Below, piece after piece: positions 1 to 64,000 of a stretch of DNA of 64,000 nt. Under the pieces are notes generated by a model, which was given only the letters and a program-made list of their open reading frames with translations, had not been told where the DNA came from and made no database searches. This stretch comes from Eledone cirrhosa (lineage: Eukaryota): assembly GCA_964016885.1 (NCBI GenBank), contig OZ024755.1:42408001-42472000 (forward strand). The letters are read 5' to 3'. The position numbers and the translations under genes were made by a program. Positions within the stretch are counted from its first letter, which is position 1; each line of letters starts with the position of its first letter.

Positions 1-585
1 AAATTTCAGGTCTGTTTGGGAACGGAGTTCAAAATTGACCAATGAAAATACAAAAAGTTTTATGCAGTTTGGTGTGTGTATATACATGTAACTAACCCCG
101 TACACATATTTATACAAAGATATATGCTCAACATGCATACGCATGCCAAAAAGATGTATGCAAATACAAAAAATTTAAGGCTAATGTCTCTGTAAGTTTA
201 TAATCCACAGATAAAATGCGTATAGACACATAAATATGAAATAAGTGTATACACATATTCTCATACTCACACATATCCATACACTCACACACACGCGCGC
301 GTATATGCATAAACATACACATAATTACGAACATACATACACACACACACCCCCACACACATATATATGTGGATATAATATTATCATAAGCACATGGATA
401 TTAATTCACTCACATAAACACTGCCACACACATCTAGATCAAGATACAGAAATTAGGTGGGAGGGGGGGAGAGGTCAGTATTCAACTGTTTGGGCAGACT
501 GCTTATTTATAGATGTATCTATAAACTTCGAAATAAAAAGAAAAGAAAAGAAAAAGAAAAAAGAAGAAAGAAGAAATATATCAAG

Positions 586-587
<2 letters not shown>

Positions 588-650
<63 letters not shown>

Positions 651-715
651 CTACACATACAACACACACACACACACATATATAAACATATACATATATA
701 TATATACACACATAT

Positions 716-756
<41 letters not shown>

Positions 757-1131
757 TACACATATATACACACACACATATATAGACACGCATATATATA
801 CACATACACGCACATATACATACACATACATACTTATATACATACAGACATACACATACATACATATATATACACACATATACATACAGACATACATACA
901 TACATACACACATACACACATACATACATACACATACATACTCATACATAGACATAGATATATATTCACCCACACATACGTACTTATATATACGCATATA
1001 TACAAATACTTACGCATCCATATATCGGTATATACATACAAAACACCACTACACTCTCACACAACTCAGACATACAAAGAAAAAGGTATATACATATACA
1101 CATATACACATACAAATAGAGATACATATAC

Positions 1132-1164
<33 letters not shown>

Positions 1165-1925
1165 CATACATATATACAAATACATACGCATCCATATATG
1201 CGTATATACATACAAACACCACTACACTCTCACACAACTCAGACATACAAAGAAAAAGGTATATACATATACATATATACACACATTAATAGAGATACAT
1301 ATACACATATATATATATATATACACATACATTTATATATATACCCACACACACATACAACCATAAACACACATACAAACACATACATACACACATATAT
1401 ATACATATATATACACACACACAAAAACACACATACACATATATATTTTTACACATACATATACATATATATACATATACACACCTCCACATATATACAT
1501 ATACACATAAGTTATATTATAATAATAAATAATATATATATATACACATACGAAAATATACATACACACATAGATATACATATTTATATACACACACACA
1601 CACACACACTCACATATATATGTGCGCACACGTACATATATACACATACACACATATACACATAAACATATACATGTGCATACATGTACATACACACATA
1701 TACCCACATAGATACGAAGATAGACATATATATAGAGAGACATACATATACATACACATATATACATAGACATACATACACACATATATATACACACAAC
1801 ATACACGCCCACACATATATACACATATACACACATATATATATATATATACACATATATATATACACATGCATATATACACATATATATATATACATAT
1901 ATATATACACACAATCATACATTCT
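588..1925. repeat. Compound (TA)n/(CA)n/(TACA)n microsatellite inside the PLE 3' region, with a ~175-bp internal tandem duplication (~1010-1300); mirrored at ~6620-7947
   Basis: Direct reading; ACACCACTACACTCTCACACAACTCAGACATACAAAGAAAAA occurs at ~1043 and ~1216. Confidence 0.9.
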
Positions 1926-3121
1926 TATTTGCATGCGCATATATGTATTTTATACTCAGATATAAACACCCAAACATATATACACCTACCTACATATATA
2001 TTCTTACATACACGCTTACAAACACAGATGATAATAGTATGGGGGAAAGGGGGGGTGGAGAAGGGGATTATAGTAAATATATGTTTCAAGAAACATAGAA
2101 TATTAATCTGTATTTGGATCTCAATATATGTTTTTACATAGTTTCAGTGTTAGGAAATGCAAGAAATAAGGCAAAATTATGCATTTCAAAATAAGTATAC
2201 CATTAATTATATGTTAACTAAACTAAAGAAAGTTAACATATTGATTTCTAAGGTGTAAATTAGTTAGGTTTATAATATTTGAAGCAGAATTTTGAAGTTA
2301 AATAGTAGTAGAGTATTAATTATAGTATAACTAAATTAAAGTTATTAACGTTATGGTATCAATATTAGGAAATGAATTTAGTAATAGGGAAAAAACAAAT
2401 AAAGTATTACATCGGTAGTAGAATATAAATTATAGGTTAACTAAATTAAAAATTATATATTAATTTCTATAGTATATGTTAATTAGGTATATAATAAATA
2501 AAACAGATATTGTATTTTATCAATAGCAGAATATAATTATATGCAAATAGAAATCAAAATTAATACATATACATATACATATACATACACATATATATAT
2601 ATATATATACACATATACATACATACATACACATACATATACATACATACATATACATATTTTTTCAAAAATTGCAAAGAATATATTAACTAGGTATACA
2701 TCCAAAACACATCCCATTCTATGATTACATGACACTCTGCAATCCGTCTGTATTAGGATACTAATTTTAAGCCAATTAAATTAATTTTTTAGGTTGACTA
2801 AATTTAAAACCAAATTATAAATATATTTCTAAAATGTATATTAATTAGGTCTATAATACTAAAAATTATTTCTCTGTCATTGGATACACGATATTTTGTT
2901 ATATTTTATCTGTAAAGGAATTTTAATAAAGGGTTAAATAAATTAAAATTAATCTATAAATTAAATTACTAAGTATATATTAGTAATATTTAAAGGTTTT
3001 TCACAATTTATGATTACACAATATTTTATATTCTCATCTGTAGTAGAATTTTAATTAAATTAAATTTATAGGTTAACTAACATTTAAATTAAATTATATA
3101 TTAATTTCTAAAATAATGTTA

Positions 3122-4267
3122 TTAATTAGGTTTATAATATTTAAATGTTTTTTTTAGTTTATGATTACACGATATAATTAATTCCTGTCGTTTATTTAAT
3201 AGGATATCCTTAGATTTCATTATTTCAAATAGTTCTTGGGAACATAATCTACATTCATTTCTATTATTTTGATAAGGGGTGGCTCTTTTGAGCACACTCC
3301 AGGTCAAATCATATTCTATATTCTTATTTTTATAACTATTGATTTTTTCTGCTAGAGATGTTGTATTAGCCAGTGCGGCATTTTTAAAACTATGCTTGTG
3401 GGTATTAAACCTTGTCTTAAAATTGTTAGAAGTAGCTCCTATATATGAGCAAATAGAATCTTTAGTTTTAACATTACATTTATAGACTATGTTGTTAACA
3501 AGACAATTCCCTTTTAATGGGCAGTTTGCTTTGTTTCTACAGTTACAACCTTTCGTTAATTCTGTATTTGAGGAGATATTATGGTTAATTTGATGTATTG
3601 GTGGTATACTTATGGTTTTCTTACATTTATATGCATTATAGGCACTTATATTTTGTTTTATGTTATTTGTTGTTGAGTATGAGAATTTAACTGTAGACCT
3701 ATTTAAGATTTGATGGTATTTGTGGTTTGGCGGGAAGTTTTTTTCTAGGATATAAAAAATTTTTTTAGCAATATTATCCTTAATTTGTAAATTAAATGGA
3801 GCATTATACCAAGTAACCCGTCTATTACGGTTTCTATGTTGTTTTTTATTTTTATTATTTTTATAGGTTGTATCGTGATTTTTACTAGGAGGATTAATGT
3901 TAATGATCTCACCACAACCATTTTTAGTTATATTTGTAGATTTAGGTGTTTTATCTTTTTTATTAGGAGTTTTATTATTAATATTTATTAGAGTTGTATG
4001 ATGAGTAGTTTTTTGAGAGTTACTATATTTTATATTAGAAGATTTGGTATTTTGGGGTATAGTGTGGGTGGCATTTAGGTGTGTACTTTTCATTTGGTGT
4101 TTGTTGGTAATATTAGGTTGTATGCTTTTAGTATTTTTAGTAGAAGGTATATATTCTAATCTATTTTTGTGGCCACTTCTATCTAGAGCTTCGTTATAGA
4201 AGGTCGCATTTTTATCAAATACATCTTGGTTAGAAGAAAGGTTAGAAATTCTAAGTGATATATTATA
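3122..4267 (-). CDS. Mirror copy of the Penelope-like GIY-YIG ORF fragment (annotated Met at 4093)
   Basis: 323-aa ORF identical to the + copy except three residues (SKNHD/SKHHD, NKNKKQ/NKNNKQ, KKIFY/KKFFY). Confidence 0.88.
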   Translation of the reverse strand, partial: YNISLRISNLSSNQDVFDKNATFYNEALDRSGHKNRLEYIPSTKNTKSIQPNITNKHQMKSTHLNATHTIPQNTKSSNIKYSNSQKTTHHTTLININNKTPNKKDKTPKSTNITKNGCGEIININPPSKNHDTTYKNNKNKKQHRNRNRRVTWYNAPFNLQIKDNIAKKIFYILEKNFPPNHKYHQILNRSTVKFSYSTTNNIKQNISAYNAYKCKKTISIPPIHQINHNISSNTELTKGCNCRNKANCPLKGNCLVNNIVYKCNVKTKDSICSYIGATSNNFKTRFNTHKHSFKNAALANTTSLAEKINSYKNKNIEYDLTWSVLKRATPYQNNRNECRLCSQELFEIMKSKDILLNKRQELIISCNHKLKKTFKYYKPN

Positions 4268-4274
4268 CCTTGCA

Positions 4275-5420
4275 TATAATATATCACTTAGAATTTCTAA
4301 CCTTTCTTCTAACCAAGATGTATTTGATAAAAATGCGACCTTCTATAACGAAGCTCTAGATAGAAGTGGCCACAAAAATAGATTAGAATATATACCTTCT
4401 ACTAAAAATACTAAAAGCATACAACCTAATATTACCAACAAACACCAAATGAAAAGTACACACCTAAATGCCACCCACACTATACCCCAAAATACCAAAT
4501 CTTCTAATATAAAATATAGTAACTCTCAAAAAACTACTCATCATACAACTCTAATAAATATTAATAATAAAACTCCTAATAAAAAAGATAAAACACCTAA
4601 ATCTACAAATATAACTAAAAATGGTTGTGGTGAGATCATTAACATTAATCCTCCTAGTAAACATCACGATACAACCTATAAAAATAATAAAAATAATAAA
4701 CAACATAGAAACCGTAATAGACGGGTTACTTGGTATAATGCTCCATTTAATTTACAAATTAAGGATAATATTGCTAAAAAATTTTTTTATATCCTAGAAA
4801 AAAACTTCCCGCCAAACCACAAATACCATCAAATCTTAAATAGGTCTACAGTTAAATTCTCATACTCAACAACAAATAACATAAAACAAAATATAAGTGC
4901 CTATAATGCATATAAATGTAAGAAAACCATAAGTATACCACCAATACATCAAATTAACCATAATATCTCCTCAAATACAGAATTAACGAAAGGTTGTAAC
5001 TGTAGAAACAAAGCAAACTGCCCATTAAAAGGGAATTGTCTTGTTAACAACATAGTCTATAAATGTAATGTTAAAACTAAAGATTCTATTTGCTCATATA
5101 TAGGAGCTACTTCTAACAATTTTAAGACAAGGTTTAATACCCACAAGCATAGTTTTAAAAATGCCGCACTGGCTAATACAACATCTCTAGCAGAAAAAAT
5201 CAATAGTTATAAAAATAAGAATATAGAATATGATTTGACCTGGAGTGTGCTCAAAAGAGCCACCCCTTATCAAAATAATAGAAATGAATGTAGATTATGT
5301 TCCCAAGAACTATTTGAAATAATGAAATCTAAGGATATCCTATTAAATAAACGACAGGAATTAATTATATCGTGTAATCATAAACTAAAAAAAACATTTA
5401 AATATTATAAACCTAATTAA
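4275..5420 (+). CDS. C-terminal fragment of a Penelope-like RT/GIY-YIG endonuclease polyprotein (annotated Met at 4449; frame is open back to the palindrome centre)
   Basis: In frame from 4275: YNISLRISNLSSNQDVFDKNATFYNEALDRSGH (PLE RT thumb-like); RNRRVTWYNAPF; CNCRNKANCPLKGNC (CxCx5Cx5C); NIVYKC...YIGAT...FKTRFNTH (GIY-YIG); CRLC..E; LLNKRQE..SCNH. Confidence 0.88.
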   Translation, partial: YNISLRISNLSSNQDVFDKNATFYNEALDRSGHKNRLEYIPSTKNTKSIQPNITNKHQMKSTHLNATHTIPQNTKSSNIKYSNSQKTTHHTTLININNKTPNKKDKTPKSTNITKNGCGEIININPPSKHHDTTYKNNKNNKQHRNRNRRVTWYNAPFNLQIKDNIAKKFFYILEKNFPPNHKYHQILNRSTVKFSYSTTNNIKQNISAYNAYKCKKTISIPPIHQINHNISSNTELTKGCNCRNKANCPLKGNCLVNNIVYKCNVKTKDSICSYIGATSNNFKTRFNTHKHSFKNAALANTTSLAEKINSYKNKNIEYDLTWSVLKRATPYQNNRNECRLCSQELFEIMKSKDILLNKRQELIISCNHKLKKTFKYYKPN

Positions 5421-5922
5421 TAACATTATTTTAGAAATTAATATATAATTTAATTTAAATGTTAGTTAACCTATAAATTTAATTTAATTAAAATTCTACT
5501 ACAGATGAGAATATAAAATATTGTGTAATCATAAATTGTGAAAAACCTTTAAATATTACTAATATATACTTAGTAATTTAATTTATAGATTAATTTTAAT
5601 TTATTTAACCCTTTATTAAAATTCCTTTACAGATAAAATATAACAAAATATCGTGTATCCAATGACAGAGAAATAATTTTTAGTATTATAGACCTAATTA
5701 ATATACATTTTAGAAATATATTTATAATTTGGTTTTAAATTTAGTCAACCTAAAAATTTAATTTAATTGGCTTAAAATTAGTATCCTAATACAGACGGAT
5801 TGCAGAGTGTCATGTAATCATAGAATGGGATGTGTTTTGGATGTATACCTAGTTAATATATTCTTTGCAATTTTTGAAAAAATATGTATATGTATGTATG
5901 TATATGTATGTGTATGTATGTA

Positions 5923-5953
<31 letters not shown>

Positions 5954-5956
5954 GTG

Positions 5957-5987
<31 letters not shown>

Positions 5988-6340
5988 TAATTTTGATTTC
6001 TATTTGCATATAATTATATTCTGCTATTGATAAAATACAATATCTGTTTTATTTATTATATACCTAATTAACATATACTATAGAAATTAATATATAATTT
6101 TTAATTTAGTTAACCTATAATTTATATTCTACTACCGATGTAATACTTTATTTGTTTTTTCCCTATTACTAAATTCATTTCCTAATATTGATACCATAAC
6201 GTTAATAACTTTAATTTAGTTATACTATAATTAATACTCTACTACTATTTAACTTCAAAATTCTGCTTCAAATATTATAAACCTAACTAATTTACACCTT
6301 AGAAATCAATATGTTAACTTTCTTTAGTTTAGTTAACATA
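5365..6340 (+). repeat. Degenerate AT-rich tandem reiterations of the ORF 3' end in the PLE 3' UTR (mirror ~2200-3180)
   Basis: GTGTAATCATAAA-like motif at ~5372, 5523, 5653, 5813; TTATAnACCTAATTAA...TAGAAAT-like motif at ~5405, 5686, 6056, 6275. Confidence 0.65.
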
Positions 6341-7390
6341 TAATTAATGGTATACTTATTTTGAAATGCATAATTTTGCCTTATTTCTTGCATTTCCTAA
6401 CACTGAAACTATGTAAAAACATATATTGAGATCCAAATACAGATTAATATTCTATGTTTCTTGAAACATATATTTACTATAATCCCCTTCTCCACCCCCC
6501 TTTCCCCCATACTATTATCATCTGTGTTTGTAAGCGTGTATGTAAGAATATATATGTAGGTAGGTGTATATATGTTTGGGTGTTTATATCTGAATATAAA
6601 ATACATATATGCGCATGCAAATAAGAATGTATGATTGTGTGTATATATATATGTATATATATATATGTGTATATATGCATGTGTATATATATGTACATAT
6701 ATATATATATATGTGTGTATATGTGTATATATGTGTGGGCGTGTATGTTGTGTGTATATATATATATATATGTGTGTATGTATGTCTATGTATATATGTG
6801 TATGTATATGTATGTCTCTCTATATATATGTCTATCTTCGTATCTATGTGGGTATATGTGTGTATGTACATGTATGCACATGTATATGTTTATGTGTATA
6901 TGTGTGTATGTGTATATATGTACGTGTGCGCACATATATATGTGAGTGTGTGTGTGTGTGTGTATATAAAAATATGTATATCTATGTGTGTATGTATATT
7001 TTCGTATGTGTATATATATATATTATTTATTATTATAATATAACTTATGTGTATATGTATATATGTGGAGGTGTGTATATGTATATATATGTATATGTAT
7101 GTGTAAAAATATATATGTGTATGTGTGTTTTTGTGTGTGTGTATATATATGTATATATATGTGTGTATGTATGTGTTTGTATGTGTGTTTATGGTTGTAT
7201 GTGTGTGTGGGTATATATATAAATGTATGTGTATATATATATATATATGTGTATATGTATCTCTATTAATGTGTGTATATATGTATATGTATATACCTTT
7301 TTCTTTGTATGTCTGAGTTGTGTGAGAGTGTAGTGGTGTTTGTATGTATATACGCATATATGGATGCGTATGTATTTGTATATATGTATG

Positions 7391-7423
<33 letters not shown>

Positions 7424-7800
7424 GTATATGTATCTCTATTTGTATGTGTATATGTGTATATGTATATACCTTTTTCTTTGTATGTCTGAGTTGTGTGAGA
7501 GTGTAGTGGTGTTTTGTATGTATATACCGATATATGGATGCGTAAGTATTTGTATATATGCGTATATATAAGTACGTATGTGTGGGTGAATATATATCTA
7601 TGTCTATGTATGAGTATGTATGTGTATATGTATGTATGTGTGTATGTGTGTATGTATGTATGTATGTCTGTATGTATATGTGTGTATATATATGTATGTA
7701 TGTGTATGTCTGTATGTATATAAGTATGTATGTGTATGTATATGTGCGTGTATGTGTATATATATGCGTGTCTATATATGTGTGTGTGTATATATGTGTA

Positions 7801-7841
<41 letters not shown>

Positions 7842-7915
7842 ATATGTGTGTATATATATATATGTATATGTTTATATATGTGTGTGTGTGTGTGTTGTAT
7901 GTGTAGATGTGTGTA

Positions 7916-7947
<32 letters not shown>

Positions 7948-7948
<1 letters not shown>

Positions 7949-8667
7949 TAACTACTTTTCCCATCTTGACGTTATAGTCGCATATATGTTATAGAATGCC
8001 GTTAGCTTCTTGCTAAAACAATCTCTATACGTCTCATTTATATTTATACTCGGATTCTTTTCCTAGAGTGCTTAAACTATCTGTGACTAATCCCGGTTTT
8101 TTTTTTCATAAAAACTGTGATAATTATTGCTATTTTGCTGAACTCCTTGTAGAGTTTTTTTCAGAATGTATTTGACTGCTATTTCTTGTAAATAAACATT
8201 CACTTCCATCCTGACGTCACTAGCCCCGTTTTTTCCTCATGTGCTTTTTCATAAATACACATGAAGGCGAACTAGCCAGTTTTAGAATTCCCTTTTTCGG
8301 ACTATATTACTGTGAGAGCCCTGGTTTTCTGTTGAGCTCTGCTGATGAATGATATTCCAACCGTGACCATCTCCACTGAAAGTTTTCATGAAATAGTCTT
8401 TTAAGACTATACAGAGCATTTGATGTTATTCCAAATTGAAGGATAAGTGTTTCAAACTTTGTTTTATCATGAGTTAAAGGTCTATAGATTTTTCCATGGA
8501 TTTTACTAAATTCTGTGGATGAATTTGTATCCTGATTCTCTTTTGAGATGAGTTTGAGTTATTTTTCCTAAATCTTTCGTTAACTACTTTTCCCATCTTG
8601 ACGTTATAGTCGCATATATGTTATAGAATGCCGTTAGCTTCTTGCTAAAACAATCTCTATACGTCTC

Positions 8668-8675
<8 letters not shown>
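7948..8675 (+). mobile_element. Non-autonomous retrozyme-like element: 632-bp unit plus ~95-bp terminal direct repeat, containing a type I HHR, inserted in (TA)n
   Basis: TTAACTACTTTTCCCATCTTGACG...GTCTCATTTATAT at 7948-8043 and again at 8580-8675; no ORF; absent from the equivalent (TA)n tract (588-642) of the left arm. Confidence 0.82.
8336..8417 (+). ncRNA. Type I hammerhead ribozyme
   Basis: Stem I GCTCTG/CAGAGC; core CTGATGA (8342-8348); stem II ATGA/TCAT with a 33-nt loop; GAAA (8390-8393); stem III TAGTCTT-tt-AAGACTA; cleavage triplet AUA (cut after 8411). Confidence 0.9.
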
Positions 8676-8706
<31 letters not shown>

Positions 8707-9317
8707 CTTGATATATTTCTTCTTTCTTCTTTTTTCTTTTTCTTTTCTTTTCTTTTTATTTCGAAGTTTATAGATACATCTATAAATAAGCAGTCTGCCC
8801 AAACAGTTGAATACTGACCTCTCCCCCCCCCACCTAATTTCTGTATCTTGATCTAGATGTGTGTGGCAGTGTTTATGTGAGTGAATTAATATCCATGTGC
8901 TTATGATAATATTATATCCACATATATATGTGTGTGGGGTGTGTGTGTGTATGTATGTTCGTAATTATGTGTATGTTTATGCATATACGCACGCGTGTGT
9001 GTGAGTGTATGGATATGTGTGAGTATGAGAATATGTGTATACACTTATTTCATATTTATGTGTCTATACGCATTTTATCTGTGGATTATAAACTTACAGA
9101 GACATTAGCCTTAAATTTTTTGTATTTGCATACATATTTTTGGCATGCGTATGCATGTTGAGCATATATCTTTGTATAAATATGTGTACGGGGTTAGTTA
9201 CATGTATATACACACACCAAACTGCATAAAACTTTTTGTATTTTCATTGGTCAATTTTGAACTCCGTTCCCAAACAGACCTGAAATTTTGAATTGTTGTT
9301 ATTATCAATAAATATAT

Positions 9318-9472
9318 TTCATTATTTCTGAAGACGGCATATATGTGTGTTTGGTATGTATATTTAATCTTGATAGTTTGTATAATTTTGTATAATTTTG
9401 TACATAGATCTGTTGAATGTGCATGCCAATTCTAACACATATATATCCTAGAAACGATCGTTAAATAATGAA
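9318..9472 (+). ncRNA. Type I hammerhead ribozyme with greatly extended stem II (PLE pLTR)
   Basis: Stem I TTCATTATTT/AAATAATGAA (10 bp); core CTGAAGA (9328-9334); stem II GG.ATATATGTGTGTT/AACACATATATAT.CC continued by TGGTATGTA/TGCATGCCA; GAAA (9451-9454); palindromic stem III AACGATCGTT; GUU cleavage triplet. Confidence 0.82.
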
Positions 9473-9669
9473 CTTTTTTTGTTTAATATAAGGAACTGTT
9501 TCATTGTTTTATTCATTATTTGTTTAATATTTTATCTTGACTCTGTATTCCGTTTATCTTTCACCGAAAGTGATTTTTCATTACATCTCTTCTTTCCATG
9601 ATATCCGGAATACATTGAGTTCTTCATACGGATTGGACACTACCGTAAACTCTTGGTAGATTTATCTAC

Positions 9670-10014
9670 ATATATATGTATATATATATATATGTATATA
9701 TATATATGTATATATATGTATATATATATATATATGTATATATATGTATATATGTATATATGTATATATGTATATATATGTATATATGTATATATATGTA
9801 TATATGTATATATATGTATATATGTATATATGTATATATGTATATATATATATATATGTATATATGTATATATATATATAAATGTATATATGTATATATA
9901 TATATATATGTATATATGTATATATATATATATATGTATATATGTATATATGTATATATATGTATATATGTATATATATGTATATATGTATATATGTATA
10001 TATATGTATATATG

Positions 10015-10046
<32 letters not shown>

Positions 10047-10084
10047 ATAGTATATATGTATATATATATATATATGTATATATG

Positions 10085-10141
<57 letters not shown>

Positions 10142-10142
10142 G

Positions 10143-10227
<85 letters not shown>

Positions 10228-10309
10228 GTATATATATATGTATATATATATATATATGTATATATGTATATATATGTATATATGTATATATATATATATA
10301 TGTATATAT
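9670..10309. repeat. (TA)n/(TATATG)n microsatellite
   Basis: Direct reading. Confidence 0.97.
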
Positions 10310-11155
10310 GTAAATATGATAATAATGGAGCTGCGGCGTTGCAAATGGGTTACATATAAAAAAGTGAGTCCTTCATCAGTGACCCTCCAACCGTCCTAGC
10401 ATTTCATCGCTTTAAGGGCCATATACCTCAGGTTGGTGCGAACAACGGCTAAAAAAAGTCGTTGGGACACGTAAATAAAGAGAACGTTAGGGTGAACAAA
10501 CAAAATGGTTTAAGCAACAGAAAGTGAGAGGAAAGAGACAAGTCCCAGATTTCTATGAATATAAACTCGATAAAATCGTGAACTAGAGAATAAAGACCAT
10601 CAGACCTGGTTGAAATGTGAGCAAGGAAGGAATTTCGCACAGGTCTAACGGGAGGAAGAAGAAGGGGTCTGGTCTGCGAATTCGGTAAACATAAGTTCTG
10701 TGAAGACGCAGACGAGAGAGAGAGAGAAAAAAAATTCATACCGGCTTGGCCAAGAGTGCGCGAGAAAAGAAATCGGACAGGTCAAGCGGGAAGAAAGAGG
10801 AGTGGAGGAGAGGTAGTGACAGGGTATGAGTGAGTGAAAGTTGAGGAAGAGGACAGAGAGAGAGACTGCTAGAAAGGGTAAAGATACAAAGAACGAAACA
10901 GACGGGTGGCAGCAGAGGAAAAAATATATGTGTAAATATGATAATAATGGAGCTGCGGCGTTGCAAATGGGTTACATATAAAAAAAGTGAGTCCTTCATC
11001 AGTGACCCTCCAACCGTCCTAGGCATTTCATCGCTTTAAGGGCCATATACCTCAGGTTGGTGCGAACAACGGCTAAAAAAAGTCGTTGGGACACGTAAAT
11101 AAAGAGAGCGTTAGGGTGAACAAACAAAATGGTTTAAGCAACAGAAAGTGAGAGG
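10310..11155. mobile_element. Non-coding element: ~622-bp unit with ~223-bp terminal direct repeats, inserted in (TA)n
   Basis: GTAAATATGATAATAATGGAGCTGCGGCG...CAGAAAGTGAGAGGA at 10310-10532 and 10932-11155 with only a few differences; purine-rich interior; no credible ORF. Confidence 0.75.
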
Positions 11156-13549
<2,394 letters not shown>

Positions 13550-13855
13550 TACGTTATTCCGGGTTGAATTGTCTGCAGAATTCCCTAGACCTTTGTCACT
13601 TAGTAGAACCTTAATGACTTTAGCTTTTAAAGAATCTCCCTTTTCTTTAATTCTATCGAGCATGACTGACCCCCCACTGATTTTATAGACATCTGTTAGC
13701 TTAAGAGAAACTTATTGACAAGGAATGGTATGCCATCCGGAACCTGTTTATAGAATTCTGTCTGCCTTTGTTAATTTAAAAACATAAATAAATATAAATA
13801 AAATTTAACTATAGCTTTGTAGAATTAGCTTTTAATGAATTCCCTTTTCTATCAA

Positions 13856-13917
13856 CCAATGACCTGCACCCATCCCACTCCCCACCCTCTCCTACCACTT
13901 GTAGAGACCTATAAATA
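13856..13917 (+). promoter_or_regulatory. Putative Pol II core promoter (CCAAT box + TATA box) upstream of the HHR
   Basis: AACCAATGA then TATAAATA ~50 bp downstream; motif match only. Confidence 0.4.
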
Positions 13918-13938
13918 CCATATTTATTTTTGATACCC

Positions 13939-13989
13939 AGATTCCTGATGATTTCTAATGAATGAAACAGTTCTAGTCCTGTAGAATCT
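13939..13989 (+). ncRNA. Compact type I hammerhead ribozyme
   Basis: Stem I AGATTC/GAATCT; core CTGATGA (13945-13951); short stem II TTC-taat-GAA with a U.U closing mismatch; GAAA (13964-13967); stem III CAG/CTG; GUA cleavage triplet (cut after 13983). Confidence 0.85.
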
Positions 13990-14005
13990 CATCTATATTA
14001 AAACT

Positions 14006-14318
14006 ATATATATATGTATATATATGTATGTATATGTATATATATATATATATGTGTGTATATATATGTATGTATATATATATATATATATGTATGTATA
14101 TATATATATGTGTATGTATATATATATATGTGTATGTATATATATATATGTGTATGTATATATATATATGTGTATGTATATATATATGTGTATGTATATA
14201 TATATGTGTATGTATATATATATATGTATATATATGTGTATATATATATATGTATATATATATGTGTATATATATATATGTATGTATATATATATATATA
14301 TGTATGTATATATGTATG

Positions 14319-14415
<97 letters not shown>

Positions 14416-14423
14416 GTATTTAT

Positions 14424-14478
<55 letters not shown>

Positions 14479-14524
14479 TGTATGTATATATATTTATGTA
14501 TGTATATATATTTATATATGTATG

Positions 14525-14610
<86 letters not shown>

Positions 14611-14657
14611 TGTATGTATATATATATGTATGTATATGTATGTATATATATATGTAT

Positions 14658-14695
<38 letters not shown>

Positions 14696-14698
14696 ATA

Positions 14699-14729
<31 letters not shown>

Positions 14730-14921
14730 GTTTATATGTATATATATGTTTATATGTATATATATGTATATATGTATATATATGTATATATGTATATATA
14801 TGTATATATGTATATATGTGTATATATGTATATATGTATATATATGTATATATATATGTATATATGTATATATATATATATATGTATATATGTATATATG
14901 TATATATATATATATATATGT
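14006..14921. repeat. (TA)n/(TATG)n compound microsatellite
   Basis: Direct reading. Confidence 0.97.
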
Positions 14922-17900
14922 ATGGCCGCCGCTGACACCAGACCAGGTGTCATACCGACAGCCATTACTGGCACCCCAAAAGTCACACCAGTGCTGCTGC
15001 TGAATGTCAGGGGCCTGGTGAAACTCAGCAACATGAGTAAAATTTCCTACCTGGGAGACTTAGCCATAAGCAATCAAGCACTATGCATGGCACTAACCGA
15101 AACGCACCTGACAAGCAGTATAGCAGATGCAGAAATACATATACCGAAATATACTGTATTTCGTTCGGACAGGAAGGAGAGAACTCATGGTGGGGTTGCT
15201 CTGTATATCCGTGAAGATGTCACACCAATTGTACTGTTGACACATTCAAACTCAGTCTGTGACACACTGATAATACATATGAAGCAACTACAGACGGTAA
15301 TATGTGTCACATATCGGCCGCCCGATGACCCCAGTATTGAGGGTAAATTTGAGGATAGCCTAAGTAGGATAGAAGAAGTCCTTGACAAACTGGACCAGGG
15401 TCTCAACATCCTACTGCTGGGAGACTTCAACCTACCAAAGGTCAAATGGCCTGAGGGCCACCTCCTCCCTGGAATGACGTCAATAGAACAGAGACAGACG
15501 GAATCCCTGCTGGCCCTCACACACAGGCTGTTCATGGAGCAAGCAATACTCCTCCCAACAAGAGGCGAAAATGTCCTGGACCTCTGTTTTACAAACAACG
15601 AAGTGCTCATCCACAATGTAAAGGTGACACCAACAATTCTCTCGGATCATAACTTGGTAGAGCTAATGATATGTGGTCCAAGAGAACCAACAGAGACAAA
15701 ACCACCAAGAAGCTCCGGGACGCTATCCAGCCTTAACTTCTACGGGGCTGACTGGAAGAAGATTAAGAGTGAAATCCGGAAGCAAACATGGAGTGCAAAC
15801 ATCGCCACACAAGACACTAACACACAATTTCAACACTTCATGACAACGATACACACCATATGCAAAAAGTGTGTCCCGGAGAAAGAGGCAAACAGACACA
15901 AAAATCTTATTCCCAGAGATAGGAAAATCCTTATGAGACGTAGAACTAAACTCTCAAACCAGTTGAATAGTCAACAAAACCAAAACAAGAAGGAATCCTA
16001 TTTGAAACGTGCACTACTTGACACCGAGATTGCACTCAAGCTTTCACATGAGAATGAGAGGGCAAGGAAAGAGAACAGGGCCATAGAAAACATTAAAACA
16101 AACCCTAAGGCCTTCTTTAAATTTGCAAAAGAAACTGCCTCAGTACACTGCAAGATTGGACCACTCTTCCACACGGACGGTTCATTAACCGAAAATCCCC
16201 AAGAGATATGTGAAATACTGAACGAACAGTACAAAAGTGTCTTCACATGTCCACTGAGGCACATGCAAATAACGAAGCCAGAGGAGTTCTTTGATGCCAC
16301 AACACTACATCAAGAAATGGCAACCATCAACCACATAGACATAACGGAGGAGGATGTGGTGTACGCCATTGATGAAATTAGAACAGACTCGGCTGCTGGA
16401 CCTGATGGATTCCCAGCAGTTCTCCTAAAAATATGTAAGCGGGCCTTAGCAACTCCACTGAAGATGCTCTTCAGAAGCTCCTTGGCTAGCGGTGTACTAC
16501 CCAGGGAGCTGAAAGAAGGCACAATATGCCCTATCCATAAAGGAGGTAGTAGAGCGGAGGCCAAGAACTATAGGCCAGTCTCCCTGACGTCGCATATCAG
16601 TAAGGTCATGGAGCGAGTTGTCAGAAAGAAACTAATCACTTTCCTCGAAGAAAATGACCGCCTGACTAGCACGCAACATGGCTTCCGCCCAGGAAGAAGC
16701 TGCCTTACACAGCTGCTACATCACTACGACTGGGTACTGAGACAGCTACTAGACAGCTCACTTGTAGACGTGATATATCTTGACTTTGCGAAGGCCTTTG
16801 ACAAGGTCGACCACGGAATGATATGTCACAAACTACACGGACTCGGCATAACTGGAAAAGTAGGTGAGTGGCTGCATGGCTTCCTGAGGGACAGAAGCCA
16901 GGCAGTCGCAGCAAATGGGGCCCTCTCGAGGGAGACACCGATAACAAGTGGGGTGCCTCAGGGGACAGTCCTGGGACCACTACTGTTTTTGGTGGCTCTC
17001 TCGGACATGCCCTCTGTGGTGCAAGCAACAACATCCCTCACTAGCTTTGCTGATGACACTAAGGTAGCACAGGCAATCAAAAACCCGGCTGACGCTGCCC
17101 TCTTACAGCAGGATCTGGATGCCATATACAGATGGGCGGAAGAAAACAACATGCAGTTTAATGCTGGCAAATTCCAAGCCCTACAATACAAACCTGCAAA
17201 CACAAACACAAATATAGCGGAACGCAGCTACACAGGACCAGGAGGGACCGATATCCCCGTGTCAAAATCGATACGAGACCTGGGCATAGACATGAGCGAT
17301 GATGCATCTTTTTCTTCACACATCATGAAGGTGGCGACAGCATGTAGACGATTCGCTGGCTGGATCTTGAGGACTTTCCTTACAAGAGATCGAGACACCA
17401 TGTTGACACTGTGGAGGACTTTTGTCCTAAGCCGCCTGGACTACTGCTCCCAGCTGTGGTCACCCCATAGTGTCAAACTAACCACAGAGCTTGAGGCAAT
17501 CCAGCGAAGCTACACCAAGAGGATTGCCAAGATGAGGGAGACAAGCTACTGGGAGAGGCTGAAGGAACTGAACCTCTACTCCTTGGAGCGAAGACGGGAG
17601 AGATACGCAGTGATCTACATGTGGAAAATCCTGGAGGGACTAGCACCAAACTTTGGCATTGGGAGCTGGACCAACTGTAGAACAGGACGTCACTGTGTGG
17701 TGCCAAAGGTCCCGTCTTCCACATCTAGAATAAGGAGCAGGTATTGCAATAGCCTGGGATTCAAGGGCCCTCAACTCTTCAACAGGCTGCCGAGGCATCT
17801 GCGAGACTTGCATGACGTGGAGGTGGATGTCTTTAAGAAACATCTCGACACCTTGTTATCCAGGATCCCGGATGAGCCCACAGCAAGACACGAGGGAAAC

Positions 17901-17963
17901 CTAAGGGCAGCAGCAACAAACTCCCTCCTACACCAGTGGCCAACCTGTACAGGCTGGAGATAA
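14922..17963 (+). CDS. LINE ORF2: apurinic-like endonuclease + reverse transcriptase (1013 aa; the first 298 aa of the 1311-aa track ORF are translated microsatellite)
   Basis: EN motifs LNVRGL, TETHL, GGVALY, YRPP, GDFN, PTR..N.LDL, SDH; RT motifs [58 protein letters not shown]; C-terminal [10 protein letters not shown]; no stops or frameshifts. Confidence 0.96.
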
Positions 17964-18046
17964 AATGTGTAGCAACAAGGGCGGTGCCCCAGCATGGCCT
18001 CAGCCGGATGGCTGAAACAGGTAAAGAGTAAAAGAGTAAAAGAGTA
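14922..18046 (+). mobile_element. Non-LTR retrotransposon (LINE, probably CR1/L2 group), ORF2 plus short 3' UTR, no ORF1
   Basis: APE-RT ORF; 3' UTR hairpin TCAGCC-ggat-GGCTGA (18000-18015) and short tandem tail (GTAAAAGA)n at ~18021-18046; flanked by (TA)n on both sides. Clade assignment is tentative. Confidence 0.92.
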
Positions 18047-18056
18047 TGTATATATG

Positions 18057-18090
<34 letters not shown>

Positions 18091-18102
18091 TATGTATATA
18101 TG

Positions 18103-18167
<65 letters not shown>

Positions 18168-18186
18168 GTATATATATGTATATATG

Positions 18187-18219
<33 letters not shown>

Positions 18220-18305
18220 GTATATATATGTATATATGTATATATATATAATGTATATATGTATATATGTATATATATGTATATATGTATATATGTATAT
18301 ATATA

Positions 18306-18350
<45 letters not shown>

Positions 18351-18363
18351 ATATGTATATATA

Positions 18364-18419
<56 letters not shown>

Positions 18420-18534
18420 ATATTTATAATGTATATATATATATATGTATATATGTATATTGTATATATATATATATGTATATATGTATATATGTATATA
18501 TATATATATGTATATATGTATATATGTATATATG

Positions 18535-18569
<35 letters not shown>

Positions 18570-18837
18570 GTATATATGTATATATATGTATATATGTATA
18601 TATGTATATATGTATATATATATATGTATATATGTATATATATATATGTATATATGTATATATATATATGTATATATATATATATTTAATATGTGTGTAT
18701 ATATATATGTAATATGTGTATATATATATATGTATATATGTATATATATATATGTAATATGTATATATATATATATGTAATATGTATATATATATATATA
18801 TATGTAATATGTATATATATATATATGTAATATGTAT

Positions 18838-18871
<34 letters not shown>

Positions 18872-19683
18872 GTATATTTATATATATGTATATATATATA
18901 TGTATATATATATATATTATATATGTATATTTATATATATGTATATATATATATGTATATGTATGTATATATATATATGTATGTATTATATATATGTATA
19001 TATATATATGTATGTATTATATATATGTATATATATATATATATATGTATGTATAATATATATGTATATATATACGTGTATGTATATATATATATGTGTA
19101 TATATGTGTATGCTATATATATGTATATATATATATGTATTATATATATATGTATATATATATGTATTTATATATATATGTATATATATATGTATTTATA
19201 TATATATGTATATATATGTATTTATATTATATGTATATATATATATGTATATGTATATATATGTATATGTATATATATAATGTATATATATGTATATGTT
19301 ATATATATATATGTATATATATGTATATGTATATATATATATGTATATATATGTATATTATATGTATATATATGTATATATATTGTATATATATATATAT
19401 ATATGTATATATATGTATTTATATGTATATATATGTATATATATGTATATATATGTATATATGTATATATATATATATGTATATATATGTATATATATGT
19501 ATATATATATATATGTATATATATGTATATATATGTATATATATATATATATGTATATATATGTATATATATGTATATATATGTATATATATGTATATAT
19601 ATGTATATATATATGTATATATATATATATATGTATATATATGTATATATATGTATATATATGTATATATATATATAAATATG

Positions 19684-19715
<32 letters not shown>

Positions 19716-19826
19716 TGTATATATATGTATATATATATGTATATATGTATATATATATGTATATATATATATATATATGTATATAATATATATATATGTA
19801 TATATATTATATATGTATGTATATAT

Positions 19827-19921
<95 letters not shown>

Positions 19922-19962
19922 ATATATATATATATGTATGTATATATATATATGTATGTATG

Positions 19963-20026
<64 letters not shown>

Positions 20027-20108
20027 TATATGTATGTATGTATATATATATGTATGTATGTATATATATATATGTATGTATATATATGTGTATATATATA
20101 TATGTATG

Positions 20109-20141
<33 letters not shown>

Positions 20142-20265
20142 GTATGTATATGTATGTATGTATATATGTATGTATATGTATGTATATATATGTATGTATG
20201 TATATATATATATCGTGTATGTATATATATGTATGTATATATATATATGTGTATGTATATATATG

Positions 20266-20298
<33 letters not shown>

Positions 20299-20310
20299 AT
20301 GTATGTATAT

Positions 20311-20387
<77 letters not shown>

Positions 20388-20419
20388 TAATATAAGTATG
20401 TATATGTATGTATGTATAT

Positions 20420-20453
<34 letters not shown>

Positions 20454-20458
20454 GTATT

Positions 20459-20489
<31 letters not shown>

Positions 20490-20528
20490 TGTATATATAT
20501 GTATGTATAATATATGTATGTATATATT

Positions 20529-20562
<34 letters not shown>

Positions 20563-20733
20563 GTATATATGTATATATGTATATATATGTATATATGTAT
20601 ATATATGTATATATGTATATATATGTATATATGTATATATGTATATATATGTATATATGTATATGTATATATATGTATATATATATATGTATATATGTAT
20701 ATATATATATATATATGTATATTATTATATATG

Positions 20734-20790
<57 letters not shown>

Positions 20791-20941
20791 GTATAAATGT
20801 ATATGTATATATGTATATATATATATATGTATATAATATATATGTGTATATATGTATATGTATATATGTATATATATATATATGTATATATGTATATATA
20901 TATATATGTATATATATATATACATGTATATATATATATAT

Positions 20942-20972
<31 letters not shown>

Positions 20973-21112
20973 GTATATATGTATATATATATATATATAT
21001 ATGTATATATAATGTATATATATATATATACGTATATGTATATATGATATGTATATATATACTATATATGTATGTATATGTATATATGTATAATATATAT
21101 ATATGTATATAA
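18047..21112. repeat. ~3 kb (TA)n/(TATG)n compound microsatellite
   Basis: Direct reading. Confidence 0.97.
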
Positions 21113-21177
21113 AGGACGTAAATAAGAAAATATTTTTTTTAAAAAATTTAAAAAAATTTTTTTCTACTTAAATTTTC

Positions 21178-21260
21178 ACTCCAACTAATTAGTTTCTGCA
21201 ATGGGATAAAGGACAGTTACGTAATCCAACTGTCGAGAATTCATTGCGTCATCAGGAAGT
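21178..21260 (-). ncRNA. Type I hammerhead ribozyme (mirror copy)
   Basis: Reverse complement of 22011-22092 with one extra base in the stem II extension. Confidence 0.82.
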
Positions 21261-22010
21261 CTATTCTCAGTTAAGTCTCCAGGCAATGCGCGGACACTGG
21301 CGGCTCATATAAAAATAATAATAATTCGGTAGATCGAACAGCTTGCGAGGACTGGAATCTATGTACCGAAATTCTCACTGCTTCAAGTCAAATGGCCGAT
21401 TCTAAAGAATCAATCACGTGACACAGAGGCTAGTTAGAAGGAATGGGATGGTAAGATGACTGACGCCTACTAACACCCCAAAAAAATTTTTTTAGAAGTG
21501 GTTTTGACAAGTTTGCTCGACAAATCAGTGATTTGGAGATAAATATAGATAATTTAATATATCAACTAACATAAGCGCACAGATGCACGCCCATTGCCAG
21601 CAAATACACAATTGTTCTGCATTCTCCTGCATTGAACCACCTAGGTACTATGACATAACCTGTGTATTTGCTGGCATGGGCGTGCATCTGTGCGCTTATG
21701 TTAGTTGATATATTAAATTATCTATATTTATCTCCAAATCACTGATTTGTCGAGCAAACTTGTCAAAACCACTTCTAAAAAAATTTTTTTTGGGGTGTTA
21801 GTAGGCGTCAGTCATCTTACCATCCCATTCCTTCTAACTAGCCTCTGTGTCACGTGATTGATTCTTTAGAATCGGCCATTTGACTTGAAGCAGTGAGAAT
21901 TTCGGTACATAGATTCCAGTCCTCGCAAGCTGTTCGATCTACCGAATTATTATTATTTTTATATGAGCCGCCAGTGTCCGCGCATTGCCTGGAGACTTAA
22001 CTGAGAATAG

Positions 22011-22092
22011 ACTTCCTGATGACGCAATGAATTCTCGACAGTTGGATTACGTAACTGTCTTTATCCCATTGCAGAAACTAATTAGTTGGAGT
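22011..22092 (+). ncRNA. Type I hammerhead ribozyme with extended stem II
   Basis: Stem I ACTTC/GGAGT; core CTGATGA (22016-22022); C.A mismatch then GCAATG/CATTGC and distal GACAGTT/AACTGTC; GAAA (22074-22077); palindromic stem III AACTAATTAGTT; GUU cleavage triplet. Confidence 0.85.
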
Positions 22093-22159
22093 GAAAATTT
22101 AAGTAAGAAAAAAATTTTTTTTAAATTTTAAAAAAAAATATTTTCTTATTTTACGTCCT

Positions 22160-22294
22160 ATATATGTATATATGTATATGTATATATATATATATGTATA
22201 TATGTATATGTATATGTATATATGTATATATATATATATATGTATATATGTATATATATATATATGGATATATATATATATATGTATATATGTA

Positions 22295-22339
<45 letters not shown>

Positions 22340-22360
22340 ATATATGTATATATGTATATA
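22160..22360. repeat. (TA)n/(TATG)n microsatellite running into the gap
   Basis: Direct reading. Confidence 0.95.
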
Positions 22361-22560
22361 NNNNNNNNNNNNNNNNNNNNNNNNNNNNNNNNNNNNNNNN
22401 NNNNNNNNNNNNNNNNNNNNNNNNNNNNNNNNNNNNNNNNNNNNNNNNNNNNNNNNNNNNNNNNNNNNNNNNNNNNNNNNNNNNNNNNNNNNNNNNNNNN
22501 NNNNNNNNNNNNNNNNNNNNNNNNNNNNNNNNNNNNNNNNNNNNNNNNNNNNNNNNNNNN
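22361..22560. other. Assembly gap (200 N)
   Basis: Round-number N run typical of a scaffolding join; true distance and adjacency unknown. Confidence 0.98.
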
Positions 22561-25500
22561 AGAGTGTCACACATGTCTAGGGCAGTGGATTGACAGTAAT
22601 AGGTAGTCACACATGTCTAGGGCAGTGGACTGACAGTAATTGGTAGAGTGTTACACATGTCTAGGGCAGTGGACTGACAGTAATTGGTAGAGTGTCACAC
22701 ATGTCTAGGGCCGTGGATTGACAGTAATTGGTAGAGTGTCACACATGTCTAGGGCGCTGGACTGACAGTAATTGGTAGAGTGTCACACATGTCTAGGGCA
22801 GTGGACTGACAGTAATTGGTAGAGTGTCACACATGTCTAGGGCAGTGGATTGACAGTAATTGGTAGAGTGTCACACATGTCTAGGGCAGTGGATTGACAG
22901 TAATTGGTAGAGTGTCACACATGTCTAGGGCAGTGGATTGACAGTAATAGGTAGTCACACATGTCTAGGGCAGTGGACTGACAGTAATTGGTAGAGTGTT
23001 ACACATGTCTAGGGCAGTGGACTGACAGTAATTGGTAGAGTGTCACACATGTCTAGGGCAGTGGATTGACAGTAATTGGTAGTCACACATGTCTAGGGCA
23101 GTGGATTGACAGTAATTGGTAGTCACACATGTCTAGGGCGGTGGGTTGACAGTAATTGGTAGAGTGTCACACATGTCTAGGGCAGTGGACTGACAGTAAT
23201 TGGTAGAGTGTCACACATGTCTAGGGCCGTGGATTGACAGTAATTGGTAGAGTGTCACACATGTCTAGGGCGCTGGACTGACAGTAATTGGTAGAGTGTC
23301 ACACATGTCTAGGGCAGTGGACTGACAGTAATTGGTAGAGTGTCACACATGTCTAGGGCGGTGGATTGACAGTAATTGGTAGAGTGTCACACATGTCTAG
23401 GGCAGTGGACTGACAGTAATTGGTAGAGTGTCACACATGTCTAGGGCAGTGGACTGACAGTAATTGGTAGAGTGTCACACATGTCTAGGGCAGTGGATTG
23501 ACAGTAATTGGTAGAGTGTCACACATGTCTAGGGCGGTGGACTGACAGTAATTGGTAGTCACACATGTCTAGGGCAGTGGACTGACAGTAATTGGTAGAG
23601 TGTCACACATGTCTAGGGCAGTGGACTGACAGTAATTGGTAGAGTGTCACACATGTCTAGGGCGGTGGATTGACAGTAATTGGTAGTCACACATGTCTAG
23701 GGCAGTGGACTGACAGTAATTGGTAGCGTGTCACACATGTCTAGGGCGGTGGATTGACAGTAATTGGTAGAGTGTCACACATGTCTAGGGCGGTGGATTG
23801 ACAGTAATTGGTAGTCACACATGTCTAGGGCAGTGGATTGACAGTAATTGGTAGAGTGTCACACATGTCTAGGGCAGTGGATTGACAGTAATTGGTAGAG
23901 TGTCACACATGTCTAGGGCAGTGGACTGACAGTAATTGGTAGAGTGTCAGACATGTCTAGGGCAGTAGACTGACAGTAATTGGTAGAGTGTCACACATGT
24001 CTAGGGCAGTGGATTGACAGTAATTGGTAGAGTGTCACACATGTCTAGGGCAGTGGATTGACAGTAATTGGTAGAGTGTCACACATGTCTAGGGCAGTGG
24101 ATTGACAGTAATTGGTAGAGTGTCACACATGTCTAGGGCAGTGGATTGACAGTAATTGGTAGAGTGTCACACATGTCTAGGGCAGTGGATTGACAGTAAT
24201 TGGTAGAGTGTCACACATGTCTAGGGCAGTGGATTGACAGTAATTGGTAGAGTGTCACACATGTCTAGGGCAGTGGACTGACAGTAATTGGTAGAGTGTC
24301 ACACATGTCTAGGGCAGTGGACTGACAGTAATTGGTAGAGTGTCACACATGTCTAGGGCAGTGGATTGACAGTAATTGGTAGAGTGTCACACATGTCTAA
24401 GGCAGTGGATTGACAGTAATTGGTAGAGTGTCACACATGTCTAGGGCAGTGGATTGACAGTAATTGGTAGAGTGTCACACATGTCTAGGGCAGTGGATTG
24501 ACAGTAATTGGTAGTCACACATGTCTAGGGCAGTGGACTGACAGTAATTGGTAGAGTGTCACACATGTCTAGGGCAGTGGACTGACAGTAATTGGTAGAG
24601 TGTCACACATGTCTAGGGCAGTGGATTGACAGTAATTGGTAGTCACACATGTCTAGGGCAGTGGATTGATAGTAATTGGTAGAGTGTCACACATGTCTAG
24701 GGCAGTGGACTGACAGTAATTGGTAGAGTGTCACACATGTCTAGGGCAGTGGATTGACAGTAATTGGTAGAGTGTCACACATGTCTAGGGCAGTGGACTG
24801 ACAGTAATTGGTAGAGTGTCACACATGTCTAGGGCAGTGGATTGACAGTAATTGGTAGAGTGTCACACATGTCTAGGGCAGTGGACTGACAGTAATTGGT
24901 AGAGTGTCACACATGTCTAGGGCGGTGGGTTGACAGTAATTGGTAGAGTGTCACACATGTCTAGGGCAGTGGATTGACAGTAATTGGTAGAGTGTCACAC
25001 ATGTTTAGGGCGGTGGGTTGACAGTAATTGGTAGAGTGTCAGACATGTCTAGGGCGGTGGATTGACAGTAATTGGTAGTCACACATGTCTAGGGCAGTGG
25101 ACTGACAGTAATTGGTAGAGTGTCACACATGTCTAGGGCAGTGGATTGACAGTAATTGGTAGAGTGTCACACATGTCTAGGGCAGTGGATTGACAGTAAT
25201 TGGTAGTCACACATGTCTAGGGCAGTGGACTGACAGTAATTGGTAGAGTGTCAGACATGTCTAGGGCAGTGGATTGACAGTAATTGGTAGTCACACATGT
25301 CTAGGGCAGTGGACTGACAGTAATTGGTAGAGTGTCACACATGTCTAGGGCAGTGGACTGACAGTAATTGGTAGAGTGTCACACATGTCTAGGGCAGTGG
25401 ATTGACAGTAATTGGTAGAGTGTCACACATGTCTAGGGCAGTGGATTGACAGTAATTGGTAGAGTGTCACACATGTCTAGGGCAGTGGATTGACAGTAAT

Positions 25501-28500
25501 TGGTAGAGTGTCACACATGTCTAGGGCAGTGGATTGACAGTAATTGGTAGAGTGTCACACATATCTAGGGCAGTGGATTGACAGTAATTGGTAGAGTGTC
25601 ACACATGTCTAGGGCAGTGGATTGACAGTAATTGGTAGAGTGTCACACATGTCTAGGGCAGTGGACTGACAGTAATTGGTAGAGTGTCACACATGTCTAG
25701 GGCAGTGGACTGACAGTAATTGGTAGAGTGTCACACATGTCTAGGGCAGTGGATTGACAGTAATTGGTAGAGTGTCACACATGTCTAGGGCGGTGTATTG
25801 ACAGTAATTGGTAGTCACACATGTCTAGGGCAGTGGATTGACAGTAATTGGTAGAGTGTCACACATGTCTAGGGCAGTGGACTCACAGTAATTGGTAGAG
25901 TGTCACACATGTCTAGGGCGGTGGATTGACAGTAATTGGTAGTCACACATGTCTAGGGCAGTGGACTGACAGTAATTGGTAGAGTGTCACACATGTCTAG
26001 GGCGGTGGATTGACAGTAATTGGTAGTCACACATGTCTAGGGCAGTGGACTGACAGTAATTGGTAGAGTGTCACACATGTCTAGGGCAGTGGATTGACAG
26101 TAATTGGTAGAGTGTCACACATGTCTAGGGCAGTGGACTGACAGTAATTGGTAGAGTGTCACACATGTCTAGGGCAGTGGATTGACAGTAATTGGTAGAG
26201 TGTCACACATGTCTAGGGCAGTGGATTGACAGTAATTGGTAGAGTGTCACACATGTCTAGGGCGGTGGATTGACAGTAATTGGTAGTCACACATGTCTAG
26301 GGCAGTGGACTGACAGTAATTGGTAGTCACAGATGTCTAGGGCAGTGGACTGACAGTAATTGGTAGAGTGTCACACATGTCTAGGGCAGTGGATTGACAG
26401 TAATTGGTAGAGTGTCACACATGTCTAGGGCAGTGGACTGACAGTAATTGGTAGAGTGTCACACATGTCTAGGGCGGTGGATTGACAGTAATTGGTAGTC
26501 ACACATGTCTAGGGCAGTGGACTGACAGTAATTGGTAGAGTGTCACACATGTCTAGGGCAGTGGATTGACAGTAATTGGTAGAGTGTCACACATGTCTAG
26601 GGCAGTGGACTGACAGTAATTGGTAGAGTGTCACACATGTCTAGGGCAGTGGATTGACAGTAATTGGTAGAGTGTCACACATGTCTAGGGCAGTGGACTG
26701 ACAGTAATTGGTAGAGTGTCACACATGTCTAGGGCGGTGGATTGACAGTAATTGGTAGTCACACATGTCTAGGGCAGTGGACTGACAGTAATTGGTAGAG
26801 TGTCACACATGTCTAGGGCAGTGGATTGACACTAATTGGTAGAGTGTCACACATGTCTAGGGCAGTGGATTGACAGTAATTGGTAGAGTGTCACACATGT
26901 CTAGGGCAGTGGATTGACAGTAATTGGTAGTGTCACACATGTCTAGGGCAGTGGATTGACAGTAATTGGTAGAGTGTCACACATGTCTAGGGCAGTGGAT
27001 TGACAGTAATTGGTAGAGTGTCACACATGTCTAGGGCAGTGGATTGACAGTAATTGGTAGAGTGTCACACATGTCTAGGGCAGTGGACTGACAGTAATTG
27101 GTAGAGTGTCACACATGTCTAGGGCAGTGGACTGACAGTAATTGGTAGAGTGTCACACATGTCTAGGGCAGTGGGTTGACAGTAATCGGTAGAGTGTCAC
27201 ACATGTCTAGGGCAGTGGATTGACAGTAATTGGTAGAGTGTCACACATGTCTAGGGCAGTGGACTGACAGTAATTGGTAGAGTGTCACACATGTCTAGGG
27301 CAGTGGACAGACAGTAATTGGTAGAGTGTCACACATGTCTAGGGCAGTAGGTTGACAGTAATCGGTAGAGTGTCACACATGTCTAGGGCAGTGGGTTGAC
27401 AGTAATTGGTAGAGTGTCACACATGTCTAGGGCGGTGTATTGACAGTAATTGGTAGTCACACATGTCTAGGGCAGTGGATTGACAGTAATTGGTAGAGTG
27501 TCACACATGTCTAGGGCAGTGGATTGACAGTAATTGGTAGAGTGTCACACATGTCTAGGGCAGTGGACTGACAGTAATTGGTAGAGTGTCACACATGTCT
27601 AGGGCGGTGGATTGACAGTAATTGGTAGTCACACATGTCTAGGGCAGTGGACTGACAGTAATTGGTAGAGTGTCACACATGTCTAGGGCAGTGGATTGAC
27701 AGTAATTGGTAGAGTGTCACACATGTCTAGGGCAGTGGACTGACAGTAATTGGTAGAGTGTCACACATGTCTAGGGCAGTGGATTGACAGTAATTGGTAG
27801 AGTGTCACACATGTCTAGGGCAGTGGATTGACAGTAATTGGTAGAGTGTCACACATGTCTAGGGCGGTTCATTGACAGTAATTGGTAGTCACACATGTCT
27901 AGGGCAGTGGACTGACAGTAATTGGTAGTCACACATGTCTAGTGCAGTGGACTGACAGTAATTGGTAGAGTGTCACACATGTCTAGGGCAGTGGATTGAC
28001 AGTAATTGGTAGAGTGTCACACATGTCTAGGGCAGTGGACTGACAGTAATTGGTAGAGTGTCACACATGTCTAGGGCGGTGGATTGACAGTAATTGGTAG
28101 TCACACATGTCTAGGGCAGTGGACTGACAGTAATTGGTAGAGTGTCACACATGTCTAGGGCAGTGGATTGACAGTAATTGGTAGAGTGTCACACATGTCT
28201 AGGGCAGTGGACTGACAGTAATTGGTAGAGTGTCACACATGTCTAGGGCAGTGGATTGACAGTAATTGGTAGAGTGTCACACATGTCTAGGGCAGTGGAC
28301 TGACAGTAATTGGTAGAGTGTCACACATGTCTAGGGCGGTGGATTGACAGTAATTGGTAGTCACACATGTCTAGGGCAGTGGACTGACAGTAATTGGTAG
28401 AGTGTCACACATGTCTAGGGCAGTGGATTGACAGTAATTGGTAGAGTGTCACACATGTCTAGGGCAGTGGATTGACAGTAATTGGTAGAGTGTCACACAT

Positions 28501-31500
28501 GTCTAGGGCAGTGGATTGACAGTAATTGGTAGTGTCACACATGTCTAGGGCAGTGGATTGACAGTAATTGGTAGAGTGTCACACATGTCTAGGGCAGTGG
28601 ATTGACAGTAATTGGTAGAGTGTCACACATGTCTAGGGCAGTGGATTGACAGTAATTGGTAGAGTGTCACACATGTCTAGGGCAGTGGATTGACAGTAAT
28701 TGGTAGAGTGTCACACATGTCTAGGGCAGTGGACTGACAGTAATTGGTAGAGTGTCACACATGTCTAGGGCAGTGGACTGACAGTAATTGGTAGAGTGTC
28801 ACACATGTCTAGGGCAGTGGGTTGACAGTAATCGGTAGAGTGTCACACATGTCTAGGGCAGTGGACTTATAGTAATTGGTAGAGTGTCACACATGTCTAG
28901 GGCAGTGGATTGACAGTAATTGGTAGAATGTCACACATGTCTAGGGCAGTGGACTGACAGTAATTGGTAGAGTGTCACACATGTCTAGGGCAGTGGACAG
29001 ACAGTAATTGGTAGAGTGTCACACATGTCTAGGGCAGTAGGTTGACAGTAATCGGTAGAGTGTCACACATGTCTAGGGCAGTGGGTTGACAGTAATTGGT
29101 AGAGTGTCAGACATGTCTAGGGCAGTGGACTGACAGTAATTGGTAGAGTGTCAGACATGTCTAGGGCAGTGGATTGACAGTAATTGGTAGAGTGTCAGAC
29201 ATATCTAGGGCAGTGGATTGACAGTAATTGGTAGAGTGTCAGACATGTCTAGGGCAGTGGATTGACAGTAATTGGTAGAGTGTCACACATGTCTAGGGCA
29301 GTGGACTGACAGTAATTGGTAGAGTGTCACACATGTCTAGGGCAGTGGATTGACAGTAATTGGTAGAGTGTCACACATGTCTAGGGCAGTGGATTGACAG
29401 TAATTGGTAGAGTGTCACACATGTCTAGGGCAGTGGATTGACAGTAATTGGTAGTCACACATGTCTAGGGCAGTGGACTGACAGTAATTGGTAGAGTGTT
29501 ACACATGTCTAGGGCAGTGGACTGACAGTAATTGGTAGAGTGTCACACATGTCTAGGGCAGTGGATTGACAGTAATTGGTAGTCACACATGTCTAGGGCA
29601 GTGGATTGATAGTAATTGGTAGAGTGTCACACATGTCTAGGGCGGTGGGTTGACAGTAATTGGTAGAGTGTCACACATGTCTAGGGCAGTGGACTGACAG
29701 TAATTGGTAGAGTGTCACACATGTCTAGGGCCGTGGATTGACAGTAATTGGTAGAGTGTCACACATGTCTAGGGCGCTGGACTGACAGTAATTGGTAGAG
29801 TGTCACACATGTCTAGGGCAGTGGACTGACAGTAATTGGTAGAGTGTCACACATGTCTAGGGCGGTGGATTGACAGTAATTGGTAGAGTGTCACACATGT
29901 CTAGGGCAGTGGACTGACAGTAATTGTTAGAGTGTCACACATGTCTAGGGCAGTGGACTGACAGTAATTGGTAGAGTGTCACACATGTCTAGGGCAGTGG
30001 ACTGACAGTAATTGGTAGAGTGTCACACATGTCTAGGGCGGTGGATTGACAGTAATTGGTAGTCACACATGTCTAGGGCAGTGGACTGACAGTAATTGGT
30101 AGAGTGTCACACATGTCTAGGGCAGTGGATTGACAGTAATTGGTAGAGTGTCACACATGTCTAGGGCAGTGGACTGACAGTAATTGGTAGAGTGTCACAC
30201 ATGTCTAGGGCAGTGGATTGACAGTAATTGGTAGAGTGTCACACATGTCTAGGGCAGTGGATTGACAGTAATTGGTAGAGTGTCACACATGTCTAGGGCA
30301 GTGGATTGACAGTAATTGGTAGAGTGTCACACATGTCTAGGGCGGTGGATTGACAGTAATTGGTAGTCACACATGTCTAGGGCAGTGGACTGACAGTAAT
30401 TGGTAGTCACACATGTCTAGGGCAGTGGACTGACAGTAATTGGTAGTCACACATGTCTAGGGCAGTGGACTGACAGTAATTGGTAGAGTGTCACACATGT
30501 CTAGGGCAGTGGATTGACAGTAATTGGTAGAGTGTCACACATGTCTAGGGCGGTGGATTGACAGTAATTGGTAGAGTGTCACACATGTCTAGGGCAGTGG
30601 ACTGACAGTAATTGGTAGAGTGTCACACATGTCTAGGGCGGTGGATTGACAGTAATTGGTAGTCACACATGTCTAGGGCAGTGGACTGACAGTAATTGGT
30701 AGAGTGTCACACGTGTCTAGGGCAGTGGATTGACAGTAATTGGTAGAGTGTCACACATGTCTAGGGCAGTGGACTGACAGTAATTGGTAGAGTGTCACAC
30801 ATGTCTAGGGCAGTGGACTGACAGTAATTGGTAGAGTGTCACACATGTCTAGGGCGGTGGATTGACAGTAATTGGTAGTCACACATGTCTAGGGCAGTGG
30901 ACTGACATTAATTGGTAGAGTGTCACACATGTCTAGGGCAGTGGATTGACAGTAATTGGTAGAGTGTCACACATGTCTAGGGCAGTGGATTGACAGTAAT
31001 TGGTAGAGTGTCACACATGTCTAGGGCAGTGGATTGACAGTAATTGGTAGTGTCACACATGTCTAGGGCAGTGGATTGACAGTAATTGGTAGAGTGTCAC
31101 ACATGTCTAGGGCAGTGGATTGACAGTAATTGGTAGAGTGTCACACATGTCTAGGGCAGTGGATTGACAGTAATTGGTAGAGTGTCACACATGTCTAGGG
31201 CAGTGGACTGACAGTAATTGGTAGAGTGTCACACATGTCTAGGGCAGTGGACTGACAGTAATTGGTAGAGTGTCACACATGTCTAGGGCAGTGGGTTGAC
31301 AGTAATCGGTAGAGTGTCACACATGTCTAGGGCAGTGGACTTATAGTAATTGGTAGAGTGTCACACATGTCTAGGGCAGTGGATTGACAGTAATTGGTAG
31401 AATGTCACACATGTCTAGGGCAGTGGACTGACAGTAATTGGTAGAGTGTCACACATGTCTACGGCAGTGGACAGACAGTAATTGGTAGAGTGTCACACAT

Positions 31501-34500
31501 ATCTAGGGCAGTAGGTTGACAGTAATCGGTAGAGTGTCACACATGTCTAGGGCAGTGGGTTGACAGTAATTGGTAGAGTGTCAGACATGTCTAGGGCAGT
31601 GGACTGACAGTAATTGGTAGAGTGTCAGACATGTCTAGGGCAGTGGATTGACAGTAATTGGTAGAGTGTCAGACATATCTAGGGCAGTGGATTGACAGTA
31701 ATTGGTAGAGTGTCAGACATGTCTAGGGCAGTGGATTGACAGTAATTGGTAGAGTGTCACACATGTCTAGGGCAGTGGACTGACAGTAATTGGTAGAGTG
31801 TCACACATGTCTACGGCAGTGGATTGACAGTAATTGGTAGAGTGTCACACATGTCTAGGGCAGTGGATTGACAGTAATTGGTAGAGTGTCACACATGTCT
31901 AGGGCAGTGGATTGACAGTAATTGGTAGTCACACATGTCTAGGGCAGTGGACTGACAGTAATTGGTAGAGTGTTACACATGTCTAGGGCAGTGGACTGAC
32001 AGTAATTGGTAGAGTGTCACACATGTCTAGGGCAGTGGATTGACAGTAATTGGTAGTCACACATGTCTAGGGCAGTGGATTGATAGTAATTGGTAGAGTG
32101 TCACACATGTCTAGGGCGGTGGGTTGACAGTAATTGGTAGAGTGTCACACATGTCTAGGGCAGTGGACTGACAGTAATTGGTAGAGTGTCACACATGTCT
32201 AGGGCCGTGGATTGACAGTAATTGGTAGAGTGTCACACATGTCTAGGGCGCTGGACTGACAGTAATTGGTAGAGTGTCACACATGTCTAGGGCAGTGGAC
32301 TGACAGTAATTGGTAGAGTGTCACACATGTCTAGGGCTGTGGATTGACAGTAATTGGTAGAGTGTCACACATGTCTAGGGCAGTGGACTGACAGTAATTG
32401 GTAGAGTGTCACACATGTCTAGGGCAGTGGACTGACAGTAATTGGTAGAGTGTCACACATGTCTAGGGCAGTGGATTGACAGTAATTGGTAGAGTGTCAC
32501 ACATGTCTAGGGCGGTGGACTGACAGTAATTGGTAGTCACACATGTCTAGGGCAGTGGACTGACAGTAATTGGTAGAGTGTCACACATGTCTAGGGCAGT
32601 GGACTGACAGTAATTGGTAGAGTGTCACACATGTCTAGGGCGGTGGATTGACAGTAATTGGTAGTCACACATGTCTAGGGCAGTGGATTGACAGTAATTG
32701 GTAGAGTGTCACACATGTCTAGGGCAGTGGATTGACAGTAATTGGTAGAGTGTCACACATGTCTAGGGCAGTGGATTGACAGTAATTGGTAGAGTGTCAC
32801 ACATGTCTAGGGCAGTGGACTGACAGTAATTGGTAGAGTGTCACACATGTCTAGGGCAGTAGACTGACAGTAATTGGTAGAGTGTCACACATGTCTAGGG
32901 CAGTGGACTGACAGTAATTGGTAGAGTGTCACACATGTCTAGGGCAGTAGACTGACAGTAATTGGTAGAGTGTCACACATGTCTAGGGCAGTGGATTGAC
33001 AGTAATTGGTAGAGTGTCACACATGTCTAGGGCAGTGGATTGACAGTAATTGGTAGAGTGTCACACATGTCTAGGGCAGTGGATTGACAGTAATTGGTAG
33101 AGTGTCACACATGTCTAGGGCAGTGGATTGACAGTAATTGGTAGAGTGTCACACATGTCTAGGGCAGTGGATTGACAGTAATTGGTAGAGTGTCACACAT
33201 GTCTAGGGCAGTGGACTGACAGTAATTGGTAGAGTGTCACACATGTCTAGGGCAGTGGATTGACAGTAATTGGTAGAGTGTCACACATGTCTAGGGCAGT
33301 GGATTGACAGTAATTGGTAGTCACACATGTCTAGGGCAGTGGACTGACAGTAATTGGTAGAGTGTCACACATGTCTAGGGCAGTGGACTGACAGTAATTG
33401 GTAGAGTGTCACACATGTCTAGGGCAGTGGATTGACAGTAATTGGTAGTCACACATGTCTAGGGCAGTGGATTGATAGTAATTGGTAGAGTGTCACACAT
33501 GTCTAGGGCAGTGGACTGACAGTAATTGGTAGAGTGTCACACATGTCTAGGGCAGTGGATTGACAGTAATTGGTAGAGTGTCACACATGTCTAGGGCAGT
33601 GGACTGACAGTAATTGGTAGAGTGTCACACATGTCTAGGGCAGTGGATTGACAGTAATTGGTAGAGTGTCACACATGTCTAGGGCAGTGGACTGACAGTA
33701 ATTGGTAGAGTGTCACACATGTCTAGGGCGGTGGGTTGACAGTAATTGGTAGAGTGTCACACATGTCTAGGGCAGTGGATTGACAGTAATTGGTAGAGTG
33801 TCACACATGTCTAGGGCGGTGGGTTGACAGTAATTGGTAGAGTGTCAAACATGTCTAGGGCGGTGGATTGACAGTAATTGGTAGTCACACATGTCTAGGG
33901 CAGTGGACTGACAGTAATTGGTAGAGTGTCACACATGTCTAGGGCAGTGGATTGACAGTAATTGGTAGAGTGTCACACATGTCTAGGGCAGTGGATTGAC
34001 AGTAATTGGTAGTCACACATGTCTAGGGCAGTGGACTGACAGTAATTGGTAGAGTGTCAGACATGTCTAGGGCAGTGGATTGACAGTAATTGGTAGTCAC
34101 ACATGTCTAGGGCAGTGGACTGACAGTAATTGGTAGAGTGTCACACATGTCTAGGGCAGTGGACTGACAGTAATTGGTAGAGTGTCACACATGTCTAGGG
34201 CAGTGGATTGACAGTAATTGGTAGAGTGTCACACATGTCTAGGGCAGTGGATTGACAGTAATTGGTAGAGTGTCACACATGTCTAGGGCAGTGGATTGAC
34301 AGTAATTGGTAGAGTGTCACACATGTCTAGGGCAGTGGATTGACAGTAATTGGTAGAGTGTCACACATATCTAGGGCAGTGGATTGACAGTAATTGGTAG
34401 AGTGTCACACATGTCTAGGGCAGTGGATTGACAGTAATTGGTAGAGTGTCACACATGTCTAGGGCAGTGGATTGACAGTAATTGGTAGAGTGTCACACAT

Positions 34501-37500
34501 GTCTAGGGCAGTGGATTGACAGTAATTGGTAGAGTGTCACACATGTCTAGGGCAGTGGATTGACAGTAATTGGTAGAGTGTCACACATATCTAGGGCAGT
34601 GGATTGACAGTAATTGGTAGAGTGTCACACATGTCTAGGGCAGTGGATTGACAGTAATTGGTAGAGTGTCACACATGTCTAGGGCAGTGGATTGACAGTA
34701 ATTGGTAGAGTGTCACACATGTCTAGGGCAGTGGGTTGACAGTAATTGGTAGAGTGTCACACATGTCTAGGGCAGTGGATTGACAGTAATTGGTAGAGTG
34801 TCACACATGTCTAGGGCAGTGGATTGACAGTAATTGGTAGAGTGTCACACATGTCTAGGGCAGTGGACTGACAGTAATTGGTAGAGTGTCACACATGTCT
34901 AGGGCAGTGGATTGACAGTAATTGGTAGAGTGTCACACATGTCTAGGGCGGTGGATTGACAGTAATTGGTAGTCACACATGTCTAGGGCAGTGGACTGAC
35001 ATTAATTGGTAGAGTGTCACACATGTCTAGGGCAGTGGATTGACAGTAATTGGTAGAGTGTCACACATGTCTAGGGCAGTGGATTGACAGTAATTGGTAG
35101 AGTGTCACACATGTCTAGGGCAGTGGATTGACAGTAATTGGTAGTGTCACACATGTCTAGGGCAGTGGATTGACAGTAATTGGTAGAGTGTCACACATGT
35201 CTAGGGCAGTGGATTGACAGTAATTGGTAGAGTGTCACACATGTCTAGGGCAGTGGATTGACAGTAATTGGTAGAGTGTCACACATGTCTAGGGCAGTGG
35301 ACTGACAGTAATTGGTAGAGTGTCACACATGTCTAGGGCAGTGGACTGACAGTAATTGGTAGAGTGTCACACATGTCTAGGGCAGTGGGTTGACAGTAAT
35401 CGGTAGAGTGTCACACATGTCTAGGGCAGTGGACTTATAATAATTGGTAGAGTGTCACACATGTCTAGGGCAGTGGATTGACAGTAATTGGTAGAATGTC
35501 ACACATGTCTAGGGCAGTGGACTGACAGTAATTGGTAGAGTGTCACACATGTCTACGGCAGTGGACAGACAGTAATTGGTAGAGTGTCACACATGTCTAG
35601 GGCAGTAGGTTGACAGTAATCGGTAGAGTGTCACACATGTCTAGGGCAGTGGGTTGACAGTAATTGGTAGAGTGTCAGACATGTCTAGGGCAGTGGACTG
35701 ACAGTAATTGGTAGAGTGTCAGACATGTCTAGGGCAGTGGATTGACAGTAATTGGTAGAGTGTCAGACATATCTAGGGCAGTGGATTGACAGTAATTGGT
35801 AGAGTGTCAGACATGTCTAGGGCAGTGGATTGACAGTAATTGGTAGAGTGTCACACATGTCTAGGGCAGTGGACTGACAGTAATTGGTAGAGTGTCACAC
35901 ATGTCTACGGCAGTGGATTGACAGTAATTGGTAGAGTGTCACACATGTCTAGGGCAGTGGATTGACAGTAATTGGTAGAGTGTCACACATGTCTAGGGCA
36001 GTGGATTGACAGTAATTGGTAGTCACACATGTCTAGGGCAGTGGACTGACAGTAATTGGTAGAGTGTTACACATGTCTAGGGCAGTGGACTGACAGTAAT
36101 TGGTAGAGTGTCACACATGTCTAGGGCAGTGGATTGACAGTAATTGGTAGTCACACATGTCTAGGGCAGTGGATTGATAGTAATTGGTAGAGTGTCACAC
36201 ATGTCTAGGGCGGTGGGTTGACAGTAATTGGTAGAGTGTCACACATGTCTAGGGCGGTGGGTTGACAGTAATTGGTAGAGTGTCACACATGTCTAGGGCA
36301 GTGGACTGACAGTAATTGGTAGAGTGTCACACATGTCTAGGGCCGTGGATTGACAGTAATTGGTAGAGTGTCACACATGTCTAGGGCGCTGGACTGACAG
36401 TAATTGGTAGAGTGTCACACATGTCTAGGGCAGTGGACTGACAGTAATTGGTAGAGTGTCACACATGTCTAGGGCTGTGGATTGACAGTAATTGGTAGAG
36501 TGTCACACATGTCTAGGGCAGTGGACTGACAGTAATTGGTAGAGTGTCACACATGTCTAGGGCAGTGGACTGACAGTAATTGGTAGAGTGTCACACATGT
36601 CTAGGGCAGTGGATTGACAGTAATTGGTAGAGTGTCACACATGTCTAGGGCGGTGGACTGACAGTAATTGGTAGTCACACATGTCTAGGGCAGTGGACTG
36701 ACAGTAATTGGTAGAGTGTCACACATGTCTAGGGCAGTGGACTGACAGTAATTGGTAGAGTGTCACACATGTCTAGGGCGGTGGATTGACAGTAATTGGT
36801 AGTCACACATGTCTAGGGCAGTGGATTGACAGTAATTGGTAGAGTGTCACACATGTCTAGGGCAGTGGATTGACAGTAATTGGTAGAGTGTCACACATGT
36901 CTAGGGCAGTGGATTGACAGTAATTGGTAGAGTGTCACACATGTCTAGGGCAGTGGACTGACAGTAATTGGTAGAGTGTCACACATGTCTAGGGCAGTAG
37001 ACTGACAGTAATTGGTAGAGTGTCACACATGTCTAGGGCAGTGGACTGACAGTAATTGGTAGAGTGTCACACATGTCTAGGGCAGTAGACTGACAGTAAT
37101 TGGTAGAGTGTCACACATGTCTAGGGCAGTGGATTGACAGTAATTGGTAGAGTGTCACACATGTCTAGGGCAGTGGATTGACAGTAATTGGTAGAGTGTC
37201 ACACATGTCTAGGGCAGTGGATTGACAGTAATTGGTAGAGTGTCACACATGTCTAGGGCAGTGGATTGACAGTAATTGGTAGAGTGTCACACATGTCTAG
37301 GGCAGTGGATTGACAGTAATTGGTAGAGTGTCACACATGTCTAGGGCAGTGGACTGACAGTAATTGGTAGAGTGTCACACATGTCTAGGGCAGTGGATTG
37401 ACAGTAATTGGTAGAGTGTCACACATGTCTAGGGCAGTGGATTGACAGTAATTGGTAGTCACACATGTCTAGGGCAGTGGACTGACAGTAATTGGTAGAG

Positions 37501-40500
37501 TGTCACACATGTCTAGGGCAGTGGACTGACAGTAATTGGTAGAGTGTCACACATGTCTAGGGCAGTGGATTGACAGTAATTGGTAGTCACACATGTCTAG
37601 GGCAGTGGATTGATAGTAATTGGTAGAGTGTCACACATGTCTAGGGCAGTGGACTGACAGTAATTGGTAGAGTGTCACACATGTCTAGGGCAGTGGATTG
37701 ACAGTAATTGGTAGAGTGTCACACATGTCTAGGGCAGTGGACTGACAGTAATTGGTAGAGTGTCACACATGTCTAGGGCAGTGGATTGACAGTAATTGGT
37801 AGAGTGTCACACATGTCTAGGGCAGTGGACTGACAGTAATTGGTAGAGTGTCACACATGTCTAGGGCGGTGGGTTGACAGTAATTGGTAGAGTGTCACAC
37901 ATGTCTAGGGCAGTGGATTGACAGTAATTGGTAGAGTGTCACACATGTCTAGGGCGGTGGGTTGACAGTAATTGGTAGAGTGTCAAACATGTCTAGGGCG
38001 GTGGATTGACAGTAATTGGTAGTCACACATGTCTAGGGCAGTGGACTGACAGTAATTGGTAGAGTGTCACACATGTCTAGGGCAGTGGATTGACAGTAAT
38101 TGGTAGAGTGTCACACATGTCTAGGGCAGTGGATTGACAGTAATTGGTAGTCACACATGTCTAGGGCAGTGGACTGACAGTAATTGGTAGAGTGTCAGAC
38201 ATGTCTAGGGCAGTGGATTGACAGTAATTGGTAGTCACACATGTCTAGGGCAGTGGACTGACAGTAATTGGTAGAGTGTCACACATGTCTAGGGCAGTGG
38301 ACTGACAGTAATTGGTAGAGTGTCACACATGTCTAGGGCAGTGGATTGACAGTAATTGGTAGAGTGTCACACATGTCTAGGGCAGTGGATTGACAGTAAT
38401 TGGTAGAGTGTCACACATGTCTAGGGCAGTGGATTGACAGTAATTGGTAGAGTGTCACACATGTCTAGGGCAGTGGATTGACAGTAATTGGTAGAGTGTC
38501 ACACATATCTAGGGCAGTGGATTGACAGTAATTGGTAGAGTGTCACACATGTCTAGGGCAGTGGATTGACAGTAATTGGTAGAGTGTCACACATGTCTAG
38601 GGCAGTGGATTGACAGTAATTGGTAGAGTGTCACACATGTCTAGGGCAGTGGATTGACAGTAATTGGTAGAGTGTCACACATGTCTAGGGCAGTGGATTG
38701 ACAGTAATTGGTAGAGTGTCACACATATCTAGGGCAGTGGATTGACAGTAATTGGTAGAGTGTCACACATGTCTAGGGCAGTGGATTGACAGTAATTGGT
38801 AGAGTGTCACACATGTCTAGGGCAGTGGATTGACAGTAATTGGTAGAGTGTCACACATGTCTAGGGCAGTGGGTTGACAGTAATTGGTAGAGTGTCACAC
38901 ATGTCTAGGGCAGTGGATTGACAGTAATTGGTAGAGTGTCACACATGTCTAGGGCAGTGGATTGACAGTAATTGGTAGAGTGTCACACATGTCTAGGGCA
39001 GTGGACTGACAGTAATTGGTAGAGTGTCACACATGTCTAGGGCAGTGGATTGACAGTAATTGGTAGAGTGTCACACATATCTAGGGCAGTGGATTGACAG
39101 TAATTGGTAGAGTGTCACACATGTCTAGGGCAGTGGATTGACAGTAATTGGTAGAGTGTCACACATGTCTAGGGCAGTGGATTGACAGTAATTGGTAGAG
39201 TGTCACACATGTCTAGGGCAGTGGATTGACAGTAATTGGTAGAGTGTCAGACATGTCTAGGGCAGTGGATTGACAGTAATTGGTAGAGTGTCAGACATGT
39301 CTAGGGCAGTGGATTGACAGTAATTGGTAGAGTGTCACACATGTCTAGTGCAGTGGGTTGACAGTAATTGGTAGAGTGTCACACATGTCTAGGGCAGTGG
39401 ACTGACAGTAATTGGTAGAGTGTCACACATGTCTAGGGCAGTGGATTGACAGTAATTGGTAGAGTGTCACACATGTCTAGGGCAGTGGATTGACAGTAAT
39501 TGGTAGAGTGTCACACATGTCTAGGGCAGTGGACTGACAGTAATTGGTAGAGTGTCAGACATGTCTAGGGCAGTGGATTGACAGTAATTGGTAGAGTGTC
39601 ACACATGTCTAGGGCAGTGGGTTGACAGTAATTGGTAGAGTGTCACACATGTCTAGGGCAGTGGATTGACAGTAATTGGTAGAGTGTCACACATATCTAG
39701 GGCAGTGGATTGACAGTAATTGGTAGAGTGTCACACATGTCTAGGGCAGTGGATTGACAGTAATTGGTAGAGTGTCACACATGTCTAGGGCAGTGGATTG
39801 ACAGTAATTGGTAGAGTGTCACACATGTCTAGGGCAATGGATTGACAGTAATTGGTAGAGTGTCAGACATGTCTAGGGCAGTGGATTGACAGTAATTGGT
39901 AGAGTGTCAGACATGTCTAGGGCAGTGGATTGACAGTAATTGGTAGAGTGTCACACATGTCTAGGGCAGTGGGTTGACAGTAATTGGTAGAGTGTCACAC
40001 ATGTCTAGGGCAGTGGACTGACAGTAATTGGTAGAGTGTCACACATGTCTAGGGCGGTGGAGTGACAGTAATTGGTAGAGTGTCACACATGTCTAGGGCA
40101 GTGGATTGACAGTAATTGGTAGAGTGTCACACATGTCTAGGGCAGTGGACTGACAGTAATTGGTAGTCACACATGTCTAGGGCAGTGGACTGACAGTAAT
40201 TGGTAGAGTGTCAGACATATCTAGGGCAGTGGATTGACAGTAATTGGTAGTCACACATGTCTAGGGCAGTGGACTGACAGTAATTGGTAGAGTGTCACAC
40301 ATGTCTAGGGCAGTGGACTGACAGTAATTGGTAGTCACACATGTCTAGGGCAGTGGACTGACAGTAATTGGTAGAGTGTCACACATGTCTAGGGCAGTGG
40401 ACTGACAGTAATTGGTAGAGTGTCACACATGTCTAGGGCAGTGGATTGACAGTAATTGGTAGAGTGTCAGACATGTCTAGGGCAGTGGATTGACAGTAAT

Positions 40501-43500
40501 TGGTAGAGTGTCACACATATCTAGGGCAGTGGACTGACAGTAATTGGTAGAGTGTCACACATGTCTAGGGCAGTGGATTGACAGTAATTGGTAGAGTGTC
40601 AGACATGTCTAGGGCAGTGGATTGACAGTAATTGGTAGAGTGTCAGACATGTCTAGGGCAGTGGGTTGACAGTAATTGGTAGAGTGTCAGACATGTCTAG
40701 GGCAGTGGACTGACAGTAATTGGTAGAGTGTCACACATGTCTAGGGCAGTGGATTGACAGTAATTGGTAGAGTGTCACACATGTCTAGGGCGGTGGAGTG
40801 ACAGTAATTGGTAGAGTGTCACACATGTCTAGGGCAGTGGATTGACAGTAATTGGTAGTCACACATGTCTAGGGCAGTGGGTTGACAGTAATTGGTAGAG
40901 TGTCACACATGTCTAGGGCAGTGGATTGACAGTAATTGGTAGAGTGTCACACATGTCTAGAGCGGCGGAGTGTCAGTAATTGGTAGAGTGTCACACATGT
41001 CTAGGGCAGTGGATTGACAGTAATTGGTAGAGTGTCACACATGTCTAGGGCAGTGGATTGACAGTAATTGGTAGAGTGTCACACATGTCTAGGGCAGTGG
41101 ACTGACAGTAATTGGTAGAGTGTCACACATGTCTAGGGCAGTGGATTGACAGTAATTGGTAGAGTGTCACACATGTCTAGGGCAGTGGATTGACAGTAAT
41201 TGGTAGAGTGTCACACATGTCTAGGGCAGTGGATTGACAGTAATTGGTAGAGTGTCACACATGTCTAGGGCAGTGGATTGACAGTAATTGGTAGAGTGTC
41301 ACACATGTCTAGGGCAGTGGATTGACAGTAATTGGTAGAGTGTCACACATGTCTAGGGCAGTGGATTGACAGTAATTGGTAGTCGCACATGTCTAGGGCA
41401 GTGGGTTGACAGTAATTGGTAGTCACACATGTCTAGGGCAGTGGGTTGACAGTAATTGGTAGAGTGTCACACATGTCTAGGGCAGTGGATTGACAGTAAT
41501 TGGTAGAGTGTCACACATGTCTAGGGCAGTGGACTGACAGTAATTGGTAGAGTGTCACACATGTCGAGGGCGGTGGATTGACAGTAATTGGTAGAGTGTC
41601 ACACATGTCTAGGGCAGTGGACTGACAGTAATTGGTAGAGTGTCACACATGTCTAGGGCAGTGGACTGACAGTAATTGGTAGAGTGTCACACATGTCTAG
41701 GGCAGTGGACTGACAGTAATTGGTAGAGTGTCACACATGTCGAGGGTGGTGGATTGACAGTAATTGGTAGAGTGTCACACATGTCTAGGGCAGTGGACTG
41801 ACAGTAATTGGTAGAGTGTCACACATGTCTAGGACAGTGGACTGACAGTAATTGGTAGAGTGCCACACATGTCTAGGGCAGTGGACTGACAGTAATTGGT
41901 AGAGTGTCACACATGTCTAGGGCAGTGGACTGACAGTAATTGGTAGAGTGTCACACATGTCTAGGGCGGTGGATTGACAGTAATTGGTAGAGTGTCACAC
42001 ATGACTAGGGCGGTGGACTGACAGTAATTGGTAGAGTGTCACACATGTCTAGGGCAGTGGACTGACAGTAATTGGTAGAGTGTCACACATGTCTAGGGCA
42101 GTGGGTTGACAGTAATTGGTAGAGTGTCACACATGTCTAGGGCAGTGGACTGACAGTAATTGGTAGAGTGTCACACATGTCGAGGGCGGTGGACTGACAG
42201 TAATTGGTAGAGTGTCACACATGTCTAGGGCAGTGGACTGACAGTAATTGGTAGAGTGTCACACATGTCTAGGGCAGTGGACTGACAGTAATTGGTAGAG
42301 TGTCACACATGTCTAGGGCAGTGGACTGACAGTAATTGGTAGAGTGTCACACATGTCTAGGGCAGTGGACTGACAGTAATTGGTAGAGTGTCACACATGT
42401 CTAGGGCAGTGGACTGACAGTAATTGGTAGAGTGTCACACATGTCTAGGGCGGTGGATTGACAGTAATTGGTAGAGTGTCACACATGACTAGGGCGGTGG
42501 ACTGACAGTAATTGGTAGAGTGTCACACATGTCTAGGGCAGTGGACTGACAGTAATTGGTAGAGTGTCACACATGTCTAGGGCAGTGGATTGACAGTAAT
42601 TGGTAGAGTGTCACACATGTCTAGGGCGGTGGATTGACAGTAATTGGTAGTCACACATGTCTAGGGCAGTGGACTGACAGTAATTGGTAGAGTGTCACAC
42701 ATGTCTAGGGCAGTGGATTGACAGTAATTGGTAGTGTCACACATGTCTAGGGCGGTGGATTGACAGTAATTGGTAGAGTGTCACACATGTCTAGGGCAGT
42801 GGACTGACAGTAATTGGTAGAGTGTCACACATGTCTAGGGCAGTGGACTGACAGTAATTGGTAGAGTGTCACACATGTCTAGGGCAGTGGACTGACAGTA
42901 ATTGGTAGAGTGTCACACATGTCTAGGGCAGTGGACTGACAGTAATTGGTAGAGTGTCACACATGTCTAGGGCAGTGGACTGACAGTAATTGGTAGAGTG
43001 TCACACATGTCTAGGGCAGTGGATTGACAGTAATTGGTAGATTGTCACACATGTCTAGGGCAGTGGGTTGACAGTAATTGGTAGAGTGTCACACATGTCT
43101 AGGGCAGTGGACTGACAGTAATTGGTAGACTGTCACACATGTCTAGGGCAGTGGACTGACAGTAATTGGTAGAGTGTCACACATGTCTAGGGCGGTGGAT
43201 TGACAGTAATTGGTAGAGTGTCACACATGACTAGGGCGGTGGACTGACAGTAATTGGTAGAGTGTCACACATGTCTAGGGCAGTGGACTGACAGTAATTG
43301 GTAGAGTGTCACACATGTCTAGGGCAGTGGGTTGACAGTAATTGGTAGATTGTCACACATGTCTAGGGCAGTGGACTGACAGTAATTGGTAGAGTGTCAC
43401 ACATGTCGAGGGCGGTGGATTGACAGTAATTGGTAGAGTGTCACACATGTCTAGGGCAGTGGACTGACAGTAATTGGTAGAGTGTCACACATGTCTAGGG

Positions 43501-46500
43501 CAGTGGACTGACAGTAATTGGTAGAGTGTCACACATGTCTAGGGCAGTGGACTGACAGTAATTGGTAGAGTGTCACACATGTCTAGGGCAGTGGACTGAC
43601 AGTAATTGGTAGAGTGTCACACATGTCTAGGGCAGTGGACTGACAGTAATTGGTAGAGTGTCACACATGTCTAGGGCAGTGGATTGACAGTAATTGGTAG
43701 ATTGTCACACATGTCTAGGGCAGTGGACTGACAGTAATTGGTAGAGTGTCACACATGTCGAGGGCGGTGGATTGACAGTAATTGGTAGAGTGTCACACAT
43801 GTCTAGGGCAGTGGACTGACAGTAATTGGTAGAGTGTCACACATGTCTAGGGCAGTGGACTGACAGTAATTGGTAGAGTGTCACACATGTCTAGGGCAGT
43901 GGACTGACAGTAATTGGTAGAGTGTCACACATGTCTAGGGCAGTGGACTGACAGTAATTGGTAGAGTGTCACACATGTCTAGGGCGGTGGACTGACAGTA
44001 ATTGGTAGAGTGTCACACATGTCTAGGGCGGTGGATTGACAGTAATTGGTAGAGTGTCACACATGACTAGGGCGGTGGACTGACAGTAATTGGTAGAGTG
44101 TCACACATGTCTAGGGCAGTGGACTGACAGTAATTGGTAGAGTGTCACACATGTCTAGGGCGGTGGACTGACAGTAATTGGTAGTCACACATGTCTAGGG
44201 CAGTGGACTGACAGTAATTGGTAGAGTGTCACACATGTCTAGGGCAGTGGACTGACAGTAATTGGTAGAGTGTCACACATTGCTAGGGCAGTGGACTGAC
44301 AGTAATTGGTAGAGTGTCACACATGTCTAGGGCGGTGGATTGACAGTAATTGGTAGAGTTTCACACATGACTAGGGCGGTGGACTGACAGTAATTGGTAG
44401 AGTGTCACACATGTCTAGGGCAGTGGACTGACAGTAATTGGTAGAGTGTCACACATGTCTAGGGCGGTGGACTGACAGTAATTGGTAGTCACACATGTCT
44501 AGGGCAGTGGACTGACAGTAATTGGTAGAGTGTCACACATGTCTAGGGCAGTGGACTGACAGTAATTGGTAGAGTGTCACACATTGCTAGGGCAGTGGAC
44601 TGACAGTAATTGGTAGAGTGTCACACATGTCTAGGGCAGTGGACTGACAGTAATTGGTAGAGTGTCACACATTGCTAGGGCAGTGGACTGACAGTAATTG
44701 GTAGAGTGTCACACATGTCTAGGGCAGTGGATTGACAGTAATTGATAGTCACACATGTCTAGGGCAGTGGATTGACAGTAATTGGTAGAGTGTCACACAT
44801 GTCTAGGGCAGTGGATTGACAGTAATTGGTAGTCACACATGTCTAGGGCAGTGGACTGACAGTAATTGGTAGTCACACATGTCTAGGGCAGTGGATTGAC
44901 AGTAATTGGTAGAGTGTCACACATTTCTAGGGCAGTGGACTGACAGTAATTGGTAGAGTGTCACACATGTCTAGGGCGGTGGATTGACAGTAATTGGTAG
45001 AGTGTCACACATGTCTAGGGCGGTGGACTGACAGTAATTGGTAGAGTGTCACACATGTCTAGGGCAGTGGACTGACAGTAATTGGTAGAGTGTCACACAT
45101 GTCTAGGGCAGTGGACTGACAGTAATTGGTAGAGTGTCACACATGTCTAGGGCGGTGGATTGACAGTAATTGGTAGAGTGTCACACATGTCTAGGGCAGT
45201 GGACTGACAGTAATTGGTAGAGTGTCACACATGTCTAGGGCAGTGGATTGACAGTAATTGGTAGAGTGTCACACATGTCTAGGGCAGTGGATTGACAGTA
45301 ATTGGTAGAGTGTCACACATGTCTAGGGCAGTGGATTGACAGTAATTGGTAGAGTGTCACACATGTCTAGGGCAGTGGATTGACAGTAATTGGTAGAGTG
45401 TCACACATGTCTAGGGCAGTGGATTGACAGTAATTGGTAGAGTGTCACACATGTCTAGGGCAGTGGATTAACAGTAATTGGTAGAGTGTCACACATGTCT
45501 AGGGCAGTGGATTGACAGTAATTGGTAGAGTGTCACACATGTCTAGGGCAGTGGATTGACAGTAATTGGTAGAGTGTCACACATGTCTAGGGCAGTGGAT
45601 TGACAGTAATTGGTATAGTGTCACACATGTCTAGGGCAGTGGACTGACAGTAATTGGTAGAGTGTCACACATGTCTAGGGCAGTGGACTGACAGTAATTG
45701 GTAGAGTGTCACACATGTCTAGGGCAGTGGGTTGACAGTAATCGGTAGGGGTGTCACACATGTCTAGGGCAGTGGACTTATAGTAATTGGTAGAGTGTCA
45801 CACATGTCTAGGGCAGTGGATTGACAGTAATTGGTAGAGTGTCACACATGTCTAGGGCAGTGGACTGACAGTAATTGGTAGAGTGTCACACATGTCTAGG
45901 GCAGTGGACTGACAGTAATTGGTAGAGTGTCACACATGTCTAGGGCAGTAGGTTGACAGTAATCGGTAGAGTGTCACACATGTCTAGGGCAGTGGGTTGA
46001 CAGTAATTGGTAGAGTGTCAGACATGTCTAGGGCAGTGGACTGACAGTAATTGGTAGAGTGTCAGACATGTCTAGGGCAGTGGATTGACAGTAATTGGTA
46101 GTCACACATGTCTAGGGCAGTGGACTGACAGTAATTGGTAGAGTGTCACACATGTCTAGGGCAGTGGACTGACAGTAGTTGGTAGAGTGTCACACATGTC
46201 TAGGGCAGTGGACTGACAGTAATTGATAGAGTGTCACACATGTCTAGGGCAGTGGACTGACAGTAATTGGTAGAGTGTCACACATGTCTAGGGCAGTGGA
46301 CTGACAGTAATTGGTAGAGTTTCACACATGTCTAGGGCAGTGGATTGACAGTAATTGGTAGAGTGTCACACATGTCTAGGGCAGTGGATTGACAGTAATT
46401 GGTAGTCACACATGTCTAGGGCAGTGGACTGACAGTAATTGGTAGAGTGTCACACATGTCTAGGGCAGTGGACTGACAGTAATTGGTAGAGTGTCACACA

Positions 46501-49500
46501 TGTCTAGGGCAGTGGATTGACAGTAATTGGTAGAGTGTCAGACATGTCTAGGGCAGTGGACTGACAGTAATTGGTAGAGTGTCACACATGTCTAGGGCAG
46601 TGGATTGACAGTAATTGGTAGAGTGTCACACATGTCTAGGGCAGTGGATTGACAGTAATTGGTAGAGTGTCACACATGTCTAGGGCAGTGGATTGACAGT
46701 AATTTGTAGAGTGTCACACATGTCTAGGGCAGTGGATTGACAGTAATTGGTAGAGTGTCACACATGTCTAGGGCAGTGGATTGACAGTAATTGGTAGAGT
46801 GTCACACATGTCTAGGGCAGTGGATTGACAGTAATTGGTAGAGTGTCACACATGTCTAGGGCAGTGGATTGACAGTAATTGGTAGTGTCACACATGTCTA
46901 GGGCAGTGGATTGACAGTAATTGGTAGAGTGTCACACATGTCTAGGGCAGTGGATTGACAGTAATTGGTAGAGTGTCACACATGTCTAGGGCAGTGGATT
47001 GACAGTAATTGGTAGTCACACATGTCTAGGGCGGTGGATTGACAGTAATTGGTAGAGTGTCACACATGTCTAGGGCAGTGGATTGACAGTAATTGGTAGA
47101 GTGTCACACATGTCTAGGGCAGTGGATTGACAGTAATTGGTAGAGTGTCACACATGTCTAGGGCAGTGGATTGACAGTAATTGGTAGAGTGTCACACATG
47201 TCTAGGGCAGTGGATTGACAGTAATTGGTAGAGTGTCACACATGTCTAGGGCAGTGGATTGACAGTAATTGGTAGAGTGTCACACATGTCTAGGGCAGTG
47301 GATTGACAGTAATTGGTAGTCACACATGTCTAGGGCGGTGGATTGACAGTAATTGGTAGAGTGTCACACATGTCTAGGGCAGTGGATTGACAGTAATTGG
47401 TAGTCACACATGTCTAGGGCGGTGGATTGACAGTAATTGGTAGTCACACATGTCTAGGGCGGTGGATTGACAGTAATTGGTAGAGTGTCACACATGTCTA
47501 GGGCAGTGGATTGACAGTAATTGGTAGAGTGTCACACATGTCTAGGGCAGTGGATTGACAGTAATTGGTAGAGTGTCACACATGTCTAGGGCAGTGGATT
47601 GACAGTAATTGGTAGAGTGTCACACATGTCTAGGGCAGTGGATTGACAGTAATTGGTAGAGTGTCACACATGTCTAGGGCAGTGGATTGACAGTAATTGG
47701 TAGAGTGTCACACATGTCTAGGGCAGTGGATTGACAGTAATTGGTAGAGTGTCACACATGTCTAGGGCAGTGGATTGACAGTAATTGGTAGAGTGTCACA
47801 CATGTCTAGGGCAGTGGATTGACAGTAATTGGTAGAGTGTCACACATGTCTAGGGCGGTGGATTGACAGTAATTGGTAGTCACACATGTCTAGGGCGGTG
47901 GATTGACAGTAATTGGTAGAGTGTCACACATGTCTAGGGCAGTGGATTGACAGTAATTGGTAGAGTGTCACACATGTCTAGGGCAGTGGATTGACAGTAA
48001 TTGGTAGAGTGTCACACATGTCTAGGGCAGTGGATTGACAGTAATTGGTAGAGTGTAACACATGTCTAGGGCAGTGGATTGACAGTAATTGGTAGAGTGT
48101 CACACATGTCTAGGGCAGTGGATTGACAGTAATTGGTAGAGTGTCACACATGTCTAGGGCGGTGGATTGACAGTAATTGGTAGTCACACATGTCTAGGGC
48201 GGTGGATTGACAGTAATTGGTAGAGTGTCACACATGTCTAGGGCAGTGGATTGACAGTAATTGGTAGAGTGTCACACATGTCTAGGGCAGTGGATTGACA
48301 GTAATTGGTAGAGTGTCACACATGTCTAGGGCGGTGGATTGACAGTAATTGGTAGAGTGTCACACATGTCTAGGGCAGTGGATTGACAGTAATTGGTAGA
48401 GTGTCACACATGTCTAGGGCAGTGGATTGACAGTAATTGGTAGTCACACATGTCTAGGGCGGTGGATTGACAGTAATTGGTAGAGTGTCACACATGTCTA
48501 GGGCAGTGGATTGACAGTAATTGGTAGAGTGTCACACATGTCTAGGGCAGTGGATTGACAGTAATTGGTAGAGTGTCACACATGTCTAGGGCAGTGGATT
48601 GACAGTAAATGGTAGAGTGTCACACATGTCTAGGGCAGTGGATTGACAGTAATTGGTAGTCACACATGTCTAGGGCGGTGGATTGACAGTAATTGGTAGA
48701 GTGTCACACATGTCTAGGGCAGTGGATTGACAGTAATTGGTAGAGTGTCACACATGTCTAGGGCAGTGGATTGACAGTAATTGGTAGTCACACATGTCTA
48801 GGGCGGTGGATTGACAGTAATTGGTAGAGTGTCACACATGTCTAGGGCAGTGGATTGACAGTAATTGGTAGAGTGTCACACATGTCTAGGGCAGTGGACT
48901 TATAGTAATTGGTAGAGTGTCACACATGTCTAGGGCAGTGGACTTATAGTAATTGGTAGAGTGTCACACATGTCTAGGGCAGTGGATTGACAGTAATTGG
49001 TAGAGTGTCACACATGTCTAGGGCAGTGGATTGACAGTAATTGGTAGAGTGTCACACATGTCTAGGGCAGTGGATTGACAGTAATTGGTAGTCACACATG
49101 TCTAGGGCGGTGGATTGACAGTAATTGGTAGAGTGTCACACATGTCTAGGGCAGAGGATTGACAGTAATTGGTAGTCACACATGTCTAGGGCGGTGGATT
49201 GACAGTAATTGGTAGAGTGTCACACATGTCTAGGGCAGTGGATTGACAGTAATTGGTAGTCACACATGTCTAGGGCGGTGGATTGACAGTAATTGGTAGA
49301 GTGTCACACATGTCTAGGACAGTGGATTGACAGTAATTGGTAGAGTGTCACACATGTCTAGGGCAGTGGATTGACAGTAATTGGTAGAGTGTCACACATG
49401 TCTAGGGCGGTGGATTGACAGTAATTGGTAGAGTGTCACACATGTCTAGGACAGTGGATTGACAGTAATTGGTAGAGTGTCACACATGTCTAGGGCAGTG

Positions 49501-52500
49501 GACTGACAGTAATTGGTAGAGTGTCACACATGTCTAGGGCAGTGGATTGACAGTAATTGGTAGAGTGTCACACATGTCTAGGGCAGTGGATTGACAGTAA
49601 TTGGTAGAGTGTCACACATGTCTAGGGCGGTGGATTGACAGTAATTGGTAGTCACACATGTCTAGGGCAGTGGACTGACAGTAATTGGTAGAGTGTCACA
49701 CATGTCTAGGGCAGTGGACTGACAGTAATTGGTAGAGTGTCACACATGTCTAGGGCAGTGGACTGACAGTAATTGGTAGAGTGTCACACATGTCTAGGGC
49801 AGTGGACTGACAGTAATTGGTAGAGTGTCACACATGTCTAGGGCGGTGGATTGACAGTAATTGGTAGAGTGTCACACATGTCTAGGGCAGTGGACTGACA
49901 GTAATTGGTAGAGTGTCACACATGTCTAGGGCAGTGGATTAACAGTAATTGGTAGAGTGTCACACATGTCTAGGGCAGTGGATTGACAGTAATTGGTAGA
50001 GTGTCACACATGTCTAGGGCAGTGGATTGACAGTAATTGGTAGAGTGTCACACATGTCTAGGGCAGTGGATTGACAGTAATTGGTATAGTGTCACACATG
50101 TCTAGGGCAGTGGACTGACAGTAATTGGTAGAGTGTCACACATGTCTAGGGCAGTGGACTGACAGTAATTGGTAGAGTGTCACATGTCTAGGGCAGTGGG
50201 TTGACAGTAATCGGTAGGGGTGTCACACATGTCTAGGGCAGTGGACTTATAGTAATTGGTAGAGTGTCACACATGTCTAGGGCAGTGGATTGACAGTAAT
50301 TGGTAGAGTGTCACACATGTCTAGGGCAGTGGACTGACAGTAATTGGTAGAGTGTCACACATGTCTAGGGCAGTGGACTGACAGTAATTGGTAGAGTGTC
50401 ACACATGTCTAGGGCAGTAGGTTGACAGTAATCGGTAGAGTGTCACACATGTCTAGGGCAGTGGGTTGACAGTAATTGGTAGAGTGTCAGACATGTCTAG
50501 GGCAGTGGACTGACAGTAATTGGTAGAGTGTCAGACATGTCTAGGGCAGTGGATTGACAGTAATTGGTAGAGTGTCAGACATATCTAGGGCAGTGGATTG
50601 ACAGTAATTGGTAGAGTGTCAGACATGTCTAGGGCAGTGGATTGACAGTAATTGGTAGAGTGTCACACATGTCTAGGGCAGTGGACTGACAGTAATTGGT
50701 AGAGTGTCACACATGTCTAGGGCAGTGGATTGACAGTAATTGGTAGAGTGTCACACATGTCTAGGGCAGTGGATTGACAGTAATTGGTAGAGTGTCACAC
50801 ATGTCTAGGGCAGTGGATTGACAGTAATTGGTAGTCACACATGTCTAGGGCAGTGGACTGACAGTAATTGGTAGAGTGTCACACATGTCTAGGGCAGTGG
50901 ATTGACAGTAATTGGTAGTCACACATGTCTAGGGCAGTGGACTGACAGTAATTGGTAGAGTGTCACACATGTCTAGGGCAGTGGACTGACAGTAATTGGT
51001 AGAGTTTCACACATGTCTAGGGCAGTGGATTGACAGTAATTGGTAGAGTGTCACACATGTCTAGGGCAGTGGATTGACAGTAATTGGTAGTCACACATGT
51101 CTAGGGCAGTGGACTGACAGTAATTGGTAGAGTGTCACACATGTCTAGGGCGGTGGGTTGACAGTAATTGGTAGAGTGTCACACATGTCTAGGGCAGTGG
51201 ACTGACAGTAATTGGTAGAGTGTCACACATGTCTAGGGCAGTGGATTGACAGTAATTGGTAGTCACACATGTCTAGGGCGGTGGACTGACAGTAATTGGT
51301 AGAGTGTCACACATGTCTAGGGCAGTGGATTGACAGTAATTGGTAGTCACACATGTCTAGGGCAGTGGACTGACAGTAATTGGTAGAGTGTCACACATGT
51401 CTAGGGCAGTGGATTGACAGTAATTGGTAGTCACACATGTCTAGGGCAGTGGATTGACAGTAATTGGTAGTCACACATGTCTAGGGCAGTGGACTGACAG
51501 TAATTGGTAGAGTGTCACACATGTCTAGGGCGGTGGATTGACAGTAATTGGTAGTCACACATGTCTAGGGCAGTGGACTGACAGTAATTGGTAGAGTGTC
51601 ACACATGTCTAGGGCAGTGGACTGACAGTAGTTGGTAGAGTGTCACACATGTCTAGGGCAGTGGACTGACAGTAATTGATAGAGTGTCACACATGTCTAG
51701 GGCAGTGGACTGACAGTAATTGGTAGAGTTTCACACATGTCTAGGGCAGTGGATTGACAGTAATTGGTAGAGTGTCACACATGTCTAGGGCAGTGGATTG
51801 ACAGTAATTGGTAGTCACACATGTCTAGGGCAGTGGACTGACAGTAATTGGTAGAGTGTCACACATGTCTAGGGCAGTGGACTGACAGTAATTGGTAGAG
51901 TGTCACACATGTCTAGGGCAGTGGATTGACAGTAATTGGTAGAGTGTCACACATGTCTAGGGCAGTGGATTGACAGTAATTGGTAGAGTGTCACACATGT
52001 CTAGGGCAGTGGATTGACAGTAATTGGTAGTCACACATGTCTAGGGCAGTGGACTGACAGTAATTGGTAGAGTGTCACACATGTCTAGGGCAGTGGACTG
52101 ACAGTAATTGGTAGAGTGTCACACATGTCTAGGGCAGTGGATTGACAGTAATTGGTAGAGTGTCACACATGTCTAGGGCAGTGGATTGACAGTAATTGGT
52201 AGAGTGTCACACATGTCTAGGGCAGTGGATTGACAGTAATTGGTAGAGTGTCACACATGTCTAGGGCAGTGGATTGACAGTAATTGGTAGAGTGTCACAC
52301 ATGTCTAGGGCAGTGGATTGACAGTAATTTGTAGAGTGTCACACATGTCTAGGGCAGTGGATTGACAGTAATTGGTAGAGTGTCACACATGTCTAGGGCA
52401 GTGGATTGACAGTAATTGGTAGAGTGTCACACATGTCTAGGGCAGTGGATTGACAGTAATTGGTAGAGTGTCACACATGTCTAGGGCAGTGGATTGACAG

Positions 52501-55500
52501 TAATTGGTAGTGTCACACATGTCTAGGGCAGTGGATTGACAGTAATTGGTAGAGTGTCACACATGTCTAGGGCAGTGGATTGACAGTAATTGGTAGAGTG
52601 TCACACATGTCTAGGGCAGTGGATTGACAGTAATTGGTAGTCACACATGTCTAGGGCGGTGGATTGACAGTAATTGGTAGAGTGTCACACATGTCTAGGG
52701 CAGTGGATTGACAGTAATTGGTAGAGTGTCACACATGTCTAGGGCAGTGGATTGACAGTAATTGGTAGAGTGTCACACATGTCTAGGGCAGTGGATTGAC
52801 AGTAATTGGTAGAGTGTCACACATGTCTAGGGCAGTGGATTGACAGTAATTGGTAGAGTGTCACACATGTCTAGGGCAGTGGATTGACAGTAATTGGTAG
52901 AGTGTCACACATGTCTAGGGCAGTGGATTGACAGTAATTGGTAGTCACACATGTCTAGGGCGGTGGATTGACAGTAATTGGTAGAGTGTCACACATGTCT
53001 AGGGCAGTGGATTGACAGTAATTGGTAGTCACACATGTCTAGGGCGGTGGATTGACAGTAATTGGTAGTCACACATGTCTAGGGCGGTGGATTGACAGTA
53101 ATTGGTAGAGTGTCACACATGTCTAGGGCAGTGGATTGACAGTAATTGGTAGAGTGTCACACATGTCTAGGGCAGTGGATTGACAGTAATTGGTAGAGTG
53201 TCACACATGTCTAGGGCAGTGGATTGACAGTAATTGGTAGAGTGTCACACATGTCTAGGGCAGTGGATTGACAGTAATTGGTAGAGTGTCACACATGTCT
53301 AGGGCAGTGGATTGACAGTAATTGGTAGAGTGTCACACATGTCTAGGGCAGTGGATTGACAGTAATTGGTAGAGTGTCACACATGTCTAGGGCAGTGGAT
53401 TGACAGTAATTGGTAGAGTGTCACACATGTCTAGGGCAGTGGATTGACAGTAATTGGTAGAGTGTCACACATGTCTAGGGCGGTGGATTGACAGTAATTG
53501 GTAGTCACACATGTCTAGGGCGGTGGATTGACAGTAATTGGTAGAGTGTCACACATGTCTAGGGCAGTGTATTGACAGTAATTGGTAGAGTGTCACACAT
53601 GTCTAGGGCAGTGGATTGACAGTAATTGGTAGAGTGTCACACATGTCTAGGGCAGTGGATTGACAGTAATTGGTAGAGTGTCACACATGTCTAGGGCAGT
53701 GGATTGACAGTAATTGGTAGAGTGTCACACATGTCTAGGGCAGTGGATTGACAGTAATTGGTAGAGTGTCACACATGTCTAGGGCGGTGGATTGACAGTA
53801 ATTGGTAGTCACACATGTCTAGGGCGGTGGATTGACAGTAATTGGTAGAGTGTCACACATGTCTAGGGCAGTGGATTGACAGTAATTGGTAGAGTGTCAC
53901 ACATGTCTAGGGCAGTGGATTGACAGTAATTGGTAGAGTGTCACACATGTCTAGGGCGGTGGATTGACAGTAATTGGTAGAGTGTCACACATGTCTAGGG
54001 CAGTGGATTGACAGTAATTGGTAGAGTGTCACACATGTCTAGGGCAGTGGATTGACAGTAATTGGTAGTCACACATGTCTAGGGCGGTGGATTGACAGTA
54101 ATTGGTAGAGTGTCACACATGTCTAGGGCAGTGGATTGACAGTAATTGGTAGAGTGTCACACATGTCTAGGGCAGTGGATTGACAGTAATTGGTAGAGTG
54201 TCACACATGTCTAGGGCAGTGGATTGACAGTAATTGGTAGAGTGTCACACATGTCTAGGGCAGTGGATTGACAGTAATTGGTAGTCACACATGTCTAGGG
54301 CGGTGGATTGACAGTAATTGGTAGAGTGTCACACATGTCTAGGGCAGTGGATTGACAGTAATTGGTAGAGTGTCACACATGTCTAGGGCAGTGGATTGAC
54401 AGTAATTGGTAGAGTGTCACACATGTCTAGGGCAGTGGATTGACAGTAATTGGTAGTCACACATGTCTAGGGCGGTGGATTGACAGTAATTGGTAGAGTG
54501 TCACACATGTCTAGGGCAGTGGATTGACAGTAATTGGTAGAGTGTCACACATGTCTAGGGCAGTGGATTGACAGTAATTGGTAGAGTGTCACACATGTCT
54601 AGGGCAGTGGATTGACAGTAATTGGTAGAGTGTCACACATGTCTAGGGCAGTGGATTGACAGTAATTGGTAGAGTGTCACACATGTCTAGGGCAGTGGAT
54701 TGACAGTAATTGGTAGAGTGTCACACATGTCTAGGGCAGTGGACTGACAGTAATTGGTAGAGTGTCACACATGTCTAGGGCAGTGGACTGACAGTAATTG
54801 GTAGAGTGTCACACATGTCTAGGGCAGTGGATTAACAGTAATTGGTAGAGTGTCACACATGTCTAGGGCAGTGGATTGACAGTAATTGGTAGAGTGTCAC
54901 ACATGTCTAGGGCAGTGGATTGACAGTAATTGGTAGAGTGTCACACATGTCTAGGGCAGTGGATTGACAGTAATTGGTATAGTGTCACACATGTCTAGGG
55001 CAGTGGACTGACAGTAATTGGTAGAGTGTCACACATGTCTAGGGCAGTGGACTGACAGTAATTGGTAGAGTGTCACATGTCTAGGGCAGTGGGTTGACAG
55101 TAATCGGTAGGGGTGTCACACATGTCTAGGGCAGTGGACTTATAGTAATTGGTAGAGTGTCACACATGTCTAGGGCAGTGGATTGACAGTAATTGGTAGA
55201 GTGTCACACATGTCTAGGGCAGTGGACTGACAGTAATTGGTAGAGTGTCACACATGTCTAGGGCAGTGGACTGACAGTAATTGGTAGAGTGTCACACATG
55301 TCTAGGGCAGTAGGTTGACAGTAATCGGTAGAGTGTCACACATGTCTAGGGCAGTGGGTTGACAGTAATTGGTAGAGTGTCAGACATGTCTAGGGCAGTG
55401 GACTGACAGTAATTGGTAGAGTGTCAGACATGTCTAGGGCAGTGGATTGACAGTAATTGGTAGAGTGTCAGACATATCTAGGGCAGTGGATTGACAGTAA

Positions 55501-58500
55501 TTGGTAGAGTGTCAGACATGTCTAGGGCAGTGGATTGACAGTAATTGGTAGAGTGTCACACATGTCTAGGGCAGTGGACTGACAGTAATTGGTAGAGTGT
55601 CACACATGTCTAGGGCAGTGGATTGACAGTAATTGGTAGAGTGTCACACATGTCTAGGGCAGTGGATTGACAGTAATTGGTAGAGTGTCACACATGTCTA
55701 GGGCAGTGGATTGACAGTAATTGGTAGTCACACATGTCTAGGGCAGTGGACTGACAGTAATTGGTAGAGTGTCACACATGTCTAGGGCAGTGGATTGACA
55801 GTAATTGGTAGTCACACATGTCTAGGGCAGTGGACTGACAGTAATTGGTAGAGTGTCACACATGTCTAGGGCAGTGGACTGACAGTAATTGGTAGAGTTT
55901 CACACATGTCTAGGGCAGTGGATTGACAGTAATTGGTAGAGTGTCACACATGTCTAGGGCAGTGGATTGACAGTAATTGGTAGTCACACATGTCTAGGGC
56001 AGTGGACTGACAGTAATTGGTAGAGTGTCACACATGTCTAGGGCGGTGGGTTGACAGTAATTGGTAGAGTGTCACACATGTCTAGGGCAGTGGACTGACA
56101 GTAATTGGTAGAGTGTCACACATGTCTAGGGCAGTGGATTGACAGTAATTGGTAGTCACACATGTCTAGGGCGGTGGACTGACAGTAATTGGTAGAGTGT
56201 CACACATGTCTAGGGCAGTGGATTGACAGTAATTGGTAGTCACACATGTCTAGGGCAGTGGACTGACAGTAATTGGTAGAGTGTCACACATGTCTAGGGC
56301 AGTGGATTGACAGTAATTGGTAGTCACACATGTCTAGGGCAGTGGATTGACAGTAATTGGTAGTCACACATGTCTAGGGCAGTGGACTGACAGTAATTGG
56401 TAGAGTGTCACACATGTCTAGGGCGGTGGATTGACAGTAATTGGTAGTCACACATGTCTAGGGCAGTGGACTGACAGTAATTGGTAGAGTGTCACACATG
56501 TCTAGGGCAGTGGACTGACAGTAGTTGGTAGAGTGTCACACATGTCTAGGGCAGTGGACTGACAGTAATTGATAGAGTGTCACACATGTCTAGGGCAGTG
56601 GACTGACAGTAATTGGTAGAGTTTCACACATGTCTAGGGCAGTGGATTGACAGTAATTGGTAGAGTATCACACATGTCTAGGGCAGTGGATTGACAGTAA
56701 TTGGTAGTCACACATGTCTAGGGCAGTGGACTGACAGTAATTGGTAGAGTGTCACACATGTCTAGGGCAGTGGACTGACAGTAATTGGTAGAGTGTCACA
56801 CATGTCTAGGGCAGTGGATTGACAGTAATTGGTAGAGTGTCAGACATGTCTAGGGCAGTGGATTGACAGTAATTGGTAGAGTGTCACACATGTCTAGGGC
56901 AGTGGATTGACAGTAATTGGTAGAGTGTCACACATGTCTAGGGCAGTGGATTGACAGTAATTGGTAGAGTGTCACACATGTCTAGGGCAGTGGATTGACA
57001 GTAATTTGTAGAGTGTCACACATGTCTAGGGCAGTGGATTGACAGTAATTGGTAGAGTGTCACACATGTCTAGGGCAGTGGATTGACAGTAATTGGTAGA
57101 GTGTCACACATGTCTAGGGCAGTGGATTGACAGTAATTGGTAGAGTGTCACACATGTCTAGGGCAGTGGATTGACAGTAATTGGTAGTGTCACACATGTC
57201 TAGGGCAGTGGATTGACAGTAATTGGTAGAGTGTCACACATGTCTAGGGCAGTGGATTGACAGTAATTGGTAGAGTGTCACACATGTCTAGGGCAGTGGA
57301 TTGACAGTAATTGGTAGTCACACATGTCTAGGGCGGTGGATTGACAGTAATTGGTAGAGTGTCACACATGTCTAGGGCAGTGGATTGACAGTAATTGGTA
57401 GAGTGTCACACATGTCTAGGGCAGTGGATTGACAGTAATTGGTAGAGTGTCACACATGTCTAGGGCAGTGGATTGACAGTAATTGGTAGAGTGTCACACA
57501 TGTCTAGGGCAGTGGATTGACAGTAATTGGTAGAGTGTCACACATGTCTAGGGCAGTGGATTGACAGTAATTGGTAGAGTGTCACACATGTCTAGGGCAG
57601 TGGATTGACAGTAATTGGTAGTCACACATGTCTAGGGCGGTGGATTGACAGTAATTGGTAGAGTGTCACACATGTCTAGGGCAGTGGATTGACAGTAATT
57701 GGTAGTCACACATGTCTAGGGCGGTGGATTGACAGTAATTGGTAGTCACACATGTCTAGGGCGGTGGATTGACAGTAATTGGTAGAGTGTCACACATGTC
57801 TAGGGCAGTGGATTGACAGTAATTGGTAGAGTGTCACACATGTCTAGGGCAGTGGATTGACAGTAATTGGTAGAGTGTCACACATGTCTAGGGCAGTGGA
57901 TTGACAGTAATTGGTAGAGTGTCACACATGTCTAGGGCAGTGGATTGACAGTAATTGGTAGAGTGTCACACATGTCTAGGGCAGTGGATTGACAGTAATT
58001 GGTAGAGTGTCACACATGTCTAGGGCAGTGGATTGACAGTAATTGGTAGAGTGTCACACATGTCTAGGGCAGTGGATTGACAGTAATTGGTAGAGTGTCA
58101 CACATGTCTAGGGCAGTGGATTGACAGTAATTGGTAGAGTGTCACACATGTCTAGGGCGGTGGATTGACAGTAATTGGTAGTCACACATGTCTAGGGCGG
58201 TGGATTGACAGTAATTGGTAGAGTGTCACACATGTCTAGGGCAGTGGATTGACAGTAATTGGTAGAGTGTCACACATGTCTAGGGCAGTGGATTGACAGT
58301 AATTGGTAGAGTGTCACACATGTCTAGGGCAGTGGATTGACAGTAATTGGTAGAGTGTCACACATGTCTAGGGCAGTGGATTGACAGTAATTGGTAGAGT
58401 GTCACACATGTCTAGGGCAGTGGATTGACAGTAATTGGTAGAGTGTCACACATGTCTAGGGCGGTGGATTGACAGTAATTGGTAGTCACACATGTCTAGG

Positions 58501-61500
58501 GCGGTGGATTGACAGTAATTGGTAGAGTGTCACACATGTCTAGGGCAGTGGATTGACAGTAATTGGTAGAGTGTCACACATGTCTAGGGCAGTGGATTGA
58601 CAGTAATTGGTAGAGTGTCACACATGTCTAGGGCGGTGGATTGACAGTAATTGGTAGAGTGTCACACATGTCTAGGGCAGTGGATTGACAGTAATTGGTA
58701 GAGTGTCACACATGTCTAGGGCAGTGGATTGACAGTAATTGGTAGTCACACATGTCTAGGGCGGTGGATTGACAGTAATTGGTAGAGTGTCACACATGTC
58801 TAGGGCAGTGGATTGACAGTAATTGGTAGAGTGTCACACATGTCTAGGGCAGTGGATTGACAGTAATTGGTGGAGTGTCACACATGTCTAGGGCAGTGGA
58901 TTGACAGTAATTGGTAGAGTGTCACACATGTCTAGGGCAGTGGATTGACAGTAATTGGTAGTCACACATGTCTAGGGCGGTGGATTGACAGTAATTGGTA
59001 GAGTGTCACACATGTCTAGGGCAGTGGATTGACAGTAATTGGTAGAGTGTCACACATGTCTAGGGCAGTGGATTGACAGTAATTGGTAGAGTGTCACACA
59101 TGTCTAGGGCAGTGGATTGACAGTAATTGGTAGAGTGTCACACATGTCTAGGGCAGTGGATTGACAGTAATTGGTAGAGTGTCACACATGTCTAGGGCAG
59201 TGGATTGACAGTAATTGGTAGAGTGTCACACATGTCTAGGGCAGTGGATTGACAGTAATTGGTAGAGTGTCACACATGTCTAGGGCAGTGGATTGACAGT
59301 AATTGGTAGAGTGTCACACATGTCTAGGGCAGTGGATTGACAGTAATTGGTAGAGTGTCACACATGTCTAGGGCGGTGGATTGACAGTAATTGGTAGTCA
59401 CACATGTCTAGGGCGGTGGATTGACAGTAATTGGTAGAGTGTCACACATGTCTAGGGCAGTGGATTGACAGTAATTGGTAGAGTGTCACACATGTCTAGG
59501 GCAGTGGATTGACAGTAATTGGTAGAGTGTCACACATGTCTAGGGCAGTGGATTGACAGTAATTGGTAGAGTGTCACACATGTCTAGGGCAGTGGATTGA
59601 CAGTAATTGGTAGAGTGTCACACATGTCTAGGGCAGTGGATTGACAGTAATTGGTAGAGTGTCACACATGTCTAGGGCGGTGGATTGACAGTAATTGGTA
59701 GTCACACATGTCTAGGGCGGTGGATTGACAGTAATTGGTAGAGTGTCACACATGTCTAGGGCAGTGGATTGACAGTAATTGGTAGAGTGTCACACATGTC
59801 TAGGGCAGTGGATTGACAGTAATTGGTAGAGTGTCACACATGTCTAGGGCGGTGGATTGACAGTAATTGGTAGAGTGTCACACATGTCTAGGGCAGTGGA
59901 TTGACAGTAATTGGTAGAGTGTCACACATGTCTAGGGCAGTGGATTGACAGTAATTGGTAGTCACACATGTCTAGGGCGGTGGATTGACAGTAATTGGTA
60001 GAGTGTCACACATGTCTAGGGCAGTGGATTGACAGTAATTGGTAGAGTGTCACACATGTCTAGGGCAGTGGATTGACAGTAATTGGTAGAGTGTCACACA
60101 TGTCTAGGGCAGTGGATTGACAGTAATTGGTAGAGTGTCACACATGTCTAGGGCAGTGGATTGACAGTAATTGGTAGTCACACATGTCTAGGGCGGTGGA
60201 TTGACAGTAATTGGTAGAGTGTCACACATGTCTAGGGCAGTGGATTGACAGTAATTGGTAGAGTGTCACACATGTCTAGGGCAGTGGATTGACAGTAATT
60301 GGTAGTCACACATGTCTAGGGCGGTGGATTGACAGTAATTGGTAGAGTGTCACACATGTCTAGGGCAGTGGACTTATAGTAATTGGTAGAGTGTCACACA
60401 TGTCTAGGGCAGTGGACTTATAGTAATTGGTAGAGTGTCACACATGTCTAGGGCAGTGGATTGACAGTAATTGGTAGAGTGTCACACATGTCTAGGGCAG
60501 TGGATTGACAGTAATTGGTAGAGTGTCACACATGTCTAGGGCAGTGGATTGACAGTAATTGGTAGTCACACATGTCTAGGGCGGTGGATTGACAGTAATT
60601 GGTAGAGTGTCACACATGTCTAGGGCAGTGGATTGACAGTAATTGGTAGTCACACATGTCTAGGGCGGTGGATTGACAGTAATTGGTAGAGTGTCACACA
60701 TGTCTAGAGCAGTGGATTGACAGTAATTGGTAGTCACACATGTCTAGGGCGGTGGATTGACAGTAATTGGTAGAGTGTCACACATGTCTAGGACAGTGGA
60801 TTGACAGTAATTGGTAGAGTGTCACACATGTCTAGGGCAGTGGATTGACAGTAATTGGTAGTCACACATGTCTAGGGCGGTGGATTGACAGTAATTGGTA
60901 GAGTGTCACACATGTCTAGGACAGTGGATTGACAGTAATTGGTAGAGTGTCACACATGTCTAGGGCAGTGGACTGACAGTAATTGGTAGAGTGTCACACA
61001 TGTCTAGGGCAGTGGATTGACAGTAATTGGTAGAGTGTCACACATGTCTAGGGCAGTGGATTGACAGTAATTGGTAGAGTGTCACACATGTCTAGGGCGG
61101 TGGATTGACAGTAATTGGTAGTCACACATGTCTAGGGCAGTGGACTGACAGTAATTGGTAGAGTGTCACACATGTCTAGGGCAGTGGACTGACAGTAATT
61201 GGTAGAGTGTCACACATGTCTAGGGCAGTGGACTGACAGTAATTGGTAGAGTGTCACACATGTCTAGGGCAGTGGACTGACAGTAATTGGTAGAGTGTCA
61301 CACATGTCTAGGGCGGTGGATTGACAGTAATTGGTAGAGTGTCACACATGTCTAGGGCAGTGGACTGACAGTAATTGGTAGAGTGTCACACATGTCTAGG
61401 GCAGTGGACTGACAGTAATTGGTAGAGTGTCACACATGTCTAGGGCAGTGGACTGACAGTAATTGGTAGAGTGTCACACATGTCTAGGGCAGTGGACTGA

Positions 61501-64000
61501 CAGTAATTGGTAGAGTGTCACACATGTCTAGGGCAGTGGACTGACAGTAATTGGTAGAGTGTCACACATGTCTAGGGCGGTGGATTGACAGTAATTGGTA
61601 GAGTGTCACACATGTCTAGGGCAGTGGACTGACAGTAATTGGTAGAGTGTCACACATGTCTAGGGCAGTGGACTGACAGTAATTGGTAGAGTGTCACACA
61701 TGTCTAGGGCGGTGGATTGACAGTAATTGGTAGAGTGTCACACATGTCTAGGGCGGTGGACTGACAGTAATTGGTAGAGTGTCACACATGTCTAGGGCAG
61801 TGGACTGACAGTAATTGGTAGAGTGTCACACATGTCTAGGGCAGTGGATTGACAGTAATTGGTAGAGTGTCACACATGTCTAGGGCGGTGGACTGACAGT
61901 AATTGGTAGAGTGTCACACATGTCTAGGGCAGTGGACTGACAGTAATTGGTAGAGTGTCACACATGTCTAGGGCGGTGGATTGACAGTAATTGGTAGAGT
62001 GTCACACATGTCTAGGGCGGTGGACTGACAGTCATGTCTAGGGCGGTGGACTGACAGTAATTGGTAGAGTGTCACACATGTCTAGGGCAGTGGACTGACA
62101 GTAATTGGTAGAGTGCCACACATGTCTAGGGCAGTGGATTGACAGTAATTGGTAGAGTGTCACACATGTCTAGGGCGGTGGACTGACAGTAATTGGTAGT
62201 CACACATGTCTAGGGCAGTGGACTGACAGTAATTGGTAGAGTGTCACACATGTCTAGGGCAGTGGATTGACAGTAATTGGTAGAGTGTCACACATGTCTA
62301 GGGCGGTGGATTGACAGTAATTGGTAGTCACACATGTCTAGGGCAGTGGACTGACAGTAATTGGTAGAGTGTCACACATGTCTAGGGCAGTGGATTGACA
62401 GTAATTGGTAGAGTGTCACACATGTCTAGGGCAGTGGACTGACAGTAATTGGTAGAGTGTCACACATGTCTAGGGCAGTGGACTGACAGTAATTGGTAGA
62501 GTGTCACACATGTCTAGGGCAGTGGATTGACAGTAATTGGTAGAGTGTCACACATGTCTAGGGCAGTGGACTGACAGTAATTGGTAGAGTGTCACACATG
62601 TCTAGGGCAGTGGATTGACAGTAATTGGTAGAGTGTCACACATGTCTAGGGCAGTGGATTGACAGTAATTGGTAGAGTGTCACACATGTCTAGGGCAGTG
62701 GACTGACAGTAATTGGTAGAGTGTCACACATGTCTAGGGCAGTGGATTGACAGTAATTGGTAGAGTGTCACACATGTCTAGGGCAGTGGATTGACAGTAA
62801 TTGGTAGAGTGTCACACATGTCTAGGGCAGTGGATTGACAGTAATTGGTAGAGTGTCACACATGTCTAGGGCAGTGGACTGACAGTAATTGGTAGAGTGT
62901 CACACATGTCTAGGGCAGTGGATTGACAGTAATTGGTAGAGTGTCACACATGTCTAGGGCAGTGGGTTGACAGTAATTGGTAGAGTGTCAGACATGTCTA
63001 AGGCAGTGGATTGACAGTAATTGGTAGAGTGTCAGACATGTCTAGGGCAGTGGATTGACAGTAATTGGTAGAGTGTCACACATGTCTAGGGCAGTGGACT
63101 GACAGTAATTGGTAGAGTGTCACACATGTCTAGGGCAGTGGACTGACAGTAATTGGTAGAGTGTCACACATGTCTAGGGCAGTGGACTGACAGTAATTGG
63201 TAGAGTGTCAGACATGTCTAGGGCAGTGGACTGACAGTAATTGGTAGAGTGTCACACATGTCTAGGGCAGTGGACTGACAGTAATTGGTAGAGTGTCAGA
63301 CATGTCTAGGGCAGTGGACTGACAGTAATTGGTAGAGTGTCACACATGTCTAGGGCAGTGGACTGACAGTAATTGGTAGAGTGTCACACATGTCTAGGGC
63401 AGTGGATTGACAGTAATTGGTAGAGTGTCACACATGTCTAGGGCGGTGGATTGACAGTAATTGGTAGAGTGTCACACATGTCTAGGGCAGTGGATTGACA
63501 GTAATTGGTAGAGTGTCACACATGTCTAGGGCAGTGGATTGACAGTAATTGGTAGAGTGTCACACATGTCTAGGGCAGTGGATTGACAGTAATTGGTAGA
63601 GTGTCACACATGTCTAGGGAGGTGGATTGACAGTAATTGGTAGTCACACATGTCTAGGGCAGTGGATTGACAGTAATTGGTAGAGTGTCACACATGTCTA
63701 GGGCGGTGGATTGACAGTAATTGGTAGTCACACATGTCTAGGGCAGTGGATTGACAGTAATTGGTAGTCACACATGTCTAGGGCAGTGGATTGACAGTAA
63801 TTGGTAGAGTGTCACACATGTCTAGGGCAGTGGGTTGACAGTAATTGGTAGAGTGTCACACATGTCTAGGGCAGTGGATTGACAGTAATTGGTAGTCACA
63901 CATGTCTAGGGCAGTGGGTTGACAGTAATTGGTAGAGTGTCACACATGTCTAGGGCAGTGGATTGACAGTAATTGGTAGTCACACATGTCTAGGGCAGTG
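22561..64000. repeat. 44-bp satellite/minisatellite array, consensus AGAGTGTCACACATGTCTAGGGCAGTGGA(T/C)TGACAGTAATTGGT, roughly 950 units, open at both ends
   Basis: Uninterrupted head-to-tail units; frequent 40-bp variant (GGTAGTCACAC, 4-bp deletion), rare 42- and 45-bp variants; common substitutions GGAT/GGAC and GCAG/GCGG; no ORFs in the track. Confidence 0.99.

What the first reader, a model, noticed from the sequence alone, without database searches (positions are those of the whole stretch)
1..9288. >9 kb foldback of two head-to-head Penelope-like copies joined at the same truncation point by a 7-nt loop
Seen: both arms start at the same nucleotide inside the RT-thumb coding region and diverge outward from CCTTGCA. 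Known: Penelope-like elements often insert with an inverted 5'-truncated copy. Inference: arms of >4 kb with almost no spacer suggest the cDNA 3' end snapped back (AT-rich TATTATA/TATAATA) and primed a full second copy. The arms differ by substitutions (3 amino-acid changes), microsatellite lengths and a 730-bp insert, which argues for a real, aged genomic palindrome rather than a read chimera.
Basis: partly seen in the sequence, partly recalled or inferred. Interest (0 to 1): 0.75.

Follow-up and report, generated by a model that had tools for sequence, protein, structure and literature searches.

The report
Mirror-image jumping-gene insertion, two-ended
This 9.9-kb palindrome is one dead insertion of a Penelope-like jumping gene whose family usually inserts as two head-to-head copies, and its many relatives in the genome suggest that each cut end of the chromosome likely started its own DNA copy rather than one copy folding back on itself.

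Summary
The palindrome is real in the assembly and larger than reported: window -246 to ~9672, arms 99.7% alike, a 7-nt centre, and a 735-nt retrozyme inserted in one arm. It is one insertion of a young, Hydra-like Penelope element; both arms lack the RT core. Head-to-head insertion is the family norm (44 of 60 sampled stretches). One arm ends at a 'short' site, the other 137 nt further; either can be the longer arm (28:26); the two arms share one template; joints show 1-7-nt overlaps or fillers. Near-symmetric joints are uncommon but in excess (4 of 64, 0.4 expected), so a shared broken RNA end, a stop hot spot or snap-back remains possible here. No read spanning this loop was found. The architecture is in print; I found no paper giving the two-cDNA reading. 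This scan's notes reached similar readings in other genomes.

The parts
1..4267 (-). Left arm: 5'-truncated element copy from element position 1447 to the 'short' 3' end (6003); continues 247 nt upstream of the window (G000:C15:42407754-42408000), with the mirror hammerhead, into (TA)n
3122..4267 (-). Truncated ORF of the left arm (thumb remainder, N/K/T-rich linker, CxCx5C, GIY-YIG); no RT core
4268..4274 (+). Centre CCTTGCA: templated element sequence belonging to the right arm; base 4267 (A) is shared by both arms
4268..9672 (+). Right arm: 5'-truncated copy from element position 1439 to the 'tail' 3' end (6140)
4269..5420 (+). Truncated ORF of the right arm (residues ~430-813 of the 813-aa protein); CxCx5C 4995-5021, IVY..YIG 5052-5105, CxxC 5289-5300, CxH 5373-5381
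5421..9320 (+). Long microsatellite-rich 3' untranslated region, carried by other family copies too
7948..8671 (+). Later insertion, right arm only: 629-nt-unit tandem element (1.15 units) in a (TA)n run, with a type I hammerhead fold at 8336-8417 (retrozyme-like); at least 2,352 candidate matches in the genome
9318..9472 (+). Type I hammerhead fold of the pLTR (CTGAAGA 9328, GAAA, palindromic stem III, predicted cut after 9462, very long stem II)
   Evidence: (z -5.4); no Rfam hammerhead hit
9321..9321 (+). Position where at least 1,753 arms in the genome begin; probable RNA 5' end (inferred)
9535..9535 (+). 'Short' 3' end site (element 6003), used by the left arm
9536..9672 (+). One-sided 'tail' of 134-137 nt, present only on the right arm
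9670..9681 (+). 12-nt target-site-duplication candidate in the (TA)n/TG target, matched at the left end; low-complexity, so weak alone

Best explanation
The palindrome is one head-to-head insertion of a Penelope-like element, likely made when both 3' ends of a staggered cut in a (TA)n repeat each primed a cDNA on the same element RNA and the two cDNA ends were then joined. Shown: one insertion with the family's two fixed 3' ends, one on each arm, a 1-nt overlap at the joint, arms from one template, a later retrozyme insertion in one arm. Inferred: one cut end starts reverse transcription at the 'tail' site (element 6140), the other at the 'short' site (6003); each cDNA stops on its own; host end-joining fuses the two cDNA 3' ends and each serves as template for the missing strands. 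Here both stopped within 8 nt, probably because the RNA was broken or the enzyme stalls there.
For: Geometry: 41 of 52 joints with both outer ends called have one end of each type; 9 more run on into a tandem unit, 1 holds a nested copy, 1 (L034) has two short ends. In 30 short insertions picked for a tail arm, the partner ends at the short site in 29. Either arm can be longer: 28 vs 26 of 54 assigned joints (often only one outer end was fetched and the other inferred). Joints: 28 of 64 overlap by 1-7 nt, 8 are blunt, 28 have fillers of 1-96 nt. Both arms run to the same wall at 9321: at most 7 nt kept before the core in 29 of 30 for each arm, tail arm longer 9, short arm longer 9, equal 12; 8 of 30 are perfect palindromes with no loop. 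An extra G (template has C) precedes 29 of the first 100 of 1,753 arms starting there, and appears on either arm, as a copied cap would. One template: arm-to-arm distance median 1 vs 10 to other copies (16 pairs) and 2 vs 32 (21 pairs); this window's arms share one variant not seen in 83 other arms. Raw reads of another study show both 3' ends followed by (TA)n and a strand-switch joint at 9320/9321. In vitro, a PLE protein nicks and extends both target strands and starts RT at two internal sites that bound the tail (PMC11167929).
Against: No biochemistry for this family. Near-symmetric interior joints are in excess over independent stops (4 of 64 within 10 nt, 0.41 expected, p 0.0007; 3 of 63 without this locus, p 0.006), though among the 19 other joints with both arms in the ORF only 1 is within 10 nt (0.22 expected, p 0.2): this needs the added 'shared RNA end or stop site' step. 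This locus's own joint (7-nt loop, one A:T) fits snap-back too. Shared variants between arms could come from copying or from gene conversion, and 2 of 16 pairs were distant (L086 14, L093 66 differences). Some of the extra G's can come from the partner arm. 15 of 60 sampled stretches have no inverted arm.
Confidence: 0.62

Rival explanations
1. Snap-back at this locus: the tail-primed cDNA ended at element 1439, folded over a 7-nt loop on one A:T pair and was copied back to make the left arm, which was joined to the other target end at the short site.
For: The tail arm is the longer by exactly loop plus one base; loop size is sterically fine; near-symmetric joints are in excess; C2hh has a 6-nt filler that looks templated by a brief fold-back; arms share a private variant.
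Against: One base of closure and no predicted hairpin. The other three near-symmetric interior joints do not fit simple snap-back: L049 has no overlap, L052 would need a 1-nt loop, C2hh needs untemplated bases. Cannot be the family rule (28:26; zero-loop palindromes). Unrelated copies stop at 1439 and 1446 too (L110, L119).
Confidence: 0.2
2. The insertion was first longer or asymmetric, and a later central deletion, hairpin-capped break or conversion between arms produced the near-perfect centre.
For: Long palindromes are prone to central rearrangement (established knowledge, recalled); several family joints have extra jumps next to the centre (L022, L029, L084, L090, L123).
Against: Such repair usually lengthens the spacer rather than shortening it (recalled). 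Both arms keep private differences, so conversion has not been complete.
Confidence: 0.08
3. Self-priming of an antisense RNA, as proposed for PLE palindromes (PMC3846280): the antisense transcript folds at its 3' end and is copied into the second arm.
For: Published interpretation of palindromes at inverted PLE joints; explains head-to-head orientation and one template.
Against: Predicts a loop and a fixed longer arm; neither holds. Does not explain two different fixed outer ends or a G added at the sense 5' end.
Confidence: 0.06
4. Foldback read or assembly artefact, or two haplotypes joined.
For: No contig from four public runs bridges the loop; the four substitutions nearest the centre are all private changes to A beside A-runs in the left arm and could be consensus errors; a 200-N gap lies 13 kb away.
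Against: The arms end at two different family-specific sites with different flanks; a 735-nt retrozyme sits in one arm only; each arm has private changes, one a CpG decay; the centre is templated and the layout is the family norm, seen in raw reads for short copies.
Confidence: 0.03

Closest known systems
EN+ Penelope-like insertions with an adjacent inverted 5'-truncated copy, one-sided tail and TSD (PMC3846280; PMC8557442)
   Same: Head-to-head layout, one-sided tail, partial tandems, AT-rich target, TSD of about 8-12 nt, palindromic joints.
   Different: Tail is 134-137 nt, not 30-40; arms here are 4.5 kb; the papers invoke self-priming or endonuclease resolution, whereas this family's counts favour two primed cDNAs.
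Hydra clade of C-terminal EN+ PLEs (PMC8557442, section 11)
   Same: DKT, CxCx5C linker, no CCHH, CxxC and CxH near the C-terminus, hammerhead, (TA)n target.
   Different: RWR instead of RWK; unit is 6.1 kb (paper: generally under 3 kb) through a ~3.5-kb microsatellite-rich 3' UTR, with an N/K/T-rich stretch between thumb and linker. Not placed on a tree.
Anolis Poseidon PAc in vitro (PMC11167929)
   Same: Two internal RT start sites bounding the tail; both target strands nicked and extended; AT-rich target.
   Different: Sites are adjacent there and 137 nt apart here; in the main text read, the authors do not explain inverted copies by joining two cDNAs.
LINE-1 twin priming (recalled, no call)
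   Same: Both target ends prime on one RNA; joint with microhomology.
   Different: LINE-1 gives an inversion without duplication, from a chance internal site; here both primers start near the 3' end at fixed sites and the same sequence is copied twice.
Non-LTR retrozymes (10.64898/2026.07.22.740005)
   Same: The 735-nt insert: non-coding tandem unit with a type I hammerhead fold.
   Different: New family member; 9 of 10 copies examined have a TA-rich run directly upstream and none was seen to start with an inverted arm.

Membership tests
EN+ Penelope-like element | Single ORF with RT and C-terminal GIY-YIG endonuclease | tested here: met
   813-aa ORF in full copies with YRDD at 346 and IVY..YIG at 692-709; motif names recalled; Pfam gave no hit; 119 homologs at up to 48% identity, none named by a source
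EN+ Penelope-like element | Partial tandems forming pLTRs, inverted 5'-truncated copy, one-sided tail | tested here: met
EN+ Penelope-like element | Hammerhead motif in the pLTR | tested here: met
   Type I fold with both core motifs; Rfam models did not hit; cleavage not tested
EN+ Penelope-like element | RT phylogeny with PLEs | not tested
   No reference set was fetched
Hydra clade | DKT in place of DKG | tested here: met
   DKT at 115
Hydra clade | RWK motif | tested here: inconclusive
   RWR at 37-39
Hydra clade | CxCx5C linker; CCHH absent; CxxC and CxH around the terminal E/N | tested here: met
   CNCRNKANC 673, CRLC 771, CNH 799; one Cys pair pattern of CCHH not seen by eye in IVY..YIG
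Hydra clade | Insertion into (TA)n | tested here: met
Hydra clade | Placement in the Hydra branch of the RT/EN tree | not tested
   Supplementary alignments of PMC8557442 were not read; filed as Hydra-like only, also because the unit (6.1 kb) is longer than the 'generally <3 kb' described
Non-LTR retrozyme (the 735-nt insert) | Tandem non-coding unit with a type I hammerhead in each unit | tested here: met
   629-nt period in many loci, hammerhead fold; self-cleavage and circular RNA not testable here

The most novel reading that the evidence does not exclude
Penelope-like elements integrate by double-ended target priming: the protein uses both ends of its cut, one fixed RT start site for each, and copies a single RNA twice by strand displacement, so that long near-perfect palindromes like this one record the 5' end of one broken RNA molecule. 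This one rule would account for the inverted copy, the one-sided tail, the TSD and the hundreds of mini-palindromes starting at a capped 5' end.
Probability: 0.45. Interest if true: 0.7.

Novelty: new member of a known kind. Interest (0 to 1): 0.45.

Why it matters
How PLEs make their tandem/inverted structures is named as open in PMC8557442 and PMC11167929. This family is young, abundant (6,745 exact hits of one 26-mer) and has two start sites far enough apart to label each arm, so the two-cDNA model can be tested from sequence and in vitro. It also shows that 9-11-kb near-perfect palindromes (this one; C2hh, 5.7-kb arms) can persist long enough to collect mutations and new insertions, and should not be discarded as assembly errors.

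Tried and rejected
Logan contigs of four runs (2 samples) on 4225-4800 showed no joint across the loop; they differ from this genome at many sites and drop rare forms, so no verdict. No RNA holder listed. Rfam gave only microsatellite-driven miRNA hits below threshold. Pfam gave nothing for the ORF or three homologs. An early impression that the tail arm is always the longer in 3-8-nt offsets (7 of 7 cases by eye) was not borne out in 30 oriented short insertions (9:9:12). No base preference around 90 truncation points; their clustering (42 pairs within 8 nt vs 26, p 0.005) includes paired arms and is partly circular. A pattern scan for stops at 1437-1447 gave 7 hits, 2 from this locus and 1 that looks like a small deletion: at most a mild hot spot. 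The whole-window self-BLAST was swamped by a satellite and its output was cut. PMC9977147 passages held nothing relevant. No structure or complex prediction was run.

Full report
1. Observation. The reverse complement of 1-4267 aligns to 4275-9288 with 4,248 matches, 13 substitutions, 7 small indels in simple repeats and a 735-nt insert in the right arm. The window is G000:C15:42408001-42472000, inside a 45-Mb contig of a 3.0-Gb genome. The mirror continues exactly for 247 nt upstream and holds the mirror hammerhead 30-184 nt before the window start. The joint 29-mer is unique in the genome.

2. The element. Full copies elsewhere have an 813-aa ORF (RWR 37, DKT 115, YRDD 346, CxCx5C 673, IVY..YIG 692, CxxC 771, CxH 799). 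These match the motifs that PMC8557442 gives for the Hydra clade (section 11 read; passages; supplements not read). I used a natural copy, L028:2897-9036 (6,140 nt), as ruler. The pLTR folds as a type I hammerhead at 9318-9472 (z -5.4). One 26-mer of it has 6,745 exact hits, one 26-mer of the inner UTR 234. Both arms here begin near codon 430 and lack the RT core: the insertion is dead.

3. The centre. Full copies read ...TTAAAAACCTTGCATATAAT, so CCTTGCA is templated. The right arm starts at element 1439, the left at 1447, sharing one A. The cDNA ending at 1439 has no stable fold. Two unrelated solo copies stop at 1439 and 1446 (L110, L119).

4. The outer ends. The left arm ends at element 6003 (window equivalent 9535), the right at 6140 (9672), both in (TA)n, with a 12-nt TSD candidate; four informative short insertions give 8, 4, 12 and 10 nt. 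The 137 nt between the two sites is the one-sided PLE 'tail'. Raw RAD-seq reads of another study show 343-443 reads per run leaving at 9535 into (TA)n, 168-218 carrying the far end, and a strand-switch joint at 9320/9321 in one run (4 reads, 3 starts).

5. Real or artefact. The 735-nt insert is a separate, abundant tandem element with a 629-nt unit, a fixed 3' end, (TA)n targets and a hammerhead fold, i.e. retrozyme-like (definition from 10.64898/2026.07.22.740005, part 1 of 5 read). It is in one arm only. Of six testable unique-sequence differences, four are derived in the left arm and two in the right (the seventh site could not be scored). With different canonical ends and different flanks, a foldback artefact is very unlikely. 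No read across this loop was found.

6. The family. I fetched copies from an identity search and from position-ordered pattern lists. In the 60 stretches L083-L142, 44 have an inverted partner, 15 are solo and 1 is a tandem continuation; pairs were somewhat over-sampled (all 13 new pairs, 47 of about 62 single hits). One search called 94 joints; I dropped 30 (4 unresolved, 9 with gaps over 100 nt in microsatellite, 17 at the 9321 wall). Of 64: tail arm longer 28, short-end arm longer 26, 10 unassigned; 28 overlap by 1-7 nt, 8 blunt, 28 with filler; 4 within 10 nt (0.41 expected by shuffling, p 0.0007), 6 within 30 nt (0.90). Among 20 joints with both arms in the ORF: 2 within 10 nt (0.23, p 0.02), 4 within 30 nt (0.49, p 0.0009); without this locus 1 and 3 of 19 (p 0.2, 0.011). 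End types are one of each in 41 of 52, with 9 tandem run-ons, 1 nested copy and 1 exception. Arms of one insertion are far closer to each other than to typical other copies (medians 1 vs 10 and 2 vs 32), often with private shared variants, also when the short-end arm is the longer; L086 and L093 are outliers.

7. The short class. 864 insertions consist of two pLTR arms meeting at 9321. In the first 30, both arms stop at the same wall, with no directional bias (9:9:12), 8 are loop-less perfect palindromes, and an untemplated G or its complement appears on either arm; 29 of the first 100 of 1,753 arms starting there have G (counted by eye). I infer a capped RNA 5' end reached separately by two cDNAs; some G's may come from the partner arm.

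8. Mechanism. If both 3' ends of a staggered cut prime cDNA near the RNA 3' end, the top strand reads flank, TSD, antisense copy, joint, sense copy, TSD, flank: exactly head to head (inference). Two fixed start sites give one arm of each end type; independent stops give either arm longer; end-joining gives the overlaps and fillers; one RNA gives near-identical arms and, when the RNA ends, near-symmetric joints. PMC11167929 (parts 1-2 of 4 read) shows in vitro that a PLE protein nicks and extends both strands and starts at two internal sites bounding the tail. One cDNA folding back cannot make a short-end arm longer than a tail arm, nor supply the tail from a short-end cDNA. For this locus alone, snap-back on one base pair remains possible (0.2).

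9. Known or new. The layout is in print: PMC3846280 (passages and Discussion read) describes palindromes at inverted joints and proposes antisense self-priming; PMC8557442 describes the inverted copy and tail. Seven library searches found no paper giving the two-cDNA join for PLEs; subscription papers and the supplements of these papers were not seen and may hold it. This scan's earlier notes on other genomes reach similar readings; I looked them up after forming mine and did not test them.

10. Verdict. Real; a new member of a known kind; the locus is an uncommon, near-symmetric case of the family's normal insertion. Its value lies in the family statistics, which make a specific integration model testable. 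Interest 0.45.

Noticed in passing
G000:C2:345114633-345126230 (L016+L017): A second long palindrome of the family: arms of 5.7-5.9 kb starting at the same base, 6-nt centre AGACCA that looks copied from the arm itself; 8 substitutions between arms.
   Followed up: partly
genome-wide; e.g. L143-L172: At least 864 mini-palindromes of two pLTR arms (about 570 nt) meeting at the probable RNA start, each with two back-to-back hammerheads.
   Followed up: partly
window 7948-8671: Abundant 629-nt retrozyme-like family targeting (TA)n; the 10 copies examined are direct partial tandems, none seen with an inverted arm, unlike the host element.
   Followed up: partly
L029:3347-3471; L022:3018-3119; L084:6144-6287; L123:2136-2490: Joints with extra short element pieces from template jumps; L029 has a local inversion meeting its partner within 6 nt, like twin priming.
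   Followed up: no
L092, L105, L106, L135 (tandem starts at element 5933-5970): Several tandem copies begin just 3' of the predicted hammerhead cut (element ~5930), others well upstream of it, hinting at both cleaved and uncleaved or circular templates.
   Followed up: no
L011/L012, about 8.1 to 1.7 kb upstream of the window start: Two tandem copies of a different Penelope-like family (YVDD RT, Cys-rich linker, GIY-YIG with His pair).
   Followed up: no
window ~14900-17960, +: Intact-looking LINE ORF (endonuclease plus RT, FADD motif) inside a (TA)n run.
   Followed up: no
window 22361-64000: 200-N gap followed by a 44-bp satellite array that runs to the window end.
   Followed up: no
window 3880, 3845, 3760, 2785: The four substitutions nearest the centre are all left-arm changes to A (element sense) beside A-runs, while the outer ones are right-arm changes; mutation bias or consensus error, unexplained.
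   Followed up: partly

What the first reader, a model, noticed from the sequence alone, without database searches (positions are those of the whole stretch)
21113..22159. 1-kb foldback with outward-facing hammerheads: the same geometry as the giant palindrome in miniature
Seen: ~500-bp arms, 50-nt spacer, HHR ~65 nt from each outer end, no ORF. The flanking microsatellite has the same TATG polarity on both sides, so the inversion is limited to the insert. Inference: a discrete unit that looks like a MITE/foldback DNA transposon but is made of two PLE 3' ends. Two independent cases within 22 kb suggest that symmetric insertion, with both ends primed at a self-complementary (TA)n target, is a regular outcome for these elements. 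Read-through would produce long hairpin dsRNA trimmed by a ribozyme.
Basis: partly seen in the sequence, partly recalled or inferred. Interest (0 to 1): 0.75.

Follow-up and report, generated by a model that had tools for sequence, protein, structure and literature searches.

The report
Two-armed hammerhead retrozyme insertion
This 1-kb mirror repeat is one copy of a 557-base non-coding repeat that carries a predicted self-cutting RNA motif and sits in TA microsatellites at hundreds of places; its back-to-back copies almost always start from two different fixed points of the unit, which suggests that a Penelope-type enzyme likely copies one RNA from both sides of a DNA cut.

Summary
The foldback is real as assembled: arms of 498 and 499 bp, 50-nt spacer, outward-facing type I hammerheads, no ORF. 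It is neither a MITE nor two PLE 3' ends. It is two arms of a 557-bp tandem hammerhead monomer (non-LTR retrozyme type, at least 1,333 motif copies). The spacer is monomer sequence kept in one arm only. Insertions are not symmetric: of 97 resolved inverted loci, 95 end at site A on one side and at site B (about 120 nt further on) on the other; none is B+B. The window is one of two A+A exceptions. Both arms share locus-specific variants, and 14 of 95 centres fall in the same register, always within one monomer of equal extent. An autonomous Hydra-type PLE in the window has the same A+B layout and hammerhead variant but no DNA similarity. Best reading: both target strands prime cDNA on one RNA, possibly a circle. 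Inverted copies, a one-sided tail and two RT start sites are published for PLEs; the scan noted the same pattern for other monomer families in this genome and elsewhere. No reads span the window junction, and no RNA evidence was found.

The parts
21113..21610 (-). Left arm: monomer positions 53-557, RNA sense on the minus strand, outer end at site A joined to TA/TATG microsatellite
   Evidence: BLAST against a natural monomer from L024; alignment
21611..22159 (+). Right arm: monomer positions 3 to about 555, nearly one whole monomer, outer end at site A but two T short of the usual end
21611..21660 (+). The 50-nt 'spacer': monomer positions 3-52, present in the right arm only; blunt inversion junction at 21610/21611
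22011..22092 (+). Type I hammerhead motif; core from 22016, long stem II, palindromic stem III, predicted cut after 22087 (GUU triplet)
   Evidence: motif positions, stem II covariation; cleavage not tested
21178..21260 (-). Mirror copy of the hammerhead motif; predicted cut after 21183
21661..21714 (+). Hairpin just 5' of site B, inside the A-to-B tail
   Evidence: fold z -4.0 for 21660-21782; same hairpin folds in 10 diverged copies
21713..21726 (+). Site B (internal here; the other outer end in A+B insertions); mirror copy begins at 21557 on the minus strand
18045..21112 (.). TA/TATG microsatellite, left target flank
22160..22360 (.). TA/TATG microsatellite, right target flank, same polarity, followed by a 200-N gap
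1..9668 (.). Comparison object: 5'-inverted insertion of an autonomous Hydra-type PLE; centre at 4271, B end at 9668, A end about 247 nt upstream of the window start; candidate source of the enzyme

Best explanation
This is an inverted insertion of a 557-bp non-coding tandem monomer with a type I hammerhead motif, likely written into a TA microsatellite by a Penelope-type enzyme that would prime DNA synthesis from both cut strands on one RNA template. Shown: the monomer, its tandem arrays, the TA target, two fixed end sites A and B about 120 nt apart, their near-strict pairing in inverted copies, shared variants across both arms, excess same-register centres, and short microhomology at junctions. 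Inferred: the enzyme nicks both strands; each TA end pairs with the UAUA at A or at B on either side of the tail hairpin; the two cDNAs copy overlapping parts of the same RNA (strand displacement would be needed) and are joined at their 3' ends. A circular monomer as template is plausible (about 45%) but an uncut linear multimer fits too. The window copy is a rare A+A product: either both ends primed at A of successive monomers (its right arm stops 2 nt from the next A), or a B tail was lost later or in assembly.
For: Family: 1,333 exact A-motif matches, 0 in the reversed control; 291 A-type and 609 B-type exact outer ends. Ends: 95 A+B, 2 A+A, 0 B+B, 6 unresolved among 103 inverted loci; non-inverted loci end at A (37) or B (28), 2 cut off, of 67. 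In the position-ordered scan of contig C1, 22 of 22 inverted loci are A+B while non-inverted split 9 A to 6 B (0.48^22 is about 1e-7, my arithmetic). 251 of 265 outer ends abut TA runs. One template: full monomers differ by 0.34 substitutions within an arm, 0.59 between arms, 2.53 between loci (299 monomers, 106 loci); variants seen in one locus only run through all covering monomers of both arms in L093, L115, L142; both window arms share 306T, seen in one other sampled locus. Phased variants in L154 and L165 put the A start directly 5' of the B tail. Same-register centres within 3 nt: 10 of 82, permuted mean 1.5, p 5e-5; 14 of 95 within 12 nt, all within one monomer of equal extent versus 47% of other loci, p 2.5e-5. 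Junction microhomology of 2 nt or more in 28 of 52 non-insertion junctions versus 18% by chance. The autonomous PLE shows A+B in 7 of 8 resolved inverted loci, tail 133 nt, hammerhead cut 72 nt before A (78 in the monomer). In vitro a PLE protein nicks and extends both strands, has two RT start sites bracketing the tail and is predicted to dimerise (PMC11167929).
Against: No DNA similarity between the monomer and the PLE stretches tested, so the partner is not identified; a search for a closer PLE found only older retrozyme subfamilies. Loci where neither arm contains the other are fewer than independence predicts (15 versus 23.2, P 0.016), which leaves room for snap-back in some. 12 of 59 variant patterns spanning both arms are mixed. 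Homogeneity could come from homogeneous source arrays, gene conversion or assembly polishing. Only 9 of 86 B arms stop before the adjacent A, so the model needs displacement synthesis that nobody has shown. PMC11167929 saw no difference in start site between strands and no homology at the start site for its element. Most loci were picked by an end pattern, and A-picked loci cannot show B+B. No RNA evidence; no read spans the window junction.
Confidence: 0.7

Rival explanations
1. Snap-back: one cDNA (or an antisense RNA) folds back and copies itself, giving a perfect palindrome; asymmetric centres arise by loop-out or later deletion.
For: Excess of same-register centres; shared variants are expected; self-priming was proposed for Penelope palindromes (PMC3846280); non-contained loci are depleted.
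Against: 15 of 95 loci have neither arm inside the other, many at 98-100% identity to the reference, for example L052, L111, L145; phased variants in L154 and L096 cannot be copied from the longer arm as it now stands; the second arm would have to end at the other site type whichever came first; long near-perfect palindromes persist in this genome (1,701-nt arms, 7-nt spacer).
Confidence: 0.15
2. Two separate RNA molecules, one per subunit of an enzyme dimer, give the two arms.
For: Explains overlapping arms without strand displacement; arm lengths are not significantly correlated (rho 0.16, p 0.12); 12 mixed variant patterns.
Against: Arms share variants far more than loci do (26 of 79 versus 2 of 2,600 for variants in 3 loci or fewer); same-register centres are scattered over the monomer, not at one fixed 5' end.
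Confidence: 0.08
3. MITE or foldback DNA transposon that moves as a fixed unit.
For: Inverted arms, no ORF, TA target.
Against: No second copy with this layout among 103 inverted loci; arm length and centre vary; 67 loci are one-armed and 5'-truncated; tandem multimers up to 12 units.
Confidence: 0.01
4. The window copy is an assembly artefact at a contig end.
For: About 200 bp from an N gap; no spanning read; rare A+A type and rare right end (16 matches genome-wide, most inside two loci).
Against: Flanks are not mirrored; the arms differ in extent by 50 nt of genuine monomer; about 100 other loci show two-armed layouts, including a second A+A with regular ends (L267). At most the right end is suspect.
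Confidence: 0.06

Closest known systems
Metazoan non-LTR retrozymes (Cervera and de la Pena 2020, PMC7229834, passages; Li, Clavereau and Pollet 2026, 10.64898/2026.07.22.740005, part 1 of 5 and passages)
   Same: Non-coding, low-GC tandem monomers, one type I hammerhead each, dimers to multimers, co-occurring with PLEs.
   Different: 557 nt against the reported 150-450 bp. The passages seen describe no inverted arms, fixed end sites or TA target for retrozymes. RNA circles and cleavage were not shown here.
Insertion layout of endonuclease-bearing PLEs (Craig et al. 2021, PMC8557442, passages and section 11; Arkhipova et al. 2013, PMC3846280, passages)
   Same: Inverted 5'-truncated copy, head-to-head, tail at one end only, palindromes at the junction, microsatellite targets.
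   Different: Element is non-coding; tail about 120 nt against 30-40; the one-sided tail is near-strict (95 of 97) rather than 'often' or 'optional'.
Poseidon PAc in vitro (Frangieh et al. 2024, PMC11167929, passages and section 3 part 2)
   Same: Two internal RT start sites bracketing the tail; both strands nicked and extended; hammerhead cleavage not required.
   Different: No strand difference in start site and no homology at the start site were reported there; here both sites end in TATA matching the target and are used one per end.
L1 twin priming (mechanism recalled; search listing only)
   Same: Two target ends prime on one RNA; inversion junction with microhomology.
   Different: In L1 the two pieces barely overlap and the second site is variable (recalled). 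Here both sites are fixed and the arms overlap by hundreds of bases.
Hydra clade of PLEs (PMC8557442 section 11), for the autonomous element in the window
   Same: C-terminal endonuclease, DKT, CxCX5C linker, CxxC and CxH motifs, hammerhead, TA insertions, read by eye from P0002.
   Different: Unit 6.67 kb against generally under 3 kb; RWR in place of RWK; no tree was built.

Membership tests
Non-LTR retrozyme | Tandem monomers of a few hundred bp without ORF | tested here: met
   557-bp period, arrays to 12 units, no ORF; longer than the reported 150-450 bp
Non-LTR retrozyme | One type I hammerhead motif per monomer | tested here: met
   core motif and stem II covariation in 23 sequences; Rfam models do not hit it; stem I pair 1 and stem III were fixed by my search pattern and are uninformative
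Non-LTR retrozyme | Self-cleavage of the RNA | not testable with these tools
   GUU triplet and unpaired C/A at the base of stem II; inner ends at the cut site 7 of 216 versus 1.9 under a uniform null, weak because ends are denser in that region
Non-LTR retrozyme | Expression as linear and circular RNA | tested here: inconclusive
   0 contigs laid from four RNA-type runs of other organism labels; circular fold z -4.5 on 40 shuffles
Non-LTR retrozyme | Co-occurring autonomous PLE | tested here: met
   many intact 830-aa frames; sequence link to the monomer not found
PLE-type insertion | Inverted 5'-truncated copy, head-to-head | tested here: met
   103 of 170 loci examined
PLE-type insertion | Tail at one end only | tested here: met
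   95 of 97 resolved loci; not met by the window copy itself (A+A)
PLE-type insertion | Target-site duplication of variable length | not tested
   targets are TA arrays; no duplication search was run
MITE or foldback DNA transposon | Fixed length and fixed terminal inverted repeats across copies | tested here: not met
MITE or foldback DNA transposon | Transposase partner sharing the termini | not tested
   no transposase search was run
PLE 3' end (pLTR fragment) | Sequence shared with an autonomous PLE | tested here: inconclusive
   only short low-complexity matches to the window PLE and 30 PLE loci; one further PLE family lay in the stretch compared; other families not examined
L1-type twin priming | First cDNA stops where the second primer sits (arms abut, no overlap) | tested here: not met
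   9 of 86 B arms at or under 125 nt; inner ends at positions 2-14 not enriched, 5 versus 5.0; the window copy alone fits

The most novel reading that the evidence does not exclude
A Hydra-type PLE dimer loads one circular retrozyme RNA, primes both target strands at two dedicated sites either side of the tail hairpin, and the two polymerases chase each other round the circle with strand displacement; a break in the circle stops both at the same register within one lap. Tandem arrays, the inverted copy and the one-sided tail of PLEs would then be products of one reaction.
Probability: 0.4. Interest if true: 0.75.

Novelty: new variant of a known kind. Interest (0 to 1): 0.5.

Why it matters
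Craig et al. (PMC8557442) list the origin of tandem and inverted PLE structures as open, and retrozyme circles are proposed but not shown to be the templates for insertion. Short non-coding monomers in hundreds of young copies record both start sites, the template identity and the junction of each event. They turn these questions into a direct test with one enzyme, one 557-nt RNA and a TA target. The locus itself is an ordinary, slightly atypical member of the family.

Tried and rejected
Rfam scans gave only microsatellite and hairpin noise. Pfam did not recognise the PLE protein; its homolog search gave mostly unnamed proteins, so the Hydra label rests on motifs read by eye against PMC8557442. 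Search for a PLE sharing the monomer's stem III found older retrozyme subfamilies only (30 of 256 matches examined). Reads: no contig or read spanned the window junction; four RNA-type runs of small share gave nothing, which is no evidence of silence. Enrichment of inner ends at site A was tested and not found; at the hammerhead cut it is weak. MITE, PLE 3' ends and strict L1 twin priming were rejected as above. Rows dropped before counts: the second, duplicated copy in L105; clusters under 28 nt; loci L001-L030 except L029 (refetched in part as larger stretches); only L221 entered the counts; the register test left out the window, junctions split at a monomer boundary and one with a long insert (82 of 93); 61 of 103 junctions could be resolved exactly, 9 of them with inserted bases. 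L267 was fetched because its coordinates suggested A+A. Literature: six searches found no paper reporting a strict A+B rule or two-armed retrozyme insertions; the library lacks most subscription papers, Arkhipova 2006 and Evgen'ev and Arkhipova 2005 were not read, and no supplements were opened (those of PMC11167929 Fig. S2 and PMC7229834 may bear on this).

Full report
Observation. The insert lies in a TA/TATG microsatellite about 200 bp from a 200-N gap. Arms 21113-21610 and 21661-22159 align with 493 matches, 3 mismatched and 6 gap columns, around a 50-nt spacer. Each arm carries a hammerhead core pointing outward; there is no ORF of 60 aa. Flank polarity is kept on both sides. Rfam does not hit the motif, but 22 diverged relatives plus the window copy keep the core and show paired changes in stem II (130 of 138 cells Watson-Crick, shuffled maximum 121).

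What it is. A search of the 3.0-Gb genome showed the arm as part of head-to-tail arrays with a 557-bp period. An exact end motif occurs 1,333 times. The spacer is monomer positions 3-52, so the right arm is almost one whole monomer and the left arm is positions 53-557. Relatives about 70-90% identical keep the hammerhead, both end sites and a hairpin before site B. Runs under several organism labels hold related sequence. This matches a non-LTR retrozyme in anatomy; cleavage and circular RNA are untested.

Ends. Copies end at two fixed sites that both finish in TATA: A (monomer end) and B (about 120 nt further on). Exact outer-end patterns give 291 A and 609 B (the patterns differ in tolerance to older subfamilies, so the ratio is not interpreted). 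Of 170 loci parsed, 103 are inverted head-to-head: 95 A+B, 2 A+A, 0 B+B, 6 unresolved; 67 are one-armed: 37 A, 28 B, 2 cut off. Most loci were chosen by an end pattern. The least biased set, a position-ordered scan of C1, gave 22 of 22 A+B, and by inspection none of the 93 B ends listed on C1 faces another within 10 kb. Its right end is also two T short, a form with 16 matches genome-wide, so a lost B tail or an assembly fault at that end remains possible; a second A+A locus with regular ends exists (L267).

Template. Monomers of one locus are alike across both arms (0.59 substitutions against 2.53 between loci). Locus-specific variants run through both arms, including 306T in the window and two variants in all eight segments of L267. 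Of 59 variant patterns spanning both arms 47 are uniform and 12 mixed; three mixed ones are phased: L154 and L165 place the A start directly 5' of the B tail, L096 one monomer later. Centres in the same register are in excess (10 of 82 within 3 nt, p 5e-5), scattered over the monomer, and all 14 within 12 nt differ in extent by no more than one monomer. Junctions show microhomology of 2 nt or more in 28 of 52 cases against 18% by chance. In 15 of 95 loci neither arm contains the other, which one self-copying cDNA cannot give without later deletion; the number is below the 23 expected from independent arms.

Partner. The large palindrome at the window start is an inverted insertion of an autonomous PLE: 6.67-kb unit, 830-aa frame, many intact copies, with the motifs that PMC8557442 gives for the TA-targeting Hydra clade (read by eye, no tree). 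It has an A end about 247 nt upstream of the window and a B end at 9668; 7 of 8 resolved inverted PLE loci are A+B, one looks A+A, two were unresolved. Its hammerhead has the same extra C and A at the base of stem II, a palindromic stem III and a GUU triplet, 72 nt before A against 78 in the monomer. There is no DNA similarity to the monomer, so it is a candidate only.

Mechanism. Most likely both target strands are nicked and each primes cDNA on the same RNA, one at A and one at B; the cDNAs overlap, stop, and are joined through short homology. This builds on published in vitro work showing two-strand extension, two start sites around the tail and a predicted dimer (PMC11167929). Displacement synthesis and a circular template are inferred. 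Rivals are snap-back with later central loss (PMC3846280), two RNAs per dimer, a MITE, and an artefact.

Known and new. Retrozymes, their link to PLEs, inverted copies, the one-sided tail and two start sites are in print. Six searches found no report of the strict pairing, the shared-template evidence or two-armed retrozyme insertions. Papers were seen as passages or named sections only, never whole, and no supplements. Earlier notes of this scan describe the same pattern for 310- and 591/592-nt families in this genome and for other genomes; I read them after forming this view, did not check them, and do not count them as support.

Verdict. A real, ordinary-sized copy of a retrozyme-type family; the family's insertion footprint is the interesting part. 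New variant of a known kind, interest 0.5.

Noticed in passing
monomer position 409 (window 22017 on +); L036, L055, L089, L127, L150, L157, L163: Seven independent arms stop exactly at the second base of the hammerhead core (7 of 216 inner ends, 11 within 407-411), mostly with blunt junctions. Unexplained: a defined RNA 5' end or an RT stop.
   Followed up: partly
window 7949-8667: Extra segment in the right arm of the PLE palindrome only: a unit of about 633 bp plus a partial repeat, ending in TA, with a hammerhead-like core at 8342. Likely another one-armed retrozyme-type insertion.
   Followed up: no
window 10310-11157: Tandem partial duplication with a period of about 620 bp inside the TA array, with CTGATGA on the minus strand at 10379 and 11002 but no downstream GAAA match in my pattern.
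   Followed up: no
window 14925-17963: Open 1,012-aa frame with AP endonuclease and RT domains, a LINE inserted in the TA array.
   Followed up: partly
window 22561-64000: 44-bp satellite, about 954 copies, 94% matches, right after the gap.
   Followed up: no
L151:7000-8950 (upstream of the window): 3' part of what looks like a second PLE family by eye, also ending in TA; related sequence flanks L036.
   Followed up: no
P0002 residues about 490-600: Low-complexity N/T/K-rich stretch between RT and endonuclease, recalling the N-rich inserts of rotifer Penelope elements (PMC3846280).
   Followed up: no
L105:603-1550 and 2637-3584: The same inverted insertion twice, 2 kb apart: a local duplication or an assembly repeat.
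   Followed up: no
L224-L232 (G000:C5:84831122-84835326): All nine monomers of both arms share a changed A site, and the locus is still B on one side and A on the other.
   Followed up: partly
monomer positions 41-60: 13 of 216 inner ends fall near the 5' base of the tail hairpin, against 7 in each neighbouring bin; the window's left arm stops at 53. Not tested further.
   Followed up: no
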